Below are positions 1 through 64,000 of a stretch of DNA of 64,000 nucleotides, in pieces. The notes under the pieces were generated by a model, which was not told the DNA's origin, did not search any database, and saw only the letters and a list, made by a program, of their open reading frames with translations. Each line of letters begins with the position of its first letter. The first letter of the stretch is position 1. The stretch spans positions 416,001 to 480,000 of the forward strand of contig CBDCWP010000021.1 of NCBI GenBank assembly GCA_965223505.1, in the 5' to 3' direction. Position numbers and translations under genes: made by a program. Origin of the DNA: Planctomycetota bacterium. Its GTDB lineage: Bacteria > Planctomycetota > PLA2 > JAEUHO01.

Positions 1-1
1 C

Positions 2-2200
2 GCGCCCGCATCCGAGGCCGTTCTCGATCAACTCTGCGTGCGATTGGTAGAGCGGCTTTCTCGCGAGCTTCCGACCGTTTGGGTCGTAGAGGACCTAGAC
101 AAAGCGGAGCCCCCGTTGAGAGGGCGGATTCTCGGACTCGCGAGCGCACTCCAACGCATGCCGGCGCTCATGCTCGTCACGATCTGCGGCGAAGCACCGA
201 CATCGTACGATCCTCGCACCAGCGACGCGCTCCGCCGCATCGCGCTGCCGCCGCTCACGACGGAAGAGGTCGAGACGCTGCTCGCCGAGATGATGGACGA
301 CGCGAGCGCCGCCGCCGACCTCGCGGGCACGGTGTGGCACCGGGCGGCCGGTCTGCCACTCTACGTGCGCGAGTTCGTCGCCGCGCTGCGCCGTTCGTCG
401 ATCCTGCCGGTGCGAGAAGGCGGCGCCGCGTTGCTCAGCGCCGTGCAGAACGCCGAGCTTCCGATCGGGCTGCGAGCGCTGCTCGAAGCCCGAATCGACA
501 CACTGTCGGATGAGGATCGCGCCCTGCTCGACGCCGCGTCCGTCGCCGGGGAGGTGTTCGACCCACGGCTCCTTGCGCGTGCATTGGAGAAGCCTCGAAT
601 TCCCCTGCTCGAACGCCTGGCGCGGCTCGAGCGCATGGGCGGGTTCATTCGATCCGACGGTTCGCACTTCCGGTTCGAGCCCGCGGTTCTGCGAGACGTC
701 CTCTACGCAGCATCGCCGACCTCGCTTCGCGCGGCGTATCACGGCAACCTCGGAGAGGCGTACGCTGCGGTCTCCGAGAAACCTCCGCGTCCTCGGGAGG
801 CGGCGCCCATCGCGCGTCATCTCTTGCGCAGTGACGACCCGGCTGCGGCACTGCCCTACGTCGTTGCCGCGACGCAGCATCTCATCGCCGCGGGCCAGAA
901 GCTCGCCGAGCACGACACGCTCGTGCGGGCACTTCAGGCGCTCGGGGACGACCGCGTGCCTCTGCGACTCCGGCTGCTCGGGTTGCTCGCGAGTGCGCTG
1001 GTACGACTCGACCAGCGGGAAGCCGCAGCGAGGACGTGCGAGCAGGCCGTGACGGAGGCCATCGCGGTAGACGACGTCGACGGGCAAGTCGACCTGTCGT
1101 GCATTTGGGCGTCCATGCTCAATAGCACCGGTCGTCCGCAGGACGCTCTGGGGAAGCTCGAGCGCGTGGCGGTACTCCATGATCGCGTCGAGTCGGCGAA
1201 GGTGCGGGCGCAGTTCCTCCTAGCTCGGGGCAAAGTCTATTGGACCCTCGGCCGCTTCGCGGACGCCGCCGGCGACTTCGACGCGCTCGCGCTTCTCGGC
1301 AAGGAAGAGGGGCTCATCCACGAAGAGGCGCGCGCTCGTGGGATGCGCGGAATTCTCCTGCAAGAGTCCGGGAACAACGATGCCGCGTACGCGGAGTCGA
1401 AGCGCTCCTTGGAACTGACCCGGAAGGTCCGCGACACTTCGAATGAACCCCCCGCGCTGATCACGCTCGCCAACATCTGCGCGGCACGCGGCCATCTGGC
1501 GGAAGCACTGGACTTTCTCGAGGAAGCCATCCTGTGCTATCGACGTCTCCTGGTTCGAAGTGGTCGGGCCGCCGCTCTGGTCAACAAGGCTGCCATCCTT
1601 CGAATCCTCGGCTGGTTCGAACCGTCCCGGATCGCGGGCAGGGAATCACTCCGCCTTGCCCGAGAGACCAATGCCCGTCGCATCGAGGGCTATGCGCGGG
1701 ACGGCCTCGCGCGCCTGGCATGGGACGCCGGCGACGCCGACGAAGCCATGCGCCACGGCGAGGCCGCCCTGGCACTTCGTCGAGATATCGAAAACATGCC
1801 GGGCGTGGTGAGCTCGTTGCTGTTGCTTGCGGCGATGGCCGCCGACCGAGGCGACAAGGACGACGCATTGCGGCGTCTGCGCGAGGCCGCGGAGATCGCT
1901 GAACGGATGTCCTACGTCTCCGATCGCGTTCGTGCCGCCGTCGAGCGCGCCGCCTTGACGGGCGAAGGCACGGAGACCGCCGTCTCGCTCTTTCGCAGCC
2001 ACAGGGCGCGCCTGCACGGTGAGGATGCCCTCAGGGTGTGTCTGCTTCTCTGGCGGGCAACGGGGGAGCATGACTACCTCGACGAAGCGCGCGCGCGGGC
2101 GCGCGAGATCCTCGAGCATGCGCCGGAGGAGGCAAAGGAAGGGCTCTTCGATCGCTCGCCGCTCCTTCGATCGATTCGCGACGCCTCTGCGGACGCGTAG
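2..2200 (+). CDS. STAND/AAA-ATPase-associated TPR-repeat protein, 5'-partial (may be the C-terminal part of a kinase-ATPase-TPR protein)
   Basis: Frame is open from the window edge. Walker-B-like VWVVEDL, GLPLYVRE motif, winged-helix-like region, then many TPR-like helical repeats. Stop TAG at 2198-2200. Confidence 0.75.
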   Translation, partial: APASEAVLDQLCVRLVERLSRELPTVWVVEDLDKAEPPLRGRILGLASALQRMPALMLVTICGEAPTSYDPRTSDALRRIALPPLTTEEVETLLAEMMDDASAAADLAGTVWHRAAGLPLYVREFVAALRRSSILPVREGGAALLSAVQNAELPIGLRALLEARIDTLSDEDRALLDAASVAGEVFDPRLLARALEKPRIPLLERLARLERMGGFIRSDGSHFRFEPAVLRDVLYAASPTSLRAAYHGNLGEAYAAVSEKPPRPREAAPIARHLLRSDDPAAALPYVVAATQHLIAAGQKLAEHDTLVRALQALGDDRVPLRLRLLGLLASALVRLDQREAAARTCEQAVTEAIAVDDVDGQVDLSCIWASMLNSTGRPQDALGKLERVAVLHDRVESAKVRAQFLLARGKVYWTLGRFADAAGDFDALALLGKEEGLIHEEARARGMRGILLQESGNNDAAYAESKRSLELTRKVRDTSNEPPALITLANICAARGHLAEALDFLEEAILCYRRLLVRSGRAAALVNKAAILRILGWFEPSRIAGRESLRLARETNARRIEGYARDGLARLAWDAGDADEAMRHGEAALALRRDIENMPGVVSSLLLLAAMAADRGDKDDALRRLREAAEIAERMSYVSDRVRAAVERAALTGEGTETAVSLFRSHRARLHGEDALRVCLLLWRATGEHDYLDEARARAREILEHAPEEAKEGLFDRSPLLRSIRDASADA

Positions 2201-2213
2201 CTACAATCAGGAG

Positions 2214-2792
2214 GTGGACCCCGCCGAGATCGACATCGAGACGTTGCTGAAAGCCGCACGCAGCGGGGATGATGACGCGGCGGACCGCATCTTCGAGCGC
2301 GCCTACGACGCGTTGCACGGCATCGCCGGACGGATGTTCCGCAGCCAGCGCCGAGACCACACGCTTCAGCCTACCGTGCTCGTTCACGAGGCCTGGATGC
2401 GCATGCATCGACCGGGTGTCGATCTCGGACACGACTCGGCACACTTCCTTGCCATCGCGGCGCGCGCCATGCGTCATGTGCTGGTCAACCACGCGCGCGC
2501 CAAGGACGCCGCGAAGCGCGGGGGCGATCGTCAGCGGGAGCGCCTCACGTTCATCGACCCCGGCACGCCCAACCTCGCCCCCGCCCTGGACACGATCGCC
2601 GTTCACGAAGCGCTCGAACAGCTCTCGAAGCTGGATCCGCGCCAGGCCCAGGTGGCGGAGATGCGCCTTTTCGCCGGTCTCGCGAATCCGCAGATTGCAG
2701 AAGTGCTGAAGGTGTCGCTACGGACCGTCGAGCTGGATTGGCGCATGGCGCGCGAGTGGATGAAGGGCCGGCTGGCGGAGGGCGACGACTGA
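2214..2792 (+). CDS. ECF-type RNA polymerase sigma factor (TIGR02999-like, kinase-associated type)
   Basis: HTLQPTVLVHEAWMRM, AARAMRHVLVNHAR, KRGG and region-4 LRTVELDWRMAREW motifs. GTG start at 2214 chosen within ORF 2019..2792. Confidence 0.9.
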   Translation: MDPAEIDIETLLKAARSGDDDAADRIFERAYDALHGIAGRMFRSQRRDHTLQPTVLVHEAWMRMHRPGVDLGHDSAHFLAIAARAMRHVLVNHARAKDAAKRGGDRQRERLTFIDPGTPNLAPALDTIAVHEALEQLSKLDPRQAQVAEMRLFAGLANPQIAEVLKVSLRTVELDWRMAREWMKGRLAEGDD

Positions 2793-2819
2793 CGGAAGCG
2801 GGAGCTCCCGCCGGTCGCC

Positions 2820-3203
2820 TCAGCTTGCTTGGTAGGCCAGGTAGCGTCGCGGTGCTTCGCCACGCGCCCGTCGCCCGCCTGCGAACCGAAGGGCGCCGAT
2901 CGTACGGGTGTGACAAAAGGTGCGGGCCCAATCGAGCGGCGTCGCCCCGAGACCGTCAAGCGCGTTGACATCCGCTCCCTCGTCGAGAAGGAACCGAACC
3001 GCCTCGGCCTGCCCTCGCGTCGCGGCCGCGTGAAGGGCCGTCTGTCCGAGGTGGCCTCGCGCATCGACGTCTGCACCGTTTCGCAACAGAAAGCGGATCG
3101 TCTCGATCTGACCGTGGCGTGCAGCGCGCGCCATCGCGCTCACGGCGGGCGCCGGGCGGCGACGGGCGTTGCGTTGGTGTCGAGTCTCTTTGGGGATCAA
3201 CAT
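2820..3203 (-). CDS. small ankyrin-repeat protein
   Basis: LLRNGADVDARGHLGQTALHAAA and LLDEGADVNALDGLGATPLDWA repeats. ATG at 3203 preceded by GGAAAGG. Confidence 0.85.
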   Translation of the reverse strand: MLIPKETRHQRNARRRPAPAVSAMARAARHGQIETIRFLLRNGADVDARGHLGQTALHAAATRGQAEAVRFLLDEGADVNALDGLGATPLDWARTFCHTRTIGALRFAGGRRARGEAPRRYLAYQAS

Positions 3204-3232
3204 CGTTGGGCCTTTCCGGGGTTTCGCCCCCC

Positions 3233-4807
3233 TCAGGAAAGAGAACACGAAACGGTGTCCCCGACCGCAGCGACAAGTGCCTCGACCACCTCGTCGTGGC
3301 CCTCCCGGCGCGCGTCGTCGACGGGCGTGGCCCCCCATCGGTCGACCGGAGCCAGCGCCGCGCCGCGCCGAATGAAGAACTGGACGACGTGGAGGTGCCC
3401 TTCGGAGGCGGCGAGGTGCAGGGGCGTACGACCGTCGTAGTCGGCTGCGTCGAGGCTCGCGCCGGACGCCAGGAGGCTCCGCAAGCCGGCGAGGTCACCT
3501 TCGCTCGCAGCCCAGCAAAGGTCCACGATGCCCGTGCTCTGCGAGGAGCGTTTGGCACGGCGCGGATCCGTCTTCTCGGCGAGTGCGCCGACCAGGTTGT
3601 CGAACTGATGAAAGTTGTAGGTACTCACGAGCTCGCGGCAGTACTCGACACCACGAACGCTGTTGCCATGACGGTCGAGCAGGGGTGACCAGACACACGT
3701 GCCGAGGACGTTCGGGACAACGACCATGACCGCCCCGGACACGCCACTCTTTGCGGGAAGGCCGACGGCGAACGCCCACGCGCCCGAGTAGTCATACATG
3801 CCGCACGTCGACATCAGCGAGAGGCACTTCTGCACCGTCCCGGGCTGCAGGACCCGCTCCCCTGTCGTGGGACAGACACCGCCGTTGGCGAGCGTCGCCG
3901 CGAGGATGGACAGGCCTTCGGCGGTCATCTCCATCGAGCAGCACTGGAAGTAGAACTCCAGCGTCTCGACGAGGTCGGCATCGTCGGGAAAGCCCTTGTT
4001 CTCGCGAATCATGTGTCCGAGCGCGAAGTTGCGATCGGCGGTGCCCCGCTCGGAGAGATAGGTCGGATTGCTGAAACCGGGCTTGCGCCCGCCGGCCAGC
4101 CGCCGATAGCAGTCCATGACGTGGTCGAAGCGGTCGGCCGCCGACCGGTCCTTCAGGATCATCGCGGAGCTCACGATCGCGCCCGCGTTGATCATCGGAT
4201 TGTGGGGCCGGCCGTGCACGTTCAACTCGAGTTCGTTGAAGCTCGCTCCGCTCGGTTCGCATCCGATGAACTCGTGGACACGATCCGCACCGTGTTCCTC
4301 GAGCGCGAGGCAGTAATTGACGGGCTTGCAGCAGGACTGCACGCAGAACTCCACGTCGGCGTCGCCGAGCGCGAGCCGCTGCCCGTCAACCGTGCAGACA
4401 CCGACGCCGAATTGCTCGGGATCGACCCGCGCGAGCTGCGGGATGTAGTCCGCAACGGCGCCGTCGCGGTTCGCCCGGACGCGGCCGAAGATCGCGTCGA
4501 GCTCCGTCGAGAACGCATCGAACTCGGGGATGACGAGTCGTCCCTGCAAGGCCTTTTCGACGAGCAGTGCCGCGGGCTGTACGGCGCGATGAAACGCGTC
4601 GTAGTCGAGCGGCGGCTCGACGGGCTCGTTCAAGACCTGGTAGACGCTCGCGAGTCGAGGGTCGTCGGCGCGCAGACCGGAGCGCTCGAGGGCGTCCCGA
4701 AGAACGCCCCTCGAGACCGTCTCCTCCGAGCCGTCTCGGAGCGCGTCGAACAGAGGGCGCACGCGATCTGTCGAGTCGATCACAGCTCGTCGATCAGATG
4801 CGGACAT
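3233..4807 (-). CDS. glsA: glutaminase with N-terminal helical extension and C-terminal ankyrin repeats
   Basis: GAVADYIPQLA, catalytic QSCCKP (SxxK), HNPMINAGAI, GMYDYSG, PAKSGVSG; ankyrin DYDGRTPLHLAASEGH. Confidence 0.95.
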   Translation of the reverse strand: MSASDRRAVIDSTDRVRPLFDALRDGSEETVSRGVLRDALERSGLRADDPRLASVYQVLNEPVEPPLDYDAFHRAVQPAALLVEKALQGRLVIPEFDAFSTELDAIFGRVRANRDGAVADYIPQLARVDPEQFGVGVCTVDGQRLALGDADVEFCVQSCCKPVNYCLALEEHGADRVHEFIGCEPSGASFNELELNVHGRPHNPMINAGAIVSSAMILKDRSAADRFDHVMDCYRRLAGGRKPGFSNPTYLSERGTADRNFALGHMIRENKGFPDDADLVETLEFYFQCCSMEMTAEGLSILAATLANGGVCPTTGERVLQPGTVQKCLSLMSTCGMYDYSGAWAFAVGLPAKSGVSGAVMVVVPNVLGTCVWSPLLDRHGNSVRGVEYCRELVSTYNFHQFDNLVGALAEKTDPRRAKRSSQSTGIVDLCWAASEGDLAGLRSLLASGASLDAADYDGRTPLHLAASEGHLHVVQFFIRRGAALAPVDRWGATPVDDARREGHDEVVEALVAAVGDTVSCSLS

Positions 4808-6095
4808 CTTGCACCTCCCAAAGCTCGGTCTGCGCGACTGCGGCTTCGGTAATGAGCTCTTCGGGGGCGTAGGCGCGCTCGGAGTGCTCGGTGAGATCGA
4901 TGCCGACCTCCTCGGCGTACGGGGAGGGCCGCAGCTTCATGAAGCGCCGCATCGCCAGCAGGATGCCCGCGGTGCCGAGCGCCGCCAGCAGCGCCGCTGC
5001 CAGGATCCCGACGATCTGGGCACCCAGGAGCGAGGCATCACCGGCAAGCAGGCCGTCCGCTCCGTCCGGATTGACGGCGGTCGTCGCGAACACGCCCGTC
5101 AGGAGCGCTCCACTGAGCCCGCCGAGACCGTGGCAGGCAAACACGTCGAGCGTGTCGTCCACCCGAGCGCGCTTCAGGAGCGCGCACGCAACGTAGCTGA
5201 CCAGGGTCGCGAGAACGCCGATCGCGATGGCGGCCATCGGCGTGACGAAGCCGGCGGCGGGGGTGATCGCCACCAGGCCGACGACCGCGGCGATGGACGC
5301 GTTGACGGCGGTCGGCTTCTTGTCGCGCAGGAGATCGACGACGACCCACGTCGTCACGGCGGCTGCCGCGGAGAGCATGGTCGTCACGACGGCGAGCGCG
5401 GCGAGTCCGTCGGCAGCCAGCGCGGACCCGGCGTTGAAGCCGAACCACCCGAACCAGAGCAGTCCTGCGCCGAGGACGACGAGCGGCACGTTGTGGGGTT
5501 CGTCCGACGCGGCCAGGTCCCTGGCGTTCCGCCGCTCCTTGCGGCGGGGCCCCAGGATCATCGCGGCCACGAGCGCCGAGACACCGGCGCTGATGTGCAC
5601 GACGGTTCCGCCCGCGAAGTCGAGAGCGCCCAACTCGCCGATCCAGCCGCCGGGGCCCCAGACCCAATGGGCCAACGGCGCATAGACGAGCAGGCTCCAG
5701 AACAGGATGAACAAAACGTAGGCCTTGAACCGCATGCGGCCCACGACGGCGCCGGAGATGAGCGCCGGTGTGATGATGGCGAACATCATTTGGAATGCCA
5801 TGAAGGCCAGGTGCGGAATCGTCTCTGCGTAGGCCTCATTCGGCTCCATGCCGACCCCGTCCAGGCCGAGGAAGGCAAAGCCGCCGATCAGGGCGTTGCC
5901 CGGCGCGAACGACAGCGAGTAGCCGATCGTGGCCCAGAGGAGAGCGATCACGCCGAGGGCGATGAAGCTCATCTTGATGGTGTTGATGACGTTGCGCTCG
6001 CGAACGAGGCCGCCGTAGAAGAAAGCGAGTCCGGGCGTCATGAGCATCACGAGTGCGACGCTGATGAGGCTCCATGCGGTGTCTCCGGAGTTCAT
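4794..6095 (-). CDS. amt: ammonium transporter (Amt family)
   Basis: MTPGLAFFYGG, FQMMFAIITPAL, DFAGGTVVHI, WFGWFGFNAGS, DDTLDVFACHG. Confidence 0.97.
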   Translation of the reverse strand: MNSGDTAWSLISVALVMLMTPGLAFFYGGLVRERNVINTIKMSFIALGVIALLWATIGYSLSFAPGNALIGGFAFLGLDGVGMEPNEAYAETIPHLAFMAFQMMFAIITPALISGAVVGRMRFKAYVLFILFWSLLVYAPLAHWVWGPGGWIGELGALDFAGGTVVHISAGVSALVAAMILGPRRKERRNARDLAASDEPHNVPLVVLGAGLLWFGWFGFNAGSALAADGLAALAVVTTMLSAAAAVTTWVVVDLLRDKKPTAVNASIAAVVGLVAITPAAGFVTPMAAIAIGVLATLVSYVACALLKRARVDDTLDVFACHGLGGLSGALLTGVFATTAVNPDGADGLLAGDASLLGAQIVGILAAALLAALGTAGILLAMRRFMKLRPSPYAEEVGIDLTEHSERAYAPEELITEAAVAQTELWEVQDVRI

Positions 6096-6200
6096 GGCAA
6101 GTTCCTTGCGTTGGGCTCGTCGTGCGACGAGCCGAGAGAGGGAGTGAGTCGATGTGGGGTGAGCGCGCCCCGCGGATGTCGAAGGGCGCGCCGGAGAGGG

Positions 6201-7304
6201 CTACGCCACCTGCGCAGCAGGCAGCTCGAGGAGGCCGCGAAACTCGTCCTCGTCGGTGCACACCGAGCGCATGAGCTCGCTGCATACCTCGTAGGGATTG
6301 CTGTTCGCACCCGGTCGTCGGTCTTCGAGGTAGCCGTGGCCGGCCTCGCGCACCTGGCGCGGTACGCGCACTGATGCGCCGCGATCGGCGACGCCGTGCC
6401 GGAACTGGTTGATGTCACAGGTCTCGTGAAGACCCGTGAGACGCTTCTCGAGACCCGCGCCGTAACGGGCGATGTGGCGCTCGTGCCTCTGCTTGAGCCG
6501 CCCCACGGCCGTCCAGATCGCATCCAGGCCGCCTTCGGGATCGCGCGTCGCGTTGGTCGACCAGTTCGTGTGCATGCCGGCGCCGTTCCAGTCACCCTGC
6601 ATGGGCTTGTTGTCGTAGCTGACGACGACGTCCGACTCGGCCGCGATGCGCTCGAGAAGGTACCGGGCGATCCAAACGTGGTCGGAGACTTCCAGCGGAT
6701 CACCACCTTCCCCTTCGAAGCCGCGGTAGCCCATTTGGAACTCCCACTGGCCGGGCATGACCTCCGCGTTCACACCGAACAGAAGGAGTCCGGCCTCGAG
6801 GCATGCCCGGGCATGGGTCTCGACGATTTCGCGGCCATACACGGCATCGGCGCCGACGCCGCAGTAGTACGGTCCCTGCGGAGCCGGGAAGCCGTCTTCC
6901 GGGAAGCCCAGCGGTCGTCCGGCGCTGAGCAGCGTGTACTCCTGTTCGAAGCCCACGTAGGGATCGAACGCGCCGCCGTTGGCGGCACAGAGCGCTCGCA
7001 GCTCGGCGCGCTGGTTGGTCGCGTGGGGCCGGCCGTCCGCCTGGAACACCTCGCACAGCACGAGGATGTTCGCGCCGCCGCGGATGGGATCGCGAACGAC
7101 GCGTACCGGCTCGAGGATCAGGTCGGAGTCCGCGCCGTCCGCCTGGTTCGTCGAGGAGCCGTCGAAGCTCCACGAAGGCAGGGAGTCCGGCGCAGGCAGC
7201 TCGGCGCCAGCGACCTGGAGAATACGAGTCTTGGACCGCAGCCTCTGGGTGGGCGAAGCGCCGTCGAGCCAGAGGTATTCGGCGAGGAGGGTGTGGGCTG
7301 ACAT
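6201..7304 (-). CDS. glnII: glutamine synthetase type II
   Basis: AEYLWLDG, RSKTR, WSFDGSST, PQGPYYCGVG, NAEVMPGQWEFQ, DWNGAGMHTN, RLTGLHET, YLEDRRP. ATG at 7304 with AAGGA RBS. Confidence 0.95.
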   Translation of the reverse strand: MSAHTLLAEYLWLDGASPTQRLRSKTRILQVAGAELPAPDSLPSWSFDGSSTNQADGADSDLILEPVRVVRDPIRGGANILVLCEVFQADGRPHATNQRAELRALCAANGGAFDPYVGFEQEYTLLSAGRPLGFPEDGFPAPQGPYYCGVGADAVYGREIVETHARACLEAGLLLFGVNAEVMPGQWEFQMGYRGFEGEGGDPLEVSDHVWIARYLLERIAAESDVVVSYDNKPMQGDWNGAGMHTNWSTNATRDPEGGLDAIWTAVGRLKQRHERHIARYGAGLEKRLTGLHETCDINQFRHGVADRGASVRVPRQVREAGHGYLEDRRPGANSNPYEVCSELMRSVCTDEDEFRGLLELPAAQVA

Positions 7305-7489
7305 GGGTATTTCCTTCGATAGGGGTGGTTGAGCGGGGGTCGCCCCGCGCTTGTCCGTCGAAGGGGAGAACACGAATGAGGCGCAGCGACCGCAATCGGG
7401 ATGCGAGACGGCCCGGTGTTCGAAATGCATGCGGTGAGAAGGAACCGTTCGTGTTCTCGCTGACGGGATCGGTGGGCTCGGAGAACGCC

Positions 7490-7942
7490 ATGCAAGACGA
7501 CGATCTGCTGACCTCGTTCGAGCGCGCCGAGATCCCCCGGTCGGCTTGGAATCACAAGATGCACGTTCGTGTGGCTTGGTGCTTGATCCAGCGCTACGGC
7601 TACCGTGCCGGACTTGCGCGCATGCGAAAGGGCATCACGGCGCTCAACCGGGCGCATGGCGTCGCTTCGACGCCCACGGGTGGATTTCATGAGACGATTA
7701 CGGTCGCGTTCTTCCGGGTCATTCACGCCGTGTGTGATCGGGACACGCCGGCCCCGGACTCGCTGAGCTTCTGTGACAAACACCTCCACGCACTGGGTCG
7801 TCCGTCCCTGCTGCGCCACTACAGTCCTCAGCACTTGCGGTCGCCAGGTGCGCGCGTCAACTTCGCCGAGCCCGACCGGCTGCCGCTGCCGATCACCGTC
7901 GGCCCGAAGCGCGGCCGCAGGGTCGCCACACCCGACCTGTAG
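7490..7942 (+). CDS. conserved hypothetical protein (His-rich WNHxxH...FHETIT motif)
   Basis: ATG at 7490 after GGAG. Globular-looking 150-aa protein with conserved-looking His motifs. Confidence 0.7.
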   Translation: MQDDDLLTSFERAEIPRSAWNHKMHVRVAWCLIQRYGYRAGLARMRKGITALNRAHGVASTPTGGFHETITVAFFRVIHAVCDRDTPAPDSLSFCDKHLHALGRPSLLRHYSPQHLRSPGARVNFAEPDRLPLPITVGPKRGRRVATPDL

Positions 7943-8211
7943 CCGCGACCGGACGGAAGCGCGACGCCTCGTCGACGGCCGTTGCATGACATCCGGCACT
8001 CGGCGTCGCGTCACGCGGGGGCGCGCACGCTCGTTCAGGAGCGACCCGGGACGGTTTCGTGTCAACGTTCCCGTCTTGTTGCAGAATCGCTGACCGAGCG
8101 AGTCGTCGGGTGGGCCCGGGATCCCTAGTACGCCCCCCTTGCTGCGACGCGAGCGATGAGCGAAAACGCCGGCCTCCGTACCGGGCGTTGGCCCGTTGCT
8201 AGACTGCCCGT

Positions 8212-11133
8212 ATGTGGAAGCGATTGGCGCTCCTCGCAGTGCTCATCTCCGTGGGGACACCGGCCCTCGCACGGCCGGACTCGCAGGAGCTCCTGAAGCG
8301 ATTGCTCGAAGCCCATGAGAGCGGCGACGTCGAAACCATGCAGCGGATCGTGCGGGATCCCCGCTTCGATGCGTGGCTCCTCGTCGAAGGGCTCTACGAG
8401 CGCGGCCACGCCGAGGCTGCGACCGCGTGTGCGCAGGCGACGGGCTGGCCCAAGTTGGTCGCGTACGCCAAGTGGCGCGCGGAGCATCCGCCGTTGCGCG
8501 AGGTGATCGAGGCGTTGAACGCGGTCGCCGAGCCGGACGCCGACCGCAAGGCCTGGTTGGACAAGTACCAGTCCCTTTCCGAACAGGAAGGGCAGGGCAT
8601 CCGGTTCTTCCGCTTCCTGGGCCGGGTCGGGCAGTCGCTCCACATCCTCGAGCGCTTCGACGAAGCCATCCCCATGTACGAGCGGGCGGCACGGGGCGCC
8701 CTCGATCTCGGTTGGCATGCGAGCGCAATCCGGATGTACGGGTTCGCGGGCAATGCAAGCCGCACCGCGAAGCGCTACGACGACTTCGAGCGATTGACGG
8801 CCCTGCGCGTCGAGCTGGCCGCGGACTCCGGACAGCACGCCCTGCACTTCCAGGTGCTGCGCCAGTCTTCCTATGAGTACAAGCGCATGGGACGTCCGCG
8901 CGACGCCCGCGCGTACTCGAGTGAAGCGGTGAAGATCGCCAAGTCGCCGTCCGAGTTGCGTGCCGCGCTGCGCGACCTCGCCTTCGTGGAGATCGATCTG
9001 GGCGAGACCCACGCCGCGGTCCGTTCGTTGACCCGGCTCCGCGAGCTCGAGGTGCAGGCCGATCGCCCGCTGAACGTCGCGCAGTGCGATCTGCAGCTCG
9101 CGATCGCCGAGGCCATGCTCGGGCGCTTCGAGCACGTGCTCGGCCGCGTCGCGAGTGCGATCGCCTACTTCGAGGAGCATGGAGACGACAAGAGCCGCTA
9201 CCTCGCGCACATCTCCGCCGGCAAGGCACACCTGATCATGCGCGACAGCAATCGCGCGTTGCATCACGTCGAAGAGGCGCGCAAGGCGATCGGCGGGGCG
9301 CGCGCCATGCAGGACCTCTCGCTCGAGGCCAGCGCGTTGTCCTACCTGGGCCGCATCGAGGAAGCCATTCCGGTCTTCGAGACGACGCTGCGGCTGAAGC
9401 GTTCGGCCAGGCCGGAGCACCGGGTGGCGGCGTACATCAATCTCGCCAACCTGCTTTCCTTCGTCAAACGGCCGCAGGAAGCGGAGTCGTATCTCGCCGA
9501 GGCGCGCAAGCTGCTGCCGGAGGTGAACGACCAGTCTGTCCATGCGCACGCCTACGCCGCCGAGAGCCTGGTGTTCGCCGAGAGCGGGCAGTGGGACCGC
9601 GCGATCGAAGCCGCCACGAAGGCGAGCGGGATCAACGGCGAGATGCTCAACCGGGAGCTCGGTGCCGCGAACGAAGTCATGCTGGCGCGCTGCTGGCTCG
9701 AGAAGGGCGATCCCAAACGGGCGATGGTCCACGCGTCGAACGCGCTGAAGTTCGTGCTCGAGCGATCGGCGGCGCTGCCGGCGCGGCTCGGAGCGCAGTA
9801 CCGATCGTCCCTCCGTAGCGCATTCCAGTACGCGGTGCTCGCGGCGGTTCGCGCGAACAACGAAGCCGACGTGTTCCAATTCGCCGAGCAGGCGGCCGCG
9901 GTCGCGCTTCGCAACCGTCTGGGGGCGCAAGAGGTCGTGCTGTACGCCTTCTCGGACGAGCTGCGAGAACGCGAGCTCGAGTTGCAGGAAGCCGAGACGC
10001 ACGCCATGGCGGCGCTGCGCGCGTCGCTGCAGACGCGCGACGCGACTACCCGCCGAAGCTCACTCGCCGCGGTCGGCAAGGTGCGCGAACAGCTGGACCG
10101 GCATCGTGAGCGGGTGCGCGCGGAGCAGGTCGCCGCCGGCCAGGTCGTCGATCCGGAGGTGGACGACCTCGCTTCGACGCAGGCTCGGCTCGGCAAGGAC
10201 GAAGCTCTCCTCATGTTCGTGCAGGGCGTGCACGAGATCTACGCGTACCGCGTCACGAAGACGGACGCGCAAACGGTTCGTCTCGGCTCCCGCGACGAGA
10301 TCCAAGCCCTGCTCGACGGCCTCGTGCTGGAAGATCCTCATGCGCCGGCGAAAGACATGGTGAGCGAGCTGCGCGAGAAGATCGCGAAGCCGCTCGGTCT
10401 CCCCTCCGTCGTCAAGCGTCTCGTGATCGTGCCGACCGGACGGGTCGCGCACTTGCCTTTCTCCGCGATCTGGCCCGCGCGTTCGATCCGTCTCGCCTCG
10501 TCCGCGACGATCGATCGGCTGCTCAAGACGCGCGACCCCAAGCCCGGCAAGGGCGTGCTCGCGATCGGCGACCCCGAAGGCGCCGACGGACGTCGCTTGC
10601 CGGGCGCGCGTGAAGAAGCGAAGGCGATCGGCGACGAGGTGCTGCTGGGCGCGGATGCGACCGAGGAGCGCCTGGAGAAGGCAATCGCGAGCCGCGAGCG
10701 CTGGCACGCGGTGCACATCGCCTGTCACGCGTTGATCGATCCGAACCACCCCCTTCGTTCCGCCCTGTCGCTCTCGCCCGCGGACAAACGCGACGGCCTT
10801 TGGACCGTGTCGGAGATCCTGCAGGCGTCGGTCTCGACGGATCTCGTCGCGCTCGGCGCGTGCTCGACGGGTCGCGGCAAGACGTTCGACCAGGAAGGCG
10901 CGCTGGGCTTCGTGCAGGCCTTCTTCGTCGCCGGTGCGAAGCGCGTGTTGGTGAGCCTGTGGGACGTGGACGACAAGGCGACGTCGGCTTTGCTCCAGCA
11001 GTTCCACGCGGAGTGGAAGCCGGGCGTGTCTCCGGCGCGTGCGCTCGCAACGGCGCAAGCGAAGATTCGCGAACAGCCGCGCTGGCGTCATCCGGCGTAC
11101 TGGGCGGCCTGGCAGCTGTGGGGGCCCGAGTAG
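8212..11133 (+). CDS. TPR-repeat plus CHAT (caspase-like) domain protein with signal peptide
   Basis: Signal-like MWKRLALLAVLISVGTPALA; TPR repeats; CHAT motifs LVIVPTG, HIACHA, ALGACSTG, SLWDVDD, HPAYWAAW. Confidence 0.9.
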   Translation: MWKRLALLAVLISVGTPALARPDSQELLKRLLEAHESGDVETMQRIVRDPRFDAWLLVEGLYERGHAEAATACAQATGWPKLVAYAKWRAEHPPLREVIEALNAVAEPDADRKAWLDKYQSLSEQEGQGIRFFRFLGRVGQSLHILERFDEAIPMYERAARGALDLGWHASAIRMYGFAGNASRTAKRYDDFERLTALRVELAADSGQHALHFQVLRQSSYEYKRMGRPRDARAYSSEAVKIAKSPSELRAALRDLAFVEIDLGETHAAVRSLTRLRELEVQADRPLNVAQCDLQLAIAEAMLGRFEHVLGRVASAIAYFEEHGDDKSRYLAHISAGKAHLIMRDSNRALHHVEEARKAIGGARAMQDLSLEASALSYLGRIEEAIPVFETTLRLKRSARPEHRVAAYINLANLLSFVKRPQEAESYLAEARKLLPEVNDQSVHAHAYAAESLVFAESGQWDRAIEAATKASGINGEMLNRELGAANEVMLARCWLEKGDPKRAMVHASNALKFVLERSAALPARLGAQYRSSLRSAFQYAVLAAVRANNEADVFQFAEQAAAVALRNRLGAQEVVLYAFSDELRERELELQEAETHAMAALRASLQTRDATTRRSSLAAVGKVREQLDRHRERVRAEQVAAGQVVDPEVDDLASTQARLGKDEALLMFVQGVHEIYAYRVTKTDAQTVRLGSRDEIQALLDGLVLEDPHAPAKDMVSELREKIAKPLGLPSVVKRLVIVPTGRVAHLPFSAIWPARSIRLASSATIDRLLKTRDPKPGKGVLAIGDPEGADGRRLPGAREEAKAIGDEVLLGADATEERLEKAIASRERWHAVHIACHALIDPNHPLRSALSLSPADKRDGLWTVSEILQASVSTDLVALGACSTGRGKTFDQEGALGFVQAFFVAGAKRVLVSLWDVDDKATSALLQQFHAEWKPGVSPARALATAQAKIREQPRWRHPAYWAAWQLWGPE

Positions 11134-11256
11134 GCTCCGCGCGCGTGCCGCCCGGCAGCGTTCCGGTGCTTGTGTCCCGGTTACGACAACGCATTCCCTC
11201 GGTGGCAAACGACCGGCGACGACGTTGACAGCAATACGATTGGACGGACTGCTCTC

Positions 11257-11874
11257 ATGCGCACCTCGAACCTCTGTCTCCTGGGTTTTCTCATCGTCCT
11301 TGCCGGCTGCGGTGACGCGCCGAAGCCGACCGCAGCCGGCCCGGCAGGCCGAGGCATCCGTCCGGCATCCCTGGCCGAACGCGTCGCGGCATCGATGACG
11401 GAGGCCTTGCAGCAGACCCTGGAAGCGCGTGCGGATGCACGCATGCTCGCGGCGATGAGCGCGGCGGAGGAGGTCGAGATCCTCGCACTGCACCCGTGGT
11501 CCGTGGAGGAGCTCTCGGAGTCCGATGAGGAAGAGGAGCGGGAGATGGCCAAGCGGGAGTCGTTTCACGGCTATCCGATCCTCGGGCGCAAGACGCTCTC
11601 CGATCCGGCGGATCGCGAGCGCATCGTGACGCTCGTGGCCGAGGGCATCGCGCGCAGCGATGAGGAGGTCGCCGAGTGCTTCTATCCGCGCCACGGTTTG
11701 CGCATCCGAGGCGCCGGTCATTCGATCGACCTCGTGATCTGCTACGAGTGCATCCAGATGCACGTCCACGGGTTGCCGGCCGAGGCGAGGAGTAACGCCA
11801 ACACGACGGACGCTGTCGAGCCGCGCGTCTCCGCCTTCTTCCGCGAGCACGGCCTCGAGATCAGCGAGAACTGA
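11257..11874 (+). CDS. lipoprotein, hypothetical
   Basis: Lipobox LAGC after a hydrophobic stretch; CFYPRHG and ICYEC motifs. Confidence 0.75.
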   Translation: MRTSNLCLLGFLIVLAGCGDAPKPTAAGPAGRGIRPASLAERVAASMTEALQQTLEARADARMLAAMSAAEEVEILALHPWSVEELSESDEEEEREMAKRESFHGYPILGRKTLSDPADRERIVTLVAEGIARSDEEVAECFYPRHGLRIRGAGHSIDLVICYECIQMHVHGLPAEARSNANTTDAVEPRVSAFFREHGLEISEN

Positions 11875-11924
11875 GCTCTACGAAGGTTCCTCTGCGCGTC
11901 GGTTGTGGAGGTGCTTCCCGTATC

Positions 11925-12051
11925 GACCCCGGCGCGTCGAGGATCCCGCGCGTGAGCTGGTAGTGGCTCGTGTCCTCGAGGCCGATGTCGGGCAGCTGCG
12001 GATCGTCGAAGTTCGCGATCTGAGCGCCGGGACCGTCATCAGGACGGGCGA
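11925..12051 (-). pseudogene. remnant of the C-terminus of an ABC/AAA-type predicted ATPase
   Basis: Minus-strand translation with one frameshift gives SPVLMT-x-PGAQIANFDDPQLPDIGLEDTSHYQLTRGILDAPG, resembling the THSPILMAYPGA...EDTxHY tail of COG3910-like ATPases. No start or N-terminal part. Confidence 0.5.
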
Positions 12052-12073
12052 GAAGGAACCACAGAGCCGAACC

Positions 12074-15031
12074 CTATTCCTCCACGAACCGGTTCACGCC
12101 CTGGATGCCCATGCGGCCGCCCGGAACGTCGAGCTTCAATCGCGCGCCGGCGCGCCAGAGCTCGATCGCGACGGCGTCGATCGGGTCGGTGTCCTGAATC
12201 GCCGTGACCAGATCCACGACATTGCGTACCCGCGCACCCCTGTAGACGAGCAGGACGTCGCCGACCCGGACGCCGGCTTCCTTCGCCCGGCTCGTCGGCG
12301 CGAAGCCCACCACCTCGACGCCGTTCGACGGATGGAGCTTCACCGTCTGCTCCGCCTTCCTCGCGTCCGGCGTGATCTCGACCGTCAGCGCCTTCGCCAC
12401 GTAGCCCGGCGCTCGCAGCACGTACTCGTGCGTTCCGATCGCGAGATCGCGGTCGTCGACCACCGACCCCTGCGCCAGGCCGCCGCCGCTCATCTCGCGC
12501 GAACGGTACGCATACGAAGCGTCGGGAACGGGCTTGCTCGTCAGCGCGTCGACGATGCGAAACACGGCTTGCCCGTCACGTGGGTCCGAGACGATCCGGA
12601 TCTCGATCGGCCCCTCGACCTCGGCGGGGTTGATCCGTGGCGCGTCGTGCACGCGGTAGTCGCTGAACGCGCTCACGATCTCATAGACGCGTGCCTGCGG
12701 CAGCGGGAGCTCGAAGCTGCCGTCGTCCTTCAGGCGTGTGGAGACGCGGAACCCCGCGCCCTCGACCGGCCGAGCAAGCAAGGACGGATTGCCGAGCGAC
12801 GACGCCCCCTCGTCCGTCTTCTTCCACTCCGTCGTGCCGCGCAGCGGGTAGGCGAGGTCGATGTCGAAGCGCCGCACCTTGCCCTCCTCGCACTCGAAGG
12901 CGCGTTGGAGGAACACCTGCGGATGGTCGCTGGAGATGCCGATCCCGTGCGCTCCGGGCTCGAGACCGTCGAACCGGAACGCGCCGTTCTCATCGGTGGC
13001 GATCTGCACGCGGCGCCGCCGGGGCGTGTCGAGACTGACCCACGCGCCGCCGATCGGTTCACCGTTCACCCGAAGCACGCCCGCAACCGCCGTCTGGTCG
13101 GGGCCGCCCAGCGTGATCTCCCGCGTCTCGCCGGGAGCGAGCGTCACGGGAAGCACGGATACGATCGACAACGTGCGCGCGTTCAGCACGACCAGCTCGA
13201 TGGGTTCGCCCGCCGGTACGTTCGTCGCGGAGGCACGACCGCCGGCGTCCAACGTCGCGCGGTCGATCAGGATGCGGTCGCTGTCGCGCCGAATGATCAG
13301 CGTGCTCCCGGCGGCGGGTCGGCCGTCGGGACGCAGGACCGTCACCGTCAGCTGCGCCGAACGCGCCATGCGCACGTCAATGCGCGTTCCGTTCGCGTGT
13401 CCGGACAGGCTCAGTCCCTGCGACCCGTAACCGGGCTTCGAGATGCGCAGGTCGGTGCTGAGCAGGCGTCCCTTCGCGATCGCGACGGGCACCACGTACA
13501 CGCCCTGTCGACCGCGGGCGTCGACCTCGACGGGCCACGGGTAGGACCGTCCATTGACTTCGGTCTGCCCCACGATCCTGACGTCCTCCAGCAGCTGTTC
13601 GGTCTCCGCGTCCACGACGCCGAGCTCGAGCTCGCCGACCTCGGGTAGCTCGACGTCGCCGATGTTCGTCGTCTTGCCGGGAGCGACGTCGATGCCGCGC
13701 TGGTCGTAGTACGCCGCGCCGTTCGCCTCGAAGAGCGGCGGATGACCGTCTGCCTGGAACAGCAGCACGTGCGCACCCGGTTCGAGCGGGCCGATCCGGA
13801 AGGCGCCGTCCGCATCGTCCACGTCGGCCACGCGATCGACGGTGAGTTCCTCCGGCAATACCGCGCCCGCGGACGCCACGCTCTGGTCGACGGTCTCGCC
13901 CGGGGGGAAGAGTCGGCCCACCGCAAGGACGCGGTAGCGGCGCATCGGTGCGCCGCCGGCGTCGATCAAGCGGCCCTCGATGAAGCCACCCTCGAGGCGA
14001 ATGAGCGTGATCGGCTCCGCGGAAGGCCGCGCGGCTCGAACGACGTTGCGCGCGTGCTCCGGATGTTCGACGACCAGATGGAACGCGCCGGTCCGATCAC
14101 GCGAGTTCGTCAGATCGAACCGGCCGTCCGCGTCCGTCTCGGCGGTAATCGATCGAAGCTGCTGGAAGTCGAACGCGATGACGCGCGCGCCGGTGACGGG
14201 TTCGCCCGTGACCGGATCCACGACCCGGCCGAAGACGCGCGGCGTGCGATCGATGACGTCGTCGTTCGCCTCCGGCGGAGTCGTTTCGGCGGTCACGAGG
14301 CCCGGCGCTGCGCCGGCTTCGCCATCCGAGACGAGCGCCTTGCCGTCGTCGGCAGGCGTTCGTTGCGCTTCGTCCTCCGAGCGCGCGTCGTCGAACATCC
14401 ACCACACGGCGAGTCCGATCACCAAGGCGACCGCGACGACGACCATCTTCTTGCCCACGAGAAGTCCTCCGAGAGTGAGCCCGCCTTCGCGGATGGGGAG
14501 CATGGGAACGAGCGCGCCCAGCGCGCCGCGCCAGCGCTTGTCGTCACCGCCGTACGTCGAGGCGAGCCGCGCGCGCATCCGCGCGAGGCCGCTCCGGAGT
14601 CGGTTGTGGACGGTGTGCACCGGTACGTCGAGCGCTTCGGCGACCTTGCGCGGAGGAAGACCCTCGTCGTAACGAAGCAGCACGACGTCGCGCTCCGCGT
14701 CGGGCAGGCGGAGAATGGCGTCGATCAGGTTGCGGCGCGTCGCTTCGCGCTCGAGGATGGCCTCGGGCGAACGGTCCTCCGGACTGCGCCGGGCGCGATC
14801 TTCGTGTACCTGCCGTCGCCGTTCTCCGCGCCGGGTGTTGCGCACGACGTTTCGAAGCGTGCGTGACAGCCAGCCGCGCGGACTGCTGACGTCCGGACGC
14901 TTCTGCCACGCGAGGGCGAGCGTTTCCTGGACGGCGTCGTCCGCCAGATCGGGCGAGCGCAGCAGACGAACCGCGAGCCGTCGCAGGAAGTCGGCGTGAA
15001 CCGAGAGGTCTTCGGGGGTCAGGGCAGCCAT
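12074..15031 (-). CDS. ECF sigma factor fused to a TM helix, carboxypeptidase-regulatory-like Ig domains and a C-terminal PDZ domain
   Basis: Sigma region 2 (ADDAVQETL) and region 4 (LPDAERDVVLLRY...TVHNRL); TM VVVAVALVIGLAVWW; repeated GRVVD..G.PV motifs; PDZ SRAKEAGVRVGDVLL. Confidence 0.85.
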   Translation of the reverse strand: MAALTPEDLSVHADFLRRLAVRLLRSPDLADDAVQETLALAWQKRPDVSSPRGWLSRTLRNVVRNTRRGERRRQVHEDRARRSPEDRSPEAILEREATRRNLIDAILRLPDAERDVVLLRYDEGLPPRKVAEALDVPVHTVHNRLRSGLARMRARLASTYGGDDKRWRGALGALVPMLPIREGGLTLGGLLVGKKMVVVAVALVIGLAVWWMFDDARSEDEAQRTPADDGKALVSDGEAGAAPGLVTAETTPPEANDDVIDRTPRVFGRVVDPVTGEPVTGARVIAFDFQQLRSITAETDADGRFDLTNSRDRTGAFHLVVEHPEHARNVVRAARPSAEPITLIRLEGGFIEGRLIDAGGAPMRRYRVLAVGRLFPPGETVDQSVASAGAVLPEELTVDRVADVDDADGAFRIGPLEPGAHVLLFQADGHPPLFEANGAAYYDQRGIDVAPGKTTNIGDVELPEVGELELGVVDAETEQLLEDVRIVGQTEVNGRSYPWPVEVDARGRQGVYVVPVAIAKGRLLSTDLRISKPGYGSQGLSLSGHANGTRIDVRMARSAQLTVTVLRPDGRPAAGSTLIIRRDSDRILIDRATLDAGGRASATNVPAGEPIELVVLNARTLSIVSVLPVTLAPGETREITLGGPDQTAVAGVLRVNGEPIGGAWVSLDTPRRRRVQIATDENGAFRFDGLEPGAHGIGISSDHPQVFLQRAFECEEGKVRRFDIDLAYPLRGTTEWKKTDEGASSLGNPSLLARPVEGAGFRVSTRLKDDGSFELPLPQARVYEIVSAFSDYRVHDAPRINPAEVEGPIEIRIVSDPRDGQAVFRIVDALTSKPVPDASYAYRSREMSGGGLAQGSVVDDRDLAIGTHEYVLRAPGYVAKALTVEITPDARKAEQTVKLHPSNGVEVVGFAPTSRAKEAGVRVGDVLLVYRGARVRNVVDLVTAIQDTDPIDAVAIELWRAGARLKLDVPGGRMGIQGVNRFVEE

Positions 15032-15133
15032 GGAGCGGTGGTCTCCACTCCATTGTGTCCGCTCGGCAAGGATCCTGTTGATCGCCCGCATCCAGGAGGC
15101 TCGCGGGTCGCGCGCTCCCGCGGGCCGAAGCGA

Positions 15134-15739
15134 TCAGTCGCCCGAGGTCGCGTCGAGCAGGCGACGCACGGTCTCGTCCGATAGCAGGCCGCCGAGGCGC
15201 GACCTGGTGCGATCGACGAGCTCGTCGTACGCGTCGCGAAGCGCCTTCCGCTCTGCCGCATCCGCGTTCTCCTTGCCCTCGTAGAGATCGCGTACGGCCT
15301 GCGCGTGGGCGGCCAGGATCGCGGCTGCTTCCTCGCGATCCTCCGACGCGACCTCGTTGTCGATCCGCTCGATCTGCCGTTCGAATCGAGCAAGATCCTG
15401 CGCGCGGGCGTTCTCCTGCGCCCGCTTGCGCGCCTCGAGAATCACGCGCGGCGTCTCGCCTTCCGGCTCCGCCCCGTCGGTCGTGCTCGGGAGAACGCGC
15501 GACTCGACCGCGCGGAGACGCGCTCCCATCCGTTCGAGCTCGAGCGCGGCGTCGGGCCCCTCGAGAGACGGCGTCGGTTCCGCACGCTCGACGGCGCGCA
15601 TGCGGCGGCCCAGCCGCTCGAGGGACTCCCTCGTCTCTGTCCGCGCTGCTCGCAGGTCGGGCGCGACGAAGAGATGGTGGTAGAGCGCGACCAATGCCAC
15701 GGTGGTCACAGCGCTCGCGAACGTGTGTTTGAACGTCAT
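15134..15739 (-). CDS. membrane-anchored coiled-coil protein, hypothetical
   Basis: ATG at 15739 (MTFKHTFASAVTTVALVALY), N-terminal TM followed by charged helical sequence. Confidence 0.65.
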   Translation of the reverse strand: MTFKHTFASAVTTVALVALYHHLFVAPDLRAARTETRESLERLGRRMRAVERAEPTPSLEGPDAALELERMGARLRAVESRVLPSTTDGAEPEGETPRVILEARKRAQENARAQDLARFERQIERIDNEVASEDREEAAAILAAHAQAVRDLYEGKENADAAERKALRDAYDELVDRTRSRLGGLLSDETVRRLLDATSGD

Positions 15740-15786
15740 CGGAGGCTCGGTCCGCACCCGCTGCTCGCGGGCGCCGACGGCGTCGG

Positions 15787-16293
15787 CTACTGCGGTCCGA
15801 CGCTGATGAAGAAGAAGCCGTCGTCCACCGGGTTGCCGGCGGCGTCGTTCACCGTGAACGAGAAGCTCCCGGCGCCGTCGAATCCGTTGGTGTGATAGAC
15901 GGGCGATGCCGAGTTGGCGTGATCGACGACGAACGACGGACGGCCACCGAAGGGCTGGGTGTACGTCACGGTGTAGCTCCCGACGCCGTTGCGCGTCGCG
16001 GTGAACCCGTCTCCGTGGGAGACGACCCCGGTGGAGGTCACGCCGCCCCATACGACGCGCAGATCCGTGCCGGAATCCCGTACGTAGCGCGCGTCGTGGT
16101 CGTGCGCGTTGCCCGTGTCCGCGATGTGCGCTTCGAGCGCGGCGGTATTGGTGGCCTGTTGCGCCTCGAGCGCCGCGACACGGCTGCCCAGGTCGGTGCC
16201 GGTGCGCGTGCGTGCCTGGACGAACGAGGGCACGATCAGCACCCCCACGACGGCGGCTACGAACAAGATGAGAGAAGTGCGTTTGCGTGTCAT
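15787..16293 (-). CDS. secreted protein with short coiled coil and tail-fibre/H-type-lectin-like beta domain
   Basis: Signal peptide MTRKRTSLILFVAAVVGVL; HDHDARY; GVGSYTVTY..PF; C-terminal FFFISVG. Confidence 0.6.
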   Translation of the reverse strand: MTRKRTSLILFVAAVVGVLIVPSFVQARTRTGTDLGSRVAALEAQQATNTAALEAHIADTGNAHDHDARYVRDSGTDLRVVWGGVTSTGVVSHGDGFTATRNGVGSYTVTYTQPFGGRPSFVVDHANSASPVYHTNGFDGAGSFSFTVNDAAGNPVDDGFFFISVGPQ

Positions 16294-16473
16294 CGAATCC
16301 CTCCTTCCCGATGGAGTCTGTGTGCCGTAGATCATGTCGAATGCGCGGTTCGCTGCGCAATCAGAATGTGCCTCCAGCGATCGAATAGGGCAGTTTCAGG
16401 GCATCTTGAGGCCGTTACGTGTCAAGTCGTGGCCCCGCCGGACGGGCGATGCCCCGTGCGGTACGCTCTCGCG

Positions 16474-17613
16474 ATGCGCAGAACCCTCTCGATTTGGCTC
16501 CTGCTTCTCGCTGCATTCGGCAACGTTCACGGGAACCCGGACGAGAACGCTCCCGTCCTTCGACCGTTGCCGCTCGTCGAGGGCGTGCGAGACGTGTTGA
16601 ATCGCAAAGGCGACCTTGCGGCGCTGAAGAAGACCGACGAGTACCGCCGCGCCAAGCACGTCGGTCTGGACCTGGCCGACTACGACGGCGATCCCGTCGT
16701 CGCGCACGGGATGCGCGATGGAACACTGTTCTACGTCTTCTACAAGAAGATCGAGCGCGCCTACGCACGGCGTGTTTGGGTCGTGCAGCGCATCAAACGC
16801 ACCGAGCGCAACTGGCGGAAGGGCGTCGACGAGCCGGAGACGAAGGTCACCTACCAGGTCGAGGCGTTCAAGCTCTTCAGCGGTGAGCAGAAGCGCGGTG
16901 ACCAGCATCACGGCGGCTACGGGATCAAGGACTTCGTTCGACGGGAGATCGTCAAGGAGTACGAGATCGGGTTCGCCGACATTCCGGGGCTCGCGGAAGG
17001 CGATCCGTGGCCCTGGAAGAAATCGACGCTGTTCGAGTACATCGCCCGCTACGGCCGAAGTGACGAGGTCTATCGAAAGGTCTCGTTCCACCGCTCGGTG
17101 ACGTGGTCGCTGACGGTCACGCTCGACGCGGCCGGCAATTATCGCGTCTTGGCGCCCGAGCTGGGAATCGACGTGCCCGTGAAACGCACGGACCCCGCCC
17201 GCACGTTGCCCGAGCCCCTGACCGTCGGAGCGTCGCTGGTGCTCGTTCGCGGCGTCGGGCTCGAAGGCACGCGCGCGGACGAGGGCTGGTTCGACGACTA
17301 CGTCGAGCGGGCGGGCAAGGTGCTGCAGGAGGAGCGCTTCGCGTCGGGCCACTCGAACACGATTCTCGCCGCCGGGTTGATGGCGAACCGGCGCAAGGAC
17401 GGCTCGCTCAACACGCTGCAGACCCGGGCGGGCTTCGCCGGCCGCACCAAGGAAGGGATCGCCGTCGGTTCGCCGCGTTGGGCGGTGCTCAAGGCCTACG
17501 GCCAGCCGAAGGACGCGAAGGTCGGCGCGGCATGGTGGCACTACGGCGACATCGGGTTCTGGTTCGACGGATTGGACCGTGTGGGGCGCTTCTACGTTCG
17601 GGCGAAACGCTAG
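16474..17613 (+). CDS. secreted hypothetical protein
   Basis: Signal peptide MRRTLSIWLLLLAAFGNVHG; coding-like codon usage; GRTKEGIAVGSP...AYG C-terminal domain. Confidence 0.75.
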   Translation: MRRTLSIWLLLLAAFGNVHGNPDENAPVLRPLPLVEGVRDVLNRKGDLAALKKTDEYRRAKHVGLDLADYDGDPVVAHGMRDGTLFYVFYKKIERAYARRVWVVQRIKRTERNWRKGVDEPETKVTYQVEAFKLFSGEQKRGDQHHGGYGIKDFVRREIVKEYEIGFADIPGLAEGDPWPWKKSTLFEYIARYGRSDEVYRKVSFHRSVTWSLTVTLDAAGNYRVLAPELGIDVPVKRTDPARTLPEPLTVGASLVLVRGVGLEGTRADEGWFDDYVERAGKVLQEERFASGHSNTILAAGLMANRRKDGSLNTLQTRAGFAGRTKEGIAVGSPRWAVLKAYGQPKDAKVGAAWWHYGDIGFWFDGLDRVGRFYVRAKR

Positions 17614-17631
17614 GTCCTCTATCGCCGGTTC

Positions 17632-18579
17632 TCAAGCGCCGTCGGGCTTGCCATCCGTTTCCGGCTTCGGCGCGAACTGGAAGGGGACCGTCAAGTCGCC
17701 ATTCATTTCGAAGGGCGTCGGTGCCGGGAGCGCGATCTTCGCGTGCGTCGTTCCCTCGGGGGGCTGCACCGCAGCCCCGGCGGCGCCGCCTCACCCATAC
17801 CGCATCGCCCCCTCGGCGAGCACGTCGCCGTCGGCGTTCAAGCACTGCCACGTCAGGCCGATGCGCTTGCCCCTGCGGTAGAGCGTGTTGCCCAGCCGCT
17901 TCTCCGCCTGGAAGACGACGCCGATCCGGTGCTGCCCCTTGCGCTCGAACGCACGCGCCTTCACCACGAGGCCGGTCCGCACGGCGCAGTGCGTCGTTTC
18001 GTCGGCCGTCACCTCGATTTCGCGGAAGGACGGCGAGGTCGTGGACCAGATCCACTCGGTTCCGTCCTTCTCCGCCTCGATGTGCCGGTAGCCGGTCACC
18101 TGGTACGAACCCACGGGCAACGGACGCTCGCGTTGCTCGTCATCGGGCGACCACCGCAGGCGGTACGTCTGTGACCTGTCGCCCTTGCGGAAGAGGAACA
18201 GCTCTCCATTGGCGATGGTCGACGTCACGAGCCCCGTCGGCGTCTCGTCGCCGTGCGAGGCCGTCGCAGACACGACGCAGGTCGGCTTGCCCTCTGCGTC
18301 GTTCTCGAGGTACTTGATCAAGGCCTCACGGGCCTCGGGCGGGGTGCCCGTTCACGAGGTTTCGGTCACCTGCCGCAGGAACGCGCGATCGGTCTCGAAG
18401 GTCGTGTCCGGCACGGTGTGGCACTTGGCGCAGGTGTGATGCCACGCTTCCTTCGCCTTGGCCGTCCAATCGACCGCGTCCTCGTCGGTCTTGTCGTCGG
18501 CGGCGAGCTCCATCATGCCGATGGAGAACCACGTGGCGACGACGACGGCGAGCATGCTTGCGCGTACCGGAATGCTCAT
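17632..18579 (-). CDS. exported monoheme c-type cytochrome, predicted selenoprotein with two in-frame UGA (U76, U263), 315 aa
   Basis: GGAGG RBS and ATG at 18579; signal peptide; CAKCH. TGA at 18354-18352 and 17793-17791 are in frame, and the reading continues TGTPPEAREALIKYL... and GGAAGAAVQPPEG... to TGA 17634-17632, just short of the convergent gene ending 17613. A hairpin follows each UGA. Confidence 0.75.
17760..17778 (-). promoter_or_regulatory. SECIS-like hairpin after UGA 17793-17791
   Basis: GGGGCUGC-GGU-GCAGCCCC perfect 8-bp stem; loop GGU at +21..+23 after the UGA. Confidence 0.65.
18319..18337 (-). promoter_or_regulatory. SECIS-like hairpin after UGA 18354-18352
   Basis: CGAGGCC-CGUGA-GGCCUUG 7-bp stem (one G-U pair); loop G and U at +23 and +24. 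Confidence 0.55.
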
Positions 18580-18866
18580 GACGACCTCCGGCTTCCACGA
18601 TAGCAGCCTGGTGCGGCGGCCCCGGAGGCGCGGCTGCGGACGGAGGCGAGGCTCGCCGCCGCCGCGGTGGGGGCGCCTCCCGCGCCGGCGGACAGGCCGT
18701 AGCCGCCCGTTAGGGCTCACGTGGAATTCAGCGGTCATCGCGAGTGGCCGCTGCCGAGAACTTCGGACAGACTCCCGTTGCCGGTGCTCCTCTCTCACCC
18801 GGAGGAGCGCCGGTGTGGACTTGTCAGTGTGGGTTTGCGGTGCGTCTCCTAGGGGGGGACACACCC

Positions 18867-19484
18867 GTGTCAGTTGAGACAATCGCCACTGCGCGGCCCC
18901 GGCCTGCGCAGAGTGGCTTCAGTTTGCTCGAGGTGCTCATCGGCGCCGTCGTGCTCGCCGTCGCGTTGCTGGGCCATCTCGCCAGCACCGGAACCGAGCA
19001 CCGTCTGGCGGAGCAGCAGCGCGTTCGCAGCCAGATGCTGCAGACGACGCGCCAGTTCATGGAGCGGCTGCGCTCCGACGAGAACTGGGACACGCTCTAC
19101 GATCGCCTGCGGACCGCGCAGTTCTCGCTGACCGTCGACGGCAAGGCCGGCACGGCGCTCGACAGCGGGAAGCTCGCGTGGCAGTTGACCGACTACTACC
19201 CGGAGATCGTCGTCCCCGAAACGCTCAGCGACATGCGAGTCCGCGTGGAGGTCCCCGCGACGCCCACGATGGTCAGTGGGGCACTCGGCATGCGGCTGCG
19301 CGAGGACGCGAGTCTCGAACAGTTCGGGCTCCCCGCGGATCTCGACGGAACCGGGACGATTACGTCCGATGTGTGCGACGACAGCTACGTCGCGCTGCCG
19401 GTGGTCGTCACGTTTCGCTGGGAGCTTCGCGGCCAAGCGGCGCGTGAGATGCGGGTCGCCACGTGGCTCAGGGGGAATCGATAG
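18867..19484 (+). CDS. prepilin-type N-terminal cleavage/methylation protein (PilV-like minor pilin)
   Basis: QSGFSLLEVLIGAVVLAVALLG class III signal. Confidence 0.85.
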   Translation: MSVETIATARPRPAQSGFSLLEVLIGAVVLAVALLGHLASTGTEHRLAEQQRVRSQMLQTTRQFMERLRSDENWDTLYDRLRTAQFSLTVDGKAGTALDSGKLAWQLTDYYPEIVVPETLSDMRVRVEVPATPTMVSGALGMRLREDASLEQFGLPADLDGTGTITSDVCDDSYVALPVVVTFRWELRGQAAREMRVATWLRGNR

Positions 19485-20069
19485 ATGTCCAAGTCCACTG
19501 CTTCACAGCGCGGCTTCACGTACCTCGAAGTGCTGATCGTCATGGTGATCGCGGGAACGGCGCTCGCCGGTCTCGGCAAGTCCCTCACGACCGCTCAGGA
19601 TCTCTCGAGCGAGACGCACCTTCTGGGGCAGGCGCATGCCGAGCATCGCAGGAATTTCGAGGCGATCGGCAACGCGTTGCGCTCCGTCGACATCAACACC
19701 CTCACCGGTTTCGTCGACAAGACGGTGGACGGCGACGTGATCAGCGTCGCCGCCAACCCGACGTTCGCCCGCGTCATCGGCACGCAGGACGACGCTCGTG
19801 TCTACAGCGACACCGAAGAACTTCGCTGGGAGAGCGTTCCCACGGTCATCGACGGCATCGCGAACCCCGGCCAAGTGAGCTTGGTCACGCTCAACAACGA
19901 CGGAACCGTCAAGAGCAAGGTCATGATCGGCAAGAACGTACCGTCCGGCGGTTTCCTGCTGCGCCAGGAAGGGCGCACGCTCGTCATCGCACTCACCACC
20001 TACTACGTCCTTCCCGGCCGCGAGCCGTATGTCGTGAGCAGCGAAAGCGCTGTGTCGCTGAGGAACTAG
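19485..20069 (+). CDS. prepilin-type protein (PilW/GspJ-like)
   Basis: QRGFTYLEVLIVMVIAG class III signal. Confidence 0.85.
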   Translation: MSKSTASQRGFTYLEVLIVMVIAGTALAGLGKSLTTAQDLSSETHLLGQAHAEHRRNFEAIGNALRSVDINTLTGFVDKTVDGDVISVAANPTFARVIGTQDDARVYSDTEELRWESVPTVIDGIANPGQVSLVTLNNDGTVKSKVMIGKNVPSGGFLLRQEGRTLVIALTTYYVLPGREPYVVSSESAVSLRN

Positions 20070-20071
20070 TC

Positions 20072-21316
20072 ATGGACACCAAATCGAAGAGCCGCCGGAC
20101 CACCGAGTCGGGGATGATGATCGTGGTCGTCGCGTTCGTCGTCGTCTTGATGGCGGGCCTTTCCCTCGGCTTCTTGACCACGGGCCTTTCCGAGCGGCAG
20201 TCCGTCATCCACCACGAAACCAGCATGGAGGCCCTCGAGATCACGGAGATGGGTCTCGTGAAAGCCGAGTCGATGATCCGCGGACAGACCGCCAAGGACA
20301 GCGACTCGATCAGCGGCGCGTACGCCGACGGGACGTTCGAGGTGGGGATGGAGCACGACCCCGACCGGCCCCGTCGCTGGGTGCTGACCGGCGAGGCCTC
20401 GAAGGGGCACAGCCAGCGTCGCGTCGAGGTGGAGCTGCGCATCTTCTTCGACGGGCTGTTCAACCACGGCATGTTCGGGAAGCGCTCGCTGGACATCCGC
20501 TCGACCTCGACGACCGACTCCTACGACAGCCGTCTGGGTACCTATGCCTCGCAGGCCGTCAATGTCGACGCATACGGCGTGCACGCGGACGGCGATGCGC
20601 ACGTCGGCAGCAACGGGAGCGTCACGCTGAGCGGTACGGGAATCGTGCGCGGTGACGCCATCCCGGGTCCGCTGAGCACGACGACGGTGAACGGTACTTC
20701 CTCGGTCGATGGGGATCAGATCCCCCTGCAAGACGAGCTGGACGTCCCCGACATCCGCTACGCCGTGTTCGCCGACGCGCTGGCGAACAACAACAACGCG
20801 TCCATCGACGGCACGCTGCCCGGCGTGACCTACAACGCCGCAACCTACAAGCTCAGCGTGAAGGCCGGCGCGACCCTCGTGCTCGACCCGGGGACGTACT
20901 TCTTCACCGATCTCGTCCTCACGGGCGGTTCCAACATCGTTCTGACCGGCCCGGTCAAGTTCTACGTGACGGGACGCTTCAACCTGGGCGGCGGTTCCAT
21001 CCTCAATAGCAGCATGCGGGCCAAGGACCTTCAGGTGTACGCGCACCCGTATGCGTTGCCCGCGGGCCACGCACCGGGCACCCACCAGCTGATCGTGAAC
21101 GGCCAGTCCGCCACGGCGATGGCCGTGTACGCGCCCGAGCGCGACGTGCTGATCGACGGCGGCGCGCCGTTCTTCGGCGCCGTGGTCGGCCGCGACGTCG
21201 TCATCCAGGGTGATTCGCAATTCCACTACGACCGGGAGCTGGGCGACATCTTCGGCGAGAGCACGGCGACCGTCGAGCGCCTCTACTGGCGCGAGCTCTC
21301 GGTACCTGCACGGTAG
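20072..21316 (+). CDS. PilX/GspK-like minor pilin with beta-solenoid-like C-terminal domain
   Basis: ESGMMIVVVAFVVVLMAGL (no Glu5, typical of PilX); TDSYDS, GAVVGR, FHYD motifs. Confidence 0.8.
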   Translation: MDTKSKSRRTTESGMMIVVVAFVVVLMAGLSLGFLTTGLSERQSVIHHETSMEALEITEMGLVKAESMIRGQTAKDSDSISGAYADGTFEVGMEHDPDRPRRWVLTGEASKGHSQRRVEVELRIFFDGLFNHGMFGKRSLDIRSTSTTDSYDSRLGTYASQAVNVDAYGVHADGDAHVGSNGSVTLSGTGIVRGDAIPGPLSTTTVNGTSSVDGDQIPLQDELDVPDIRYAVFADALANNNNASIDGTLPGVTYNAATYKLSVKAGATLVLDPGTYFFTDLVLTGGSNIVLTGPVKFYVTGRFNLGGGSILNSSMRAKDLQVYAHPYALPAGHAPGTHQLIVNGQSATAMAVYAPERDVLIDGGAPFFGAVVGRDVVIQGDSQFHYDRELGDIFGESTATVERLYWRELSVPAR

Positions 21317-21318
21317 AC

Positions 21319-22200
21319 GTGCGCGCGTTCGCCCGCCTCCTTCTGGTCATGCTCGCCGCGGCGCCCTCCTGGGCTTCGCCGGTGTCGGCGAAACCGCTTG
21401 CTACGGCCGAGGTGCGCACGGCACTGGCGAAGGCGTACCGCCAGGGCCCCGACGCCATGGTCGCGCTCTGCGCCGAGCTCGGCCGTGCCGGCGGCGTAGC
21501 GGCCGTCGAGGGTCTGGTCGAGCTGCACGACCATCGCTCGGGCCGTGAGTACGAGAAGGCCCGCATCGCGGCGCTCGAAGCGCTGGCGCAGATCGGACTT
21601 CGAAGCGAACGCGCCCACAAGCGTCTCGCCGAGTCGCTTGCCGGCTCCACGAGCGAGCGCCTGGCGGCGATCACCGCGCTGGGCCGGCTCGGCGACGGCC
21701 GCGACATGCGTACGCTGCTCACCTTCGCTCGCGACGAAAGCCGGGAGATCAAGCTCGCGGCGTTTCGTTCTCTCAAGACCCTCACGGGCGCCTCGGTTCC
21801 GTTCGTCTACGCCAGGTGGACACACTGGTGGCGTACGACGAAGAGGAGCGGCATGGGCCCGCTCTACGCCGCACTCGACGCGCTCGAAGAGGACCCGAAA
21901 GACGAAGAGCACTGGCAGAAGCACGTCACCACGATCGCCGAGAACGGTTGGATCGACCTCGCCGAGGTCGAGATGGCCATCGAGGAATGGCTGGCCGGCT
22001 CCGACGCGCTGCTACAAGCCGCCGCCAGTCACCTGGCCGGCAAGTTCCGTCTCCTCGACTACGGGCCGCGCATCGCCAAGATCCGCGTGCACGGCTTCGA
22101 TCCGCCTCGGCTCGAGGACGAGATCCGGAAGGCGCTGAAGGACCTCGGCATGACAGCGGCGCTCGACGCGCGCGTCGCCGCCGAGAAGCTCCCGAAGTAG
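21319..22200 (+). CDS. secreted HEAT-repeat protein
   Basis: Signal peptide; RIAALEALAQIG and RLAAITALGRLGD repeats; W..WW motif. Confidence 0.75.
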   Translation: MRAFARLLLVMLAAAPSWASPVSAKPLATAEVRTALAKAYRQGPDAMVALCAELGRAGGVAAVEGLVELHDHRSGREYEKARIAALEALAQIGLRSERAHKRLAESLAGSTSERLAAITALGRLGDGRDMRTLLTFARDESREIKLAAFRSLKTLTGASVPFVYARWTHWWRTTKRSGMGPLYAALDALEEDPKDEEHWQKHVTTIAENGWIDLAEVEMAIEEWLAGSDALLQAAASHLAGKFRLLDYGPRIAKIRVHGFDPPRLEDEIRKALKDLGMTAALDARVAAEKLPK

Positions 22201-22206
22201 CGCGTC

Positions 22207-23157
22207 TCAATCCCAGAGCGACGCGAGCGAGTACGGCGATCCTTCCGGCGCCCAGAAGCTGCCGTCGATGTAGCGGTGGCCGGCGTCGAGCGCCAAGATC
22301 TGCGTCATGTCGTCTTCGTCGAGCTCGAGCGACGCCGCGGCGAGGTTCTGCGCCATGCGCTCTTTGTTGACCGACTTGGGGATCACGCTCGTTCCGCGGC
22401 AAACGGCCCACGCGAGCAGCACCTGTGCGTGGGTGACGCCGTGTCGCGCCGCCACCTCGCCGATGACCGGGTGCGTCAGCAGATCGGGGTCGTCTGCCTT
22501 GCGCAGCACCTCGGGCCGGTCCGGGGAGCCGAGCGGCGAGTAGGCCGTGACGTGGACACCGCGCTCGGCGCAGCGGGCGAGCAGGTCCTCTTGCGCCAGG
22601 TAGGGGTGCAGCTCGACCTGGTTGACGGCGACGGGAACCTCGGCTTGGTCGGCGAGCGCTTCGACCTTCTTCGCGCTGAAGTTCGAGACGCCCAGGTGCC
22701 GCACCAGTCCGCCCTTCTTGCACGCCTCCATCGCACGCCAGGTCTCCAGCAACGGAACCTCGTCGAGGCTCACGAGATCGGCCGCCGACTCGGGAAAGAA
22801 CACGCCCGGCTTCAACGCGACCGGCCAGTGCATCAGGTAGAGGTCGAGCTCGTCGAGCTTCAGATCCCCGAGCGTCTTCTCGAGCGCGGGACGCACGTCG
22901 CTCTCGCGGTGCGCGTCGTTCCAGAGCTTGGAGGTGATGAACAAGTCCTCGCGTGTGACGTCGCCGTCCTCGATGGCCGCGCGAATCGCCTCGCCGATCT
23001 CGGCTTCGTTGGCGTACGCCGCGGCGCAGTCGAAGTGCCGGTAGCCGAGGCGAATCGCCGTTCGGATGACGGGTGCGACCTCGCCGGGGTCCGACTTCCA
23101 GGTGCCGAGGCCCAGGGCGGGAATGGTGCCACCGTCCGACAGGTCATGGTGCTTCAC
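22207..23157 (-). CDS. aldo/keto reductase
   Basis: LGLGTW, GYRHFDCAAAYANE, FITSKLWN, DLYLMHWP, GVSNF, VIPKS. GTG start at 23157. Confidence 0.95.
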   Translation of the reverse strand: MKHHDLSDGGTIPALGLGTWKSDPGEVAPVIRTAIRLGYRHFDCAAAYANEAEIGEAIRAAIEDGDVTREDLFITSKLWNDAHRESDVRPALEKTLGDLKLDELDLYLMHWPVALKPGVFFPESAADLVSLDEVPLLETWRAMEACKKGGLVRHLGVSNFSAKKVEALADQAEVPVAVNQVELHPYLAQEDLLARCAERGVHVTAYSPLGSPDRPEVLRKADDPDLLTHPVIGEVAARHGVTHAQVLLAWAVCRGTSVIPKSVNKERMAQNLAAASLELDEDDMTQILALDAGHRYIDGSFWAPEGSPYSLASLWD

Positions 23158-23278
23158 GGGAGCTCTCCTCTCGCCCGCGTTGTACTCCGGAACCGAGCGT
23201 CGAATGAAGTCCTTGCCACGACGAAGGAACACGACGCGTTCCACGCGCGTCTCCTGGTTTCGCGAATGGAGGTGCGCC

Positions 23279-23530
23279 ATGTCCAGACGAAACAGCCCCG
23301 ACGATCTCCCGTCCTTTCGATCGGACGAGCAAGCGTAGAAGGGGGTTCCCTTCCGAGACCCGCGTCGGCCGCGGCGTGCGCGTGGTGCACGGCAACAAGG
23401 AGCTTCTCGAGAAGCTCGGCCGCAACGACCTGTGTCCGTGCGGCTCCGGTCGGCGCTTTCAAGCGCTGCTGCCTTCGTAGCGGCCGCTTTCGACGGCTCG
23501 CAGCGGAACGACTACTTCCGCGACGAGTGA
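23279..23530 (+). CDS. SEC-C zinc-binding motif small protein (82 aa), reconstructed through three +1 frameshifts at C_TTT_C
   Basis: GGAGGT RBS plus ATG 23279. Segments [13 protein letters not shown] / [47 protein letters not shown] / [10 protein letters not shown] / [15 protein letters not shown]. Junctions at TTT 23315-17, 23457-59 and 23488-90. Confidence 0.75.
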
Positions 23531-23596
23531 ACCTGCGCTCCACGGGCTCCGGCCCGTGGAGCATGTCTTCGGAACGGCGATCGCTCGAGTCTGCCG

Positions 23597-24670
23597 CTAT
23601 TTGTCCGTGATCGCCTGAATCTCGGACAATAGCGCGTCCGCGACGATGCGGTTCCCGAGCTCGTTCCAGTGCGGGTCCCGGTCGAACTGCGTCGGTTCGG
23701 ACGATGCCAACTTGGGACGCTCGAAGTACGGAACGAGATCGATGAACGGGATGCCGAGCGTCTCGCACGCCTGCGCCGCACGCTGTCCGCCGTACGGTGC
23801 CGCGATCCAGAGCGGCAGCGAGTGCTCGCCGCAAAGATCGCGCAGTCGTTCATAGACGAACTCGAGGGCGACTTGCTCGTCGTCCTCGAAGCGGGCCGGT
23901 AGCGCAGGCGCAGCTCCGGACGCCGGCACCACTGCCGGCTGATCGGTCCGACGTGCCGCACTGACGTAGAAGTGCAGGTAGTTGTAGACCATCGAGTTGT
24001 TGACCAGCCAGCCCTCGATCGTGCGTCCGAACTGCTGCTCGACTTGCTCGTTCTCGATGCGTGCCCGGCCGTTCTCGACGACGACGTACGGCCGCGTGCG
24101 CCGAACATCGACGTTCTCCCCTGCGTCGTTGTGGCAGAACATCAGGAGCACCGCATCCGGCCGTTCGCCGCGATCGAGGCGCTCGCGCAAGAGCAAGTAC
24201 TCCTGCAGCGAGGAGTACCCGGGCGCACCCAGGTTGCGGTACACCCGGCCGTCCGAACCCAGATTCATGTGATCGACCCAGGTTCGACCGTCCCGTACAC
24301 CCCAGCCCCACGTCAGCGAGTCGCCGAGGCACCACACCACGTCGACCGTGGACGTGGCATCCTCGGCGATGCGCGACCCGATGTTGCAGCGGCGAAAGCC
24401 GTCTTCGTCGTGCGTGATCTCCACGTCGAACTCCGTCGTGGTGAATCGGGCATCGGCATCGGGACGTCCGACCCAGCCGATACGGGGATGGAACTCGAAG
24501 TAGGCGACGAGCACCGTGGGGGTGCGCGGTGCGACGCCGGCGATGCGCAGGCCGACCTCCGCGAGCAACACGACGAACAGGAGCGAGCCGAGAAGCAACC
24601 CAACCCGTGCCGCGACGTATCGAACGCGTGACAGGAGCCCCTTCTTCGGTATCGGCTCCGACGCGTTCAT
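23597..24670 (-). CDS. SGNH/GDSL hydrolase-like protein (AlgX/AlgJ-type)
   Basis: N-terminal TM; LGDSLTWG, NLGAPGYS, CHND, DPHWN. Confidence 0.85.
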   Translation of the reverse strand: MNASEPIPKKGLLSRVRYVAARVGLLLGSLLFVVLLAEVGLRIAGVAPRTPTVLVAYFEFHPRIGWVGRPDADARFTTTEFDVEITHDEDGFRRCNIGSRIAEDATSTVDVVWCLGDSLTWGWGVRDGRTWVDHMNLGSDGRVYRNLGAPGYSSLQEYLLLRERLDRGERPDAVLLMFCHNDAGENVDVRRTRPYVVVENGRARIENEQVEQQFGRTIEGWLVNNSMVYNYLHFYVSAARRTDQPAVVPASGAAPALPARFEDDEQVALEFVYERLRDLCGEHSLPLWIAAPYGGQRAAQACETLGIPFIDLVPYFERPKLASSEPTQFDRDPHWNELGNRIVADALLSEIQAITDK

Positions 24671-24806
24671 TCACCCTCCGTGCGTTTCCGGGACTCTACC
24701 GCCGAGGACTGAGAATCCGCTGTTCGTGCCGGGCTCGTCGGCACGTTGGCCGTCTTGCGAGGCCCGGGCTGTTTGTTCGGCGGTCCGCCGACCGTAAGGT
24801 GTCGCG

Positions 24807-25217
24807 ATGCAGCTGGATCTCACCGACGTCGACGGCGGCGACGACTTCGACGCCGTGCAGAACGGCCTGCAGGCGTTCAACGACGCGGTCGCCTCCGACC
24901 CGCAGGTGTGCCCGTTGAACGTCTATGCGCGTGAAGGCGACGTGCTGGTCGGCGGCCTCTGCGGCCGGACGGTTTGGAACTGGCTCTTCGTCGGACAGGT
25001 CTGGGTCGAGGAGGCGCGCCGGCGGTCCGGCATCGGTCGCCGGCTCATGGATGCTGCGGAGGCGGCGGCGAAGGGACGCGGCTGCAACCACGCGTTCCTG
25101 GACACCATCAGCCTGCAAGCGCCGGGTTTCTACGCGAAGCTGGGCTACCGCGTCATCGGCACGCTCGAGGACTTTCCCCCCGGCGAGCGCAAGTTCTTCA
25201 TGACGAAGGAGTTGTAG
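24807..25217 (+). CDS. GNAT family N-acetyltransferase
   Basis: VWVEEARRRSGIGRRLM, QAPGFYAKLGY. Confidence 0.9.
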   Translation: MQLDLTDVDGGDDFDAVQNGLQAFNDAVASDPQVCPLNVYAREGDVLVGGLCGRTVWNWLFVGQVWVEEARRRSGIGRRLMDAAEAAAKGRGCNHAFLDTISLQAPGFYAKLGYRVIGTLEDFPPGERKFFMTKEL

Positions 25218-25308
25218 GCGACTGTCATCCGCACCTACACGGGTGTCGGACGCGATGACAGGGGCGCCATGCGGTTCGCGGCCGCTCGATCCGACGTAGG
25301 CTGGCCGC

Positions 25309-26067
25309 ATGGCCGCCAACGCATTCATGCCCAAGCTCGCGATCGCGTTGCTCGGGTGCCTCGTTCTCATCGGAGTCGTCATGGGCGATACCCACGTTCC
25401 CGTCGCCATCGAACCCGACGCCAAGCTGCCGGAGGGTGTCGAGGTCGCGACCTTCGCGCTCGGGTGATTCTGGGGCCCCGACACCCGGTTCGGGAGTCGC
25501 CCTGGTGTTCTTCGCACGCGCGTCGGCTATGCCGGCGGAACGAAGGACAAGCCGACGTACCGCAACCTCGGGGATCACACCGAGGCCATTCAGATCGAGT
25601 TCGATCCGAAGAAGATCAAGTACGAGGAGCTGCTCGACATCTTCTGGTCGTCGCACGATCCCTTCGGGCGCTCGTGGTCGACGCAGTACAAAGCCGTGCT
25701 CTGGACCCACGACGAGGCGCAGGAGAAGGCCGCCAAGAATTCCATCGAGGCGCTCGCCAAGAAACACCAGGGGCGCCAGCCGACCACCGAGGTCGCCAAG
25801 GCCACCAAGTTCTGGATCGCCGAGGACTACCATCAGAAATACTCGCTGCGCCGTCACAAGGCGCTCATCGATGCGTTGCTCGACGGCGACGTCACCGAGG
25901 AGAAGATCCGCGAGAGCACAGTGACTACGCGTGCGAACGGTTGGGTCGCCGGCCACGGCACGAAGGCCGAGATCGAGGCCGAAGCCAAGGCGCTCGGCCT
26001 GAGCGAGAAGGCGCTCGAGGCGCTGCGCCGCGTGCTCGGGGAGCGAATGCCCGTCGGCTGCGGGTAG
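25309..26067 (+). CDS. msrA: peptide-methionine (S)-S-oxide reductase, selenocysteine-containing (U53), with signal/anchor peptide
   Basis: ATFALG-TGA(25465-67)-FWG replaces canonical GCFWG; TRVGYAGG, PTY, DHTEAIQIEFDP, AEDYHQKY are all in frame. Alternative ATG at 25327. Confidence 0.92.
25479..25499 (+). promoter_or_regulatory. SECIS-like hairpin of msrA
   Basis: CGAC-A-CCCG-GUU-CGGG-A-GUCG; GGU at +20..+22 after the UGA. Confidence 0.65.
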
Positions 26068-26072
26068 CGAGC

Positions 26073-26609
26073 CTAGTGGCGCCGCATCGCGGCGCGCTGC
26101 ACCGAGCCGAGCTCGTAGCTCGCCACGCGCGGCACCTTGCCGTTGCCGCCCGAGAGGTGCACGGGCTTCGCGCCGAAGGTCGTCAGCGTCACGATCATCT
26201 GATGGCCGGCGCGTGCGTAGGTCGACTCGATTACGGTGTCGCCGATCCAGAACCGGCTGTGCAGCGTGTCGTTCTCGAAGAACGCGGCGATGAGGATGCC
26301 GTTCTTCTCGTCGATCTGATAGTGGTTCATCTCTTCCCGGACGGGGATCAGCTCGTACGGCCGCGTCTGCTGCTTCTCGCCTTCGCCGTAGAGGATCTTC
26401 CAGCTCCAGCCCTTGCCTTCCTTCAGCGGCGCGATGTGGAGCTCCATCGGGAACTCCAGGACGGTCTTGTTGTTCCGGATGATCTTGGAAGGCCCTTTCC
26501 AGACGCCTTCCCACGACGCTGGGAAGACCTTCTGCTTGAGAACGTCCTCCTCGGCACGCAGCGATGAGGGGACAACGAGGAAGAGGGCGATGATGACGAA
26601 GATGCGCAT
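26073..26609 (-). CDS. secreted hypothetical protein (beta-barrel-like)
   Basis: Signal MRIFVIIALFLVVPSSLRA; FPASWEGVWKG, RPYEL, IDEKNGI. Confidence 0.75.
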   Translation of the reverse strand: MRIFVIIALFLVVPSSLRAEEDVLKQKVFPASWEGVWKGPSKIIRNNKTVLEFPMELHIAPLKEGKGWSWKILYGEGEKQQTRPYELIPVREEMNHYQIDEKNGILIAAFFENDTLHSRFWIGDTVIESTYARAGHQMIVTLTTFGAKPVHLSGGNGKVPRVASYELGSVQRAAMRRH

Positions 26610-26651
26610 GGCTCTAGGGTGGCAGATGGAGCCCACGCCTGCCAGGCTGCG

Positions 26652-27488
26652 TTACCCGGCGTCTTGCTCGAGGAACGGTGTGCGCTCTTTCTGCGCCATC
26701 AGGATGAGCGTGCGGCCCCAGAGCACGGGGCGGGACAGCATGTTCCGTCCGATCTCACGCAGTGTGCGCTCGATCCGCTCGACGTCCGCCGCGTTCTTCT
26801 TGCGCGCCTTCTTCACCGCGAACCACTCCGAGCGCCGCTGCGAGAGCCAAAGCAGGGGATAGAGCGGCACGGACATGATCGCCGAGCTGAGCGAGTACTT
26901 GGCCGGAAGCGGCGGTGCGACGTCGAATCCAGCCAGCCGCAGCGCGTAGCGAAGCACCGGGTACCGCCAGTGCCACGCGTGGCCGTGGTACAGATCGTCG
27001 CCGTCTCGGCCGAGCAGTGTCGTGTACTCGTTGACGTACCCGCGCCGCGCCGTGCGGTGACCGGTTCGGAAGTACGACCAGCGCGCGCTGAGGTGCAGGA
27101 CGTTCGGTGTCGTGATCAGGAGCTTGCCGCCGACCTCGAGGACGCGCGCGCATTCCCGTAGAAACGCGAGCGGCGCCTCGATGTGCTCGATGCCCTCCTG
27201 GCACAGCATGTAGTCGAACGTCGCGTCGCCGAACGGCAGCGGCTTGGCCATGTCGGCCTTGACGCAATCGATTTGGCAGTGGTCCGGGAGAAGGTCGGCC
27301 GCGGTGACGTCGAATCCGATCTCGCGCAGCGCCAGCGCCGTGTTGCCGAAGCCCGCCGGGAGATCGAGCAGCCGGCCGCGGCCGGTCTCGGCCGCGAGAA
27401 CACGTACGACGTCGCCCGTCGCCTGTGCAGGACGCCGGAAGCGGCGCTGGGACTCGTCCGTCCCGGTGACCCGCTGTGTCTTCGTCAC
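26652..27488 (-). CDS. class I SAM-dependent methyltransferase
   Basis: LLDLPAGFG, LPFGDATFD, EGIEH, GKLLITTPN. Confidence 0.9.
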   Translation of the reverse strand: MTKTQRVTGTDESQRRFRRPAQATGDVVRVLAAETGRGRLLDLPAGFGNTALALREIGFDVTAADLLPDHCQIDCVKADMAKPLPFGDATFDYMLCQEGIEHIEAPLAFLRECARVLEVGGKLLITTPNVLHLSARWSYFRTGHRTARRGYVNEYTTLLGRDGDDLYHGHAWHWRYPVLRYALRLAGFDVAPPLPAKYSLSSAIMSVPLYPLLWLSQRRSEWFAVKKARKKNAADVERIERTLREIGRNMLSRPVLWGRTLILMAQKERTPFLEQDAG

Positions 27489-27529
27489 GACCGCCCTCCT
27501 GCGGTGGACGGTTGTACCGCGCCCTGGAC

Positions 27530-28639
27530 CTAGAACGGGCGCTTCGTTAGTCCGATCTTGTAGTTCCCGGTCTTCGACTTGTAGTAGTGGCGCACGCGGG
27601 CGTAGTACGTCCCCGGCATCAGCAGCTCTTCGATCTTGGGGTTGTAGCCGTATCCACTGTCGTCGTCCTCGGCGATGCGCCGCGTCTGGGAGTCCGGACC
27701 GAGCAGGATCATCACGACGTCCGTGACGCCGCTCGTCGAGATGCGATAGCGCCCCGCCTCTTCGATCTCGAACTTGAAGAGATCCTCTTCACCGCGCTTG
27801 CCGATCCGGGCCTCGATCCGGGGCGCCCCGACGACGAGGTCGACCGGGCGCTCGGCGCGCCCGGGGTACATCGTCTTGATGAACGACTTGTCGTTGGCCG
27901 AGAGGACCCGGTTCCAGCCCACCGCGTAGTTGCCCACGGTGAGCGCCTGCGGGACCGCGTACAGCATGATCGACTTCTTGTCGAACTTCGAGAAGCTCGT
28001 GTGCGACTTGCTGTACCGGAAGAACACCTGGTCATCCACCTCGTCCTTCGTCCAGCCGTCCTTCTCCTTGTAGTAGGCGTAGACCTTCGGCTTGTCCCAC
28101 GGGATCCCGTGCTCGGGGTGAGAGTGCTCGTGAATGCACCCGAGCGCGTGGCCGAACTCGTGCAGCACGACGCGGCTGTACTCGGCGGCGGACGTGTTGT
28201 CGTAGAGCCAGCCGTAGTTCATCGTCGCCTTGTTCTTGTTGATCGAGAGGGCGTCCGTCCCGAGATACGACCAGGATCCGTCGTCGCGGTCGAAGGCGAT
28301 GCGGATCTCGGCGTTCGACGACTGCTTGAAGACCAGATCGACGTTGGCGAACTCCATCCACTTGCGGGCGTACTTCTCGATCTTCTTGCGCACCGTCGAC
28401 GAGCCGCCCTTGAAGCTCACGGTGAGCTTGCGCCCCGGCGCCCAGCGCTTGCCCGTGACCAAAGCCATGCGTGCGCGCTCGTTCGACGGCGGCGCTCCCA
28501 TGGCCGGGCGCGGCGACCGGCCGAGCGACGGGACGTTTGCGGGATTCTCGCTCAACGCCCGACTGGCGGCCGTCATCTGCTTCGCCATCGGAAGCACTTT
28601 CTCACGACAGAGCTTGATGTGTTTGCGGCGCACGGCCAT
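27530..28639 (-). CDS. M12/astacin-like zinc metallopeptidase with C-terminal PPC-like domain
   Basis: HEFGHALGCIHEH, Met-turn SIMLY, GSWSYLGTD; PPC-like EDDDSG motif. Confidence 0.9.
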   Translation of the reverse strand: MAVRRKHIKLCREKVLPMAKQMTAASRALSENPANVPSLGRSPRPAMGAPPSNERARMALVTGKRWAPGRKLTVSFKGGSSTVRKKIEKYARKWMEFANVDLVFKQSSNAEIRIAFDRDDGSWSYLGTDALSINKNKATMNYGWLYDNTSAAEYSRVVLHEFGHALGCIHEHSHPEHGIPWDKPKVYAYYKEKDGWTKDEVDDQVFFRYSKSHTSFSKFDKKSIMLYAVPQALTVGNYAVGWNRVLSANDKSFIKTMYPGRAERPVDLVVGAPRIEARIGKRGEEDLFKFEIEEAGRYRISTSGVTDVVMILLGPDSQTRRIAEDDDSGYGYNPKIEELLMPGTYYARVRHYYKSKTGNYKIGLTKRPF

Positions 28640-28847
28640 GGCGTCCCCCTCTCGTCAATCACTCACATCAGTAGGCTGAAACGCTAGCAAGTTGTTTCCG
28701 CCGTAACAACGGCGCAGTCACCTTGACAACGCGACCTGCGGTTCGCTACAAGACCGTCGCGCGAATGAACGCGCGGTTGATGTGTTTGTTTGGGGATGTC
28801 GGCGCGTGCTGGACGCGCTCGCTGCGTTTCCGCGAGGGGGATTCGAG

Positions 28848-30863
28848 ATGCCGAAAGCCAAGAAGGTGGGTGGAAAGTTCCGCACGTTCGATGCGAGGCC
28901 GGACACGCCCGACTTTCGAGACCGGATGTACGTGCCGACCCTCGTCGAGGTGCCGGTCCACATCACGTTGGACCAGTACCGCGCGCAGTATCCCGACAAC
29001 GACGTTCCGGTTCTCAATCAGGGTCGGGAGGGCGCCTGCACGGGGTTCGCCGCGGCGGCCACGGTCCACTTCCTGCTGCGGTCGCGCGCCGTCGTGCCCG
29101 ACGACGTCGAGGTGAGCCCCCGCATGCTCTACGAGATGGCGAAGCGCTACGACGAGTGGGAGGGCGTGAAGTACGACGGCTCCAGCGTGCGGGGCGCCAT
29201 GAAGGGCTGGCACAAGCACGGCGTCTGCTCGGCCAAGAACTGGCCGTACCGCCGCAAGCCCGACCGGCGGCTGACCAACAAGCGGGCGGTCGACGGCCTG
29301 CGCCGGCCGCTGGGGGCCTACTTCCGTGTGAACCACCGCGACATCGTCGCCATGCACACGGCTCTCGCGGAGGTCGGCATCCTCAACGTGTCCGCACTCG
29401 TCCACACCGGCTGGGGCGACGTCGAAGACGACGGCCTGATCGAGCCCGGCGGCGCGCAGATGGGCGGTCACGCCTTCGTGATCGTGGCCTACGACCAGCG
29501 CGGCTTCTGGATCCAGAACTCCTGGGGCAAGTCGTGGGGGCGGGGTGGCTTCGCGCTGCTCACCTACGACGACTGGCTCGAGAACGGGCGCGATGTCTGG
29601 GTCGCGCGCTTGGGAGCGCCGATCGAGCTGCGCACCGGGCGGGGTTCGGCCGCGGCCAACGCGGGCGCCCGATCCAAGGCGAGTGTCGAGACCATCGCCG
29701 ATCTGCGGCCCCACATCGTGAGCCTCGGCAACGACGGGCAGCTCAGCGAGAAGGGACCGTTCGCGACGACACGCGAGGATCTCAAGAACATCTTCGAAGA
29801 CGACATCCCGCGCATCACGAAGGGCTGGGCCAAGAAGCGCATCCTGCTCTACGCTCACGGCGGACTCACCCCCGCGAAGACGGCGACCCAGCGTGTCGCG
29901 GAGTACCGTGCCGCGCTGCTTGCGAACCAGGTCTATCCCCTGGCGTTCGTCTGGCGGTCCGACCTCTGGAGCACGCTCGAGAACATCTTGAAGGATGCGC
30001 TCTCGCGGCGCCGGGACGAAGGGGTCTTCGACGACATCAAGGACTTCATGCTCGACCGGCTGGACGACGCGCTCGAGCCCATCGCCCGCATCGTCGGCGG
30101 CCGTGCGCTGTGGAGCGAGATGAAGGAAAACGCCACGATGGCGACGACGAGCCGCGCCGGCGGCGCGAGGCTCGCCGCACAGCATCTGGCGAAGCTGGTC
30201 GCGGGCACCTCGAACGTGGAGATCCACCTCGCCGGTCACAGCGCCGGAGGCGTGTTCATGGCGCCGCTCGCGCAGCTGCTCGCGTCGAAGGGCGTGATTC
30301 GCTCCGGCCCGATGAGAAGCAAGAAGGGCCTGGGCCTGCGCGTGAGCTCGAGCACGCTCTGGGCGCCCGCCTGTACGACGCAGCTCTTCAAGGATGCCTT
30401 TCTTCCGCTCATCACGAAGAAGACGCTCCGGAACTTCGCGCTGTTCACCTTGACCGACGAGGCCGAGCAGGACGACCACTGCGCCAAGATCTACAACAAG
30501 TCCTTGCTCTATCTCGTGTCGAACGCGTTCGAGGATCGATTCCGGGTCCCGCTGCTTCGGGACGGCGAGCCGATTCTCGGCATGGAGAAGTGGATCAACG
30601 ACGATCCCGAGCTCAAGCAGACCTTCAGTGCGCGCGGCCCGGCCGACTGGGTCCTCTCGCCCAACACGTTCAAGCTCGGAAGCCCGAAGGCCGCACGGGC
30701 GCGAACTCATGGTGCGTTCGACGACGACACGTTCACGGTGCGCGCAACGCTTGCGCGCATCCTCGGCGTTTCCGGGCCGAAGAAGACCTCGCAGGAGGTG
30801 ACCTTCTTCGAGACACCGCGGCGATTGGAGAGCAGGCTTCGCGATCTGGCGCAGCGCACGTAG
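28848..30863 (+). CDS. C1 (papain-like) peptidase fused to an alpha/beta-hydrolase-like domain
   Basis: NQGREGACTGF, GGHAF, QNSWGKSWG; C-terminal YAHGGL and GHSAG. Confidence 0.88.
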   Translation: MPKAKKVGGKFRTFDARPDTPDFRDRMYVPTLVEVPVHITLDQYRAQYPDNDVPVLNQGREGACTGFAAAATVHFLLRSRAVVPDDVEVSPRMLYEMAKRYDEWEGVKYDGSSVRGAMKGWHKHGVCSAKNWPYRRKPDRRLTNKRAVDGLRRPLGAYFRVNHRDIVAMHTALAEVGILNVSALVHTGWGDVEDDGLIEPGGAQMGGHAFVIVAYDQRGFWIQNSWGKSWGRGGFALLTYDDWLENGRDVWVARLGAPIELRTGRGSAAANAGARSKASVETIADLRPHIVSLGNDGQLSEKGPFATTREDLKNIFEDDIPRITKGWAKKRILLYAHGGLTPAKTATQRVAEYRAALLANQVYPLAFVWRSDLWSTLENILKDALSRRRDEGVFDDIKDFMLDRLDDALEPIARIVGGRALWSEMKENATMATTSRAGGARLAAQHLAKLVAGTSNVEIHLAGHSAGGVFMAPLAQLLASKGVIRSGPMRSKKGLGLRVSSSTLWAPACTTQLFKDAFLPLITKKTLRNFALFTLTDEAEQDDHCAKIYNKSLLYLVSNAFEDRFRVPLLRDGEPILGMEKWINDDPELKQTFSARGPADWVLSPNTFKLGSPKAARARTHGAFDDDTFTVRATLARILGVSGPKKTSQEVTFFETPRRLESRLRDLAQRT

Positions 30864-30929
30864 CCGCCTTCGAGGTGCTCTGCATGCCGGCAGGCTGCAC
30901 GGCGGCGGCGGGATCGCTACACTGCGGGC

Positions 30930-31226
30930 ATGTGCCGCAACATCAAGACGCTCTACAACTTCGCTCCCCCCGCAACCGAGGAGGAGGTGCGCGCTTCCGC
31001 CCTGCAGTACGTCCGCAAGATCAGCGGGATGAACAAGCCGTCCAAGGCCAACGAGGCGACGTTTCGCCGCGCGCTGGAGGAGGTCGTGGCCGCGTCGCAC
31101 CGGCTCCTCGACGACCTGGTGACGAAGGCCGAGCCGCGCAACCGCGAGGCGGAGCGCGAGAAGGCGAGGGAGCGCGGCCGGAAGCGCGAGGCGGCCCTGC
31201 GAGCCCGCTATGCGCAGCGGGAGTGA
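30930..31226 (+). CDS. DUF2277-like small protein
   Basis: MCRNIKTLYNFAPPATEEEVRASALQYVRKISG, recognised family signature. Confidence 0.85.
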   Translation: MCRNIKTLYNFAPPATEEEVRASALQYVRKISGMNKPSKANEATFRRALEEVVAASHRLLDDLVTKAEPRNREAEREKARERGRKREAALRARYAQRE

Positions 31227-31229
31227 GCC

Positions 31230-31811
31230 ATGGGTAGATTCGCAGCGCTCGTACTCCTCGGCTTGGTCGCGACGGGCTGCTCCGTCCCCGTGGCGGATGT
31301 CACGCCCGGTCCGCCGGAGCTCGGCGACGCGATGGTCGTCGAAGTCACCGCCAACGGGACCGGCGGCCGCGTCGAGCTCGTCAAGACGAACGTTCACGCT
31401 CGTGCACGGGGAGCCGCGTTGGACCGCTATGCGGTCGCGATCAAGCGCTGGGAGCAAGACCGCCTCGACACCGGTTTGTTCACGGAGTACGCGGACCTCG
31501 AGCCGGGACAGACCGCATCGAACCTCGTCTATCACGACTGGATGCCCGGCGAGCCCATGGTGCTCGACATCCGCTTCGACGGCGTGTCGTACTGGAAGGG
31601 GCGCGTCGGCACGAAGGACGGCGGGCCGAACCACGTCAAGCTCGTGTTCGAAAACGGCGAGCTGACCCGGCGCGTCGTGGAGACGGTCGACGGTCTGATG
31701 ACCGACGGGAGCTGGATCGGCGGCGCCACCTGGACGCCCCCAGACGATCACGTGCCGTTCGAGCTCGGCAAGACCCGGCCCGATCTCAATCCGCGCCCCG
31801 TGCCTCGATGA
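31230..31811 (+). CDS. lipoprotein, hypothetical
   Basis: Lipobox VATGC after a hydrophobic stretch. Confidence 0.7.
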   Translation: MGRFAALVLLGLVATGCSVPVADVTPGPPELGDAMVVEVTANGTGGRVELVKTNVHARARGAALDRYAVAIKRWEQDRLDTGLFTEYADLEPGQTASNLVYHDWMPGEPMVLDIRFDGVSYWKGRVGTKDGGPNHVKLVFENGELTRRVVETVDGLMTDGSWIGGATWTPPDDHVPFELGKTRPDLNPRPVPR

Positions 31812-31972
31812 TCTTCTGAAGCCCGCGCGCGCCGCGTCGCCTCGCGCCTGTGATCGCCTCGGCTTGTTCTCGCTGCTTCGTGTTGCAGAAGCTTTGCCAA
31901 CGCTTTGCGGGCTTTGGACAACTGCACGCGGCGCTCTCCGTTTGACTGGCCGGTACGGAAACGGAGCGCTTC

Positions 31973-32668
31973 ATGACGGTCGGAGCCGCGTCGATCGAAC
32001 ACAGAGTAAACGCGCATCGCGCCCGCCGGGTCGCGCTCGCGCCGACGCTTCGCTTCGTGCTCACGTCGAGCTTCTGGCTCGTGATGGCGGTCGGAACCGG
32101 CTTGATCGTCTACAACTCCCTGCCGTACTTCACCCTCTCGCGCGAGATCGACTTCCTCGTCGAGAAAGGCCGGCTCTGGGACCAGGCGGCGTGGCGCGTC
32201 TGCTTCTACCTGCACGTCGGCGGCGGTGTGATCTGCCTCGTCTCCGCGCTGACGCAGTTCAGCCGGGTGATCCTGCGCCGCGTCACGACCGTCCACCGAC
32301 ACGCGGGCCGTATCTACGGCGCCGCGGTGCTCTTGCTCGTCGCGCCGGCGGGGGCGTATCTGTCCGTCTACGCGAAGGGCGGCTTCTGGGGCCGCTCCGG
32401 TTTCGCGCTGCTGGCGGTCTCGCTGTTCTACACGACCTGGCTCGGTGTGCGCGAAGCGTCGAATCGCAACTACCGCGCGCATGCACGCTGGATGATCCGC
32501 TCGTACGTGATGGCGGCGAGCGCAGTGAGCTTTCGCGTCTTCTATCTCGCGCTCTACGCGCTCGGCATTCCGAACGAGTACGTGCTCGGAATCTGGCTGA
32601 GCTGGTCCGTCAACCTCGCCGCGGGCGAGGCGGTCATTCATCTCTCGACGAAAGGCAGGACATCATGA
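31973..32668 (+). CDS. DUF2306-like membrane protein
   Basis: FYLHV, HRHAGRIY, HARWMIRSY; multiple TM helices. Confidence 0.8.
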   Translation: MTVGAASIEHRVNAHRARRVALAPTLRFVLTSSFWLVMAVGTGLIVYNSLPYFTLSREIDFLVEKGRLWDQAAWRVCFYLHVGGGVICLVSALTQFSRVILRRVTTVHRHAGRIYGAAVLLLVAPAGAYLSVYAKGGFWGRSGFALLAVSLFYTTWLGVREASNRNYRAHARWMIRSYVMAASAVSFRVFYLALYALGIPNEYVLGIWLSWSVNLAAGEAVIHLSTKGRTS

Positions 32669-33099
32669 AGTTGATCATCGTAGGACCCGTCGTGGCCGTG
32701 CTGAGCGCCGTCGGCGCCATGACCGACGACGCGCCGCAGCGACAGCCGACGCGCGTCAAGGCAATCCCGTTCGAGGCCGCCGCGTTCGACCGCGTCATCC
32801 ACCGTCAGGTGACGGGGCGGTTCGAGGATCTGAACGGCATTCGCAACTTCAGCCGCGCGGCCGTGCGCTCCCGCTATCGGTTCCGCCACGAGTACGTGCG
32901 GCCGCCGCAGGACGAGCAGTACGTGCTGTTCCGCGTCTACCGAACCGACCGTGCCCGCCGCGGTGCGGAGCGCGTCGTGGCCGAAGGGCGCGTCGATCGA
33001 CGGACGATGGCGGTGACGCTGGCGCTCCCGGAGACCCCCGAGGCCTTCCATCTCGTGTCGCGCTTCGCGTTCGGCTCGGCGGACCTGCGTCTGCGCTGA
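32665..33099 (+). CDS. secreted hypothetical protein
   Basis: ATGA overlap with the upstream gene; signal-like MKLIIVGPVVAVLSAVGA. Confidence 0.6.
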   Translation: MKLIIVGPVVAVLSAVGAMTDDAPQRQPTRVKAIPFEAAAFDRVIHRQVTGRFEDLNGIRNFSRAAVRSRYRFRHEYVRPPQDEQYVLFRVYRTDRARRGAERVVAEGRVDRRTMAVTLALPETPEAFHLVSRFAFGSADLRLR

Positions 33100-33219
33100 C
33101 ACAAGCGTGTCCGTGCGAGGGGCCGCCCGGTGGGTTTCGCGGCCCGGCGGCCTCTTTCCGTCTGACCCGGCGGGCCGTTCGCAGTACGCTTGGGCCGAGG
33201 GACCGATCGGGAGGACATC

Positions 33220-33849
33220 GTGCGGATTCTCAGCCTCGTACTCGTCAGCAGCTTCTTCTTGGCCGCCTGCGCCACGACCTCGGGACCGCGCACGCGCGAG
33301 ACGCCGGCCGGGACGGTCGAGCTGTTCAAATTCTTCGAGCAGAAGGGCGACCGGGCCGGCCAGTGGGACATCCTGAGCCCGGACTTCAAGCGCAGGCTCA
33401 GCGACCAGGCCGGCCGTAACGTCGACCTGGCCGACTACGAGTACATTCGCAACGCGTCGCGCAGCGACCCGCGGGTCCGCGCCGCCGAGGAGGCCGTCGG
33501 GACCGTGAGCGTGCAGCGCGTGCGACCGCAAGGGCCGAACCGGGCCGCGGTGACGGTGAACGTGCTCGGCAAGCTCATCGGCAAGAACGCGACGATCGGC
33601 ATGGTGCGCCTGGAGGCGTGGGAGCTCACGACCGTCGACGACCCGGAGCCGTACTGGGGCATCGTCGGCGATCCGCTCATCGGCATCGAGTCGACGGGCG
33701 ACGGAGGCTACGTGGTCTGGACACGTGCGACGCCGAACGGACAGAAGACGCGCATGACGTTCCCCGCTTCGCAGGTGAAGGGCTACCGCTCCGTGTCGAA
33801 GTGGTACGTCGATGACCTGGGCGGGCTCGAAGAGCAGTTCATGCAGTAG
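33220..33849 (+). CDS. lipoprotein, hypothetical
   Basis: GGAGG RBS, GTG start, lipobox LAAC. Confidence 0.75.
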   Translation: MRILSLVLVSSFFLAACATTSGPRTRETPAGTVELFKFFEQKGDRAGQWDILSPDFKRRLSDQAGRNVDLADYEYIRNASRSDPRVRAAEEAVGTVSVQRVRPQGPNRAAVTVNVLGKLIGKNATIGMVRLEAWELTTVDDPEPYWGIVGDPLIGIESTGDGGYVVWTRATPNGQKTRMTFPASQVKGYRSVSKWYVDDLGGLEEQFMQ

Positions 33850-33873
33850 CGCGCGAAGCGCAGCCGCTCCGAG

Positions 33874-34341
33874 CTACGCGTCGTCCCAACGCGGTTCGTC
33901 GTCGATCCAGTCATCGTCCGCGTACTCTTCGTCGTCGTAGTCCTCGTCGTCGTAGAACGCCTGTTCGATCTCCCGCTGGATCCGCGCCTTGTCGCGGATG
34001 GCGACCAGGACGCCCCCGAGGAGCAGGCAGATGCCGCTCCCGACCAAGACCGCGACGTTGGGGCCGCTCGAGCGATAGCCCATGCCGCTGAAGATGCCGG
34101 AGAAAGCGCCGAAGATGCCGATCGCGATCAACGTGGCGCCCGCCGCGCCGGCGGCCGGCGGTGTCGGCGTGGCGCAGCGCACGAGCAGCACGATGCCGTT
34201 GAACACGAGCATCGCGCCGAGGGCCAGCGCGCCCGCCACGATCGTGTCGTCGCCGGAGAGCATGGCCCCGCAGACACCGATGAAGAGCAGGACCCCCGAC
34301 GCCAGGATCAACAGCACGCCGAAGACGATCTTCAGTGCCAT
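33874..34341 (-). CDS. small multi-TM protein with G-x-C-G motif and acidic tail
   Basis: Four hydrophobic segments; LLFIGVCG; FNGIVLLVR shared with the neighbouring gene. Confidence 0.7.
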   Translation of the reverse strand: MALKIVFGVLLILASGVLLFIGVCGAMLSGDDTIVAGALALGAMLVFNGIVLLVRCATPTPPAAGAAGATLIAIGIFGAFSGIFSGMGYRSSGPNVAVLVGSGICLLLGGVLVAIRDKARIQREIEQAFYDDEDYDDEEYADDDWIDDEPRWDDA

Positions 34342-34784
34342 CCGTCCGCTTCCTCCGCCCCGCGGGCACGATCGTAAGCCAAGGGACCGCTACGCGTCCG
34401 TCCTTGTTTCTTCGGTCGAGCCCGCGCGACGCCGTTGCGACGTGAGCCGACGAAACGAGGCGAACGCGGGCGCAAGGAGCGCGACCGACGCGCCGCAGAC
34501 GACCCACACGCCCGATTGCCACTCGGCGAGCGAATAGAGAGGACCCCCGCGTTGGCCGCGAGACTCCCTGCGGCCAACAGCGACCACTCCCATGGTCTGG
34601 GGGAATCGACGAGCCTCGCGCGGAGCAAGAGCGCGATTCCGTTGAACAGACACAGGAGACCCGCGGCGCCGCCGACGGCACCGGCATCCAGGATTCCCGC
34701 GGTGGACCCGCACAGTCCGAGAAGCAGGGGAAACCCGGCGAGGACGATGAGAAGGATGCCCGCCGCCAGCTTGACCGCGTCCAC
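34332..34784 (-). CDS. small membrane protein, paralog of 33874..34341
   Basis: LLLGLCG; FNGIALLLR. The C-terminal part looks non-coding-like and may be degenerate. Confidence 0.55.
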   Translation of the reverse strand: MDAVKLAAGILLIVLAGFPLLLGLCGSTAGILDAGAVGGAAGLLCLFNGIALLLRARLVDSPRPWEWSLLAAGSLAANAGVLSIRSPSGNRACGSSAARRSRSLRPRSPRFVGSRRNGVARARPKKQGRTRSGPLAYDRARGAEEADGWH

Positions 34785-34785
34785 G

Positions 34786-35124
34786 CTACCGCCCCTTTCG
34801 TCCGCCGTACATCAGGATGCAGACGATTAGGATGCCGAGGATGGCGACGCCGCCGATGACCATCACCGAGAGATCCGTTTGCCAGCCGCGCCACGCGATC
34901 GCGCATCCGCCGACGAGGAGCATGACACCCGCCGCGACGAAAAGTAGTCCCGCGGTGTACCCGTGCCATCCCATTCGGATCCACAAGAACGGCGCCAGCA
35001 GGAGCGCGGCGCCGCCGGTGACGTAGAGCGCACCCGGTGTGTCGAGCGCGATGCCGCACGCGAACGCGACGATGCCGGCGATCATGCCGAAGAAGAACTG
35101 CAGCCCGACGGGGGTCTGGTTCAC
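34786..35124 (-). CDS. small four-TM protein with LLVGGC motif
   Basis: Hydrophobic 112-aa ORF co-oriented directly after the radical SAM gene. Confidence 0.65.
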   Translation of the reverse strand: MNQTPVGLQFFFGMIAGIVAFACGIALDTPGALYVTGGAALLLAPFLWIRMGWHGYTAGLLFVAAGVMLLVGGCAIAWRGWQTDLSVMVIGGVAILGILIVCILMYGGRKGR

Positions 35125-35173
35125 TGCGGCCGCCGTTCGTCTGCGCCCACGTTCGCGGTGTGCCCGTCGCTCG

Positions 35174-36589
35174 TCATGCCGGCACGACTCCGCTCGCGTT
35201 CTGAAGCGCGCGCACCTCCTCGAGCCGCCGCTCCTGTGCGGCGTCGCGGTAGAAGATGTTGAACGTGTCGAACGGGATCACGCGCCCGTCCGGATGCACG
35301 ATGTGCACGCAGCTCTTCTTCACCGAACGCACGTCGAGGTTGTACGGGTCCATGAAGTCGACGATCAACACGCGGAAGACGTTGTCGTAGGACAGCTCGC
35401 TCAGCTCGATCTTGGGCAAGCAGCACAGGAGCTGCTGTAGCGAGTCCGCCGACGACTCGGGCGAGTGCGACGTCGAGAAGAGCTCCGTCAGGCGGCCGCG
35501 CAAGTCGACCTGCTCGTAGACGATCGTGCTCTCTTCGCCGCGCAGGAGGATCGTCGGGTCGACCATGCTCGAAAGCGGCAGCACCTTCTCCGGCGTCTTG
35601 AGCGCGTACCCCATCGCGACGCAATCCGGATGGCACGGAACCGGCATCACGTCCTCGGGCTCGAAGAGCGCCGTCTGCGCGAGGATCTGCTGCCGGACCT
35701 CGGAAAGCGTGAGCCGGTCCTTCGCCGGGTCCACACCCTCCAGGCGGCCGGCCGCCTGGATCGGCTGGAACGTGACGCCGCGCACGCAGCGCTGCTTCAG
35801 GGCTTCGTCGATGATCGTCCCGATCTCGTGGTCGTTGACGCCCTTCTTGAGCGTCACCACGAGCGTCGTGGAGAGGTTGAGCTCGTTCAGACGGTCCATG
35901 GTCTGCTCGCGGATGCGCCGAAGGTCCGCGCCGCGAAGGTCGCGCAGCGCGCCCTCCTCGAACGAGTCGAACTGCAGGTAGAGCTCGAACCCCGGCATGT
36001 ACGTCGCGAGCCGCTCGGTGAACTCTCGATCCTCCGCGATCCTGATGCCGTTGGTGTTGACCATGAGGTGCTTGATCGGGCGCGCCTTGGCGGCGTCGAG
36101 GATCTCGAAGAACTGCGGATGGATCGTCGGCTCGCCGCCGCTGATCTGCACCACGTCCGGCTCGCCCTCGTTCGCCACGCAGGCGTCGAGCATGCGCTCG
36201 ATGTGCGCGAGCGAGCGGTGCGAACCGTGATGCGGCGACGACTCCGCGTAGCAGACCGGGCACGTGAGGTTGCAGCGGTCCGTCACCTCGACCAGCGTGA
36301 CGCAACCGTGCTGCTCGTGATCGGTGCAGATGCCGCAGTCGTACGGGCAGCCGAAGCGCGTCTCGGTGTTGAAGCGCTTGGGGAGCTGACCGTGCTTGAG
36401 CGTTCGCCGTGTCCACCGGTGGTACTCGACGTCGGTCGAGACCAGCACCCGCTCGTGCCCGTGCTCGGGGCAACGCTTCAGCATGTAGACGCGGTCGTCG
36501 CGTTCCACGATCTTCGCTTCGACCTTGCGTAGGCACGTGGAGCAGATGCTGTTGGTCAGCTCGAGGAAGAGATCAGGCCGATTCGCCAT
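35174..36589 (-). CDS. radical SAM protein, MJ0619/Tes (GDGT-MAS)-like family
   Basis: N-terminal CxxC...CPEH metal site, GCPYDCGICTDH auxiliary cluster motif, CNLTCPVC radical SAM motif, SGGEPT, C-terminal PCHPDC and KSCVH. Confidence 0.85.
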   Translation of the reverse strand: MANRPDLFLELTNSICSTCLRKVEAKIVERDDRVYMLKRCPEHGHERVLVSTDVEYHRWTRRTLKHGQLPKRFNTETRFGCPYDCGICTDHEQHGCVTLVEVTDRCNLTCPVCYAESSPHHGSHRSLAHIERMLDACVANEGEPDVVQISGGEPTIHPQFFEILDAAKARPIKHLMVNTNGIRIAEDREFTERLATYMPGFELYLQFDSFEEGALRDLRGADLRRIREQTMDRLNELNLSTTLVVTLKKGVNDHEIGTIIDEALKQRCVRGVTFQPIQAAGRLEGVDPAKDRLTLSEVRQQILAQTALFEPEDVMPVPCHPDCVAMGYALKTPEKVLPLSSMVDPTILLRGEESTIVYEQVDLRGRLTELFSTSHSPESSADSLQQLLCCLPKIELSELSYDNVFRVLIVDFMDPYNLDVRSVKKSCVHIVHPDGRVIPFDTFNIFYRDAAQERRLEEVRALQNASGVVPA

Positions 36590-37322
36590 GGCGACTCCCG
36601 GAGGTTCGATCGAGACGGCCGAGGCTTCGCAGAGCGATGACGCAGCCGATCGCGCTCGCGATCTGGATGGCGCTCAGGAAGAGCCACGTGTCGCGGGGCT
36701 TGATGAACTCGATGCAGAATCGATAGGCGGCGTACGCCGCGATGAACGTGCGGAACAGCGCGCCGTTGGGTCGATCCGGATTGCGGCGAGCGAAGAGCAG
36801 GATGCCCAGCCCCACGAGGAAGACGATGTCGTAGATCTGGGTCGGGTGGCGGGCCACGCCGTCGCCGAAGTCGACGCCCCACGGGAGCGACGTTGCGATC
36901 CCGTGCGTCTTGTCTTCGAGTCCCGTCAGGAAGCAGCCGACGCGCCCGATTGCCATCCCCGTGAGCAGCGGGGCGACGCAGGCGTCCCCTGTGGAGTGAC
37001 GGATGCCCATCGTCTTCTTGGCGACCTCGACCCCGATCCATCCGCCGAGCAGCCCGCCGACGATCGTCTTGCCGGTCAGGAGCATCTCCAGGTTCCACTC
37101 GTCGGGGTGCTCGAGGAACGAGAGCGCCTTCGAGCCGAGCAGCGCGCCGACGATCGCGCCCGCCAGGATCCAAACCGTCTGGTCGGGCGGCACGGCCGCG
37201 CGTGCGTAGCGCTTGCGCGTGGCGAGGTACAGCTGGAAGCCGACCCCGTACGCGAGGACCTCGAACACCGGGTGCGGATGCAGCGTCGTTCCGCAGCACT
37301 CGAGCTCGAAGGGGAATTTCAA
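36573..37322 (-). CDS. prolipoprotein diacylglyceryl transferase (Lgt)-family protein
   Basis: GKTIVGGLLGG, IGRVGCFLTG, HPTQIYD, YRFCIEFIK; overlaps the radical SAM start. Confidence 0.85.
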   Translation of the reverse strand: MKFPFELECCGTTLHPHPVFEVLAYGVGFQLYLATRKRYARAAVPPDQTVWILAGAIVGALLGSKALSFLEHPDEWNLEMLLTGKTIVGGLLGGWIGVEVAKKTMGIRHSTGDACVAPLLTGMAIGRVGCFLTGLEDKTHGIATSLPWGVDFGDGVARHPTQIYDIVFLVGLGILLFARRNPDRPNGALFRTFIAAYAAYRFCIEFIKPRDTWLFLSAIQIASAIGCVIALRSLGRLDRTSGSRHGESA

Positions 37323-37497
37323 CGGACGGCTCCCACGCGCGCCATCCGATCACAACCGTGCGGGCGGCACCACGCCGTTTCCGCGAATCGCATCGATAAG
37401 CGCGGCTGCGTACGCGCCCTCGGGAGCCGCTGGCGCAGGCGGGTTCGGATCGATGACGTCGCTCGCGCCGGTCACGGACGGCGACGCGAGCCCGGGG

Positions 37498-37806
37498 CTA
37501 CTCGCCGCCGAAGCGGTTGCCGACGCGCAGCGGCGCGTCGTTCATCGGCACGTGGCACTGGCGGCACATCGAGCGCTCCTCGTGCGGGGTGACCGGCACG
37601 GCCGAGTCCTTCGCGTGGATCTCACTGTGGCAACGGATGCAGGCCTCTTCCTTGTAGTCCTGGTGCGGCACCATCGGCGGCGCGCCGAACGACGAGACGT
37701 TGGGCGGGGCGGCGTCTTCCGCGCCGAACACCGGCACCAGCAGGAAGCCGACGATCAGAAAGCCGGCGATGACGGCGATGAGCTTGATGCGGTCACTTTG
37801 GTTCAT
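37498..37806 (-). CDS. napB: nitrate reductase diheme cytochrome c subunit, short NapB-like
   Basis: GAPPMVPH, CIRCH, CRQCHVP; directly downstream of napA. Confidence 0.85.
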   Translation of the reverse strand: MNQSDRIKLIAVIAGFLIVGFLLVPVFGAEDAAPPNVSSFGAPPMVPHQDYKEEACIRCHSEIHAKDSAVPVTPHEERSMCRQCHVPMNDAPLRVGNRFGGE

Positions 37807-37815
37807 CGGTCCCTC

Positions 37816-40143
37816 CTAGCTCGCCGCCGCGATCTTGACCGCGCACTTCTTGTAGTCGGGTTGCTTCGACATCGGGTCGATGGCGCCCAGCGTCACACGG
37901 TTGATGAGCCGGTCCTCGTCGAAGAACGGCACGTAGACGTAGCCGCGCGGAACCCGGATGCGCTTGTCGAGCGACACCGGCAACTCCATCTTCCCGCGCC
38001 GCGACGTGATGACGATCCGGGGGCCGCTCTTCTGGATCCCCAGGTCCTTGGCATCGTCGGGGTGCAGCCACGCCAGGGCCTCCGGAACGGTGCGGTGCAG
38101 ATGGGGAACGCGACGCGTCATCGTGCCGGTATGCCAGTGCTCGAGCACGCGACCGGTGCAGAGCCAGAAGGGGTACTCCACGTCAGGCGATTCGGGCGGG
38201 GGTTCGTAGGGCCGTGCCCAGACGACCGCGCGCCCGTTCTTGCGTCCGTAGAACTTGACGCCGTCGGGCGTGTCCTTCGGCACGTAGGGGTCGTACGCGG
38301 CGTTGAATCGCCAGGGCGTCTCCTTGCCGTCGATCACGGGCCAGCGCATGCCGCGCGTCGCCAAGAGCTCCTCGTAGCTCGCGACGTCGTGCTTCGTCCC
38401 GAGCGTGCACTCCCGATATTCGTTGTAGAGGTGCTTCTCGAGATGGTCGTCCCAGGCCTTCGGGAACAGCGTCTCGAACCCCATGCGCCGCGCAACTTCG
38501 ACGTACTGCCAGACGTCGGGCCGCGCGTCGCCGGGCGGGTCGACCAGCTTGGCGAAGTGATGCGTGCGACGCTCGGAGTTGCCGAACATGCCCTCCTTCT
38601 CGACCCACGCGGCCGAGGGCAGGATCAGGTCGGCGGCGGCCGTCGTCTCGGTCGGGTACATGTCCGACACGATGATGAACACGTCGTCGCGGTCCCGCGC
38701 CTCTTCGACGAACCGGTGAAGGTCCGGCATCGATTGGAACGGGTTCGTCGTGTCGACCCAGATCGACTTGATCTTGCCCGCGGCGACCTTGTCCCACATC
38801 GCCTTGGCGTGCGTGAGCGGGCTGTCCTCGGGCGACGGAATCGTGCCGGGCTCGAGGTCCCAGAGCTCCTCCATCTCCTTGCGGTGCTCGGCGTTCATCA
38901 CGACGCGGTCCGACGGGAGCCGGTGCGTGAAGGTGCCGACCTCGCGGCACGTGCCGCAGGCGCTCGGCTGTCCGGTCAACGAGAACGGGCTGTTGCCGGG
39001 CTCGGAGACCTTGCCGGTGAGGAGATGGAGGTTGTGAACGAGGTTGTTGATCCACACACCGCGCGTGTGCTGGTTCATGCCCATCGTCCAGAGCGACGTG
39101 CAGCGCAGCTCCGGGTTCCCATAGTCGGCAGCGAGCTTCTCGATGTTCGCCGCCGAGATGCCGATGTCCGCGGCGACCTTTTCCGGCGCATAGTCGGCGA
39201 GGAAGGCCTCGTAGCCCTCGAGGTCGATGGGGCGGTCCGTCGTTCCGCCGCCGTTCGCCCCGAAGTCGGTCTGCTTGAACTCGAGGTGCGTCTTGACGAA
39301 CGGGGCGTCGATCTTGCCGTCGCGGACGATGCAGTGCGCGATGGCGTTGGCCAGCTTCAGGTCCGTGTGCGGCTCGAAGATGTGCGTCTCGTCGGCGCCT
39401 TCGTCCGTCATGTGCCGGTACGTCTGCAGGCTGATGATGCGCACGTTCGGATCGGCGTGGCGGCGCCGGAGGATCCGGTTGAAGAGCATGGGGTGCATCT
39501 CGGCCATGTTGGCGCCCCACAGGAAGAACCGGTCGGCCGCCTCGAAGTCGTCGTAGCAACCGGGGGGCTCGTCGATGCCGTAGGTCGTGAGATAGCCGAC
39601 GACCGCCGACGCCATGCAGAGGCGCGCATTCGGTTCGATGTTGTTGCTCCGGATGCCGGCCTTCATCCACTTCAGCGCCGCGTAGCCCTCCGGGATGGTC
39701 CACTGGCCCGACCCGAAGAGCGCGACCGCGTCCTTGCCGTGCTCGGCGATGAGGCCCGTCCACCGCTCGGCGATCATGTCGAGGGCTTCGTCCCAGGAAA
39801 TGTCCACGAGCTTGCCGTCCTTGCGCAGCTGCGGCCGGGTCAACCGGTCTTCGCCGTAGAGGACCTGCGCGAGCCCGTAGCCCTTCGTGCAGAGCAGGCC
39901 CTGGTTGACCGGCGCCTTGACGTCGCCGCGAACCGACACGATCTTGCCGTCCTTCACGGCGACCTCCGTGCCGCAACCCGTCCCGCAGAAGCGGCACGGC
40001 GCCTTCGACCAGGTCGCGCCGTCGTCGGACGGCACGGGCGACGAGGGATCGGCGAACAGCCGGTCGACCAGCGAAGGTGCGACGAGCGCGCCTGCGCCGC
40101 CGATGGCCGCGTACTTGATCAGGTCCCGCCGACTCGCATCCAT
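37816..40143 (-). CDS. napA: periplasmic nitrate reductase catalytic subunit
   Basis: Tat SRRDLIK; CRFCGTGC...CTKG [4Fe-4S]; GSGQWT; NARLCMASAV; SLTGQPSACGT; TGRVLEHWHTGTMT; QPDYKKCAV. Confidence 0.95.
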   Translation of the reverse strand: MDASRRDLIKYAAIGGAGALVAPSLVDRLFADPSSPVPSDDGATWSKAPCRFCGTGCGTEVAVKDGKIVSVRGDVKAPVNQGLLCTKGYGLAQVLYGEDRLTRPQLRKDGKLVDISWDEALDMIAERWTGLIAEHGKDAVALFGSGQWTIPEGYAALKWMKAGIRSNNIEPNARLCMASAVVGYLTTYGIDEPPGCYDDFEAADRFFLWGANMAEMHPMLFNRILRRRHADPNVRIISLQTYRHMTDEGADETHIFEPHTDLKLANAIAHCIVRDGKIDAPFVKTHLEFKQTDFGANGGGTTDRPIDLEGYEAFLADYAPEKVAADIGISAANIEKLAADYGNPELRCTSLWTMGMNQHTRGVWINNLVHNLHLLTGKVSEPGNSPFSLTGQPSACGTCREVGTFTHRLPSDRVVMNAEHRKEMEELWDLEPGTIPSPEDSPLTHAKAMWDKVAAGKIKSIWVDTTNPFQSMPDLHRFVEEARDRDDVFIIVSDMYPTETTAAADLILPSAAWVEKEGMFGNSERRTHHFAKLVDPPGDARPDVWQYVEVARRMGFETLFPKAWDDHLEKHLYNEYRECTLGTKHDVASYEELLATRGMRWPVIDGKETPWRFNAAYDPYVPKDTPDGVKFYGRKNGRAVVWARPYEPPPESPDVEYPFWLCTGRVLEHWHTGTMTRRVPHLHRTVPEALAWLHPDDAKDLGIQKSGPRIVITSRRGKMELPVSLDKRIRVPRGYVYVPFFDEDRLINRVTLGAIDPMSKQPDYKKCAVKIAAAS

Positions 40144-40277
40144 ACCGCCCTCCTCGTGGCTTCGACCAGCTTGCGAACTCTACACGCCGCGTGCCCATCC
40201 AAGGGACGAAGGAATGACGCAGCTCGGCCCGAACGCGTGGGGGCCAGTCCCCAGGGATGGGGACCCTTCCGCAGCCG

Positions 40278-41384
40278 CTATGCCTGCTGCATGTGAACCA
40301 CGCGTTGCGGAAAGGGGATCTCGATGCCCTCCTCCGCGAAGCGCTTGTAGAGCATCATGTTGACCTCGTCGAGCGCGCGCCCTTTCAGCTCGGGCTCGGG
40401 AATCCAGCCCCGAAGCTGCAGGTCGATGGCCGAATCGCCGAAGCCGCGGACGCGAACGCTCGGTGCCGGGTCGGCGACCAGATACTGGGACTGATCGGCG
40501 ACCTCGAGGAGGACCTCGCGCACCTTGTCCAGGTCGCTGCCGTAGGCCACGCCGACGGGGACGCGCAGCCGCCGCATCACGAAGCGCCCGCCGGTTTCGT
40601 TCACGATCTTCGTGTTCGCCATGACGCCGTTCGGGATCGTGATCTCGATGTCGTCCCGCGTGCGAATGCGCGTCGAGCGAATGCCGATGTCGGTCACGAC
40701 GCCCCGCTCCCCCGCGCCCGTGATGATGTAGTCGCCGAGCTTGTACGGCGCGTCGGTCAGGATGAAGATGCCCGCGAAGAGGTTCGCCAGCGTGTCCTTG
40801 GCCGCGAAGCCGATCGCGATGCCCAGGATGCCGGCCGACGCGAGCCACGCGGTCACGTTGATGCCCCAGGCGAGCATGATCACGTAGATGGCCCCGCCCA
40901 CGACCAGCAGCTTGGCGACGATCTCGAACAGCGGTAGCGAGCGCGGCTGGATCCAGTTGAAGTCGTCGGCGCGCCGCGCCATCGCGTCCAGGATCGCGTC
41001 GCTGATGCGCATCGACGCCCGCATCCACACCCACGTCCCGATGGTCACGAGGACGGAGACGATGATCCCGATGTAGCGGTCGGCGTCGGCTTTCTCAGCG
41101 GCGACGGCCTCTTTCACGTTCTCGGAGGCATCGTCCGGGGCGGGCGCGACGCCCAGGAAGTCCACGTGCTTCACCGCGAAGCTGACGCCGATGAACAGCA
41201 GCGTGAGGAAGACCGGCCAGCGCAACGCGCTCAACACCTGGTCGTCGACCTGCGTCTTGGTGTGGCCTGTCAGCAACGGTAAGACGCGCGTGATGACGAG
41301 CTGCAGGACGAACGCCGCGACCAGGGAGTACCCGAGGATCTCCCAGGGGTTCAGAGACTCGATCCAGGCGATGAGGTCGTCCAT
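40278..41384 (-). CDS. mechanosensitive ion channel (MscS family)
   Basis: GIAIGFAAKDTLANLFAG, GVVTDIGIRST, VGVAYGSD, IEIPFPQR. Confidence 0.93.
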   Translation of the reverse strand: MDDLIAWIESLNPWEILGYSLVAAFVLQLVITRVLPLLTGHTKTQVDDQVLSALRWPVFLTLLFIGVSFAVKHVDFLGVAPAPDDASENVKEAVAAEKADADRYIGIIVSVLVTIGTWVWMRASMRISDAILDAMARRADDFNWIQPRSLPLFEIVAKLLVVGGAIYVIMLAWGINVTAWLASAGILGIAIGFAAKDTLANLFAGIFILTDAPYKLGDYIITGAGERGVVTDIGIRSTRIRTRDDIEITIPNGVMANTKIVNETGGRFVMRRLRVPVGVAYGSDLDKVREVLLEVADQSQYLVADPAPSVRVRGFGDSAIDLQLRGWIPEPELKGRALDEVNMMLYKRFAEEGIEIPFPQRVVHMQQA

Positions 41385-41604
41385 GACGCGCAATGATCCG
41401 AGCGCCGAGGGACACGCCGGGAACCGCGCGCGATGGCTGTTGGCCGACGAACGAAAGCGTCCAATTCGTGCAGCGCCGCGGTGCTCCCGCCGCTGATTGT
41501 TAAGAACCCTGAACACTTCCCGGTGCCTGGCGGCCGCGGCCGCAAGGCGACCCGAAGGGGCCCTTGCAAACGCCGCGCGAAGCCCTATGACCGGTGCTCC
41601 CTCC

Positions 41605-41979
41605 ATGACGAGCTACCAAGCACGACTGATCTACGATTCGGAGCGTGCCGACGCCCTCGCCGGGCTCCGCGGTTACCGCTCGCGGAATCGGACCATCCTG
41701 TTCGCATGCGAAGCGCTCGGTGTCGACCTCGTCGTGATCCCGAACGGGACCATGGGGCCGTGCCTCGTGCATGGCCAGGTTCGCCGTCCGGATGACGCGC
41801 CGGAAGCGGGCGCGCACGTCGGGTTCGGGAAGGCGTCCGCGGCCCGAACCGATTCGCACGGTCAGTTCTCGACACACTGGCCCCGTCCCGAAGAGCAGCG
41901 CGTCATGAGCATCGTGACCGAACACGAAACCGTCGTCTGCGTGATGCCGGACCTGTCGGAGGACCGGCAGGAGAGCTAG
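41605..41979 (+). CDS. hypothetical protein
   Basis: Coding-like ORF filling the gap between mscS and the Trx/PDZ gene; start uncertain (41587 or 41605). Confidence 0.5.
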   Translation: MTSYQARLIYDSERADALAGLRGYRSRNRTILFACEALGVDLVVIPNGTMGPCLVHGQVRRPDDAPEAGAHVGFGKASAARTDSHGQFSTHWPRPEEQRVMSIVTEHETVVCVMPDLSEDRQES

Positions 41980-41995
41980 GCACAGATCGAGCCGG

Positions 41996-43276
41996 CTACT
42001 CGATCACCTTCAGCGCGACCGTGTCGCGCTTGCCGTTGCGGATGCGCACGACGTCGACCTTGGTTCCGATCTTCTGCGTGAGCCGGAACCAAGCCTGGAA
42101 GTGCTGTTCGCTGTCGAAGTCCTTCTTGCCGGCGACGGAGACGACGACGTCGCCCTTCCGCAGCCCCGCCTGCGCGGCGTTGCGGCCCGTGTACGCGTTG
42201 TCGCCCCACGTGACGAGGTAGCCGATGCGGAACGCGAACTCGTCCGCCGGAATCCCGAGCTGCCGCTTCTGGTCGGGGTTCAACGCGCGCCCGCCGAATC
42301 CGGGCTTGGGTGACTGCGGCCACTTGGCCGCGCGCCAGGCGTACGTCTTCGGCGTCATCTCCTTCCAGCCCTTGCCGAGGCGCAACGTCGCGGTCTTCGA
42401 CGCGTGGCCATTCGTCCACGTGATCTCGAGCGAGGTGGACTTCGCCGGCGCTTCGTGGAGCACCCGTTGCACGTCGCCGAAGGTGCGCACGACGGCGCCG
42501 TTCATCGTCGTGATCCGGTCGCCTGCGACAAGACCTGCATTGGCCGTCGACGACCCGTCCTCGACCGCGCGCACGAGCGTCTGGTCGTCCCGGTGGAGGG
42601 AAAGGCCGGCCTGAATCGGGTCGGGCCACATCCATCGATCGTCCTTCTTGAATCGCTTGGCCTTCATCGCGTCGCGAATGCGGCCTTCGTAGACCATGTG
42701 GCAGTGAAAGCACTCGGGCTTCTTCGAGCGCTGCTTCCAGTGGGGGATGTCCTCGATCACCGACGCCGGTCGCCGCTTCGGTGGCTTGGGGTCCTTCTGA
42801 TAGGCCGCGTGATCGCCGAGGGTGTCGTTCAGGACCTTGACGAAGGCCTCCATCGACAGATGGGACTGGGGGTCGGTCCAGTCGCGTCCTCCGTAGGTGT
42901 GGTAGATCGTGCCGTCCGCGTTCATCAGCAGCGTGCAGAACGTGAGGTCGTAGTGGAAGTCGAAGGTATTGAGGTCCACGCCGAGCATGTTCGTCACGCG
43001 GACGCAGATGTAGTTCTTCGCAGCCTCGGCGAGAGCCTTGGGCGCACGGACAACCTGCCCGTCGAAGGACGCACAGTCCTTTCACGGCTCTCAGCGAAAG
43101 ACGATGAGCAGCGGTTTTCCTTCCTTTCGGGCCTGGTCACGTGCTTCGTCGAGATCAGTGATCCACTCGATGGCGCCCTCCGCGTCGGCGTCGTCGGTGA
43201 GCGGAACGAATGAGAGCCCGATGACCAGCGCGGCGGCGAGTACGGCCGGCGCTGTGCATGCCTGAATGCGACCCAT
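41996..43276 (-). CDS. exported thioredoxin-like/PDZ-domain selenoprotein (Trx7/PDZ-type), UxxU motif U62/U65, 426 aa
   Basis: Signal peptide; IEWITDLDEARDQARKEGKPLLIVFR-TGA(43093-91)-EP-TGA(43084-82)-KDCASFD continues in frame into ORF 41996..42997 (YGGRD, CFHCH, two PDZ-like AGL..GD repeats). Confidence 0.88.
43046..43081 (-). promoter_or_regulatory. tandem SECIS-like hairpins after the UxxU codons
   Basis: AAGGAC-UGUGC-GUCCUU then ACGGGCA-GGU-UGUCCGU. Confidence 0.55.
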
Positions 43277-43345
43277 GAACGACCTCCTCCCGCGGCAGTC
43301 TATCCGTTGCGCCCGGGACCCGGACTTCCGCTAGTCTCTTGCCCC

Positions 43346-43951
43346 ATGGCCAGCTGGGATCCTCGCGAAGCGCCGCCGCCGCCCGAAGGCGACACCTATC
43401 ACCTCACGGCGTTCGTCACCCGCGGCCACGGCCGCCGGGGGTTCAACGAGCGCAAGGCCCACGCGTACTTCGGCATGGAGGTGCGCAAGGACGGCGACGT
43501 CATCTGGCGGCGCGTCTTCTCCTGGATGCGCGGCGGCGGCAAGACGGGTTGGGACGCCTTCAGCAACGACGGCATGCACGCGATGCCGGAGGCCTACGGG
43601 TTGCCCCGCCGCGCGCACGACGGGTTTCGCACGTGGGACGTGGACCGCGCCGGTTTCGTCGCGTGCTTCGAGACGCTTCGGCACGCGATCGAGCACAAGC
43701 GTTACAGACTGCTGATCTACAACTGTATCCACTTCGCGTGGGCGTTGTTGGGGGCGGCAGGTGTGCAGCCCGCGCGGCCGCCGGACGCCGACGAGCGCGT
43801 CGAGATTCGTGCTCCGGCCGTGGCGGCGCAGAGCGGTCTGGGGCCGTCTCCGCCGGTCTGGCCGTTCACGATGCGGCGATTGACGCGCCGTTGGCACCTG
43901 GCGTCCGTCGACCGGCAGCCGATTCCGAAGAACGTGGGTGACGATGGCTGA
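43346..43951 (+). CDS. hypothetical protein, possible permuted papain-like (His...Asn-Cys) enzyme
   Basis: AHAYFG and YRLLIYNCIHFA resemble the PPPDE/LRAT-like catalytic order. Confidence 0.55.
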   Translation: MASWDPREAPPPPEGDTYHLTAFVTRGHGRRGFNERKAHAYFGMEVRKDGDVIWRRVFSWMRGGGKTGWDAFSNDGMHAMPEAYGLPRRAHDGFRTWDVDRAGFVACFETLRHAIEHKRYRLLIYNCIHFAWALLGAAGVQPARPPDADERVEIRAPAVAAQSGLGPSPPVWPFTMRRLTRRWHLASVDRQPIPKNVGDDG

Positions 43952-44036
43952 GTCGTAGGGACGACCCTGGTGGTCGCCCAACCGATCGACGCGCGGCTGG
44001 CGGTGGATACGCGGTTGGGCCGCCACAAGGGCTGCC

Positions 44037-46682
44037 CTACTTGACCATGAACGCGGTGTCGAAGCGCTCCGGGTCGTGCAGCCGCAGCAAGAAGCGTCCG
44101 ATGCCGGCCAGGCCCGTCATGTAGCCCGGGTCGTAGGCGTGGGCGCCGATCGCGGTCTTGACCTTTCCGTTCTGTACGAGGTCTTCGGCGAAGCGCTTCG
44201 CGATCGCGAGCATGGCGGGGTTCTTGGTGCGCCGGTACTGATCGATGAACAGCTCCGCGTTGCCCGAGATGCCGTGGCACTGGCATCCGGAGACGCGCGC
44301 CGTGCGCCCGTCGCGCAGGTTCGCGGAGATGCACTTCCAAAGGGCTTCGACGTACGGCCCTTCCTTCCCGTCCTCGAGGTGGTCGTTGAGCGCCATGAAG
44401 AGCAACGCGTTGCCCGGGCTGCCGTGGCACCACTGCACACGGAAGTCACCCGGCTTGCGCGGCGGGTGCATCTTCGTCCACTGCCAACCGCCCTTGCCGT
44501 CGTCGACCGCGGTCCTCTCGACGAACACGGCCGCCTTCTTCGCGAGCTCGAGGTAGGCGTCGTCTTTCGTTCGTAGGTGCAGGTGCAGCAGGAAGTAGCC
44601 GATGCCGGCGGCGCCGTGCGAGAAGCCGATGTACGTGCGATCCGATCCGGGGGCGACCGGCCAGCTCACGTGTTCGTCCCCGACGACGGCGTGCGTCAGC
44701 AAGCTCTGCCCGAGCGCCGTCGCGCGCGTCACGTACGCGTCGTTCTCGGTGGCGGCGTGGAGGTTCAACAGGAAGATCCCGACGCCCGCCGCGCCCGAGA
44801 TGACGTCGTGAGCCTTCGGTTCTCCGAGGTGCCTGGCGCAGTCCTCCGCCGCCTTCAGGTACGCCTCGTCCTTGGTGCTGCGCCAGGCGTCGAGATACAC
44901 CTGACCCACGCCGGCAAGACCGGTGTAGAGACCCGGCTCGTCCCGGAACGTCTTGCGCGCCGCACGGATGCGCGCATCCGCGAGCGTGCGCCACGACGCG
45001 TCGTTCGTCGCCGCGTACAGGTCGAAGAAGAACAACGCGATGCCGGCGTCGCCCGTGTAGACGTCGCCCTTGCCGGTCTCGGCGGTCCGAATGTGACGGC
45101 CGACCTGCAGGGCGTAGTCGAGGTAGGAACCGGGAGCGGCCTGTTCTGTCTTCGCGCCCGCCGTTACCGGCGCCGGCGGGGCGACTTCCGTACCCGCGGC
45201 GAACGTGACCACGACGTCGCCGCTTCCGCCCCGCGCGAAGTTGGCCTTCACGTGCAAGTAGCGCTTGCCGCGGTCCTGTTCGATCGCCCACACCGGTTCG
45301 AGCGTCTCGATGTCCTTGCCGCCCCACTTCGCGGAGGTGATACGGACGTCCTTCACCTCGAATTCGTCGGGGAGCTCCACGCGGTCGTAGAGCTTCATCG
45401 CCATCGTGCGGGTCTTCTCGTCGAATCGACGAAACGGGTCCGCGCCCCAGAGATACGTGTACCGGCCCTGAAGCGAGATCGCGATGCGGAGCGTCTTCCC
45501 GTCGCGCATGACCTTCGTGCGCAACGGCAGGACGTCGTCGGAGACCTCGTACGCCTGGTACGAGGGATCGCCGTAGAGCACCCCGCCGGTCGCGCCCTCG
45601 AGCATCATGTGCCGGACGGCATCGACCTCCGAGCGCGCCTTGCGCTCGCCGTCCACCACGTCGGGCACCGTGATGCCGGGCTCGCCGAAGCCCAGATAGC
45701 CCATGGTGATCTTGTCGTAGTCGTTGCGGCGAATCGCACCCAGCGTCTCACCGGCCAGGGCGCGCGCGAAGTCGATCGACATCTCGGGACCCGCGGGGCG
45801 CGGGTTGACGTACGCCGTGTAGCCGACGACACCCGTGCGGATCATCGCCAGCGCGAAGCTCTTCTTCGCGTCGACCTCCTTGATGCGATTGACGAACTCG
45901 CCGGCCTGATACTCCCGCTCCGGATACTTGAGCGTCACGCCGGTGTGACACGCGTAGTTGAAGGCGATGGACGGGAACAGGTTGAGCTTGTCGACGTCTT
46001 CCGCTCGGGGTCCCGACACGACCTCCCACGGCATGCCGTGGCCACCCATGATGATCGCGCCGCAGCCCTCGAACGAGGGCAGGTGCTCGTCGATGAAGTC
46101 CTGGTCGCGCCCGTGCTCGTCCTTCGGCTTGAAGTAGATCTCGCGCATCGGGCGTACGAGGGCGCCCGAGCGGAACTCCGTGTCGTGCGCGCGGGCCGGC
46201 CACGAGCCGCCGGTCACCGCGCCGCGTCCGACCCTCGGCGCGTGCTTCTTCGTCGGCGCTTTGATGATGTTCTCGACGAACCGGATGGCTTCCATCCCGG
46301 TCGCGCCGGTGATGAAGCCGTACTCGAAGTCGACGAACGGGTCGTCGTCGACCTTCGTCGCCATCTTCAGGATGCGCCGCACCGAGTTGACGTGAATCTG
46401 CTCCGGACGCAGCACGAACACGACGTATCGGGGCTCGAACCGTCGAAGGAGCGGCAGGGCGGCCTCCGGCTTCTCCGGATCGAACGGCTGGACGCCCAGC
46501 TTGTCCGGTCTTGCATCCCGAAGCTTGCGCGCCGCCTGGTAGTAGTCGCTGTCGCCGGGGCTGCAAAAGACGACGTAGTCGCCTCGCTTCGGCCGGTCGG
46601 GCTCGGCGACCGCACCTGTTCCCCCGCCCACGACGACGACACCCAAGACCAGCCATAGCGATATCCGAGTCATGCGATCCAT
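44037..46682 (-). CDS. secreted C25 (gingipain)-like domain fused to a LanC-like domain
   Basis: Signal peptide; GHG, NYACHTG, LYGDP; seven GxxG repeats with FSHG, QWCHG, CQCHG. Confidence 0.8.
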   Translation of the reverse strand: MDRMTRISLWLVLGVVVVGGGTGAVAEPDRPKRGDYVVFCSPGDSDYYQAARKLRDARPDKLGVQPFDPEKPEAALPLLRRFEPRYVVFVLRPEQIHVNSVRRILKMATKVDDDPFVDFEYGFITGATGMEAIRFVENIIKAPTKKHAPRVGRGAVTGGSWPARAHDTEFRSGALVRPMREIYFKPKDEHGRDQDFIDEHLPSFEGCGAIIMGGHGMPWEVVSGPRAEDVDKLNLFPSIAFNYACHTGVTLKYPEREYQAGEFVNRIKEVDAKKSFALAMIRTGVVGYTAYVNPRPAGPEMSIDFARALAGETLGAIRRNDYDKITMGYLGFGEPGITVPDVVDGERKARSEVDAVRHMMLEGATGGVLYGDPSYQAYEVSDDVLPLRTKVMRDGKTLRIAISLQGRYTYLWGADPFRRFDEKTRTMAMKLYDRVELPDEFEVKDVRITSAKWGGKDIETLEPVWAIEQDRGKRYLHVKANFARGGSGDVVVTFAAGTEVAPPAPVTAGAKTEQAAPGSYLDYALQVGRHIRTAETGKGDVYTGDAGIALFFFDLYAATNDASWRTLADARIRAARKTFRDEPGLYTGLAGVGQVYLDAWRSTKDEAYLKAAEDCARHLGEPKAHDVISGAAGVGIFLLNLHAATENDAYVTRATALGQSLLTHAVVGDEHVSWPVAPGSDRTYIGFSHGAAGIGYFLLHLHLRTKDDAYLELAKKAAVFVERTAVDDGKGGWQWTKMHPPRKPGDFRVQWCHGSPGNALLFMALNDHLEDGKEGPYVEALWKCISANLRDGRTARVSGCQCHGISGNAELFIDQYRRTKNPAMLAIAKRFAEDLVQNGKVKTAIGAHAYDPGYMTGLAGIGRFLLRLHDPERFDTAFMVK

Positions 46683-46807
46683 CCTCTCATGTAGAGGACA
46701 TCCCGTCGGGGGCCTTTCGGGTCCGAACCACCGAGCGCGTCGACCCTCGATTCCACGGGCCCGGAGGATCTGGTATCACCGGGGCCCCCGCCGTGGAGGA
46801 GGCCCTC

Positions 46808-48094
46808 ATGTCCGTACGTCGCCGTTGGTTCGCTTGTTTCGCCGCCGCCCTCATGGGTCTCTTGCTCACGTCGGGCGCCGTGTGCGCTGACGAGGAGAAG
46901 ACGCCCGAAGCACCGAAGGAGCCGGAGGCGACGAAGGAGATCGTGCGCCAGCCGATGATGTGGGTGGTCGAAGGCGACACGAAGGTCTACCTCGTCGGAA
47001 CGATTCACATCTCCGAGCCGCGTGTGCACGCGCTGCTGCCCGAGGTCGAGAAGGCGCTCGAGCTCAGTGACGCCGTCTACACGGAGCTGGCGTTCGACGC
47101 GGAGTCGATGGGCCGGCTGCAAATGGCGTTCATGACGATGGGCATCCTGCCAGAGGGGCAGACACTCGTAGGCGTGTTGGGCGAGGACCTGCACGCGCGC
47201 GCGGCGAAGTACATGCCTGCAATGGCGCCGATCACCTTCTTTGCGAACCGCAAGCCCTGGGTGATCTGGTTCCTGCTGCTGCAGGCGCAGATGCAGGCAT
47301 CGCTCGAGAAGATCAAGGAAGCACGCGAGGCCGAAGCGGCGAAGGCCAAGCCGACGACCGGTGAGAGCGGCACGTCCACGGACCCGGAGGGCGGCGGCGA
47401 CACGGGCGGCACGACCGAACCCGAGCCGGAGCCCGCGGCGCCGACGCCGGAGAAGCCGCTGGACTGGGTGCTCTTCGAGCGCGCGGAAAAGGCCGGCAAG
47501 ACGGTCGGCGGCCTCGAGACGCCGCAACAGCAGTTCAAGATCTTCGACGAGCTCTCCATCGAAGACCAGGTGGAGATGGTGCGTGCGTCCGTGGAAGCAC
47601 TGGAGGACCTGAAAGGCGAGAAGAAGAAGGACGACGAGGAGGAAGGCGAGGACGAGGACGAGGGCGAAGGAGAGGGTGAGACCGAAGCGGAGGATGACGA
47701 CGGCGACGAAGGCGCCGTCGGCCGCGAGGCCGTCGAGCAGCTCACCGCGATGGTCAACATGTGGCTCGCCGGCGACGCCGAGGCGCTCTCGGAGATGATC
47801 AAGAAGGAGCTGATGGGGGACGCCAAGGCCGAGGCGTTCGCCAAGGCGATGTTCGACACGCGCAACGAGGGTATGGTCGAGAAGATCTGCTCGATGATGA
47901 AGGCGGAGCCGGCCAAGACGTACTTCATCGCGGTCGGGTCCGGTCACATGCCGGGAACGAACGGGATCGTCGAGATGCTCGAGAAGCGCGGCTACAAGGT
48001 GCGTAAGGTCAAGACAGGCGACGAGATCGAGGCGTCGAAGAAGCAGGAGCCGGCGAAGGAACCCGCCGGCGCCGGATCGGGCGATGGTGGGTAG
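46808..48094 (+). CDS. TraB/GumN (Tiki-like) family protein
   Basis: YLVGTIH, VYTE, GLET, RNEGM, IAVGSGHMPG; signal peptide. Confidence 0.9.
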   Translation: MSVRRRWFACFAAALMGLLLTSGAVCADEEKTPEAPKEPEATKEIVRQPMMWVVEGDTKVYLVGTIHISEPRVHALLPEVEKALELSDAVYTELAFDAESMGRLQMAFMTMGILPEGQTLVGVLGEDLHARAAKYMPAMAPITFFANRKPWVIWFLLLQAQMQASLEKIKEAREAEAAKAKPTTGESGTSTDPEGGGDTGGTTEPEPEPAAPTPEKPLDWVLFERAEKAGKTVGGLETPQQQFKIFDELSIEDQVEMVRASVEALEDLKGEKKKDDEEEGEDEDEGEGEGETEAEDDDGDEGAVGREAVEQLTAMVNMWLAGDAEALSEMIKKELMGDAKAEAFAKAMFDTRNEGMVEKICSMMKAEPAKTYFIAVGSGHMPGTNGIVEMLEKRGYKVRKVKTGDEIEASKKQEPAKEPAGAGSGDGG

Positions 48095-48097
48095 CAG

Positions 48098-49711
48098 CTA
48101 CCTGGGCCAGCGGAGCTTCCTGACCACTCCCGCCTTGTTCGTCTCGAGGATCTCGATCTGCTCGAACGGATAGGGGCCGAGCGTCGTCTTAGGCCACTCG
48201 CTACTCGAGGGATGCGCCATGCTCGGTGCAAACCGCCGCTTGCCGCCGCTCGCGTGCACGGGGAATTCCACTGGTGGGAGGTCTTCGATACCGCCTCCGC
48301 GCAGCTCGAAACGAGCGAGCTCCCGCGAAAAAAAGGCCCTTGACGGGACCTTCAGACCCGGCGTGAACGTCATCGTCGCATTGCTCCATACCCCCGGCAG
48401 GATGCGCACCGGCGAGATGACTGCCACCGTTTCCGACCAACCCTCCCATGCCAGCAGGTCGTACTCACCGGCCAAGAGTCCCTCGATCTCCCACGTGCTG
48501 TTGTCCGGTGCGCTCGGGAACGGCGAAGTCCAGGTCGCGCCATCAGCGTTGCGGCGACGCATCAGCACGAATCTCGACCGCTCTCTCCTCTCCTTCGTCG
48601 AGGCGTGTTCGATGACGGTGATGCGGAGATTGCCGACAGTCTCATCCGGGTCGAGCGCGACCGAAATCTCCGGGGCGTCTCCGGACACGACCGAGATGTC
48701 TCTGACCCACGGTAGGTAGCCGGCGGCCTCGATCCGAACGCGGTAGCGCCCGGGCCGGATCCCGCGGTGCGAAGAGAACCTTCCGTCAGGTGCTGAGCCG
48801 GACAACTGCGCAACGCGCGTCTCTGATTCGTCCCAGATCTCGAAGCGACTGACCCTCCGCACCGGCTTGCCGGTGGCCGCGTCGTGCACGCGCACGCCGA
48901 CGAAGCAGGCGGGGAACATGGTCACGGTGATCGAGCCGTCCTCGGCGTCGAACGGGATCACGGCGGGATCTGCGTAGTGCGACTCGGAAACCGGTGTCGC
49001 CGTCATTCGGCCCTTGCTGAGAAGGCGAATCTGCCGCACGGTAGTCGGCCCGGTTTCCATCCTGCCTACGACCTCTCGAGTGTGTGCTTCCGGGCCCGGG
49101 TAGCGAAAGGTCTCGGCCGGTGCCCGGCGTTCGACAACGGGACTGAACCGTCGAGGCGGTCGGCCATCCGAGGTCTCGACGCGGATTTCGAGCATGTGGC
49201 CTTCGGGAACGACGATCGTGACGGGATTGGCTTCTGGTGTCCACGCATCGCCGTCGAGATAGCCGGGTCTGTGATCGTGATCGCGCGCAAACGCAGCGAT
49301 CCAATGACCGCGCACGACGTGGCGGTTGAGCTCCCAACGGCATTCCGATCCATGCGTCATCGTCTTCGTCAGGCCGGTCAACGAGTCGACGCCGGCGATC
49401 TGCTTCGGCAGCAGCACGATGTCGGCATTCACCGGCGTTCCGTGTTCATCCTCCACCCAGCCTTCCAGCAGGAAGTACGCGTCGGGATTTGCTTCCGTTA
49501 CTGCCGGTTGCGTCGTCGAGGCCGACTCGTCATACGTCGGCATCTCGATTTTTTCCTCAGGATGCCCCTCCAGCATCGCGCGGCGATCGCCTGCCGACGC
49601 GGCGTCTGCGGGCGCCATCTCGTTCGGACCCTCCAATCCCTCGAACCAGAGCACGAAGATCAGGCCCGCCAAGGCCATCACGAGAAGCAGAACCTGCCAG
49701 CCTTTGCACAT
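48098..49711 (-). CDS. membrane-anchored carboxypeptidase-regulatory-like domain protein
   Basis: N-terminal TM; GWVEDEHGTPV; VHDAATGKPV; PGRYRVRIEAAGY. ATG overlaps the upstream TGA. Confidence 0.75.
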   Translation of the reverse strand: MCKGWQVLLLVMALAGLIFVLWFEGLEGPNEMAPADAASAGDRRAMLEGHPEEKIEMPTYDESASTTQPAVTEANPDAYFLLEGWVEDEHGTPVNADIVLLPKQIAGVDSLTGLTKTMTHGSECRWELNRHVVRGHWIAAFARDHDHRPGYLDGDAWTPEANPVTIVVPEGHMLEIRVETSDGRPPRRFSPVVERRAPAETFRYPGPEAHTREVVGRMETGPTTVRQIRLLSKGRMTATPVSESHYADPAVIPFDAEDGSITVTMFPACFVGVRVHDAATGKPVRRVSRFEIWDESETRVAQLSGSAPDGRFSSHRGIRPGRYRVRIEAAGYLPWVRDISVVSGDAPEISVALDPDETVGNLRITVIEHASTKERRERSRFVLMRRRNADGATWTSPFPSAPDNSTWEIEGLLAGEYDLLAWEGWSETVAVISPVRILPGVWSNATMTFTPGLKVPSRAFFSRELARFELRGGGIEDLPPVEFPVHASGGKRRFAPSMAHPSSSEWPKTTLGPYPFEQIEILETNKAGVVRKLRWPR

Positions 49712-51012
49712 CAGTCCACGAACCCGAGCTTCAGATCGACGGTCTCGCCCGCGCGCACCTCCGTCGTACCAGCGACCTTGCGCTGCACGCTCGCGTGGTC
49801 GCCGATCTTGGTGAGATCGCCGGTCGCCGTCACCTGATACACACCCTCGGGGAGGTCGCGTGCGATCGCGAACGGTCGCTGTCGCAAGGCACCTGTCGTC
49901 TCCACGCCGCGGCCCTCGAAGACGACGCGTGGTGCGCCCTGCCATCCCTCGGGGTAGATGAGCCGGACCCGCGTGTCCGTCGCCGGCCGCAGCGTCAACA
50001 AGACGTCCTCGTGACTCGGGCGATAGTCGGGTTCGAGCGCGCACAAGCGATCCTGTCGTAGGGATCCCGTCGCGAGCCAGAACGCATAGCTCATGTCGGC
50101 TCGCAGTGCCGGGATCCGTGTGGAGCCGCTTCGGATGTCCCAGGGTCTGCGGTAGACCTCCTGGCCTCCGGTGGTGTACTCCGTGACCCAGAGCGTGGCG
50201 CTCATTCGCTGCGCGGGATCCCAGTTCGTGACGTTCACCGTCACCTGCATGCCCGCATCGACCTCGAGAACGACGTCTTGCGTGCCGCCGCGGAACTTCC
50301 AGTTTCGCTGGCTGGACACTTCGCGGAATCCACGCACCTTGACAGCCAGCTCGTAGACCTCGTCGCGAAGCTGCCCGATGTCGAATTTACCCTCATCGTT
50401 CGCTCGGACCGTCTTGTCGATCCTGCCGCCGACGACGCCTACGAGCGCATGGGCGAGGGGCTCGCTGTGCACGTTCACGACGCGCCCTTCGATGCTGAGC
50501 GCGCGCTCGAACGCCACCTCCGACGAGCCCTGCTCCCACTCCCGACGCTCGATGTTCAGGAGATCGAGCCGCGACGCGGGCGCCGTGACCGCCAGGGTGT
50601 ACTTGGGCGTCTCGTCGAACGCGGTCGCCGGAACGTCATCCTTGTCGATGCGTACCGTTCCCGTGCGGTCCGTCGTGTCCGCCATCGCCTCGAGATGGAA
50701 GCGGCTGAAGATCTTCGGCACCGTGTACTCGATCTTGACCGACGCGCCCTCGACGACGTTGCCTTCGTAGTCCTTCACCGTCAGCAGGTACGCCCCTTCT
50801 TCGGCATCGCCGCCGGGGTCGACCGTAGGCTCGGCTTCGAGCGACGTGCGTGGCTCGCGCCCTGTCAGCATCGGCGCTTCTTCGGGCGTTTCGTCTTCGG
50901 CGGCCCGGGACCGATCGTCGGGCGCGTCGTCCCACACGCGAGCGCCAAGCGCCGCGATCAATGCGAGCGCACAGAGCGTCCCACCCCAGAGCATCGACTT
51001 GCGGCTGCCCAT
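49711..51012 (-). CDS. membrane-anchored carboxypeptidase-regulatory-like domain protein
   Basis: N-terminal TM; VKDYEGNVVEGA; IEGRVVNVHSEPL; DLPEGVY. Confidence 0.75.
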   Translation of the reverse strand: MGSRKSMLWGGTLCALALIAALGARVWDDAPDDRSRAAEDETPEEAPMLTGREPRTSLEAEPTVDPGGDAEEGAYLLTVKDYEGNVVEGASVKIEYTVPKIFSRFHLEAMADTTDRTGTVRIDKDDVPATAFDETPKYTLAVTAPASRLDLLNIERREWEQGSSEVAFERALSIEGRVVNVHSEPLAHALVGVVGGRIDKTVRANDEGKFDIGQLRDEVYELAVKVRGFREVSSQRNWKFRGGTQDVVLEVDAGMQVTVNVTNWDPAQRMSATLWVTEYTTGGQEVYRRPWDIRSGSTRIPALRADMSYAFWLATGSLRQDRLCALEPDYRPSHEDVLLTLRPATDTRVRLIYPEGWQGAPRVVFEGRGVETTGALRQRPFAIARDLPEGVYQVTATGDLTKIGDHASVQRKVAGTTEVRAGETVDLKLGFVD

Positions 51013-51152
51013 GCGCTCAAGCGTAACGACAGGTGCAGCGGGGGCATCCCGGTTCAGCGCGGCGCGGACCAGGCCGCGTACCGCATGCGCCAAGAGCGAC
51101 TCGATCCTGAGCAGGCTGTGCGAGCGGCCGGGATCGGTTCAAGGCTGCGGTT

Positions 51153-52694
51153 TCATTCGACCTCTACGCGCAACGCGACGTCCTCAGTTCCGGCTTCCAC
51201 GGGACCGTTCGTGTCGAACGGGCCGGTCGCGGAGCCCGCCGTCCAATGCAGCGCGTAGTCGCCCGGCTGCAATCCCGGAATCGAGAATCCGCCGCGACCG
51301 TCTGCGGTGCCGTAGTACGAGATTCCGTTGCGCCTGGCGAAGACGTGCGGATAGCGCTTCGGGACGTCGTCGGGAAGCTCCATCCGCCCGCTGATGCGCA
51401 GGCCCTTCTTCGGTTCGATCACCAGCGCCGCGCCCGGGATCGATACGTCCTCGATCCACGCGCAGAGGTCGTTCCGGCTGTTGCGTGCCTCGAAAGCGAA
51501 CGTGCCGGTGGGGATGCGCAGGAAGAGGAACTTCCCGCTCACGACCTCCGCCTCGTCCCACTCGTAGTACGCCCCGGACGTTTCGTCGCGGTGGTAGCAC
51601 CGGATCATCAACGGGCCCGAGGTAGGTCCGATGACGGTCCCCCTGACCTCGTGGGTCTTCCGGCACACCACGCGAATGCCGATCTGGGGAGCCTGAACGA
51701 CCATCGGCACGCAAGCGAACTCGTCCTCGCGATGATTGCCGAACTTCAACAGGTAGCGGCCGGACGGCATGTTGGACAGCCGGAAGTCGTTGCCGCCGTC
51801 GAGCAGTGTCCAGTGTCCGACGATCGGCGCCCAGTCGAGCGGCGTCGCCGTGACCTTGCCGGCGGTGATCGGCGTTCCGTCCGGTCGGACGACCTCGCCG
51901 GAGAGCGAAGCACCTTCGTCGAAGCGCAACGTGACGGGGTTGTCGCGCGCCGGATCTACCACGATGCGCACCAGTGCGGAGCCCCGCGGATCGACGTCGA
52001 CGCCGAGGCCGCCCCGCGGCGGAAGCGCCCACACCGTGACCCGGCGTTGCACGCGCGGAACCCGCAAGGTGAACGCGCCGCGTGGGCCCGACTTGGCCCA
52101 TTGACTACGCCTCTTCGGACCCTCGTTCCATTCCGCGGCGACGCGTACGTCCGCGAGCGGTCCGCCGCCGGCGCCGATGACGGTGCCGCGCAGCAACGTC
52201 GTCGCGCGCAGTCGAAACACGAAACGCTTGCCGGGGCTGGTGCCCTGAGGCTCGCCGCCGATCCACGCGTCCGTGTCGGCGACGTAGATCCAACCGTTCT
52301 TCTCCGTCCAGCCCTCGAAGCCGCCGTTCCCGCGGCTGTGGGCGATGACCGGAGCGTCGTCCGGTCCCGAGAGCGGTTTCGGCGGCAGGCCGCCGCGAAT
52401 CGCCACGTCCGCGATGGGACGCCCCGTCTCGTCGACCACCGTGCCCTGCACGAAACGACGGTCGGCCGGCGGGACCTCCTCAATGGGCTCAGGTCGAGAG
52501 TTCGTCGCATCGATGGGTGTCGGATCGTCGGCAGGCGCCCGACCCTCCAGACCCGCGCCGGCTTCGTCGTGCACGGTCGCGTTCGACGAGTGCTCGTTGT
52601 TGGGCGGCTCGTCGTCCGAGGGATGCGTCAGCAGCACGATCACCGTCCACACGGCCAGCGACGAGCCGATCACGATGAGCTTGCGCTTGAGGAT
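51153..52694 (-). CDS. membrane-anchored carboxypeptidase-regulatory-like domain protein (start ATC 52694 or GTG 52673)
   Basis: GTVVDETGRPIA, GTVIGAGGGPLA, GEVVRPDGTPI, GLQPGDY repeats. Confidence 0.75.
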   Translation of the reverse strand: MLKRKLIVIGSSLAVWTVIVLLTHPSDDEPPNNEHSSNATVHDEAGAGLEGRAPADDPTPIDATNSRPEPIEEVPPADRRFVQGTVVDETGRPIADVAIRGGLPPKPLSGPDDAPVIAHSRGNGGFEGWTEKNGWIYVADTDAWIGGEPQGTSPGKRFVFRLRATTLLRGTVIGAGGGPLADVRVAAEWNEGPKRRSQWAKSGPRGAFTLRVPRVQRRVTVWALPPRGGLGVDVDPRGSALVRIVVDPARDNPVTLRFDEGASLSGEVVRPDGTPITAGKVTATPLDWAPIVGHWTLLDGGNDFRLSNMPSGRYLLKFGNHREDEFACVPMVVQAPQIGIRVVCRKTHEVRGTVIGPTSGPLMIRCYHRDETSGAYYEWDEAEVVSGKFLFLRIPTGTFAFEARNSRNDLCAWIEDVSIPGAALVIEPKKGLRISGRMELPDDVPKRYPHVFARRNGISYYGTADGRGGFSIPGLQPGDYALHWTAGSATGPFDTNGPVEAGTEDVALRVEVE

Positions 52695-52708
52695 GACGGC
52701 CTCCGTAA

Positions 52709-53629
52709 CTAGCTGTCGACGGCCGCTTCGACGAGCCGGGCGTCGCGAACGTAGATCGTGCGCATCACCACGTCGCAGCGCTTGAGCGCACCGCGGAACG
52801 TGATCGGCTTGCCGCGCAACGGTCGCAAGGTGTCCTCCGTGTCGGGCGGCAGCTGCACGACCGCGTCGACGACGCGCCCCGCGAACCCGCCTGCGAGGGT
52901 GTGGATACCCAGCGTGACCTTCACGCCGGGGTCGCCCTCGAACTCGAAGTCCGATCGATACGACTCGATCCGTTCCAGCTCACCGGTCCACTCGACCACG
53001 ACGCCTTCGTACTCGCGCGCGAAGCGGGCCTCGGCGTCTGCGCGGCGCTCCTCCGCGAACAAGGTCTCGCAGACGTCGCTCGCAGCGAGCCCCGAGCTCT
53101 CGTCGGGATGCCACGAGGGTTCCTCCGCCGGCGGTTCCGGTTCGCCCTCCGGTTCGGGCTCGAGCTCGATGTCGGGAGCGGGCGCGGGTTCGGGGTCGGA
53201 CGCGTCGGGCTCCCACGACGGCTCCGCGTCGAGCGTCGTACGCTCGGAGACCGGTTCGATCTCGACCGCGTCGAGCTCGCGGGGCGTCTCCGGTTCCGGG
53301 TCACGGTCCCGAAGAACGATCGGCTCGTCCGTCTCGTGAGGCCGGCCGAACACGCGCTCCGCGCGCTCGTATGCGCCCCGGTCCGGTTCGTCGTCAGGCG
53401 CGTCGACCGGTTGCGGCGGCGGTGGTGGCGGCGGCTGCGATGGCGACTTCGTCCAGGGTTTGTCGCCCCACCGCAGCGGCTTCCCCAGAAAGCTGATGCG
53501 CTTGCGCTTCTTGCGCGGTGCGCCGATCGGCCGGCTCGCGCGGTCCTTCTGTGCTTTCCCCATGTTCTTGAAGATCACGAACAGGACCAGGAACAGGATG
53601 ACGCCGATGACTTCCAATTGCGTCTCCAC
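52709..53629 (-). CDS. membrane-anchored protein with Pro/Glu-rich linker and OB-fold-like C-terminus
   Basis: N-terminal TM, low-complexity linker, YEGVVVEWTGEL and GKPITFRG. Confidence 0.65.
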   Translation of the reverse strand: METQLEVIGVILFLVLFVIFKNMGKAQKDRASRPIGAPRKKRKRISFLGKPLRWGDKPWTKSPSQPPPPPPPQPVDAPDDEPDRGAYERAERVFGRPHETDEPIVLRDRDPEPETPRELDAVEIEPVSERTTLDAEPSWEPDASDPEPAPAPDIELEPEPEGEPEPPAEEPSWHPDESSGLAASDVCETLFAEERRADAEARFAREYEGVVVEWTGELERIESYRSDFEFEGDPGVKVTLGIHTLAGGFAGRVVDAVVQLPPDTEDTLRPLRGKPITFRGALKRCDVVMRTIYVRDARLVEAAVDS

Positions 53630-53686
53630 ACGCGGCCGGGACCCACAGTGTAGACGCGACCGAACGGCAACGGGGACTCCCGTGCG

Positions 53687-55051
53687 TCACAGACGGACGC
53701 GGCCGAGCACATGCCGCAATGCGCCCTCGAGTGACGGCTGCTGGTACGCATAGCCGCCGGCCCTGAGTCGGCTCGGTTGAACGCGCGCGCTTGAAAGCAG
53801 CAGGTCGTTTGCGGCTTCGCCGAACGCGATCCGCGCGGCCGTCTTCGGCATGGGCAGCAGTGTCGGTCGACGAAGGACACGGCCGAGGATCTTCGTGAAC
53901 GTTCGGTTCGTGACGAGCTCGGGGCCGACGGCGTTCACGGCGCCTTCGACGTCGTTGACGAGCGCGTGATGAATCGCGCCGACCGCGTCGTCGATGCCGA
54001 TCCACGGCATGTATTGCGTGCCGCTTGCGAGCCTTCCCCCCACACCCAGCTTGAACGGGGTCAGCATGCGCTGCAACGCGCCGCCTTTGGGCGTGAGGAT
54101 GACCCCGAAACGCAGGTTCACGGTGCGCAGGCCGGCGTCGCGCGCCGGCGCCGCGGCGTCCTCCCACGCGCGGCACACCCCTGCGAGGAAGTTGTCGCCC
54201 GGCGCGCTGTCTTCGGTCAGCTCTTCGTCGCCGCGGTCCCCGTAGAACCCCACGGCCGAAGCGCTCACGAAGACCGCCGGGGGCGATTCGAGCTGTGCCA
54301 CCGTCTCGGAGAGCAGCCGCGTTCCGTCGACGCGGCTCTTCAAGATGCGCGCCTTCTTCGCAGCGTTCCAGCGGCCCGCGCCGACGTTCTCGCCCGCCAG
54401 GTGGACGACCGCGTCGAAGCCCCGCATCGCGTCACGATCGATCGTGCCCGCCGACGGATCCCATCGGATCTCGTCGTCACCGGGTTCGCCGCGCGTCAAC
54501 GACACGACCTCGTGCCCGCCCGTACGCAGGAACGGGAGCAACGTCGAACCGAGCAACCCGCGGCCGCCGCTGACGAGAACGCGCATCGGCTTCTCGCATA
54601 GCGCGTGTCGCTCGAGGTCCCAGCGCGTGGTCGTGTGCCGGTAGTGGAAGAGTTGGCGCAGCTGCTTGGTGAGGGCGCCTTTGGCAACGAGGTGGCTGAC
54701 GAACCCGAGCGGCAATGCGTACTCGATCCGGTCGATGAGCTCGCAGCCGCCGTTCGCCGGCTTCATCGCGTGCGTGTGCAACCAGGACTTGAACGGTCCG
54801 CTCAGCTGGACGTCCTGGAACTGCTCGCCCTCGACGTAGCCGCGGTGCTCCGCCACCCACGTCTTCCAGAAGGGACCCATCGGGACCTTGATGATCGCCC
54901 GCGCGCCGTCACGGATGTGCGGCGGCTCCTGGACGATCTTCATCGGCTGCCACGGCGGACCGAGCCGTTGAAACGCGCCGGGACGTGCGTGCCAGTCGAA
55001 CACCTCGCGCGGCGTGGCGGGCAGAAGGCACGACGCGCGGAATTCGGGCAT
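53687..55051 (-). CDS. TIGR01777-family NAD-dependent epimerase with N-terminal SRPBCC domain
   Basis: FDWHARPGAFQRL, GPFKSWLHTH; SGGRGLLG, HLAGE, SASAVGFYG, GTQYMPWI. Confidence 0.9.
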   Translation of the reverse strand: MPEFRASCLLPATPREVFDWHARPGAFQRLGPPWQPMKIVQEPPHIRDGARAIIKVPMGPFWKTWVAEHRGYVEGEQFQDVQLSGPFKSWLHTHAMKPANGGCELIDRIEYALPLGFVSHLVAKGALTKQLRQLFHYRHTTTRWDLERHALCEKPMRVLVSGGRGLLGSTLLPFLRTGGHEVVSLTRGEPGDDEIRWDPSAGTIDRDAMRGFDAVVHLAGENVGAGRWNAAKKARILKSRVDGTRLLSETVAQLESPPAVFVSASAVGFYGDRGDEELTEDSAPGDNFLAGVCRAWEDAAAPARDAGLRTVNLRFGVILTPKGGALQRMLTPFKLGVGGRLASGTQYMPWIGIDDAVGAIHHALVNDVEGAVNAVGPELVTNRTFTKILGRVLRRPTLLPMPKTAARIAFGEAANDLLLSSARVQPSRLRAGGYAYQQPSLEGALRHVLGRVRL

Positions 55052-55053
55052 CG

Positions 55054-55425
55054 CTACATGAGACCGAGTTGCAGCTTGGCGGCGTCGGAGAGCTTGTCCT
55101 TGTCCCACGGCGGGTCCCAGACGAGCGCCATGGTCACGTTCTCGACGCCGGGCACCTCGCGCACGCGTCGCTCGACGTCGCCGGGCAGCGACTCGGCGAC
55201 CGGACAGGCGGGCGAGGTCAGCGTCATGTCGATCGACACGTCGCCGAGCTCGTCGTCGATCCGCAGCTCGTAGATCAAGCCGAGCTCCCAGATGTTCACC
55301 GGGATCTCCGGATCGAAGATCGTGCAGATGGCGTCGATGACGCGATCGCGCAGCGGCTTGTCCGCGTTGGCCGGCGGGGCAGGCGTTTCGCTCGGTTGCG
55401 GTGTCGGCGTCTCGTCCGTCGTCAT
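55054..55425 (-). CDS. sufT: DUF59/SufT Fe-S assembly protein
   Basis: DPEIPVNIWELGLIY, MTLTSPACP, WDPPW. Confidence 0.9.
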   Translation of the reverse strand: MTTDETPTPQPSETPAPPANADKPLRDRVIDAICTIFDPEIPVNIWELGLIYELRIDDELGDVSIDMTLTSPACPVAESLPGDVERRVREVPGVENVTMALVWDPPWDKDKLSDAAKLQLGLM

Positions 55426-55429
55426 GTCG

Positions 55430-55876
55430 CTACTCCGTCGTCACGGGTTCGGCGCGGTTCTCCAGCGCGGCCTGCAAGGTGTGCCAGACCAACGTCGCGC
55501 ACTTGACGCGAATCGGGAACTCCTTCACGCCCTCGAACACCGCCAGCTTGCCAAGCTCCGACGCGTCGGCACCCGGCGCGCCGGTCACGAGCGCATGGAA
55601 GCGCTCGTACATCGCCTCGGCTTCCGCGCGGGTCTTGCCCTTGAGCGCCTCCGTCATCACGGACGCCGACGCCTTCGAGATCGCGCAGCCGTTGCCTTCG
55701 AACGTGACGTCCATGACGACGTCCTCTTCGAGCTTCAAGTGCACGACGACGATGTCGCCGCACAGCGGATTGTGTCCGCGGGCGGTGTGGTTCTCGCCCT
55801 CGAGCGGCCCGTAGTTCCGCGGGTGGCGGTTGTGGTCGAGGATGACCTCCTGATACAGCTCGCGTAGATCGCTCAT
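55430..55876 (-). CDS. sufU: SUF system NifU-family scaffold/sulfur-transfer protein
   Basis: LYQEVILDH, NPLCGD, GCAISKASAS, RVKCATL. Confidence 0.95.
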   Translation of the reverse strand: MSDLRELYQEVILDHNRHPRNYGPLEGENHTARGHNPLCGDIVVVHLKLEEDVVMDVTFEGNGCAISKASASVMTEALKGKTRAEAEAMYERFHALVTGAPGADASELGKLAVFEGVKEFPIRVKCATLVWHTLQAALENRAEPVTTE

Positions 55877-57135
55877 CAGGCGAAGACCTCCCGCACACGC
55901 TGCAGGCTCTTGACCAGCGCGTCGATCTCCTCCTTCGTGTTGTAGAGGCCGACCGAGGCACGTGCCGTCGCCGCGATGCCGAAGTGGTCCATGACCGGCT
56001 GCGCGCAGTGGTGCCCGGTCCGTATCGCGACGCCTTCCTGGTCGAGGATCGTCCCGATGTCGTGCGGATGGATGCCGTCCAGCAGGAACGAGATGACGCC
56101 GGCCTTCTCGGGCGCCGTTCCGATGAGCCGCACGTCGTCGACCTGCCCGAGCTGCTCGGTGCCATAGGCCAGCAGCTCCGCTTCGTGAGCGGCAATGCGG
56201 TCGAGCCCGACGGTCTCCAGGTAGTCGACGGCTGCCGCCAGGCCGATGGCGCCGGCGATGTTCGGCGTGCCGGCCTCGAACTTGAACGGAACGACGTTGT
56301 ACTGCGTCTTCTCGAACGTGACCGAGCGGATCATGTCGCCGCCGCCCTGGTAGGGCGGCATGCGCTCCAGCAGCTCGGCCTTGCCGTAGAGCGCCCCGAT
56401 GCCGGTGGGGCCGTACATCTTGTGACCCGAGAACGCGTAGAAGTCCGCGTCCAGGTCCTGGACGTCGATCTGGGTGTGCGGCGCCGCCTGCGCGCCGTCG
56501 ACCAGGACCACGGCGCCGTACGCGTGGGCGGCCTCGATCATGCGCTTGACGGGGTTGACCGTGCCGAGCGCGTTCGAGATGTGGTTGACGGCGACGATCT
56601 TGGTGCGTTCGCCGAGCCGGCTCTCGAACCTCTCGAACGGTACGGCGCCGCGCTTGTCGATCGGCGCGACGACCAGCGTGGCGCCCGTCTGCTCGCACAC
56701 CATCTGCCACGGCACGATGTTCGAGTGATGCTCGAGCCCCGTGATGAGGACCTCGTCGCCTTCCGACAGGGTGCTGCGGGCGTGGGTCTGGGCAACGAGG
56801 TTCACGCCCTCCGTCGTGCCCCGTACGAAGACGAGCTGCTCCTGGCTCGGCGCGTTGATGAACTGCGCGATGCGCGCCCGCGCGCCCTCGAACGCTTCGG
56901 TCGCTTCCTGGCTCAGGTGGTGTACGCCGCGATGGACGTTGGAGTTGTACTTGGCGTAGTACTGCTCCATCGCCCGGATGACGTCGTTCGGCTTCTGCGT
57001 CGTCGCCGCGTTGTCCAGGTACACGAGCGCATGGCCGTGGATCTGCGCTTGCAGGATCGGGAAGTCGCGGCGTAGGGCCTCTACGTCGTAGGCGCTCACG
57101 TCGGCCTCCGCAGCGGTGGTGTCGGGGGTGTTCAT
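55876..57135 (-). CDS. sufS: cysteine desulfurase
   Basis: YLDNAATTQKP, EHHSNIVPW, SGHKMYGPTG, RTGHHCA. Confidence 0.96.
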   Translation of the reverse strand: MNTPDTTAAEADVSAYDVEALRRDFPILQAQIHGHALVYLDNAATTQKPNDVIRAMEQYYAKYNSNVHRGVHHLSQEATEAFEGARARIAQFINAPSQEQLVFVRGTTEGVNLVAQTHARSTLSEGDEVLITGLEHHSNIVPWQMVCEQTGATLVVAPIDKRGAVPFERFESRLGERTKIVAVNHISNALGTVNPVKRMIEAAHAYGAVVLVDGAQAAPHTQIDVQDLDADFYAFSGHKMYGPTGIGALYGKAELLERMPPYQGGGDMIRSVTFEKTQYNVVPFKFEAGTPNIAGAIGLAAAVDYLETVGLDRIAAHEAELLAYGTEQLGQVDDVRLIGTAPEKAGVISFLLDGIHPHDIGTILDQEGVAIRTGHHCAQPVMDHFGIAATARASVGLYNTKEEIDALVKSLQRVREVFA

Positions 57136-58456
57136 GAGTCGGATGCGTCCACTTGCAGCCGCGAGGCGAGCACCTGCTCGAGCGCTTCGCGAATGTGTTC
57201 GTTCGTGACCCGGTCGATGACCTCGCTCGCGAAGCCGTGGATCAGGAGGTTGCGTGCCGCCATCGGACCGAGCCCGCGCGAGCGCAGATAGAACATCTGG
57301 TCGTCGTCGAGCTGCCCGATCGTCGCGCCGTGCGCGCACTTCACATCGTCGGCGTAGATCTCGAGCTGCGGCCGTGTCTCCGCCAGCGCGTCGTGCGACA
57401 GCAGGAGGTTGTGGTTGGCCTGCACCGAGTCGGTCTTCTGCGCGTCCGGGTGGACGACGATGCGACCGGTGAACGCGCCGCGCGCGTGACCGCCGAGGAT
57501 GTTCTTGTAGAGCTCGCCGCTCGTGCAGTGCGGGACGTGATGGTCGATGACCGTGTGGTTGTCGACGTGCTCCTTGCCGCCGAGGACCGACAGGCCGTTC
57601 AAGGTGCACTCAGCGCCGGGTCCGTTGAGGTCGGCGCGCACCTCCTGGCGGCAGATCGCGCCGCCGAGCGTGACCGACGTCGCTTGGAACGTGCTGTCGG
57701 CATCCTGCTTCACGTCCGTGTAGCCGAAGTGGAACGCCTGCGAGCCCTCGCGCTGCAGCCGGACGAACTGGATTCGGCTGTTCGCGCCGAGCGCGAACTG
57801 CTCCACGGTGTTGGTCAGGCGATCGCCGGGGCCCTGCGCGTCGTAGCGCACGAGAATCGTCGCGTTGCTGCCCGGTTCGGCGACGACGAGCACGCGCGGG
57901 TTCTCGACCAGCCCGTCCTGCCACGACGTCATGATGAAGTCGATCTGAATCGGCTGATCCACCACGACGTTCTTGCCGAGATGGATCAGCGCGCCGTCGG
58001 CGAAGAACGCCGTGTTGAGGTCCACGAACGCGTGCGGCCGGTCACGCTCCATGCGCTCGAGCGCGTCGCGCACACGGTCGCCGTTCTCCTCCATCGCAAC
58101 CCGCAGGCTGCCGACCGTCACGCCCTCGGGCAGTCCTTCGATGCTCGAGAGGGTCTTGTCGCGGTGGCCGTTGACGAACACGAGCTTCGGTCCGGGCACG
58201 ATGTCGATGAGATTGCCCGCGAGCGTCGACGAGTCGGGCGTGGGCACGGCCCGCGCCGGACGAAACAGGCGTCCTTCGATCGGCTTGACGTTCGAGTACA
58301 GCCAGTCCTCGTCGCGCGTCGTCGGGAATCCGGTCTCGACGAAGCGGCTGATCCCGTGCCGGCGCATCGCGCGCAGCCAGGGCGCCTCGTCGCGCTTCGC
58401 TTCGAGCCGCTCGAACGCGTCGAGGTAGGGGTTCTGCTCGGTGGTGGCGACGTCGG

Positions 58457-58460
<4 letters not shown>
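57132..58460 (-). CDS. sufD: Fe-S cluster assembly protein SufD
   Basis: [30 protein letters not shown]. Confidence 0.95.
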
Positions 58461-59209
<749 letters not shown>

Positions 59210-59220
59210 TTGGGTGGTTC

Positions 59221-60714
<1,494 letters not shown>

Positions 60715-60718
60715 GTCG

Positions 60719-61183
60719 CTACTCCAATCCCTTCAAGGGGACCAGCGCCGCGCCCATGCGCGCGCTCCATCCGCGTTGCGGAACGGCCATCTCGGAGAGC
60801 GGGATCTCTTCGAGCGCCTTGCGAATGGCGATGTTGATGCGGTGCCAGTTGCTGCGTGTCGGGCAGACCGACTCGACGTCGCAGTCCGGCGCTTCGTGAC
60901 TCAGGCACTCGGTGAGCGCGAGCGGTCCCTCGAACGCCACGATGATGTCCGCGACCGAGATGCTCTCGGGCGCGCGCGTGAGGCTGTAGCCGCCGTTCGC
61001 GCCGCGGTGCGACGTCAAGAGGTGCGCCCGGGTCAGCACGCCGAGGATCTTGCTGACGGTCGGCGCCGGCAGGTGCGTAGCGGCGGCGATCTCACGGGTG
61101 CTGCGCGGCTCGCCCTCCGGCTGCGCCGCGAGGGTCGAGAGCACCGTGATGCCGTAGTCCGTGAGTTTCGTGATTCGGATCAA
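60719..61183 (-). CDS. Rrf2-family SUF system transcriptional regulator
   Basis: [24 protein letters not shown], three Cys (TEC...C....C). TTG start at 61183 inferred. Confidence 0.9.
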
Positions 61184-61189
61184 GGGAGG

Positions 61190-61216
61190 GAATCCGTACC
61201 GATTTGGTCGACATTC
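61190..61216. promoter_or_regulatory. putative Rrf2 autoregulatory operator (imperfect palindrome)
   Basis: GAAT-N4-ACC-GATTT-GGT-N4-ATTC immediately upstream of the Rrf2 start. Confidence 0.45.
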
Positions 61217-61392
61217 GAAGTGTAGGGAGGCGGGCAGGGGCGTCAACCAATGCCCGAGGCTGCGCTCACCCTGTCCAGGCCCCAGGGAATAGGGCCTGAC
61301 GGACCGGGTGGGGGGCCTTACGCGGATGCCGGCCGACCGTATAGTGTCGGCGGGCCGGCCGAGGGGGTGTCGCGGCCCGGAGTCCGAACGCC

Positions 61393-63243
61393 ATGCGGCA
61401 CGCCTTCGTTGGATGCCTGCTCCTGGTCGCCGCTGCGTGCGGTGGCGGGGGCGGCGCCGCCCCCACGCCCCCCGCTCCCGAGGTCGTCGATCTCGGCACT
61501 GTTCCCTCGACCGAGGTGACGGCCTTCGTGCAGACGTTCGTCAACTGGACCGGGCAACCCGCGACGCTGCTCACTGACACCAGCACGGGCGGCTACTCGG
61601 TGGCGCCGTTCCAGCTGCCGCTGTTGGTGCAGCCGTTCGAGGCGGTCGATCTGACGTTACAGCTGATGCCGCCGGGTCCGGGACCGGCGGACGGCATGGT
61701 GAAAGTGTTGTTCCAGGCGCCCAACGGCGACCTCGGCGTCACACAGGAGTTCACGGCGATCGCGGAGCCGCTGAGCCTCGACGTGGACTTGACGCCGCTG
61801 GCGTTCGGGGAGGTGCTGCCCGGCACGACGAAGGACCTCACCATCAGCGTCGAGAACACGAGCGTCCTGAGTCCGGCGACGCTGAGTCCGATCTTGCTTC
61901 CGAGCGCGCTGTTCCAGGTCGTGAACCCGCCGCCGGTCGTGATCGCGCCCGGTACGACCGGCGATCTGACGATTCGATACGCGCCGACGGGACCCGCGGC
62001 GACCGACGGCAACGTCGTGATCAACAGCGTCGGTCTGCAAGCGCCGATCAACGTTCCGTGTACGGCGACGTCGGGCGGCGAGGAGATCGTCGATCTCGGC
62101 ACGCAGACGTTCAATGCCAACGGCATGTCGCAGGCGCACATCGACATCGGCGGCACGGGCATCACCGACCTGCTCTCCGTCGACGTCCCGGACGACGCGA
62201 TCAGCATGATGATCGAGGGCACCGTGACGGGCACGAGCATCGTGGGACTCGGTGAGTGGACGGGCCCCGGCGGGCAGGTCTACGAAAACACGCAGCTGAC
62301 GGGCGAGTTCCTGTGGTTCGACAGCGCCGAGTTCTTCGTCGCGCGGCTTCCGGCGAGCGACCGAGCGGCGCTCAAGCTGGTGCAGGGCGGCGGCACGTAC
62401 ACGTTCAAGCTGCTGCGCATGGGCGGCAACGACACGTCGGTGGACGTGCGCGTCATCATCGAGCGGCGGCCCGGGCCGACGGAGAACGTGGCGACGCTCG
62501 ACCTCAACGTCTGGTTGGCGGACGGGATCGATCCGACCGCCGCCAACGCGGCCACGCATCAGGACCTGCAGGACGTGCTCGACAAGATCAAGGAGCTGCT
62601 CGGCCAACGCGGCATCACGGTCGGGGACATCGACTACTACGACGTCACCAACGCGTCGTACGACCACGTGACGAGCGACGCCGAGTTTCGCGATCTGCTG
62701 AAGCTGTCGTCGACGGCGGCGGAGGTGCGGCTGAACTTCTTCTTCGTCGAGACGGCGCTGGGCGGTGGCGTGCTCGGCGTGGCCGGCGCGATCGACGGAC
62801 CGAAGCTCAACGGCACGGCCTCGTCGGGCGTGATGGGACTGTGGATCGACAACCCGTCGGCGAACGACGTGGACCTCGTCGGCACGGTCGCAGCGCACGA
62901 GATGGGGCACCTGCTCGGCTTGTTCCACACGGCGGAGTCGGACGGGACGCACGATCGGATCGACGACACGAGCGATTGCGGATCGGGCGGGTGCACCGGC
63001 GACGGCAATCCCGACAACGACTACTTGATGCACTGGAGTGCGAGCACCGGGGGCGGGGCGATCTCGCCGGCGCAGGGGACGATCCTGCGCAGTCATCCAC
63101 TGATGACCGAAGCGCTGCCGACGGCGCCGCTCACGAGCAAGCCGGCGGCGTCGAGGGTCGGCGGGCCGATCGCGGTGCATCCGAACTGGTGCGGGACCTG
63201 TCGTCACTGCGCGAAGAAGAAGGCGGCGGGCGGCGGCCGCTGA
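61393..63243 (+). CDS. lipoprotein zinc metallopeptidase (M43/metzincin-like) with Ig-like domains
   Basis: Lipobox AAAC; LAFGEV..G Ig-like domain; HEMGHLLGLFH; YLM Met-turn. Confidence 0.85.
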   Translation: MRHAFVGCLLLVAAACGGGGGAAPTPPAPEVVDLGTVPSTEVTAFVQTFVNWTGQPATLLTDTSTGGYSVAPFQLPLLVQPFEAVDLTLQLMPPGPGPADGMVKVLFQAPNGDLGVTQEFTAIAEPLSLDVDLTPLAFGEVLPGTTKDLTISVENTSVLSPATLSPILLPSALFQVVNPPPVVIAPGTTGDLTIRYAPTGPAATDGNVVINSVGLQAPINVPCTATSGGEEIVDLGTQTFNANGMSQAHIDIGGTGITDLLSVDVPDDAISMMIEGTVTGTSIVGLGEWTGPGGQVYENTQLTGEFLWFDSAEFFVARLPASDRAALKLVQGGGTYTFKLLRMGGNDTSVDVRVIIERRPGPTENVATLDLNVWLADGIDPTAANAATHQDLQDVLDKIKELLGQRGITVGDIDYYDVTNASYDHVTSDAEFRDLLKLSSTAAEVRLNFFFVETALGGGVLGVAGAIDGPKLNGTASSGVMGLWIDNPSANDVDLVGTVAAHEMGHLLGLFHTAESDGTHDRIDDTSDCGSGGCTGDGNPDNDYLMHWSASTGGGAISPAQGTILRSHPLMTEALPTAPLTSKPAASRVGGPIAVHPNWCGTCRHCAKKKAAGGGR

Positions 63244-63380
63244 GGGTCTTTCGCGTAACCGCAGGCCGGCCTCGCGCGATGTTCGTTTGGGGGGCCCCGG
63301 AAAGCGCCTGGGTCGCGGTGCGTTCGCGGCGCGGCTTCGCCCCGTCGCTATCCTGATCCGCCCCTTCGGAGCCCTCCCGC

Positions 63381-64000
63381 ATGCCCAAGCCGCGCTACCG
63401 CAAGTCCGCCATGGCCGGCCTCCTCGTGGTCGACAAGCCCGAGGGCTGGAGCTCCATGGACGTCGTACGCCGCGTGCGCAAGGCCGCCGGCTGGGTCAAG
63501 ACCGGCCACGCCGGCACTCTCGATCCGCTCGCCACGGGCGTCGTCATCGCCTGCATCGGTCACGCCACCCGCAGCGTCGAGACCCTCATGGGCCTGCCCA
63601 AGACCTACGAGACCACCATCGACCTCTCCGCCTTCACCAACACCGACGATCGCGAGGGCGAGCGGCAGGAGATCGCCGTCGACACCCCGCCCGACGAGGC
63701 TCGCGTGCGCGCAGTGCTCGACACCTTCGTCGGCGCCATCGAGCAGCGTCCACCCCGGTACAGCGCGATCCGCGTCGACGGCAAGCGTGCCTACAAGCTC
63801 GCGCGCTCCGGCGAAGACGTCGAACTGCCCGCCCGCACCGTGCATGTCCACGAGATCGAGCCGCTCACGTACGACTTCCCGATGCTCACCGTGCGGATCG
63901 TGTGCGGCCGCGGCACCTACGTCCGCAGCCTCGCCCGCGACATCGGCGTCGCGCTCGGCACCGGCGGCCACCTCGCCCGGCTCTGCCGCACCGCCGTCGG
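63381..64000 (+). CDS. truB: tRNA pseudouridine(55) synthase, 3'-partial
   Basis: GLLVVDKPEGWSS, GHAGTLDPLATGV, QRPPRYSAIRVDGKRAY, CGRGTYVRSLARDIG. Runs off the window. Confidence 0.96.
   Translation, partial: MPKPRYRKSAMAGLLVVDKPEGWSSMDVVRRVRKAAGWVKTGHAGTLDPLATGVVIACIGHATRSVETLMGLPKTYETTIDLSAFTNTDDREGERQEIAVDTPPDEARVRAVLDTFVGAIEQRPPRYSAIRVDGKRAYKLARSGEDVELPARTVHVHEIEPLTYDFPMLTVRIVCGRGTYVRSLARDIGVALGTGGHLARLCRTAV

Follow-up and report, generated by a model that had tools for sequence, protein, structure and literature searches.

Locus and reading frame

The minus strand of the window, the whole 64,000 nt stretch of Planctomycetota DNA that was analysed (contig CBDCWP010000021.1), carries a gene that forms a single 315-codon frame when TGA is read as selenocysteine (Sec, U). 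In-frame TGA is found at codons 76 and 263, here termed sites 1 and 2 (Table 1). The table-11 ORFs 18352..18882 (-) and 17791..18321 (-) are both present, and what look like three small frames are one gene. Third-position G+C is 0.89, 0.92 and 0.85 across segments 1, 2 and 3 of the gene, and 0.75, with a different pattern, over 303 nt ahead of the ATG. As the value is steady within the gene and different upstream, coding spans both TGAs and begins at ATG 18579. A promoter and terminator scan gave no match, nor did an Rfam search of 17500..18900. The TTG at codon 87 was considered as the real start and rejected; it is located within the stem of hairpin 1, and the sequence upstream of it is conserved in frame.

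An initial annotation, made from the sequence of the window alone, described one frame broken only by the two TGAs and ending 18 nt from a convergent gene. Both statements hold, the convergent ORF ending at 17613. The motifs CAKCH, QVTETS-U-TGTPPEAREALIKYL and MRYG-U-GG are all present as given there.

Table 1. Features of the two-UGA gene and its predicted product, in 5′ to 3′ order of the minus strand
Feature	Position	Strand	Basis
Shine-Dalgarno-like GGAGG	18585..18589	-	5 nt upstream of ATG 18579-18577, read from the sequence
Complete CDS, 315 codons, two UGA (Sec) codons	17635..18579	-	Frame, third-position G+C, full-length conservation in homologues
Probable Sec-type signal peptide, residues ~1-26	18502..18579	-	Basic residue 6, then hydrophobic helix; AlphaFold2 helix 5-23, low pLDDT
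Minimal class I-like cytochrome c domain, residues 36-93	18301..18474	-	Models, PDB profile matches, sub-threshold Pfam, Foldseek
Haem c attachment motif C50-A-K-C53-H54	18418..18432	-	Invariant in 33/33 aligned proteins
UGA codon 76, selenocysteine site 1	18352..18354	-	22 residues past His54, in the loop preceding the C-terminal helix
SECIS-type hairpin 1: 7-bp stem, loop CGUGA, overlaps codons E81-I88	18319..18337	-	Covariation
Beta-sandwich domain 1, residues ~113-203	17971..18243	-	AlphaFold2 pLDDT >90; generic Ig/MG-like matches only
Beta-sandwich domain 2, residues ~204-305, contains Sec263	17665..17970	-	AlphaFold2 strands beyond 263; structural match 4zjg_A
UGA codon 263, selenocysteine site 2, motif YG-U-GG	17791..17793	-	TGA in 35/35 loci and 8/8 distant-subfamily loci
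SECIS-type hairpin 2: 8-bp stem, loop GGU, overlaps codons G268-P273	17760..17778	-	Covariation
True stop TGA	17632..17634	-	Conservation absent past the stop; homologues end at the same place

In-frame UGA codons in homologous loci

Among the 34 related loci that cover site 1, the codon is TGA in 30 and TGC or TGT (Cys) in four; one further locus is partial. Site 2 is TGA in all 35 related loci, and in 43 of 43 when the distant subfamily is counted. Residues G262, U263 and G264 are invariant in the alignment. The real stops of the 35 homologous loci are mixed (TAG 18, TGA 14, TAA 3). A partial locus with an upstream stop (L028) is excluded from all counts. In-frame conservation across both TGAs persists down to 25–30% identity, and in a set of 401 Planctomycetota genomes, in-frame TGA occurs in 47 of 50 matched stretches, twice or more in 31 of them. 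All 23 homologues obtained by word index are fragments of 173–182 amino acids that end at M-x-Y-G. Database representatives that have CxxCH display Cys at site 1 without exception (33/33). Neither Trp nor Gly was found at either site among the homologues.

Cys was not seen at site 2 in the 35 loci, the eight distant loci or 148 database representatives. In ten of the 148, all distant relatives, site 2 is R, S, P, A, N, T or E; these relatives mostly do not have the YG-x-GGG context, but one with Thr reads YG-T-GGGG. Because site 2 has no Cys form and holds unrelated residues in these ten, its role is perhaps dispensable, or perhaps something other than that of redox partner to site 1. The initial annotation called for homologues having Cys or TGA at both sites. 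This was found for site 1, which is TGA or Cys and never Trp; at site 2 TGA was found and Cys was not, and the ten distant relatives have other residues. The missing Cys counterpart is unusual for a selenoprotein, though a Cys form is no requirement.

On this evidence, and that of the hairpins and the insertion machinery below, both TGAs are selenocysteine codons, and what the locus encodes is very probably an authentic selenoprotein that has two Sec residues and a haem c domain. The selenoprotein reading of the initial annotation is thus upheld, in that both TGAs are kept in homologues and the flanks are conserved on either side; the segments that follow each TGA are likewise conserved, and AlphaFold2 folds them into a domain.

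Hairpins downstream of the UGA codons

Each UGA is followed by a hairpin with a G/U loop, as had been noted initially, and the distance between the two is fixed. The stems begin 14 nt (hairpin 1) and 12 nt (hairpin 2) past the respective TGA, within the sought range of ~11–20 nt, and the loops begin 21 nt (CGUGA) and 20 nt (GGU) past it. The published bacterial SECIS model has the loop at a distance of 16–37 nt. In hairpin 1, 92.3% of the cells are paired, compared with 84.7% in shuffled alignments, and 19 cells have double changes compared with 9.1; partners that were slid along the sequence are 35–62% paired. Hairpin 2 has 92.0% of its cells paired (70.6% shuffled) and 51 double-change cells (16.7 shuffled), with both-side changes in six of eight pairs, and slid partners are 40–59% paired. 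For neither hairpin did any of 500 shuffles reach the observed values. The count for hairpin 1 omits two loci in which two codons are inserted and the hairpin is displaced (L052 and L053), the four loci with Cys at site 1 and the near-duplicates L033 and L034; that for hairpin 2 omits L033 and L034.

The rare codons CGT and TTG at hairpin 1 are retained in eight close relatives, and the distant subfamily has a hairpin of different sequence at the same place. Single-sequence folding energies (z = -1.96 for hairpin 1 and -0.61 for hairpin 2) are not above chance in G+C-rich DNA, and the significance of the hairpins is drawn solely from the comparison of homologues.

Selenocysteine machinery, cytochrome assembly and gene neighbourhood

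The genome has the machinery for selenocysteine insertion, a point on which the selenoprotein reading had been made to depend. selA (507 bits), selB (336 bits), selD (338 bits) and tRNA-Sec (69 bits) all score over curated cut-offs, and selD itself has an in-frame TGA. A cytochrome c assembly gene is also found (PF01578, 81 bits). Of the 46 genomes with a member of the family, 44 have selA, versus 290 of 401 overall.

No conserved neighbour gene was detected among 73 flanking ORFs of 31 loci and five ORFs of the window; flanking ORFs were picked by a filter on G+C by codon position, which may miss genes. An operon-defined function was considered for the core family and rejected, as the neighbourhoods have no conserved partner gene; they give no pointer to a substrate either. 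No sox genes are close by. Three of the eight distant-subfamily loci have, directly upstream, an ORF that contains four CxxCH motifs, which fits a role in electron transfer.

Haem c domain and candidate distal ligand

A similar hydrophobic N-terminal stretch is present in every homologue. The modelled cytochrome domain consists of helix 38–48, CxxCH, helix 62–73, a ligand loop at 74–80 and helix 81–92. Matches of the family profile to solved structures (the best 60 of 134) are nearly all class I cytochromes c, and the profile aligns the N-helix with CxxCH as well as the C-terminal helix (cytochrome c residues 87–102). Pfam Cytochrome_CBB3 (PF13442) matches weakly in 27 of 32 members and PF00034 in 12 of 32, the best E value being 0.0014, under the gathering score; the full-length protein has no Pfam match, PF00034 and PF13442 included. 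Modelled in isolation, the domain (pLDDT 81.9) shows three helices in cytochrome order. Its top Foldseek matches are cytochromes c6, with TM 0.51–0.58 but E values of at least 0.79, and VIA-align Z scores reach at most 4.4. In Pfam, Foldseek and VIA-align alike the cytochrome fold assignment stays below threshold, which counts against it.

In class I cytochromes c, the distal Met is in the loop ahead of the C-terminal helix. The initial annotation stated that neither Met nor His occurs between CAKCH and this helix, and the sequence bears this out. No conserved distal Met or His precedes the helix in the alignment either, the sole invariant candidate in the loop being Sec/Cys76. Besides His54, the only invariant residues capable of binding iron are U76 and U263. 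The spacing from His54 to site 1 is 22 residues in 34/34 loci and in 33/33 database proteins, which include relatives that have no Sec263. The suggestion that U76 may be an axial ligand, first made from the window alone, is strengthened by this invariant spacing and by the profile alignment to the C-terminal helix, and U76 remains a candidate. Coordination of the haem iron by Sec76, in one or more redox states, is a well-motivated candidate role and slightly more probable than not.

Beta-sandwich domains

The AlphaFold2 model of the read-through protein has a pLDDT of 88.8 and a pTM of 0.81. The strands past residue 263 (266–271, 279–283, 291–293 and 297–299) have block-mean pLDDT values of 89–97 and are part of domain 2. 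The best VIA-align match of the whole model is 4zjg_A (Z 8.3, rmsd 2.9 over 76 residues, model residues 205–301), and the best by Foldseek is 4fxt (E 3.9e-5, TM 0.20–0.29). These whole-model searches returned generic Ig/macroglobulin-like sandwiches only and gave no functional lead.

Proposed role and alternative explanations

We infer a function for the protein as follows. SelB, together with the hairpin just downstream of each codon, would have UGA76 and UGA263 decoded as Sec. After export, one haem would be bound covalently through C50 and C53 of a pared-down class I cytochrome c domain, and His54 would be its proximal ligand. Sec76, in the loop of the usual distal Met, would be the distal ligand, so that the haem would be of the His/selenolate type and have a low potential; in relatives with Cys at site 1 it would be of the His/thiolate type. 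More tentatively, Sec263 might be a second reactive chalcogen, sited in the second beta-sandwich on a loop rich in glycine. Sec263 and the ligand Sec might then link a two-electron reaction, with sulfur, selenium or a soft metal as substrate, to the transfer of single electrons through the haem, in the way that Cys-ligated SoxA/TsdA haems work with the carrier cysteine of SoxY. Taken as a whole, the explanation of an exported two-Sec haem c protein with Sec76 as distal ligand is slightly more probable than not.

A two-Sec haem protein in which Sec76 is not an iron ligand is possible, though on the unlikely side. Sec76 and Sec263 (or Cys and Sec) would then be a diselenide or selenenylsulfide couple, or a site for a soft metal such as Cu(I), Hg or Ag, and the haem, five-coordinate or otherwise ligated, would only feed or drain electrons. 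Within the core family neither site varies, which fits this explanation, and several of the catalogued selenoproteins are metal binders (PMC13188914). Metal-handling neighbours occur in four of 33 loci: a CusB-like HlyD_D23 and HMBD protein adjoins L018, an HMBD protein and a MerR regulator adjoin L044, where the homologue also has a His/Gly-rich C-terminal tail, and L050 and L052 have a YHS/TRASH protein and an AcrB-type pump, respectively. The other 29 of the 33 loci, however, have no metal-related context, and the alignment offers no further conserved Cys as a partner. In addition, relatives that have no Sec263 retain Cys at site 1 with the same haem-His spacing, which argues that site 1 has a role independent of site 2.

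Two further explanations dispense with selenocysteine. Were the TGAs ordinary stops, the locus would comprise a 75-residue cytochrome c gene, a 176-residue gene starting from TTG 18321 and a non-coding tail, or a decaying pseudogene. TGA is a frequent stop in this G+C-rich genome, and the middle piece alone is what is annotated, both here and in most database representatives. This explanation is nevertheless very improbable, given a site 2 that is TGA in every locus while real stops vary, in-frame conservation over both TGAs to low identity, Cys codons that alternate with TGA at site 1, covariation in both hairpins, a tail that completes a confidently modelled beta-sandwich (pLDDT 89–97), and a conserved TTG "start" that belongs to the hairpin-1 stem. 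UGA reassignments occur in a few bacterial lineages, and a suppressor or a reassigned code might insert Trp, Gly or Cys, all standard amino acids, at UGA in this gene. TGA, however, also terminates this gene and 14 of 35 homologues, the genome has the full Sec machinery, a reassigned codon needs no position-specific hairpins, and neither Trp nor Gly occupies either site in any homologue; a standard amino acid is thus the least credible reading of all.

Comparison with known proteins

The class I cytochromes c, among them mitochondrial cytochrome c and cytochrome c6 (Cytochrome_CBB3/Cytochrom_C), share with the protein an N-helix, CxxCH and a C-terminal helix resembling xxEREDLIAYL; for mitochondrial cytochrome c, both the N-helix/CxxCH and the C-terminal stretches are aligned by the family profile. 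The protein differs from them in having no conserved Met, in the distance of just 22 residues from the haem His to the candidate ligand, in scores under the family thresholds and in the fusion of two beta-sandwich domains.

SoxY has a glycine-flanked Cys motif and a beta-sandwich fold. The protein unites in a single chain pieces analogous to those of SoxA/TsdA and SoxYZ, namely the haem, the candidate ligand Sec and, on a beta-sandwich, a Sec with Gly on either side, but Sec263 is internal, not C-terminal as in SoxY. SoxA and TsdA have Cys-ligated c haems in which the ligand is active in catalysis; in TsdA the ligand Cys itself bears the reaction intermediate (PMC4423706). Resolution of the adduct in the Sox pathway falls to another reactive Cys, on a carrier protein (PMC4423706; PMC5336275). 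The protein resembles SoxA and TsdA as an exported c-type haem protein with a distal chalcogenolate, which is Cys there and candidate Sec/Cys here. It differs from them in having one haem instead of two, a far smaller cytochrome domain and selenium in place of sulfur. Neither SoxA, TsdA nor SoxY gave a sequence or fold match among the matches listed (for the profile search, the best 60 of 134). By analogy, a SoxAX/SoxY-like division of labour may be imagined, but it is quite unlikely.

Haem c motifs and Sec are found together in other bacterial proteins, namely ExtKL (NF040886), the GSU2204/OmcL family (NF041027) and the octahaem tetrathionate reductase family (TIGR04315), for none of which is a Sec motif given in Table 1 of the source (PMC13188914). 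Unlike the present protein, these have just one Sec and are either multihaem proteins or barrels of the outer membrane, and their models do not match the read-through protein at E <= 1. In engineered seleno-P450cam, CYP119 and CYP125, selenolate replaces thiolate on the haem iron, and Sec is the stronger electron donor (PMC11273360). Those are laboratory substitutions with a b-type haem and Sec as the sole protein ligand, whereas here a natural, encoded Sec would be part of a His/Sec c-type haem.

Significance

Selenocysteine is known as a ligand of Mo/W and of Ni in enzymes. On haem iron, Sec is recorded in the literature searched only for engineered P450s, and the search found no report of a natural Sec-ligated haem. 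If true, a natural His/Sec c-type haem widens selenium and haem biochemistry and provides a native system for spectroscopy of how selenolate tunes haem potential and reactivity. Sec with no Cys counterpart at all is rare among selenoproteins. Site 2 has no such counterpart, which suggests a reaction beyond sulfur's reach. It is put forward tentatively, as somewhat doubtful, that the family is the first natural haem protein with Sec-bound iron, in a His/selenolate c-type haem. Together with a second Sec, never replaced by Cys, on the attached beta-sandwich domain, this haem would make up a complete periplasmic device in one protein, transferring sulfur, selenium or soft-metal species via chalcogen–chalcogen bonds at the haem ligand.

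Family size and annotation

The family appears to be undescribed. Pfam and NCBIfam searches with the read-through protein, and Pfam searches with 11 database homologues, identified no family model; the sole NCBIfam match at E <= 1 is to a di-haem peroxidase model (NF040606; E 0.078, 12 bits against a cut-off of 150). Its absence from a 2026 table of 119 prokaryotic selenoprotein families (PMC13188914) agrees with the opinion in the initial annotation that this is not a described selenoprotein family. The family comprises 1249 cluster representatives and, in genomes sampled within one phylum, is present in 46 of 401 Planctomycetota genomes (~1 in 9 species). Whatever the answer on the ligand, the family is large and its annotation is systematically wrong, and from it annotation pipelines would gain a new selenoprotein model. 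Database annotation stops at the second UGA in 138 of 148 representatives, and gene callers keep just the middle piece, as is the case here.

Two selenocysteine codons in one reading frame

The read-through gene is broken by two internal TGA codons, termed site 1 (codon 76) and site 2 (codon 263), and both are selenocysteine (Sec) codons. Genetic code table 11 splits the frame into ORFs at 18352..18882 and 17791..18321. The coding signal spans both internal TGAs: third-position G+C is 0.89, 0.92 and 0.85 in the successive segments, and 5′ of the ATG the G+C pattern shifts to 0.76/0.60/0.75. Between the terminal stop and the end of a convergent ORF at 17613 there are 18 nt. The frame, the two ORFs and this gap are as the initial annotation had described them.

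Features of the read-through gene and its predicted product
Feature	Position	Strand	Description	Source
Read-through gene	18579..17632	minus	Single frame: ATG start, 75 codons, TGA, 186 codons, TGA, 52 codons, TGA	
GGAGG	5 nt 5′ of the ATG	minus		Sequence
Leader helix	Residues 5-23			AlphaFold2 model
Small three-helix domain	Helices 38-48, 62-73, 81-92		CxxCH at 50-54; loop 74-80 with U76	AlphaFold2 model
Beta-sandwich 1	Residues ~113-203			AlphaFold2 model
Beta-sandwich 2	Residues ~204-305			AlphaFold2 model

At the protein level, a word-index search yielded 23 homologues among 4618 candidates, one being the window's own gene call. All 23 are 173-182 aa long and terminate at M-x-Y-G, precisely where the second TGA lies. 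At the DNA level, relatives were drawn from three Planctomycetota MAGs, five metagenome contigs and 401 sampled genomes of that phylum. Family matches are found in 46 of these genomes, and the 50 matched stretches of the sample have at least two in-frame TGAs (31 stretches), one (16) or none (three). Codons were counted in 35 loci read through, the window and 34 others, after removal of two duplicates (L030, L031) and one partial locus (L028). Site 2 is TGA in all 35, and site 1 is TGA in 30, TGC in three and TGT in one, with one locus partial. The true terminators are TAG in 18 loci, TGA in 14 and TAA in three. In-frame conservation flanks each TGA on both sides down to 25-30% identity, so that the segments past each TGA are conserved, a point the initial annotation had left for checking. 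L028 (1501-2199), a metagenome copy almost the same as L024, has a non-TGA stop 5′ of the conserved QTWFRLRW and ends at the contig edge; it may be broken or a product of mis-assembly, and no count includes it.

Recoding hairpins and selenocysteine machinery

A hairpin is present 3′ of each TGA, as first proposed from the window alone, and its register is fixed across homologues. The hairpin after site 2 has an 8-bp stem and a GGU loop. Among 33 sequences, 92.0% of its cells are paired versus 70.6% in column shuffles, and there are 51 double-change cells versus 16.7; none of 500 shuffles matches either value, and a slid partner gives 40-59% pairing. The hairpin after site 1 has a 7-bp stem and a CGUGA loop, with 92.3% pairing versus 84.7% in shuffles (26 sequences), 19 double-change cells versus 9.1 (0/500 shuffles) and 35-62% pairing with slid partners. 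Compensatory double changes thus exceed the shuffled values at both sites. The window hairpins alone have a stability unremarkable for their G+C content (z -1.96 at site 1, -0.61 at site 2), and no Rfam family matches them. Two rare codons, CGT (Arg) and TTG (Leu), do not vary among the eight close relatives because both build the site-1 stem. This TTG is the start chosen by gene callers, a false start, as the codon belongs to the stem.

The search for selABCD in the window's genome found selB, tRNA-Sec, selA and selD, all exceeding curated cut-offs. Outside the window, selA adjoins selD (G000:C8:36851-39232), and selD has one in-frame TGA and is a selenoprotein SelD. selA is found in 44 of the 46 family-carrying genomes, the other two being 90% and 84% complete. 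It is common in the phylum sample (290/401 genomes), and its co-occurrence with the family is therefore weakly informative.

Protein architecture

The structure was predicted with AlphaFold2 from the 33-sequence read-through alignment, with Cys in place of Sec and without haem (pLDDT 88.8, pTM 0.81). Four strands past U263 are part of the second sandwich (block-mean pLDDT 89-97). They complete it in the model, and a product ending at residue 262 would therefore have a broken domain. In fold searches both sandwiches show only a generic Ig/macroglobulin-like resemblance. Invariant residues are C50, C53, H54, P57, T74, U76, R84, L87, G125, W176, G262, U263, G264 and F290.

The N-terminal domain is cytochrome c-like, though no score reaches its threshold. 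When solved structures are searched with the family profile, the matches listed are almost exclusively cytochromes c of class I, the best E being 0.00049, and the alignment to mitochondrial cytochrome c covers its C-terminal helix (residues 87-102) as well as the N-helix that carries CxxCH. Pfam Cytochrome_CBB3 matches 27 of 32 members weakly (best E 0.0014, below threshold). A model of the isolated domain (pLDDT 81.9) places cytochromes c6 first in a fold search (TM 0.51-0.58, weak E >= 0.79), and VIA-align gives a weak Z <= 4.4. The window's genome has a cytochrome c assembly gene. A database protein of 642 aa, P0030, has a site-1-Cys family member fused behind a ~400-residue N-terminal region without a Pfam match, and ends at site 2.

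Contrast between the two sites

In class I cytochromes the distal Met is in the loop preceding the C-terminal helix. Site 1 is in the loop directly ahead of the C-terminal helix. In 34 of 34 loci it comes exactly 22 residues after the haem His, and the domain has no conserved Met or His. An exhaustive profile search gave 1249 cluster representatives, of which the best 148 were examined. CxxCH is found in 33 of these 148, all with Cys at His+22, the residue 22 positions past the haem His; relatives that lost site 2 still have this Cys. Judged from sequence, site 1 is conserved in the way that an iron ligand is expected to be, Sec and Cys being the two chalcogenolates that can fill it.

Among the same 148 representatives, 138 end at site 2 and ten read through it with R, S, P, A, N, T or E, none with Cys. 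The initial annotation proposed a search for homologues with Cys or TGA at both positions; these are what is found at site 1, but at site 2 TGA (35/35 loci) is accompanied by other residues in the ten representatives and not by Cys. Sec is found in every YG-x-GG context bar that of one representative, P0082, which reads YG-T-GGGG; its Thr, in an otherwise complete motif, is the sole non-Sec residue seen there.

A distant subfamily (L059-L066, e.g. L062, L064 and L065) carries CxxCHC together with Cys at site 1; its site 2, flanked as [T/I/S]-U-G[S/A], is TGA in 8/8 loci. A hairpin of different sequence is found at the same place after site 2. Directly upstream, three of the eight loci have an ORF with four CxxCH motifs, which ends ~9 nt before the gene. 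This looks like an operon with a putative tetrahaem cytochrome, which fits an electron-transfer role.

Proposed function

One gene combines two Sec codons with their recoding hairpins, and its product has the architecture of an exported protein, a motif for haem attachment and, at the ligand position, a chalcogen that is conserved. Sec76 may be a haem iron ligand, which would give a His/selenolate haem, and Sec263, on a glycine-rich loop, may be a second reactive centre. By analogy, the Cys-ligated haems of SoxA and TsdA would be the nearest working model. The SoxY cysteine is glycine-flanked and is on a beta-sandwich. The ligand Cys of TsdA is described as bearing a thiosulfonate intermediate, and in the Sox pathway the adduct is resolved by the carrier-arm Cys of SoxY (PMC4423706, PMC5336275). 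Among the sequence and fold matches listed, no homology of the read-through protein to SoxA, TsdA or SoxY was found; the proposed likeness is therefore one of working, not of membership.

The two selenols may instead act together as a redox couple or make up a site for soft metals, with the haem merely servicing them. Cu/Hg-type genes are neighbours in only four of 33 loci, a possible soft-metal link suggested by gene context, and one homologue (L044:1393-2304) has a His/Gly-rich C-terminal tail (GHGGGGHGGGGHGGGH). However, site 1 is kept where site 2 is lost, which argues for a role of its own for site 1. Around the L044 homologue are an HMBD-domain ORF, an ECF sigma factor and a MerR regulator. 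Downstream of the L018 homologue there is a CusB-like HlyD_D23 + HMBD gene, and a YHS/TRASH protein is encoded upstream of the one in L050.

Relation to known selenoproteins

The two-selenocysteine haem protein family is real, widespread and so far uncatalogued. A 2026 review lists 119 prokaryotic selenoprotein families and subfamilies in its Table 1, where the haem-related entries are only ExtKL, the GSU2204 family and the octahaem tetrathionate reductase family (PMC13188914). None of the NCBIfam models of these three matches the read-through protein, and the table has nothing like a monohaem cytochrome/beta-sandwich protein with two Sec. Neither the family nor a naturally occurring haem with a Sec ligand turned up in full-text literature searches, in agreement with the initial annotation, which did not recognize a described family; the supplements (deep-Sep, PMC12013277) and BSepDB could include it. 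Engineered seleno-P450s are described (PMC11273360). Annotation is wrong at the window locus and for most relatives.

Other ORFs of the window

On the plus strand, 18744..20069 contains two ORFs that run divergently to the selenoprotein gene. They start with GFSLLEVLIG... and RGFTYLEVLIVMVIAG..., by eye like prepilin leader/methylation sequences; Pfam gave no match to either at E <= 1e-5. A 1005-residue ORF (12074..15091, minus strand) has N-terminal ECF sigma-70 regions 2 and 4 together with carboxypeptidase-regulatory-like domains; should the ORF be real, the fusion is an unusual one.

Follow-up and report, generated by a model that had tools for sequence, protein, structure and literature searches.

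Does a small zinc-knuckle gene whose reading frame is broken three times, each time at TTT followed by C, still encode a protein, and how would the frame then be restored? The question is raised by a locus in the window, the whole stretch of 64,000 nucleotides of planctomycetal DNA that was analysed. An earlier note on this DNA had described a GGAGGT Shine-Dalgarno (SD) sequence and an ATG at 23279 opening a frame that stops after 19 codons, an 82-aa product obtained by three TTT_C steps, and TTC at the gene's other two Phe codons; all of this was reproduced from the sequence by frame-by-frame translation. When each in-frame TTTC was taken as one step, the 82-aa product emerged with exactly three steps, at F13, F60 and F70, the remaining Phe codons F23 and F79 being in-frame TTC (Table 1). 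Three of the five Phe codons are thus TTT, every one of them at a frame break; among the long ORFs of the window's genome (67.4% GC), TTT makes up 2273 of 34638 Phe codons. The locus is best explained as an intact gene for an 82-aa protein, the full product of which would require three successive +1 shifts.

Architecture of the locus and its product

Table 1 Features of the locus and its flanks (positions in the window)
Feature	Position	Strand	Details
Aldo/keto reductase gene	22207..23154	-	Divergent neighbour; PF00248, E 2.9e-58; outside the system
Shine-Dalgarno-like GGAGGT	23268..23273	+	5 nt 5' of ATG 23279
Segment A	23279..23317	+	ATG frame, 13 codons; last is shift codon 1, TTT 23315-23317
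Shift site 1, TCC_TTT_CGA	23312..23320	+	Skipped base C 23318; 0-frame stop TAG 23336-23338
Segment B	23319..23459	+	+1 frame, 47 codons; last is shift codon 2, TTT 23457-23459
Shift site 2, CGC_TTT_CAA	23454..23462	+	Skipped base C 23460; 0-frame stop TAG 23478-23480
Segment C	23461..23490	+	+2 frame, 10 codons; last is shift codon 3, TTT 23488-23490
Shift site 3, CGC_TTT_CGA	23485..23493	+	Skipped base C 23491; 0-frame open to 23610
Segment D	23492..23530	+	ATG frame again; stop TGA 23528-23530
11-bp G+C-rich hairpin	23537..23562	+	Directly 3' of the shifted-frame stop
GDSL/SGNH hydrolase gene	23597..24670	-	Convergent neighbour; PF13472, E 1.5e-14; outside the system

The SD and the ATG lie in the frame of the first TTT, and the frame entered after site 1 has no start codon before the stop; in the frame of segment B no ATG, GTG or TTG precedes GTG 23376. 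Residues S17, K18, R19, G22, P24, S25, E26 and T27, invariant in the family, are all encoded upstream of that GTG. Segment B carries the conserved core and the first half of the SEC-C motif, shift site 2 sits within this motif, and segment C completes the CPC...CC zinc knuckle. The claim that the second shift completes the motif holds in the profile search as well, where the match to PF02810 is complete only after shift 2.

The product is strongly basic and belongs to the SEC-C Pfam family PF02810 (E 1.6e-9, 37.9 bits against a cut-off of 20.4, residues 48-66). It is no full-length member of the NCBIfam YchJ or YecA families: the matches of these types cover the SEC-C motif only (residues 44-66) and all fall far below the cut-offs, the best reaching 33 bits against 120-158. 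The same CPC...(K/R)CC zinc-knuckle motif is found in the C-terminal metal-binding domain of SecA and in YecA/YchJ, but unlike these proteins the window product has a conserved basic N-terminal block, SKRRxGFPSETxVKRGxRxVHG, for which Pfam and NCBIfam returned no named family. AlphaFold2 modelling of an in-frame homologue (P0003) with a 62-sequence alignment gave a low-confidence structure (mean pLDDT 57.6), inadequate for a fold search.

Both flanking genes are intact. A 444-aa plus-strand ORF (22276-23610) runs antisense to the aldo/keto reductase gene over most of its length. The hairpin behind the shifted-frame stop (-28.1 kcal/mol, z -3.0, with 2 of 200 shuffles equally stable) is possibly the end of the transcript and has no T run; it is absent from the list of a consensus terminator scan, which gave just two terminator-like sites upstream of the gene, both on the minus strand. 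The promoter scan found no sigma-70 promoter at the locus, and among the neighbours of the window gene there was no tRNA, no RNA-repair gene and no hint of function.

Frame breaks in related genomes and across phyla

The search of 60 related genomes (threshold E <= 1e-15) gave an orthologue in five, from four other genera; the many weaker matches were to unrelated proteins that contain a SEC-C motif. A second match in another frame was listed for four orthologues, and all five have TTT_C breaks. Four begin like the window gene with an SD and an ATG, followed by about 10-13 codons and xxC_TTT_CGA_G; the fifth has kept the SD and has no canonical start codon in that frame. The SD of the relatives is GGAGG or GAGG, at a window-like distance 5' of the ATG. 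With the window counted, site 1 is present in all six copies of the clade, and in all six the unshifted frame stops 5-8 codons further on, at a stop made by a CGT-A codon junction. Site 2 likewise occurs in six of six copies, as CGC_TTT_CAA or CGC_TTT_CCA within the SEC-C motif. Site 3, at the column GRF–DG (the dash marks the break), is broken within the clade in the window alone, the five relatives having an in-frame Tyr or Leu there. At YF–RE-stop the window reads an in-frame TTC, and four of the five copies that reach this point are broken. Two orthologues carry an additional break at GF–PSE. The DNA alignment of the clade has its single-base gaps precisely at the break sites.

The wider family was drawn from 577 relatives found in species-representative genomes, of which the best 80 were fetched; the nearest named relatives are Planctomycetota, Gemmatimonadales and Acidobacteriota MAGs. 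A first tally of 76 loci comprised 70 of the 80, the five relatives and the window. The remaining 10, which had been skipped by the anchor pattern, were analysed afterwards and all 10 carry breaks. Another 29 were contributed by viral contigs and by 401 genomes sampled from the window's phylum. A family profile was aligned to the DNA by a frameshift-tolerant dynamic programme, which charged little for a four-base step at TTT_C or TTT_T alone and a high price for a generic shift, allowed anywhere. At least one break was found in 109 of the 113 distinct family loci, spread over many phyla. Of 103 loci counted gene by gene, 4 had no break, 7 had one, 50 had two, 41 had three and 1 had four. The gene is present in 27 of the 401 genomes of the window's phylum. 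A search of 2.9 million viral contigs yielded no more than 3 true members, and the idea of a mainly phage-borne gene was rejected on this count. The break pattern is no artefact of metagenome bins, since it is also seen in isolate or complete genomes, among them those of Stieleria magnilauensis TBK1r, Novipirellula SH528, Massilia pinisoli JCM 31316 and Acidobacteriaceae KBS 96.

Nearly all breaks in the family are TTT_Y (TTT_C or TTT_T) at five fixed Phe columns. The site types in the 76 loci were UUU_UGA (40), UUU_UAG (30), UUU_CAA (9), UUU_CAG (9) and UUU_CGA (8), the last at the third shift column in six cases and at the first in two. In lower-GC lineages a T stands in place of the extra C, which creates UGA, UAG or UAA. 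GRF–DG, the window's site 3, is the commonest shift column of the family (TTT_TGA 40, TTT_CGA 6 and other YUN_Y 6, with an in-frame Tyr, Leu or Phe in 29 of the 76 loci). The earlier note had ranked the third shift as the weakest; this ranking does not stand and the shift is well supported, as the +1 frame after shift 3 matches the C-terminus of the family, DGxxRxxYFR(D/E)-stop. The YF–R(D/E) column has TTT_TAG 30, TTT_TTT_C 10, TTT_CAG 9 and TTT_CCG 7, and an in-frame TTC in 15. At RRF–K, the window's site 2, the first tally has 13 broken loci out of 76 (TTT_CAA 9, TTT_CCA 3) and in-frame TTC in 52; more breaks at this column came with the loci analysed later.

The site 1 column is TTTY in 71 of the 76 loci. 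In 29 of these 71 the downstream frame lacks any start codon and the TTT frame has one, mostly an ATG with an SD, 30-42 nt upstream. Counted over 103 loci, an ATG exists solely in the TTT frame in 56, and the commonest layout is a short leader that begins with ATG and ends in TTT_Y. A few breaks depart from TTT_Y: CUU_UGA, the shift site of prfB, occurs in three loci (L096, L099 and L114), CUU_CGG in acidobacterial copies, CUG_U or CUG_C, at which +1 re-pairing is poor, in three others (L074, L103 and L083), and AAA_A and CGG_G in one family. In six family loci, by contrast, TTT_C at the GF–PSE column is read in frame, which shows that more than this tetranucleotide determines whether the frame changes.

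Every shifted segment is, judged by codon-position entropy in loci with a break, under purifying selection at the protein level. The segments behind the breaks vary chiefly at the third codon position of their own frame; in 55 loci broken at site 3, entropy at positions 1, 2 and 3 was 0.70, 0.53 and 1.33, values in which apparent conservation at positions 1 and 2 is inflated by alignments that were fitted to the protein model. The pattern falls out of phase once a segment is read in the frame used before its break. Even the +1 tail past YF, only two to four residues long (RE, RD, REKD, then stop), is conserved, and in some members it is encoded in frame.

The 82-aa reconstruction matches at least 2000 small proteins (55-110 aa) in the annotation, and the best in-frame homologue is 70% identical to it across 96% of the query (E 1.8e-30). 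The annotated homologues come from Verrucomicrobia, Cyanobacteria with Melainabacteria, Acidobacteria, Chloroflexi and Proteobacteria. Many of the annotations stop exactly at ...GRF or ...YF, or start at MSKRR, and some are unshifted read-through; this cutting into fragments is explained by a frameshifted gene, from which a gene caller would make just such pieces.

The surroundings of the family loci in other genomes are more informative than those in the window. In 13 of 75 loci (window excluded) the gene lies co-oriented inside a tRNA array, often with tRNA-Arg(TCG) and tRNA-Arg(GCG) immediately ahead of it and tRNA-Cys behind it. A scan of 138 flanking ORFs for neighbour families identified a co-oriented downstream gene for RtcB (2), Hen1 (4), a Thg1-like protein (3), an RNA ligase (1) or a TROVE/Ro protein (1), 11 of the 75 loci in all, and HD-domain genes downstream in four further loci. 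These neighbourhoods in other genomes support a link of the family with tRNA biology and RNA repair.

Probable slippage of tRNA-Phe and the alternatives

Serial programmed +1 ribosomal frameshifting, by slippage of tRNA-Phe in the P site, is quite probably the right reading of these breaks. At each site tRNA-Phe (anticodon GAA) would occupy the P site on UUU, paired by G:U wobble, and would move one base forward onto UUC, a perfect match; across the family the target of the slip would be UUC or UUU. The new frame would then present GAU, AAG and GAC in place of CGA, CAA and CGA. At site 1 or 2, a ribosome that stayed in frame would terminate seven codons on, and the full-length output would be the product of three slip efficiencies. 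Features expected of programmed +1 shifting are present: the break is conserved at homologous positions, +1 re-pairing is possible at all three UUU_C sites of the window with few exceptions in the family (CUG_Y), and the frames upstream and downstream show purifying selection, in an alignment fitted to the protein model. In bacteria, UUU_Ynn is described as a string with a particular tendency to +1 shifts (PMC5009743). Serial +1 frameshifting at UUU_C, as the earlier note had proposed, is supported; neither of the outcomes that it had named against itself, an assembly error or uniformly in-frame homologues, was found.

The weight that had been put on rare A-site codons is reduced. That CGA and CAA follow the shift codons is correct, but their rarity is unreadable as a selected trait, because an extra C in front of an Asp, Glu or Lys codon forces CGA or CAA. 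Nor are the resulting strings avoided in ordinary genes of the window's genome, which have 61 cases of TTT_CGA and 29 of TTT_CAA. In its long ORFs, in-frame TTT is followed by C in 1612 of 2273 cases, and 1521 of the 1612 stay in frame by a GC3 frame test; a general four-base reading of TTTC was rejected on these numbers. Since UUU_C is neither generally shifty nor avoided in this genome, three unstimulated slips would give a tiny yield. A stimulator was sought at the window sites as an SD-like element and as RNA structure, and none was found: nothing SD-like stands ahead of sites 1, 2 or 3, and RNAalifold gave no conserved mRNA structure and an unfavourable covariation term on the only five sequences used. 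Three relatives (L009, L010 and L012) have GGGAGG 3 nt 5' of site 2, where the window has GGTCGG. Either the slips are inefficient and only traces of the protein are made, or they are aided by an unrecognised factor in cis or in trans, in the latter case possibly the state of tRNA-Phe or the supply of A-site tRNAs.

Correction at the RNA level, whereby RNA polymerase slippage or editing removes one U per site and translation proceeds in ordinary triplets, appears very unlikely. It draws on members with long T runs at site 1, for example seven T followed by C (L048, L055, L093 and L114), for which transcriptional slippage would be plausible. The runs in the window, however, are T3 only and most sites of the family are T3-T4, whereas the homopolymers that support programmed transcriptional slippage are far longer. 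Breaks at CUU_U, CUU_C and CUG_U are not homopolymers at all, and we know of no U-deletion editing in bacteria. A look-up of RNA sequencing runs listed none that contains the locus. We infer a ribosomal rather than an RNA-level change of frame.

A dedicated or modified tRNA-Phe that reads UUUY as a four-base codon, in place of slippage by an ordinary tRNA, would account for the uniformity of the shift codons, all UUU with C in the window and UUU with U or C at the five Phe columns of the family. The genome of the window has two tRNA-Phe(GAA) genes, the second of them divergent (G32 and U38) and located in a tRNA array, and the position of family members within such arrays points in the same direction. 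Against this, ARAGORN predicted 66 tRNAs in the 92% complete genome and none with an 8-base anticodon loop fitting UUUY, and neither a tRNA-Phe nor a tRNA with an expanded loop occurs in the arrays around family members. In-frame TTT_C is frequent throughout the genome and keeps its frame there, as it does even at one column of the family, while shift codons other than Phe (CUU, CUG and AAA_A) occur. We therefore hold a four-base codon to be highly improbable, and tRNA-Phe slippage is retained.

The window copy might instead be a decaying pseudogene of an in-frame SEC-C gene, hit by three chance insertions. Other lineages do have in-frame versions, the distribution within the phylum is patchy and at least one relative (L146) looks degenerate. 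Decay would nevertheless have to explain why each of the three breaks is +1 and lies on a Phe shift column of the family, in a copy that has no further stop or indel, has kept its SD and ATG and agrees with in-frame homologues at about 70% of residues across 96% of its length. The five orthologues from four other genera, moreover, share sites 1 and 2. By a rough estimate, the chance that three random single-base insertions in about 250 nt would all be an extra T in an in-frame TTC is about 1e-6. A pseudogene has accordingly very little likelihood.

It is exceedingly improbable that no full-length protein is made, the 19-codon ORF being a leader peptide and the remainder either a shorter product from GTG 23376 or separate pieces. 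An open frame does begin at this GTG, and many annotated homologues begin at an internal Met just past site 1 (MSKRR...), but the window has no Met after site 1, and the invariant block SKRRxGFPSETxV lies upstream of the GTG. A product started there would still need shift 2 for its zinc knuckle, and conservation past sites 2 and 3 follows the frame of each segment.

Sequence or assembly errors were checked on Logan contigs of three runs, which read TTT and not TT at all three sites and agree with the window with no other letters and no gaps (contigs, not raw reads). Run X1 covers the whole of 22900-23900, X3 covers 23309-23760, and X2 covers 23199-23419 and 23483-23900. All three runs come from one sample of one study and X1 is possibly the source of the window itself, so the agreement is weak independent support; the comparative evidence against assembly error is much stronger. 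Errors at short T runs in this assembly of 44 contigs have a negligible probability, even though the confirming contigs derive from the same sample, given breaks of the identical kind in more than 100 independent assemblies, complete isolate genomes among them, and intact genes beside the locus.

Known +1 systems and the biology of the family

To our knowledge, few cellular genes of bacteria have an established programmed +1 frameshift, each with a single site, and prfB is the classic case. Its site, CUU_UGA_C, resembles those of the family in the +1 slip of a P-site tRNA from a YUU codon onto UUY. The likeness extends to a 0-frame UGA right after the shift codon in 40 of 76 family loci, to the literal CUU_UGA of three loci and to the GGGAGG of the three relatives, which is placed at the prfB spacing. 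A minority of prfB genes have UUU_U in place of CUU_U (PMC5009743). The systems differ in that prfB has one site and a gene of the family two to four or more. All 0-frame A-site codons of the window gene are sense (CGA, CAA and CGA) and the SD-like element about 3 nt 5' of the shift codon is absent; a stop in the A site, as in prfB, is found in many other family members. The product is no release factor, and the feedback logic of prfB is inapplicable to it.

Site 1 of the window, UCC_UUU_CGA, equals the +1 cassette of influenza A PA-X, UCC_UUU_CGU, but for the wobble base of the Arg codon (PMC5009743). PA-X is a viral, eukaryotic case with a single site, which is described as working at a very low level and without a stimulator; there the shift gives an alternative C-terminus, whereas in the window gene it would give the only functional product. 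In Euplotes, +1 shifts at AAA_UAA/UAG likewise have a stop after the shift codon, and some genes need more than one shift (PMC4759687), but this is a genome-wide property of termination in a ciliate, and here one small gene family is concerned, as far as examined.

The same tetranucleotide is known from bacteria as the error-prone UUU_Y sites of Escherichia coli and from the YopN-TyeA fusion of Yersinia; UUU-pyrimidine sites were reportedly studied by Schwartz and Curran. Those are single sites with adventitious or minor products, while in the family the shifts are serial, cross-phylum and apparently obligatory for a conserved protein. Programmed +1 frameshifting and the UUU_Y site are thus known; what would be new is a conserved bacterial gene that depends on serial slips, at sites that are mobile among Phe columns. 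No description of the family was found in the literature covered, with its terms also sought in PMC8421152, PMC3711429 and PMC5009743 and with subscription journals and supplements outside that search.

Concerning the purpose of such a gene, its place in tRNA arrays and upstream of RNA-repair genes in other genomes leads us to a guess held with low confidence: the shifts could form a steep gate, coupling a translation- or tRNA-associated zinc-knuckle protein to the decoding state of the cell (tRNA-Phe, A-site supply). In a more specific and rather doubtful version, the family would act as a meter of frameshifting, in which, because two to four independent +1 slips at UUU_Y are needed, synthesis would climb sharply under disturbed decoding and not otherwise. 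Such a disturbance could come from tRNA-Phe that is undermodified or damaged, from a shortage of A-site tRNAs or, where the site is a UGA or UAG version, from too little release factor. The basic zinc-knuckle product might then act on ribosomes or tRNAs, within a response made up of tRNA arrays and RNA repair (RtcB, Pnkp/Hen1, Thg1-like and Ro proteins). If this were true, serial frameshifting would serve regulation in the cell, a use for which no bacterial precedent has been described. The multiplicative sensor of tRNA-Phe modification or of fidelity that the earlier note had put forward is likewise speculative, and it fits the tRNA and RNA-repair surroundings of the family in other genomes.

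The family is a short gene, distributed across phyla, that would need two to four shifts for its product, and its shift sites move between Phe columns in the course of evolution. It links recoding to tRNA arrays and RNA repair, and carriers are in culture (Stieleria magnilauensis, Massilia pinisoli and Acidobacteriaceae KBS 96). It thereby offers a natural system in which to learn either how efficient unstimulated UUU_Y slippage can be or which hidden stimulator may assist it.

Codon context and the frames around the SEC-C gene

Across the long ORFs of the whole genome, the choice between the two Phe codons shows a strong context bias. Of 2273 TTT codons read in frame, 1612 (71%) have C as the next base, against only 23% of TTC codons; correspondingly, G is depleted behind TTT (18%, versus 47% behind TTC).

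At the first shift site of the 82-aa SEC-C gene (TCC_TTT_CGA), the unshifted frame runs into a stop, TAA or TAG, within 5–8 codons in all six clade copies, namely the window gene (23318–23338) and its five orthologues L009–L013. Each of these stops arises at a CGT-A codon junction, even though CGT is only a minor codon for Arg here. Possibly the stop has been selected, as an ‘abort’ signal for ribosomes that do not slip. Further downstream, the frame encoding KRCC forms the final part of an overlapping 444-aa ORF (see table).

Other breaks and a single-frame homologue

Breaks of the +1 type are not confined to Phe codons, as some relatives carry them at AAA_A, CGG_G, CUU_C and CUG_U or CUG_C. 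For the CUG_U and CUG_C breaks, good re-pairing after a +1 slip is impossible.

The annotated homologue P0018 is encoded in a single frame, including an 18-residue stretch (letters not shown) in which the second site (CGC_TTT_CAA) is read unshifted and a compensating change follows, so that the KxCC half of the knuckle is lost. Decay of this copy could account for such a reading, as could a faulty assembly.

Features of the window, of its genome and of SEC-C family relatives (L numbers, DNA loci of relatives; columns, positions in the family alignment)
Feature	Location	Strand	Remark
Array of ~13 tRNA genes	~191174–192297, different contig of the same genome	-	compact
‘tRNA-???’, 84 nt	window 63064–63147	-	ARAGORN; four-base anticodon tcgg
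444-aa ORF	window 22276–23610	+	mostly antisense to aldo/keto reductase gene
AAA_A break	L148, L151		column K40
CGG_G break	L150		column R37
CUU_C break	L076, L091, L092		column L65
CUG_U or CUG_C break	L074, L103, L083		column 70
Transposase/integrase gene	L010 3–1109	-	neighbour
Transposase/integrase gene	L103 1–804		neighbour
Transposase/integrase gene	L108 136–1317		neighbour

tRNA genes and mobile elements

The tRNA array lies distant from the SEC-C gene and contains a divergent second tRNA-Phe(GAA), with G32 and U38 in its anticodon loop. Its interest is that, in other genomes, 13 of 75 members of the family are located within tRNA arrays. The ‘tRNA-???’ in the window does not fit the shift tetranucleotide UUUY; the call could be spurious, or the element could be an unusual one resembling a tRNA.

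Some family members adjoin transposase or integrase genes (IS4, IS66, rve), and the family is patchily distributed (27 of the 401 genomes in the phylum sample). Together, these observations hint that the gene, or the arrays containing it, are mobile.

Follow-up and report, generated by a model that had tools for sequence, protein, structure and literature searches.

The window analysed here, a stretch of 64,000 nucleotides from a Planctomycetota bacterium, carries on its minus strand a compact group of five genes. The first encodes a 249-residue paralog of the Lgt family (36573..37322) and overlaps by 17 nt the gene for a 471-residue radical SAM enzyme resembling Tes/GDGT-MAS (35174..36589). 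Directly downstream of the radical SAM gene, the genes for three small membrane proteins, sm1 (34786..35124, 112 aa), sm2 (34332..34784, 150 aa) and sm3 (33874..34341, 155 aa), are tightly packed in one orientation, the last two overlapping by 10 nt. All five ORFs of this arrangement, overlapping Lgt-like and radical SAM genes with three co-oriented genes for small membrane proteins, were confirmed as an earlier note on this DNA had described them. Contigs of four public runs, from one study and two samples and possibly the source of this DNA, cover the small-gene region with zero differences or indels.

Lgt transfers a diacylglyceryl group to cysteine, and the product of the first gene has the same fold. 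It scores 91.1 bits against Pfam LGT (PF01790, cut-off 24.9), and the only PDB match of its AlphaFold model (pLDDT 92.6) at E<=0.001 is E. coli Lgt, 5AZB (E 5.2e-8, TM 0.60). This shorter protein falls below every NCBIfam lgt cut-off, with 40.3 bits against 118.9 for TIGR00544 and 45.9 against 334 for NF000778. A canonical lgt lies elsewhere in the genome, at C42:44362-45117, with 201 bits compared with 90.6 for the window copy, and a further copy in two pieces is found at C42:137061-137862. Because a separate housekeeping lgt is present, the window gene is a second copy, a paralog as the earlier note held, and not the only lgt of the genome. The protein retains equivalents of E. coli R143, H196-P197, Y201, Y235, R239 and E243, while R246 is replaced by Lys; according to Mao et al. 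(2016, PMC4728403), R143, Y235, R239 and E243 form the catalytic centre of the E. coli enzyme (PDB 5AZB/5AZC), which opens to the periplasmic side, and H103 is essential. In the window protein, H103 has become Val88, changing HGGL to VGGL, and N146 of the signature motif has become Cys130, which is invariant in 43 of 43 paralogs, as are R127, R201 and Y197. E205 is also present, the position holding E or D in an alignment of 10 sequences, and H17, E99, K102 and D113 are newly invariant in the paralogs.

The second protein combines the Pfam families Radical_SAM (PF04055) and HMPTM/MJ0619 zinc ribbon (PF23545), and its gene is the only one in the genome with PF23545. Its best NCBIfam match, aligned over the full length (residues 12-448 against positions 3-434 of the 441 in the profile), is to TrsS (NF045646), reportedly a radical SAM (seleno)protein described by Haft and Tolstoy in 2025; by this profile comparison alone the two differ in that the window protein reaches 326.8 bits, below the cut-off of 490, and its gene has no in-frame TGA. 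The structural model (pLDDT 86.8, with residues 348-392 at low confidence) has the same overall four-domain fold as GDGT-MAS, the Tes enzyme MJ0619 of M. jannaschii (PDB 7TOM/7TOL), with a TM of 0.80 compared with 0.38 for the next best fold, and phmmer gives 209 bits against 7TOL. A rubredoxin-like Fe site and an N-terminal [4Fe-4S] cluster held by 3Cys+His have been described for Tes/GDGT-MAS (PMC13459092 section 2.1). The window enzyme has both 3Cys+His motifs, the rubredoxin-like one and that of the N-terminal cluster, together with the radical SAM motif CX3CX2C, and the metal and cluster motif residues C16/C19/C40/H43, C81/C85/C88, H91/H94 and C106/C110/C113 are invariant in 77 of 77 family members, which bears out the shared N-terminal motifs claimed previously. 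By the NCBIfam cut-off the enzyme does not count as a Tes: the score against the Tes profile (NF045702) is 277 bits with a cut-off of 450, and the best stretch covers profile positions 2-318 of 486. The C-terminal domain, where Tes has its catalytic [4Fe-4S] cluster (3Cys+Met), aligns only in part; 7TOL has four cysteines in the stretch that aligns (445-503), and one of them is retained, as C427. The family has invariant or near-invariant residues of its own, namely C319, M326, C389, C390 and C427, and differs further from Tes in being bacterial and linked to an Lgt paralog. Mss, the membrane-spanning lipid synthase of Thermotoga, also belongs to the radical SAM enzymes and has been proposed to join lipid tails; Sahonero-Canavesi et al. 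(PMC13159169) call it only remotely related to Tes. It is set apart here by this description, and a search of the Thermotoga maritima genome as a control did not find the PF23545 zinc ribbon of the present family.

The association of the two genes extends far beyond this genome, in line with the neighbourhood conservation across phyla that the earlier note had proposed to check. Of 80 related loci, which come from many phyla, 72 have an Lgt-like gene within 5 kb of the radical SAM gene, in most cases immediately upstream with an overlap, and no other neighbour from the window recurs, napA, napB and the flanking genes having a match in none of the 80 loci. No protease gene recurs in the module neighbourhoods either. 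Among the longer Lgt-like homologs, 50 of 59 are fusions of Lgt-like, Zn-ribbon and radical SAM parts (656-825 aa) with the Lgt part at the N-terminus. Given the gene overlap seen here and the fusions known from many other genomes, the radical SAM enzyme is presumably physically coupled to the transferase. In a set of 40 relatives, the radical SAM gene occurs in eight, seven of which have the paralog on the same contig, and the paralog occurs in none of the 32 relatives without it; in one genome, G030, the radical SAM gene is present and an Lgt-like gene was not found using the window paralog as query.

Small cysteine-containing proteins form the third component. The strict Cys-tail motif, defined as a [K/R]-helix-G/A/S-x-Cys end in a small co-oriented membrane protein, is present in 70 of 895 co-oriented neighbouring ORFs, as opposed to 9 of 2608 control ORFs from the same loci, and scoring with a leave-one-locus-out matrix accepts 56 of 170 helix-Cys sites in the neighbours compared with 2 of 94 control sites. 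These Cys-tail miniproteins occur as one to four tandem, fast-diverging copies per locus and share the consensus L-x-[G/A/S]-x-C in a helix that is the protein's last in most genomes, all but one of the 56 passing sites having fewer than 15 residues after the Cys. At least two K/R residues precede the helix in 63 of 69 Cys-tail proteins, and the K+R density drops from 0.20 per residue before the helix to 0.055 after the Cys, which places the Cys on the outer side. Small proteins beside the pair elsewhere do have a conserved Cys at the end of a helix, a feature whose lack, according to the earlier note, would have spoken against its interpretation. The strict rule detected no Cys-tail protein in 31 of 77 loci; a closer look at 24 of these found such proteins in seven and none in about 17, some of which have flanks that are cut. 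None of the six and five Cys-tail proteins tested against Pfam and NCBIfam, respectively, scored above any cut-off, one of them (from locus L029) having a single sub-threshold NCBIfam match of 17.5 bits against a cut-off of 300.

These neighbours bear on whether the enzyme pair serves a lipid pathway alone, producing a modified or membrane-spanning lipid, with the Lgt-like protein handling phospholipid and the small proteins acting as accessory subunits, scaffolds or regulators. We consider this possible but doubtful. Such a role would agree with the Tes fold and the common N-terminal metal sites, with the roughly 17 of 24 re-examined loci that have no detectable Cys-tail protein nearby and with the radical SAM gene of G030. 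Against it, an invariant, outward-facing Cys in fast-diverging tandem miniproteins would be left unexplained, and the radical SAM family occurs in records of Paenibacillus, Bacillus, Tumebacillus, Niabella and Cyanobium; membrane-spanning lipids are not known from Paenibacillus, Bacillus, Niabella or Cyanobium. In favour of a lipid pathway, Zeng et al. (2022, PMC8941075) found 456 bacterial Tes homologs and suggested that they act in making brGDGTs; against it, Sahonero-Canavesi et al. (2022, PMC13159169) reported no Tes homolog in (iso-)diabolic-acid producers outside the Acidobacteria and one in merely 3 of 14 iso-diabolic-acid-producing Acidobacteria. From 2022 onwards, the discussion of bacterial Tes homologs in these two papers treats them solely as candidate enzymes for brGDGTs or membrane-spanning lipids, an idea that fits their distribution poorly. 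The association of the radical SAM gene with an Lgt paralog and with miniproteins carrying a Cys suggests protein lipidation instead.

In the window, each of the three small proteins has a Cys at the end of a predicted hydrophobic helix. The sm1 protein has four predicted helices and carries Cys74 at the end of the third, in LLVGGCA (residues 69-75); its Cys-helix (residues 53-74, 34903..34968, minus strand) ends in YTAGLLFVAAGVMLLVGGC. In sm2, Cys25 ends the first helix, in LLLGLCG (residues 20-26), the helix being VKLAAGILLIVLAGFPLLLGLC (residues 4-25, 34710..34775, minus strand). The sm3 protein, with four predicted helices and an acidic tail, has Cys24 at the end of its first helix, in LFIGVCG (residues 19-25) within LKIVFGVLLILASGVLLFIGVC (residues 3-24, 34270..34335, minus strand). 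The helix-end Cys noted earlier is present in all three, but calling its context lipobox-like needs a reservation, the consensus L-x-[G/A/S]-x-C being one residue out of the canonical lipobox register and the helix being, in most genomes, the last of the protein and not a signal peptide. After the Cys come another 38 residues in sm1, 125 in sm2 and 131 in sm3, so that none of the three lies within about 15 residues of the C-terminus. The sm3 protein and the sm2 region are paralogs (tblastn, 33% identity over 96 aa, E 2.8e-12), and the C-terminal 60 residues of sm2 are Arg-rich, unlike sm3. The C-terminal third of sm2 resembles high-GC out-of-frame sequence.

Whether sm1-3 belong to the module was assessed with a Cys-anchored matrix trained solely on 67 segments from other genomes. 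Among 1405 hydrophobic-helix cysteines in the six-frame translation of the genome, the Cys of sm3 ranks second, that of sm2 third and that of sm1 fourth, so that these contexts exceed chance; the ranks are 1-3 of 482 when the null is limited to G/A/S/N at position -2 and 3-5 of 1405 when positions -1 to -3 are left unscored. Their scores of 3.8-6.0 lie in the lowest 23% or so of the family's leave-one-out scores, the median of which is 14.4. It would be very improbable, in our estimate, that sm1-3 have nothing to do with the enzyme pair beside which they lie, either as membrane proteins of another origin or as ORFs that are in part spurious, given these ranks from an independently trained matrix, the tight packing in one orientation right after the radical SAM gene and the paralogy of sm2 and sm3. 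Moreover, sm1 has one homolog in 5.8 billion clusters (P0003, 59% identity) that retains WHGYTAGLLFVAAG..GGC, and another non-terminal Cys helix is found in the Cyanobium locus L079. What such a view has in its favour is that BLASTP gave no relative of sm1-3 across the 80 related loci and a plain HMM of the Cys-tail motif did not find them at E<=10, that sm3 has no homolog besides itself in either protein library searched, and that the composition of the sm2 C-terminal third and the non-C-terminal Cys helices are unlike a typical module. On sequence grounds, we regard sm1-3 as an unusual variant of the Cys-tail miniproteins, with the Cys helix first (sm2, sm3) or third (sm1) where elsewhere it is usually last. 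As it lies at the N-terminus or internally here, the element recognised appears to be the helix-plus-Cys unit, with the C-terminal position appearing dispensable.

Taken together, the window holds one instance of a widespread gene module that may make an unusual lipid-modified membrane protein. At somewhat under even odds (about 45%), we propose that an Lgt-family paralog and a coupled radical SAM enzyme with a Tes fold, encoded in one operon-like module, lipid-modify private miniprotein substrates; we infer S-lipidation by the former and radical chemistry on lipid tails by the latter. The earlier interpretation, which joined the same three components, is partly supported. The small membrane proteins would serve as private substrates of the pair, their Cys lying at the outer-leaflet end of a helix that runs outwards from the cytoplasm, as a lipobox Cys does in a signal peptide. 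With its catalytic Arg pair kept and its acceptor-binding motif altered at HGGL and N146, the Lgt paralog may move a diacylglyceryl-type lipid from phospholipid onto the Cys thiol. The Tes-like enzyme, which is cytoplasmic and which the transferase would keep at that face of the membrane, would then act on carbons of the lipid tail by C-C coupling or another modification, giving a small protein with a modified, possibly membrane-spanning, lipid. In a more specific version, which is unlikely, a glycerolipid is attached to the sulfur of the miniprotein's outer-leaflet Cys, and the Tes-like enzyme forms C-C bonds that link the tails of this lipid to one another or to lipid tails of the inner leaflet. 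Against the proposal as a whole stand Val in the place of the essential H103, a miniprotein motif that differs from the canonical lipobox, the retention of one in four aligned 7TOL C-terminal-domain cysteines, the low matrix scores of sm1-3 and their negative HMM and BLASTP searches, the orphan status of sm3, the re-examined loci in which no Cys-tail protein was found, and the placing of a cytoplasmic radical SAM enzyme opposite a Cys on the far side of the membrane.

A further idea is that the miniprotein Cys itself joins the radical step, directly or as a carrier, for instance through a thioether between Cys sulfur and a lipid carbon, with the Lgt-like protein as a membrane dock. Tes abstracts H from terminal lipid carbons and stores the first of its substrate radicals on the sulfur of a cluster (PMC13459092 section 2.1), and in the present family the Tes-region cysteines are mostly replaced while C319, C389, C390, C427 and M326 are (near-)invariant; the next-best folds after GDGT-MAS, SkfB and SuiB, are peptide-modifying radical SAM enzymes. 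Analogues of such chemistry are the cluster-sulfur adduct of Tes and the sactisynthases. Nevertheless, we rate this as quite unlikely, since a complete catalytic Arg pair would be superfluous in a protein that only docks and the K/R distribution locates the Cys at the outer face, away from a cytoplasmic enzyme with no predicted membrane helix, which makes direct chemistry geometrically awkward.

Under the preferred reading, of lipid transfer to the Cys followed by tail chemistry, the module shares its acceptor geometry with Lgt: the Cys closes a helix that leads from the cytoplasm to the outside, and K/R residues stand before that helix. It differs from Lgt in that the paralog family is coupled or fused to a radical SAM enzyme and the presumed acceptors are polytopic miniproteins with L-x-[GAS]-x-C usually in the last helix and no cleavable signal peptide. 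The MYXO-CTERM tag processed by myxosortase MrtX is similar in placing an invariant Cys beside a C-terminal membrane helix, and PMC11980579 proposes lipidation of this Cys by an unidentified 'Lgt-like' acyltransferase. According to the same paper, however, the MYXO-CTERM tag is carried by large secreted proteins, its Cys comes before a helix that runs from outside to inside and ends in an Arg-rich cytoplasmic tail, and this helix is cut off by a CPBP protease. In the module, miniproteins carry the Cys after a helix running from inside to outside, the unit includes a radical SAM enzyme and no protease gene recurs nearby. The module may nonetheless bear on the 'Lgt-like' enzyme invoked there for C-terminal Cys tags. 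Full-text literature searches found no published description of an Lgt-like/radical SAM/Cys-miniprotein module. If the proposal is true, it would represent a second, substrate-private branch of bacterial Cys lipidation. In its more specific version, with C-C-joined tails, the product, a protein-anchored membrane-spanning or macrocyclic lipid, would be a class of molecule so far undescribed, and hundreds of bacterial 'Tes homologs' would gain a function unrelated to brGDGT synthesis. Culturable carriers of the radical SAM family exist in Paenibacillus, Tumebacillus and Niabella. What the window adds is that the Cys helix can lie N-terminally or internally in the protein.

The stretch from 33874 to 37322 of the window, on the minus strand, holds five tightly packed open reading frames (ORFs) in one orientation. 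An Lgt-like gene (36573-37322, 249 aa) is followed, with a 17-nt overlap, by a gene for a radical SAM enzyme resembling Tes and GDGT-MAS (35174-36589, 471 aa) and, after a 49-nt gap, by the genes of three small membrane proteins: sm1 (34786-35124, 112 aa), sm2 (34332-34784, 150 aa), which starts one base past the sm1 stop, and sm3 (33874-34341, 155 aa), which overlaps sm2 by 10 nt. This is the arrangement that an earlier note had described, and the motif strings quoted there are present in the small proteins, whose hydrophobic helices end at Cys74 (sm1), Cys25 (sm2) and Cys24 (sm3). The small-gene region is free of differences or indels in contigs from four public sequencing runs (one study, two samples), which are possibly the source of the assembly. 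A scan for promoters and terminators gave no signal exceeding that of shuffled sequences.

The two enzyme genes behave as one unit far beyond this genome. A scan of species-representative genomes returned at least 537 relatives of the radical SAM enzyme, and the best 80 of these loci (60-71% identity), drawn from Planctomycetota, Bacillota, Bacteroidota, Acidobacteriota, Verrucomicrobiota, Cyanobacteria and others, were compared. In 72 of the 80 an Lgt-like gene occurs no more than 5 kb away, mostly directly upstream and overlapping, so that the predicted conservation of the pair across phyla holds. When all ORFs of these loci were clustered, the recurrent real families were the radical SAM enzyme (77 loci), the Lgt-like protein (73) and a membrane protein of about 100 aa (16), and no further family occurred in more than eight loci. 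Moreover, of 59 longer proteins hit with the Lgt-like query, 50 carry the LGT domain, a zinc ribbon and the radical SAM domain on a single polypeptide (656-825 aa), a fusion that places the radical SAM enzyme at the transferase's C-terminal end, on the cytoplasmic side. Among 40 relatives of the window's genome, which as kin are not independent, the radical SAM enzyme has orthologs in eight (4/24 in the same family, 2/11 in the same order and 2/5 elsewhere in the phylum); the Lgt-like paralog is present, on the same contig, in seven of these eight and in none of the 32 lacking the enzyme. In one relative with the enzyme, G030, the window query found no paralog in the genome, while in G038, which carries a more distant subfamily member (44% identity), an Lgt-like gene comes next. 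Membership of the parts in one module is well supported. A search of full texts, outside subscription journals and supplements, turned up no account that links an Lgt-family enzyme with a radical SAM enzyme of the Tes-like kind.

The radical SAM enzyme consists of an MJ0619-type zinc ribbon (PF23545) and a radical SAM core. Its top NCBIfam matches, TrsS (326.8 bits, cut-off 490) and Tes (277 bits, cut-off 450), both fall below threshold, and it therefore belongs to neither family by curated standards. It is the sole PF23545 gene of the genome; among 14 control genomes the domain occurred in three archaea only, with none in Thermotoga maritima, Bacillus subtilis or E. coli. The protein aligns with GDGT-MAS (7TOL) at 209 bits, and its structural model (pLDDT 86.8) superposes on 7TOM/7TOL with a TM-score of 0.80, the next fold being SkfB at 0.38. 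A rubredoxin-like site, an N-terminal cluster motif and the CX3CX2C motif are common to both enzymes and invariant in 77/77 members, which bears out the shared N-terminal metal and cluster motifs first noticed from the sequence. The C-terminal domain, in contrast, departs from 7TOL, of whose cysteines in the aligned stretch only one in four is kept. Within this domain the family shows a set of residues of its own, with C319, M326, C389 and C390 invariant and C427 near-invariant, and residues 348-392 are poorly modelled. The catalytic C-terminal cluster of Tes is described, in a passage of PMC13459092, as having three Cys and one Met ligand; a re-ligated counterpart may exist in the present family. 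The single TGA within the radical SAM match of the relative G027 is the stop codon and does not encode selenocysteine.

The Lgt-like protein passes the Pfam LGT cut-off at 91.1 bits, while none of the NCBI lgt equivalogs was passed (TIGR00544, 40.3 against a cut-off of 118.9). A canonical lgt of 201 bits lies elsewhere in the genome (contig C42, 44362-45117), and a third match (C42, 137061-137862) falls into two pieces, covering profile positions 1-101 and 104-239; no single ORF spans both, which could reflect a frameshift or misassembly in an lgt copy. The window gene is hence a paralog, as had been proposed, rather than the only lgt of its genome. Its model (pLDDT 92.6) has a sole PDB match, E. 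coli Lgt (5AZB, E 5.2e-8, TM 0.60). Alignments show that the equivalents of R143, H196-P197, Y201, Y235, R239 and E243 are kept, whereas R246 is replaced by Lys, H103 of the HGGL motif by Val, and N146 by a Cys that is invariant in 43/43 paralogs. In the part of Mao et al. (2016, PMC4728403) that deals with these residues, R143, Y235, R239, E243 and R246 form the catalytic centre of a periplasm-opening cavity, and H103 is a proposed acceptor-peptide site. Residue by residue, this comparison suggests a transferase core that is retained and an acceptor site that has changed. Paralogs are also fused to other domains in four proteins (P0004, P0048, P0054 and P0060), the partners being a PilS-like 6TM domain (PF25323), a leucine carboxyl methyltransferase (PF04072), DUF3738 with a thioredoxin-like domain, and an ArsP-type permease.

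Most loci have one to four co-oriented small membrane proteins directly after the radical SAM gene or between the two enzyme genes, in which the last helix follows K/R and terminates in [G/A/S]-x-Cys with a short tail. Under a strict rule for such Cys-tail proteins, 70 of 895 neighbouring ORFs qualify, against 9 of 2608 control ORFs from the same loci, and 44 of 77 loci are covered; scoring by a leave-one-locus-out matrix accepts 56 of the 170 neighbouring helix-Cys sites and 2 of the 94 control sites (40/77 loci). Inspection of 24 missed loci recovered Cys-tail proteins in seven (L012, L028, L033, L040, L044, L049 and L079) and found none in about 17, some of which have cut flanks. As the earlier note had expected, small proteins next to the pair in other genomes carry a conserved Cys at the end of a helix. 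The proteins match no Pfam or NCBIfam family above cut-off, the sole match being sub-threshold (locus L029, NCBIfam, 17.5 bits, cut-off 300). In three planctomycetotal loci (L065, L067 and L069, at about 7200-8900) the order is radical SAM gene, five-helix membrane protein, tandem proteins of about 120-180 aa (two, three and three, respectively) and, last, the Lgt-like gene; the tandem proteins combine an N-terminal CxxC...CxxC zinc-ribbon-like motif with a C-terminal helix ending in Cys, and this N-terminus recurs in the same-family relative G004 (L088, 2919-3302). In G030 (L108, contig C112, 4467-5366), of the same order, the radical SAM gene is followed by a 299-aa protein, not a miniprotein, whose N-terminal helix ends ...ALIKGCGG; its site scores -9.9 with the Cys-helix matrix, and it is therefore probably an ordinary lipoprotein.

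K+R content in the Cys-tail proteins falls from 0.20 per residue ahead of the helix to 0.055 beyond the Cys, a bias indicating that the helix runs from inside to outside and that the Cys faces outward, as it does in lipobox lipoproteins. The consensus L(-4)-x-[GAS](-2)-x-C resembles a lipobox, in keeping with the earlier description, but is out of register with it. Geometry and this analogy suggest the Cys as a lipid acceptor, and the best-supported reading is that it would be S-lipidated by the Lgt paralog, with the small proteins as private substrates. The attached Tes-like enzyme might then modify the lipid tails from the cytoplasmic side, a step that we offer as conjecture. The main rival is a pathway acting on lipids only, as has been guessed for the Tes homologs of bacteria in a passage of PMC8941075; it leaves the cysteine miniproteins unexplained and is weakened by a passage of PMC13159169, according to which Tes homologs are poorly matched with producers of membrane-spanning lipids. 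A second rival, in which the Cys sulfur itself takes part in the radical chemistry, has the topology against it.

As to whether sm1-3 belong to this class, BLASTP found no relatives of them in the 80 loci. An HMM built over 30 columns of the Cys-tail motif did not find them in the six-frame genome at E<=10; in its place, a Cys-anchored matrix built from 67 segments of other genomes, with a membrane-helix background, was used to score the 1405 cysteines in hydrophobic helices of the six-frame translation. In favour of membership, sm3, sm2 and sm1 rank 2, 3 and 4; they take ranks 1-3 of 482 when the null is restricted to G/A/S/N at -2, and leaving positions -1 to -3 unscored places them 3-5 of 1405. 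Against it, their scores lie in the lowest quarter of the family's, and the Cys helix is not the last but the first (sm2 and sm3) or the third (sm1); same-family and same-order relatives (G015, G004 and G027) have the usual C-terminal type, and one Cyanobium locus has an internal one. Also in favour, sm1 has one homolog (59% identity, motif kept), and sm2 and sm3 are paralogs; against membership, homolog searches with sm3, an orphan, matched only itself. We conclude that sm1-3 are a divergent variant of the module's substrate class. A frameshift in sm2 was rejected, since tblastn with sm3 gave no continuation in another frame and the two-sample contigs have no indel. The top genome-wide hit of the matrix (contig C13, 138287-138682, minus strand), a soluble-looking protein held in the membrane by a C-terminal anchor that ends ...KPIQSLLIAGGIGLLLGILCRR (...LLLGILCRR), was set aside as a tail-anchored look-alike far from the module; the anchor resembles the DUF883/ElaB type.

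Directly upstream of the module, across 176 nt, lies a periplasmic nitrate reductase pair (37498-40143, minus strand), comprising a 775-aa ORF, presumably NapA-like from its sequence, and a NapB-like cytochrome c of 102 aa (PF03892, 28.3 bits). Both genes are missing next to the Lgt-like/radical SAM pair in each of the 80 other loci, and the adjacency therefore looks incidental. A 219-aa ORF that adjoins the module and is convergent to it (33190-33849, plus strand) matches no Pfam or NCBIfam family; it carries a classical lipoprotein signal (…SSFFLAACATTSG) and is likely a client of the housekeeping Lgt. Over 35744-36166, contigs at several-fold higher depth in the four runs (X1-X4) match only the most conserved radical SAM stretches at about 90% identity, which indicates that these samples also contain a second organism, of higher abundance, that carries a homolog of the enzyme.
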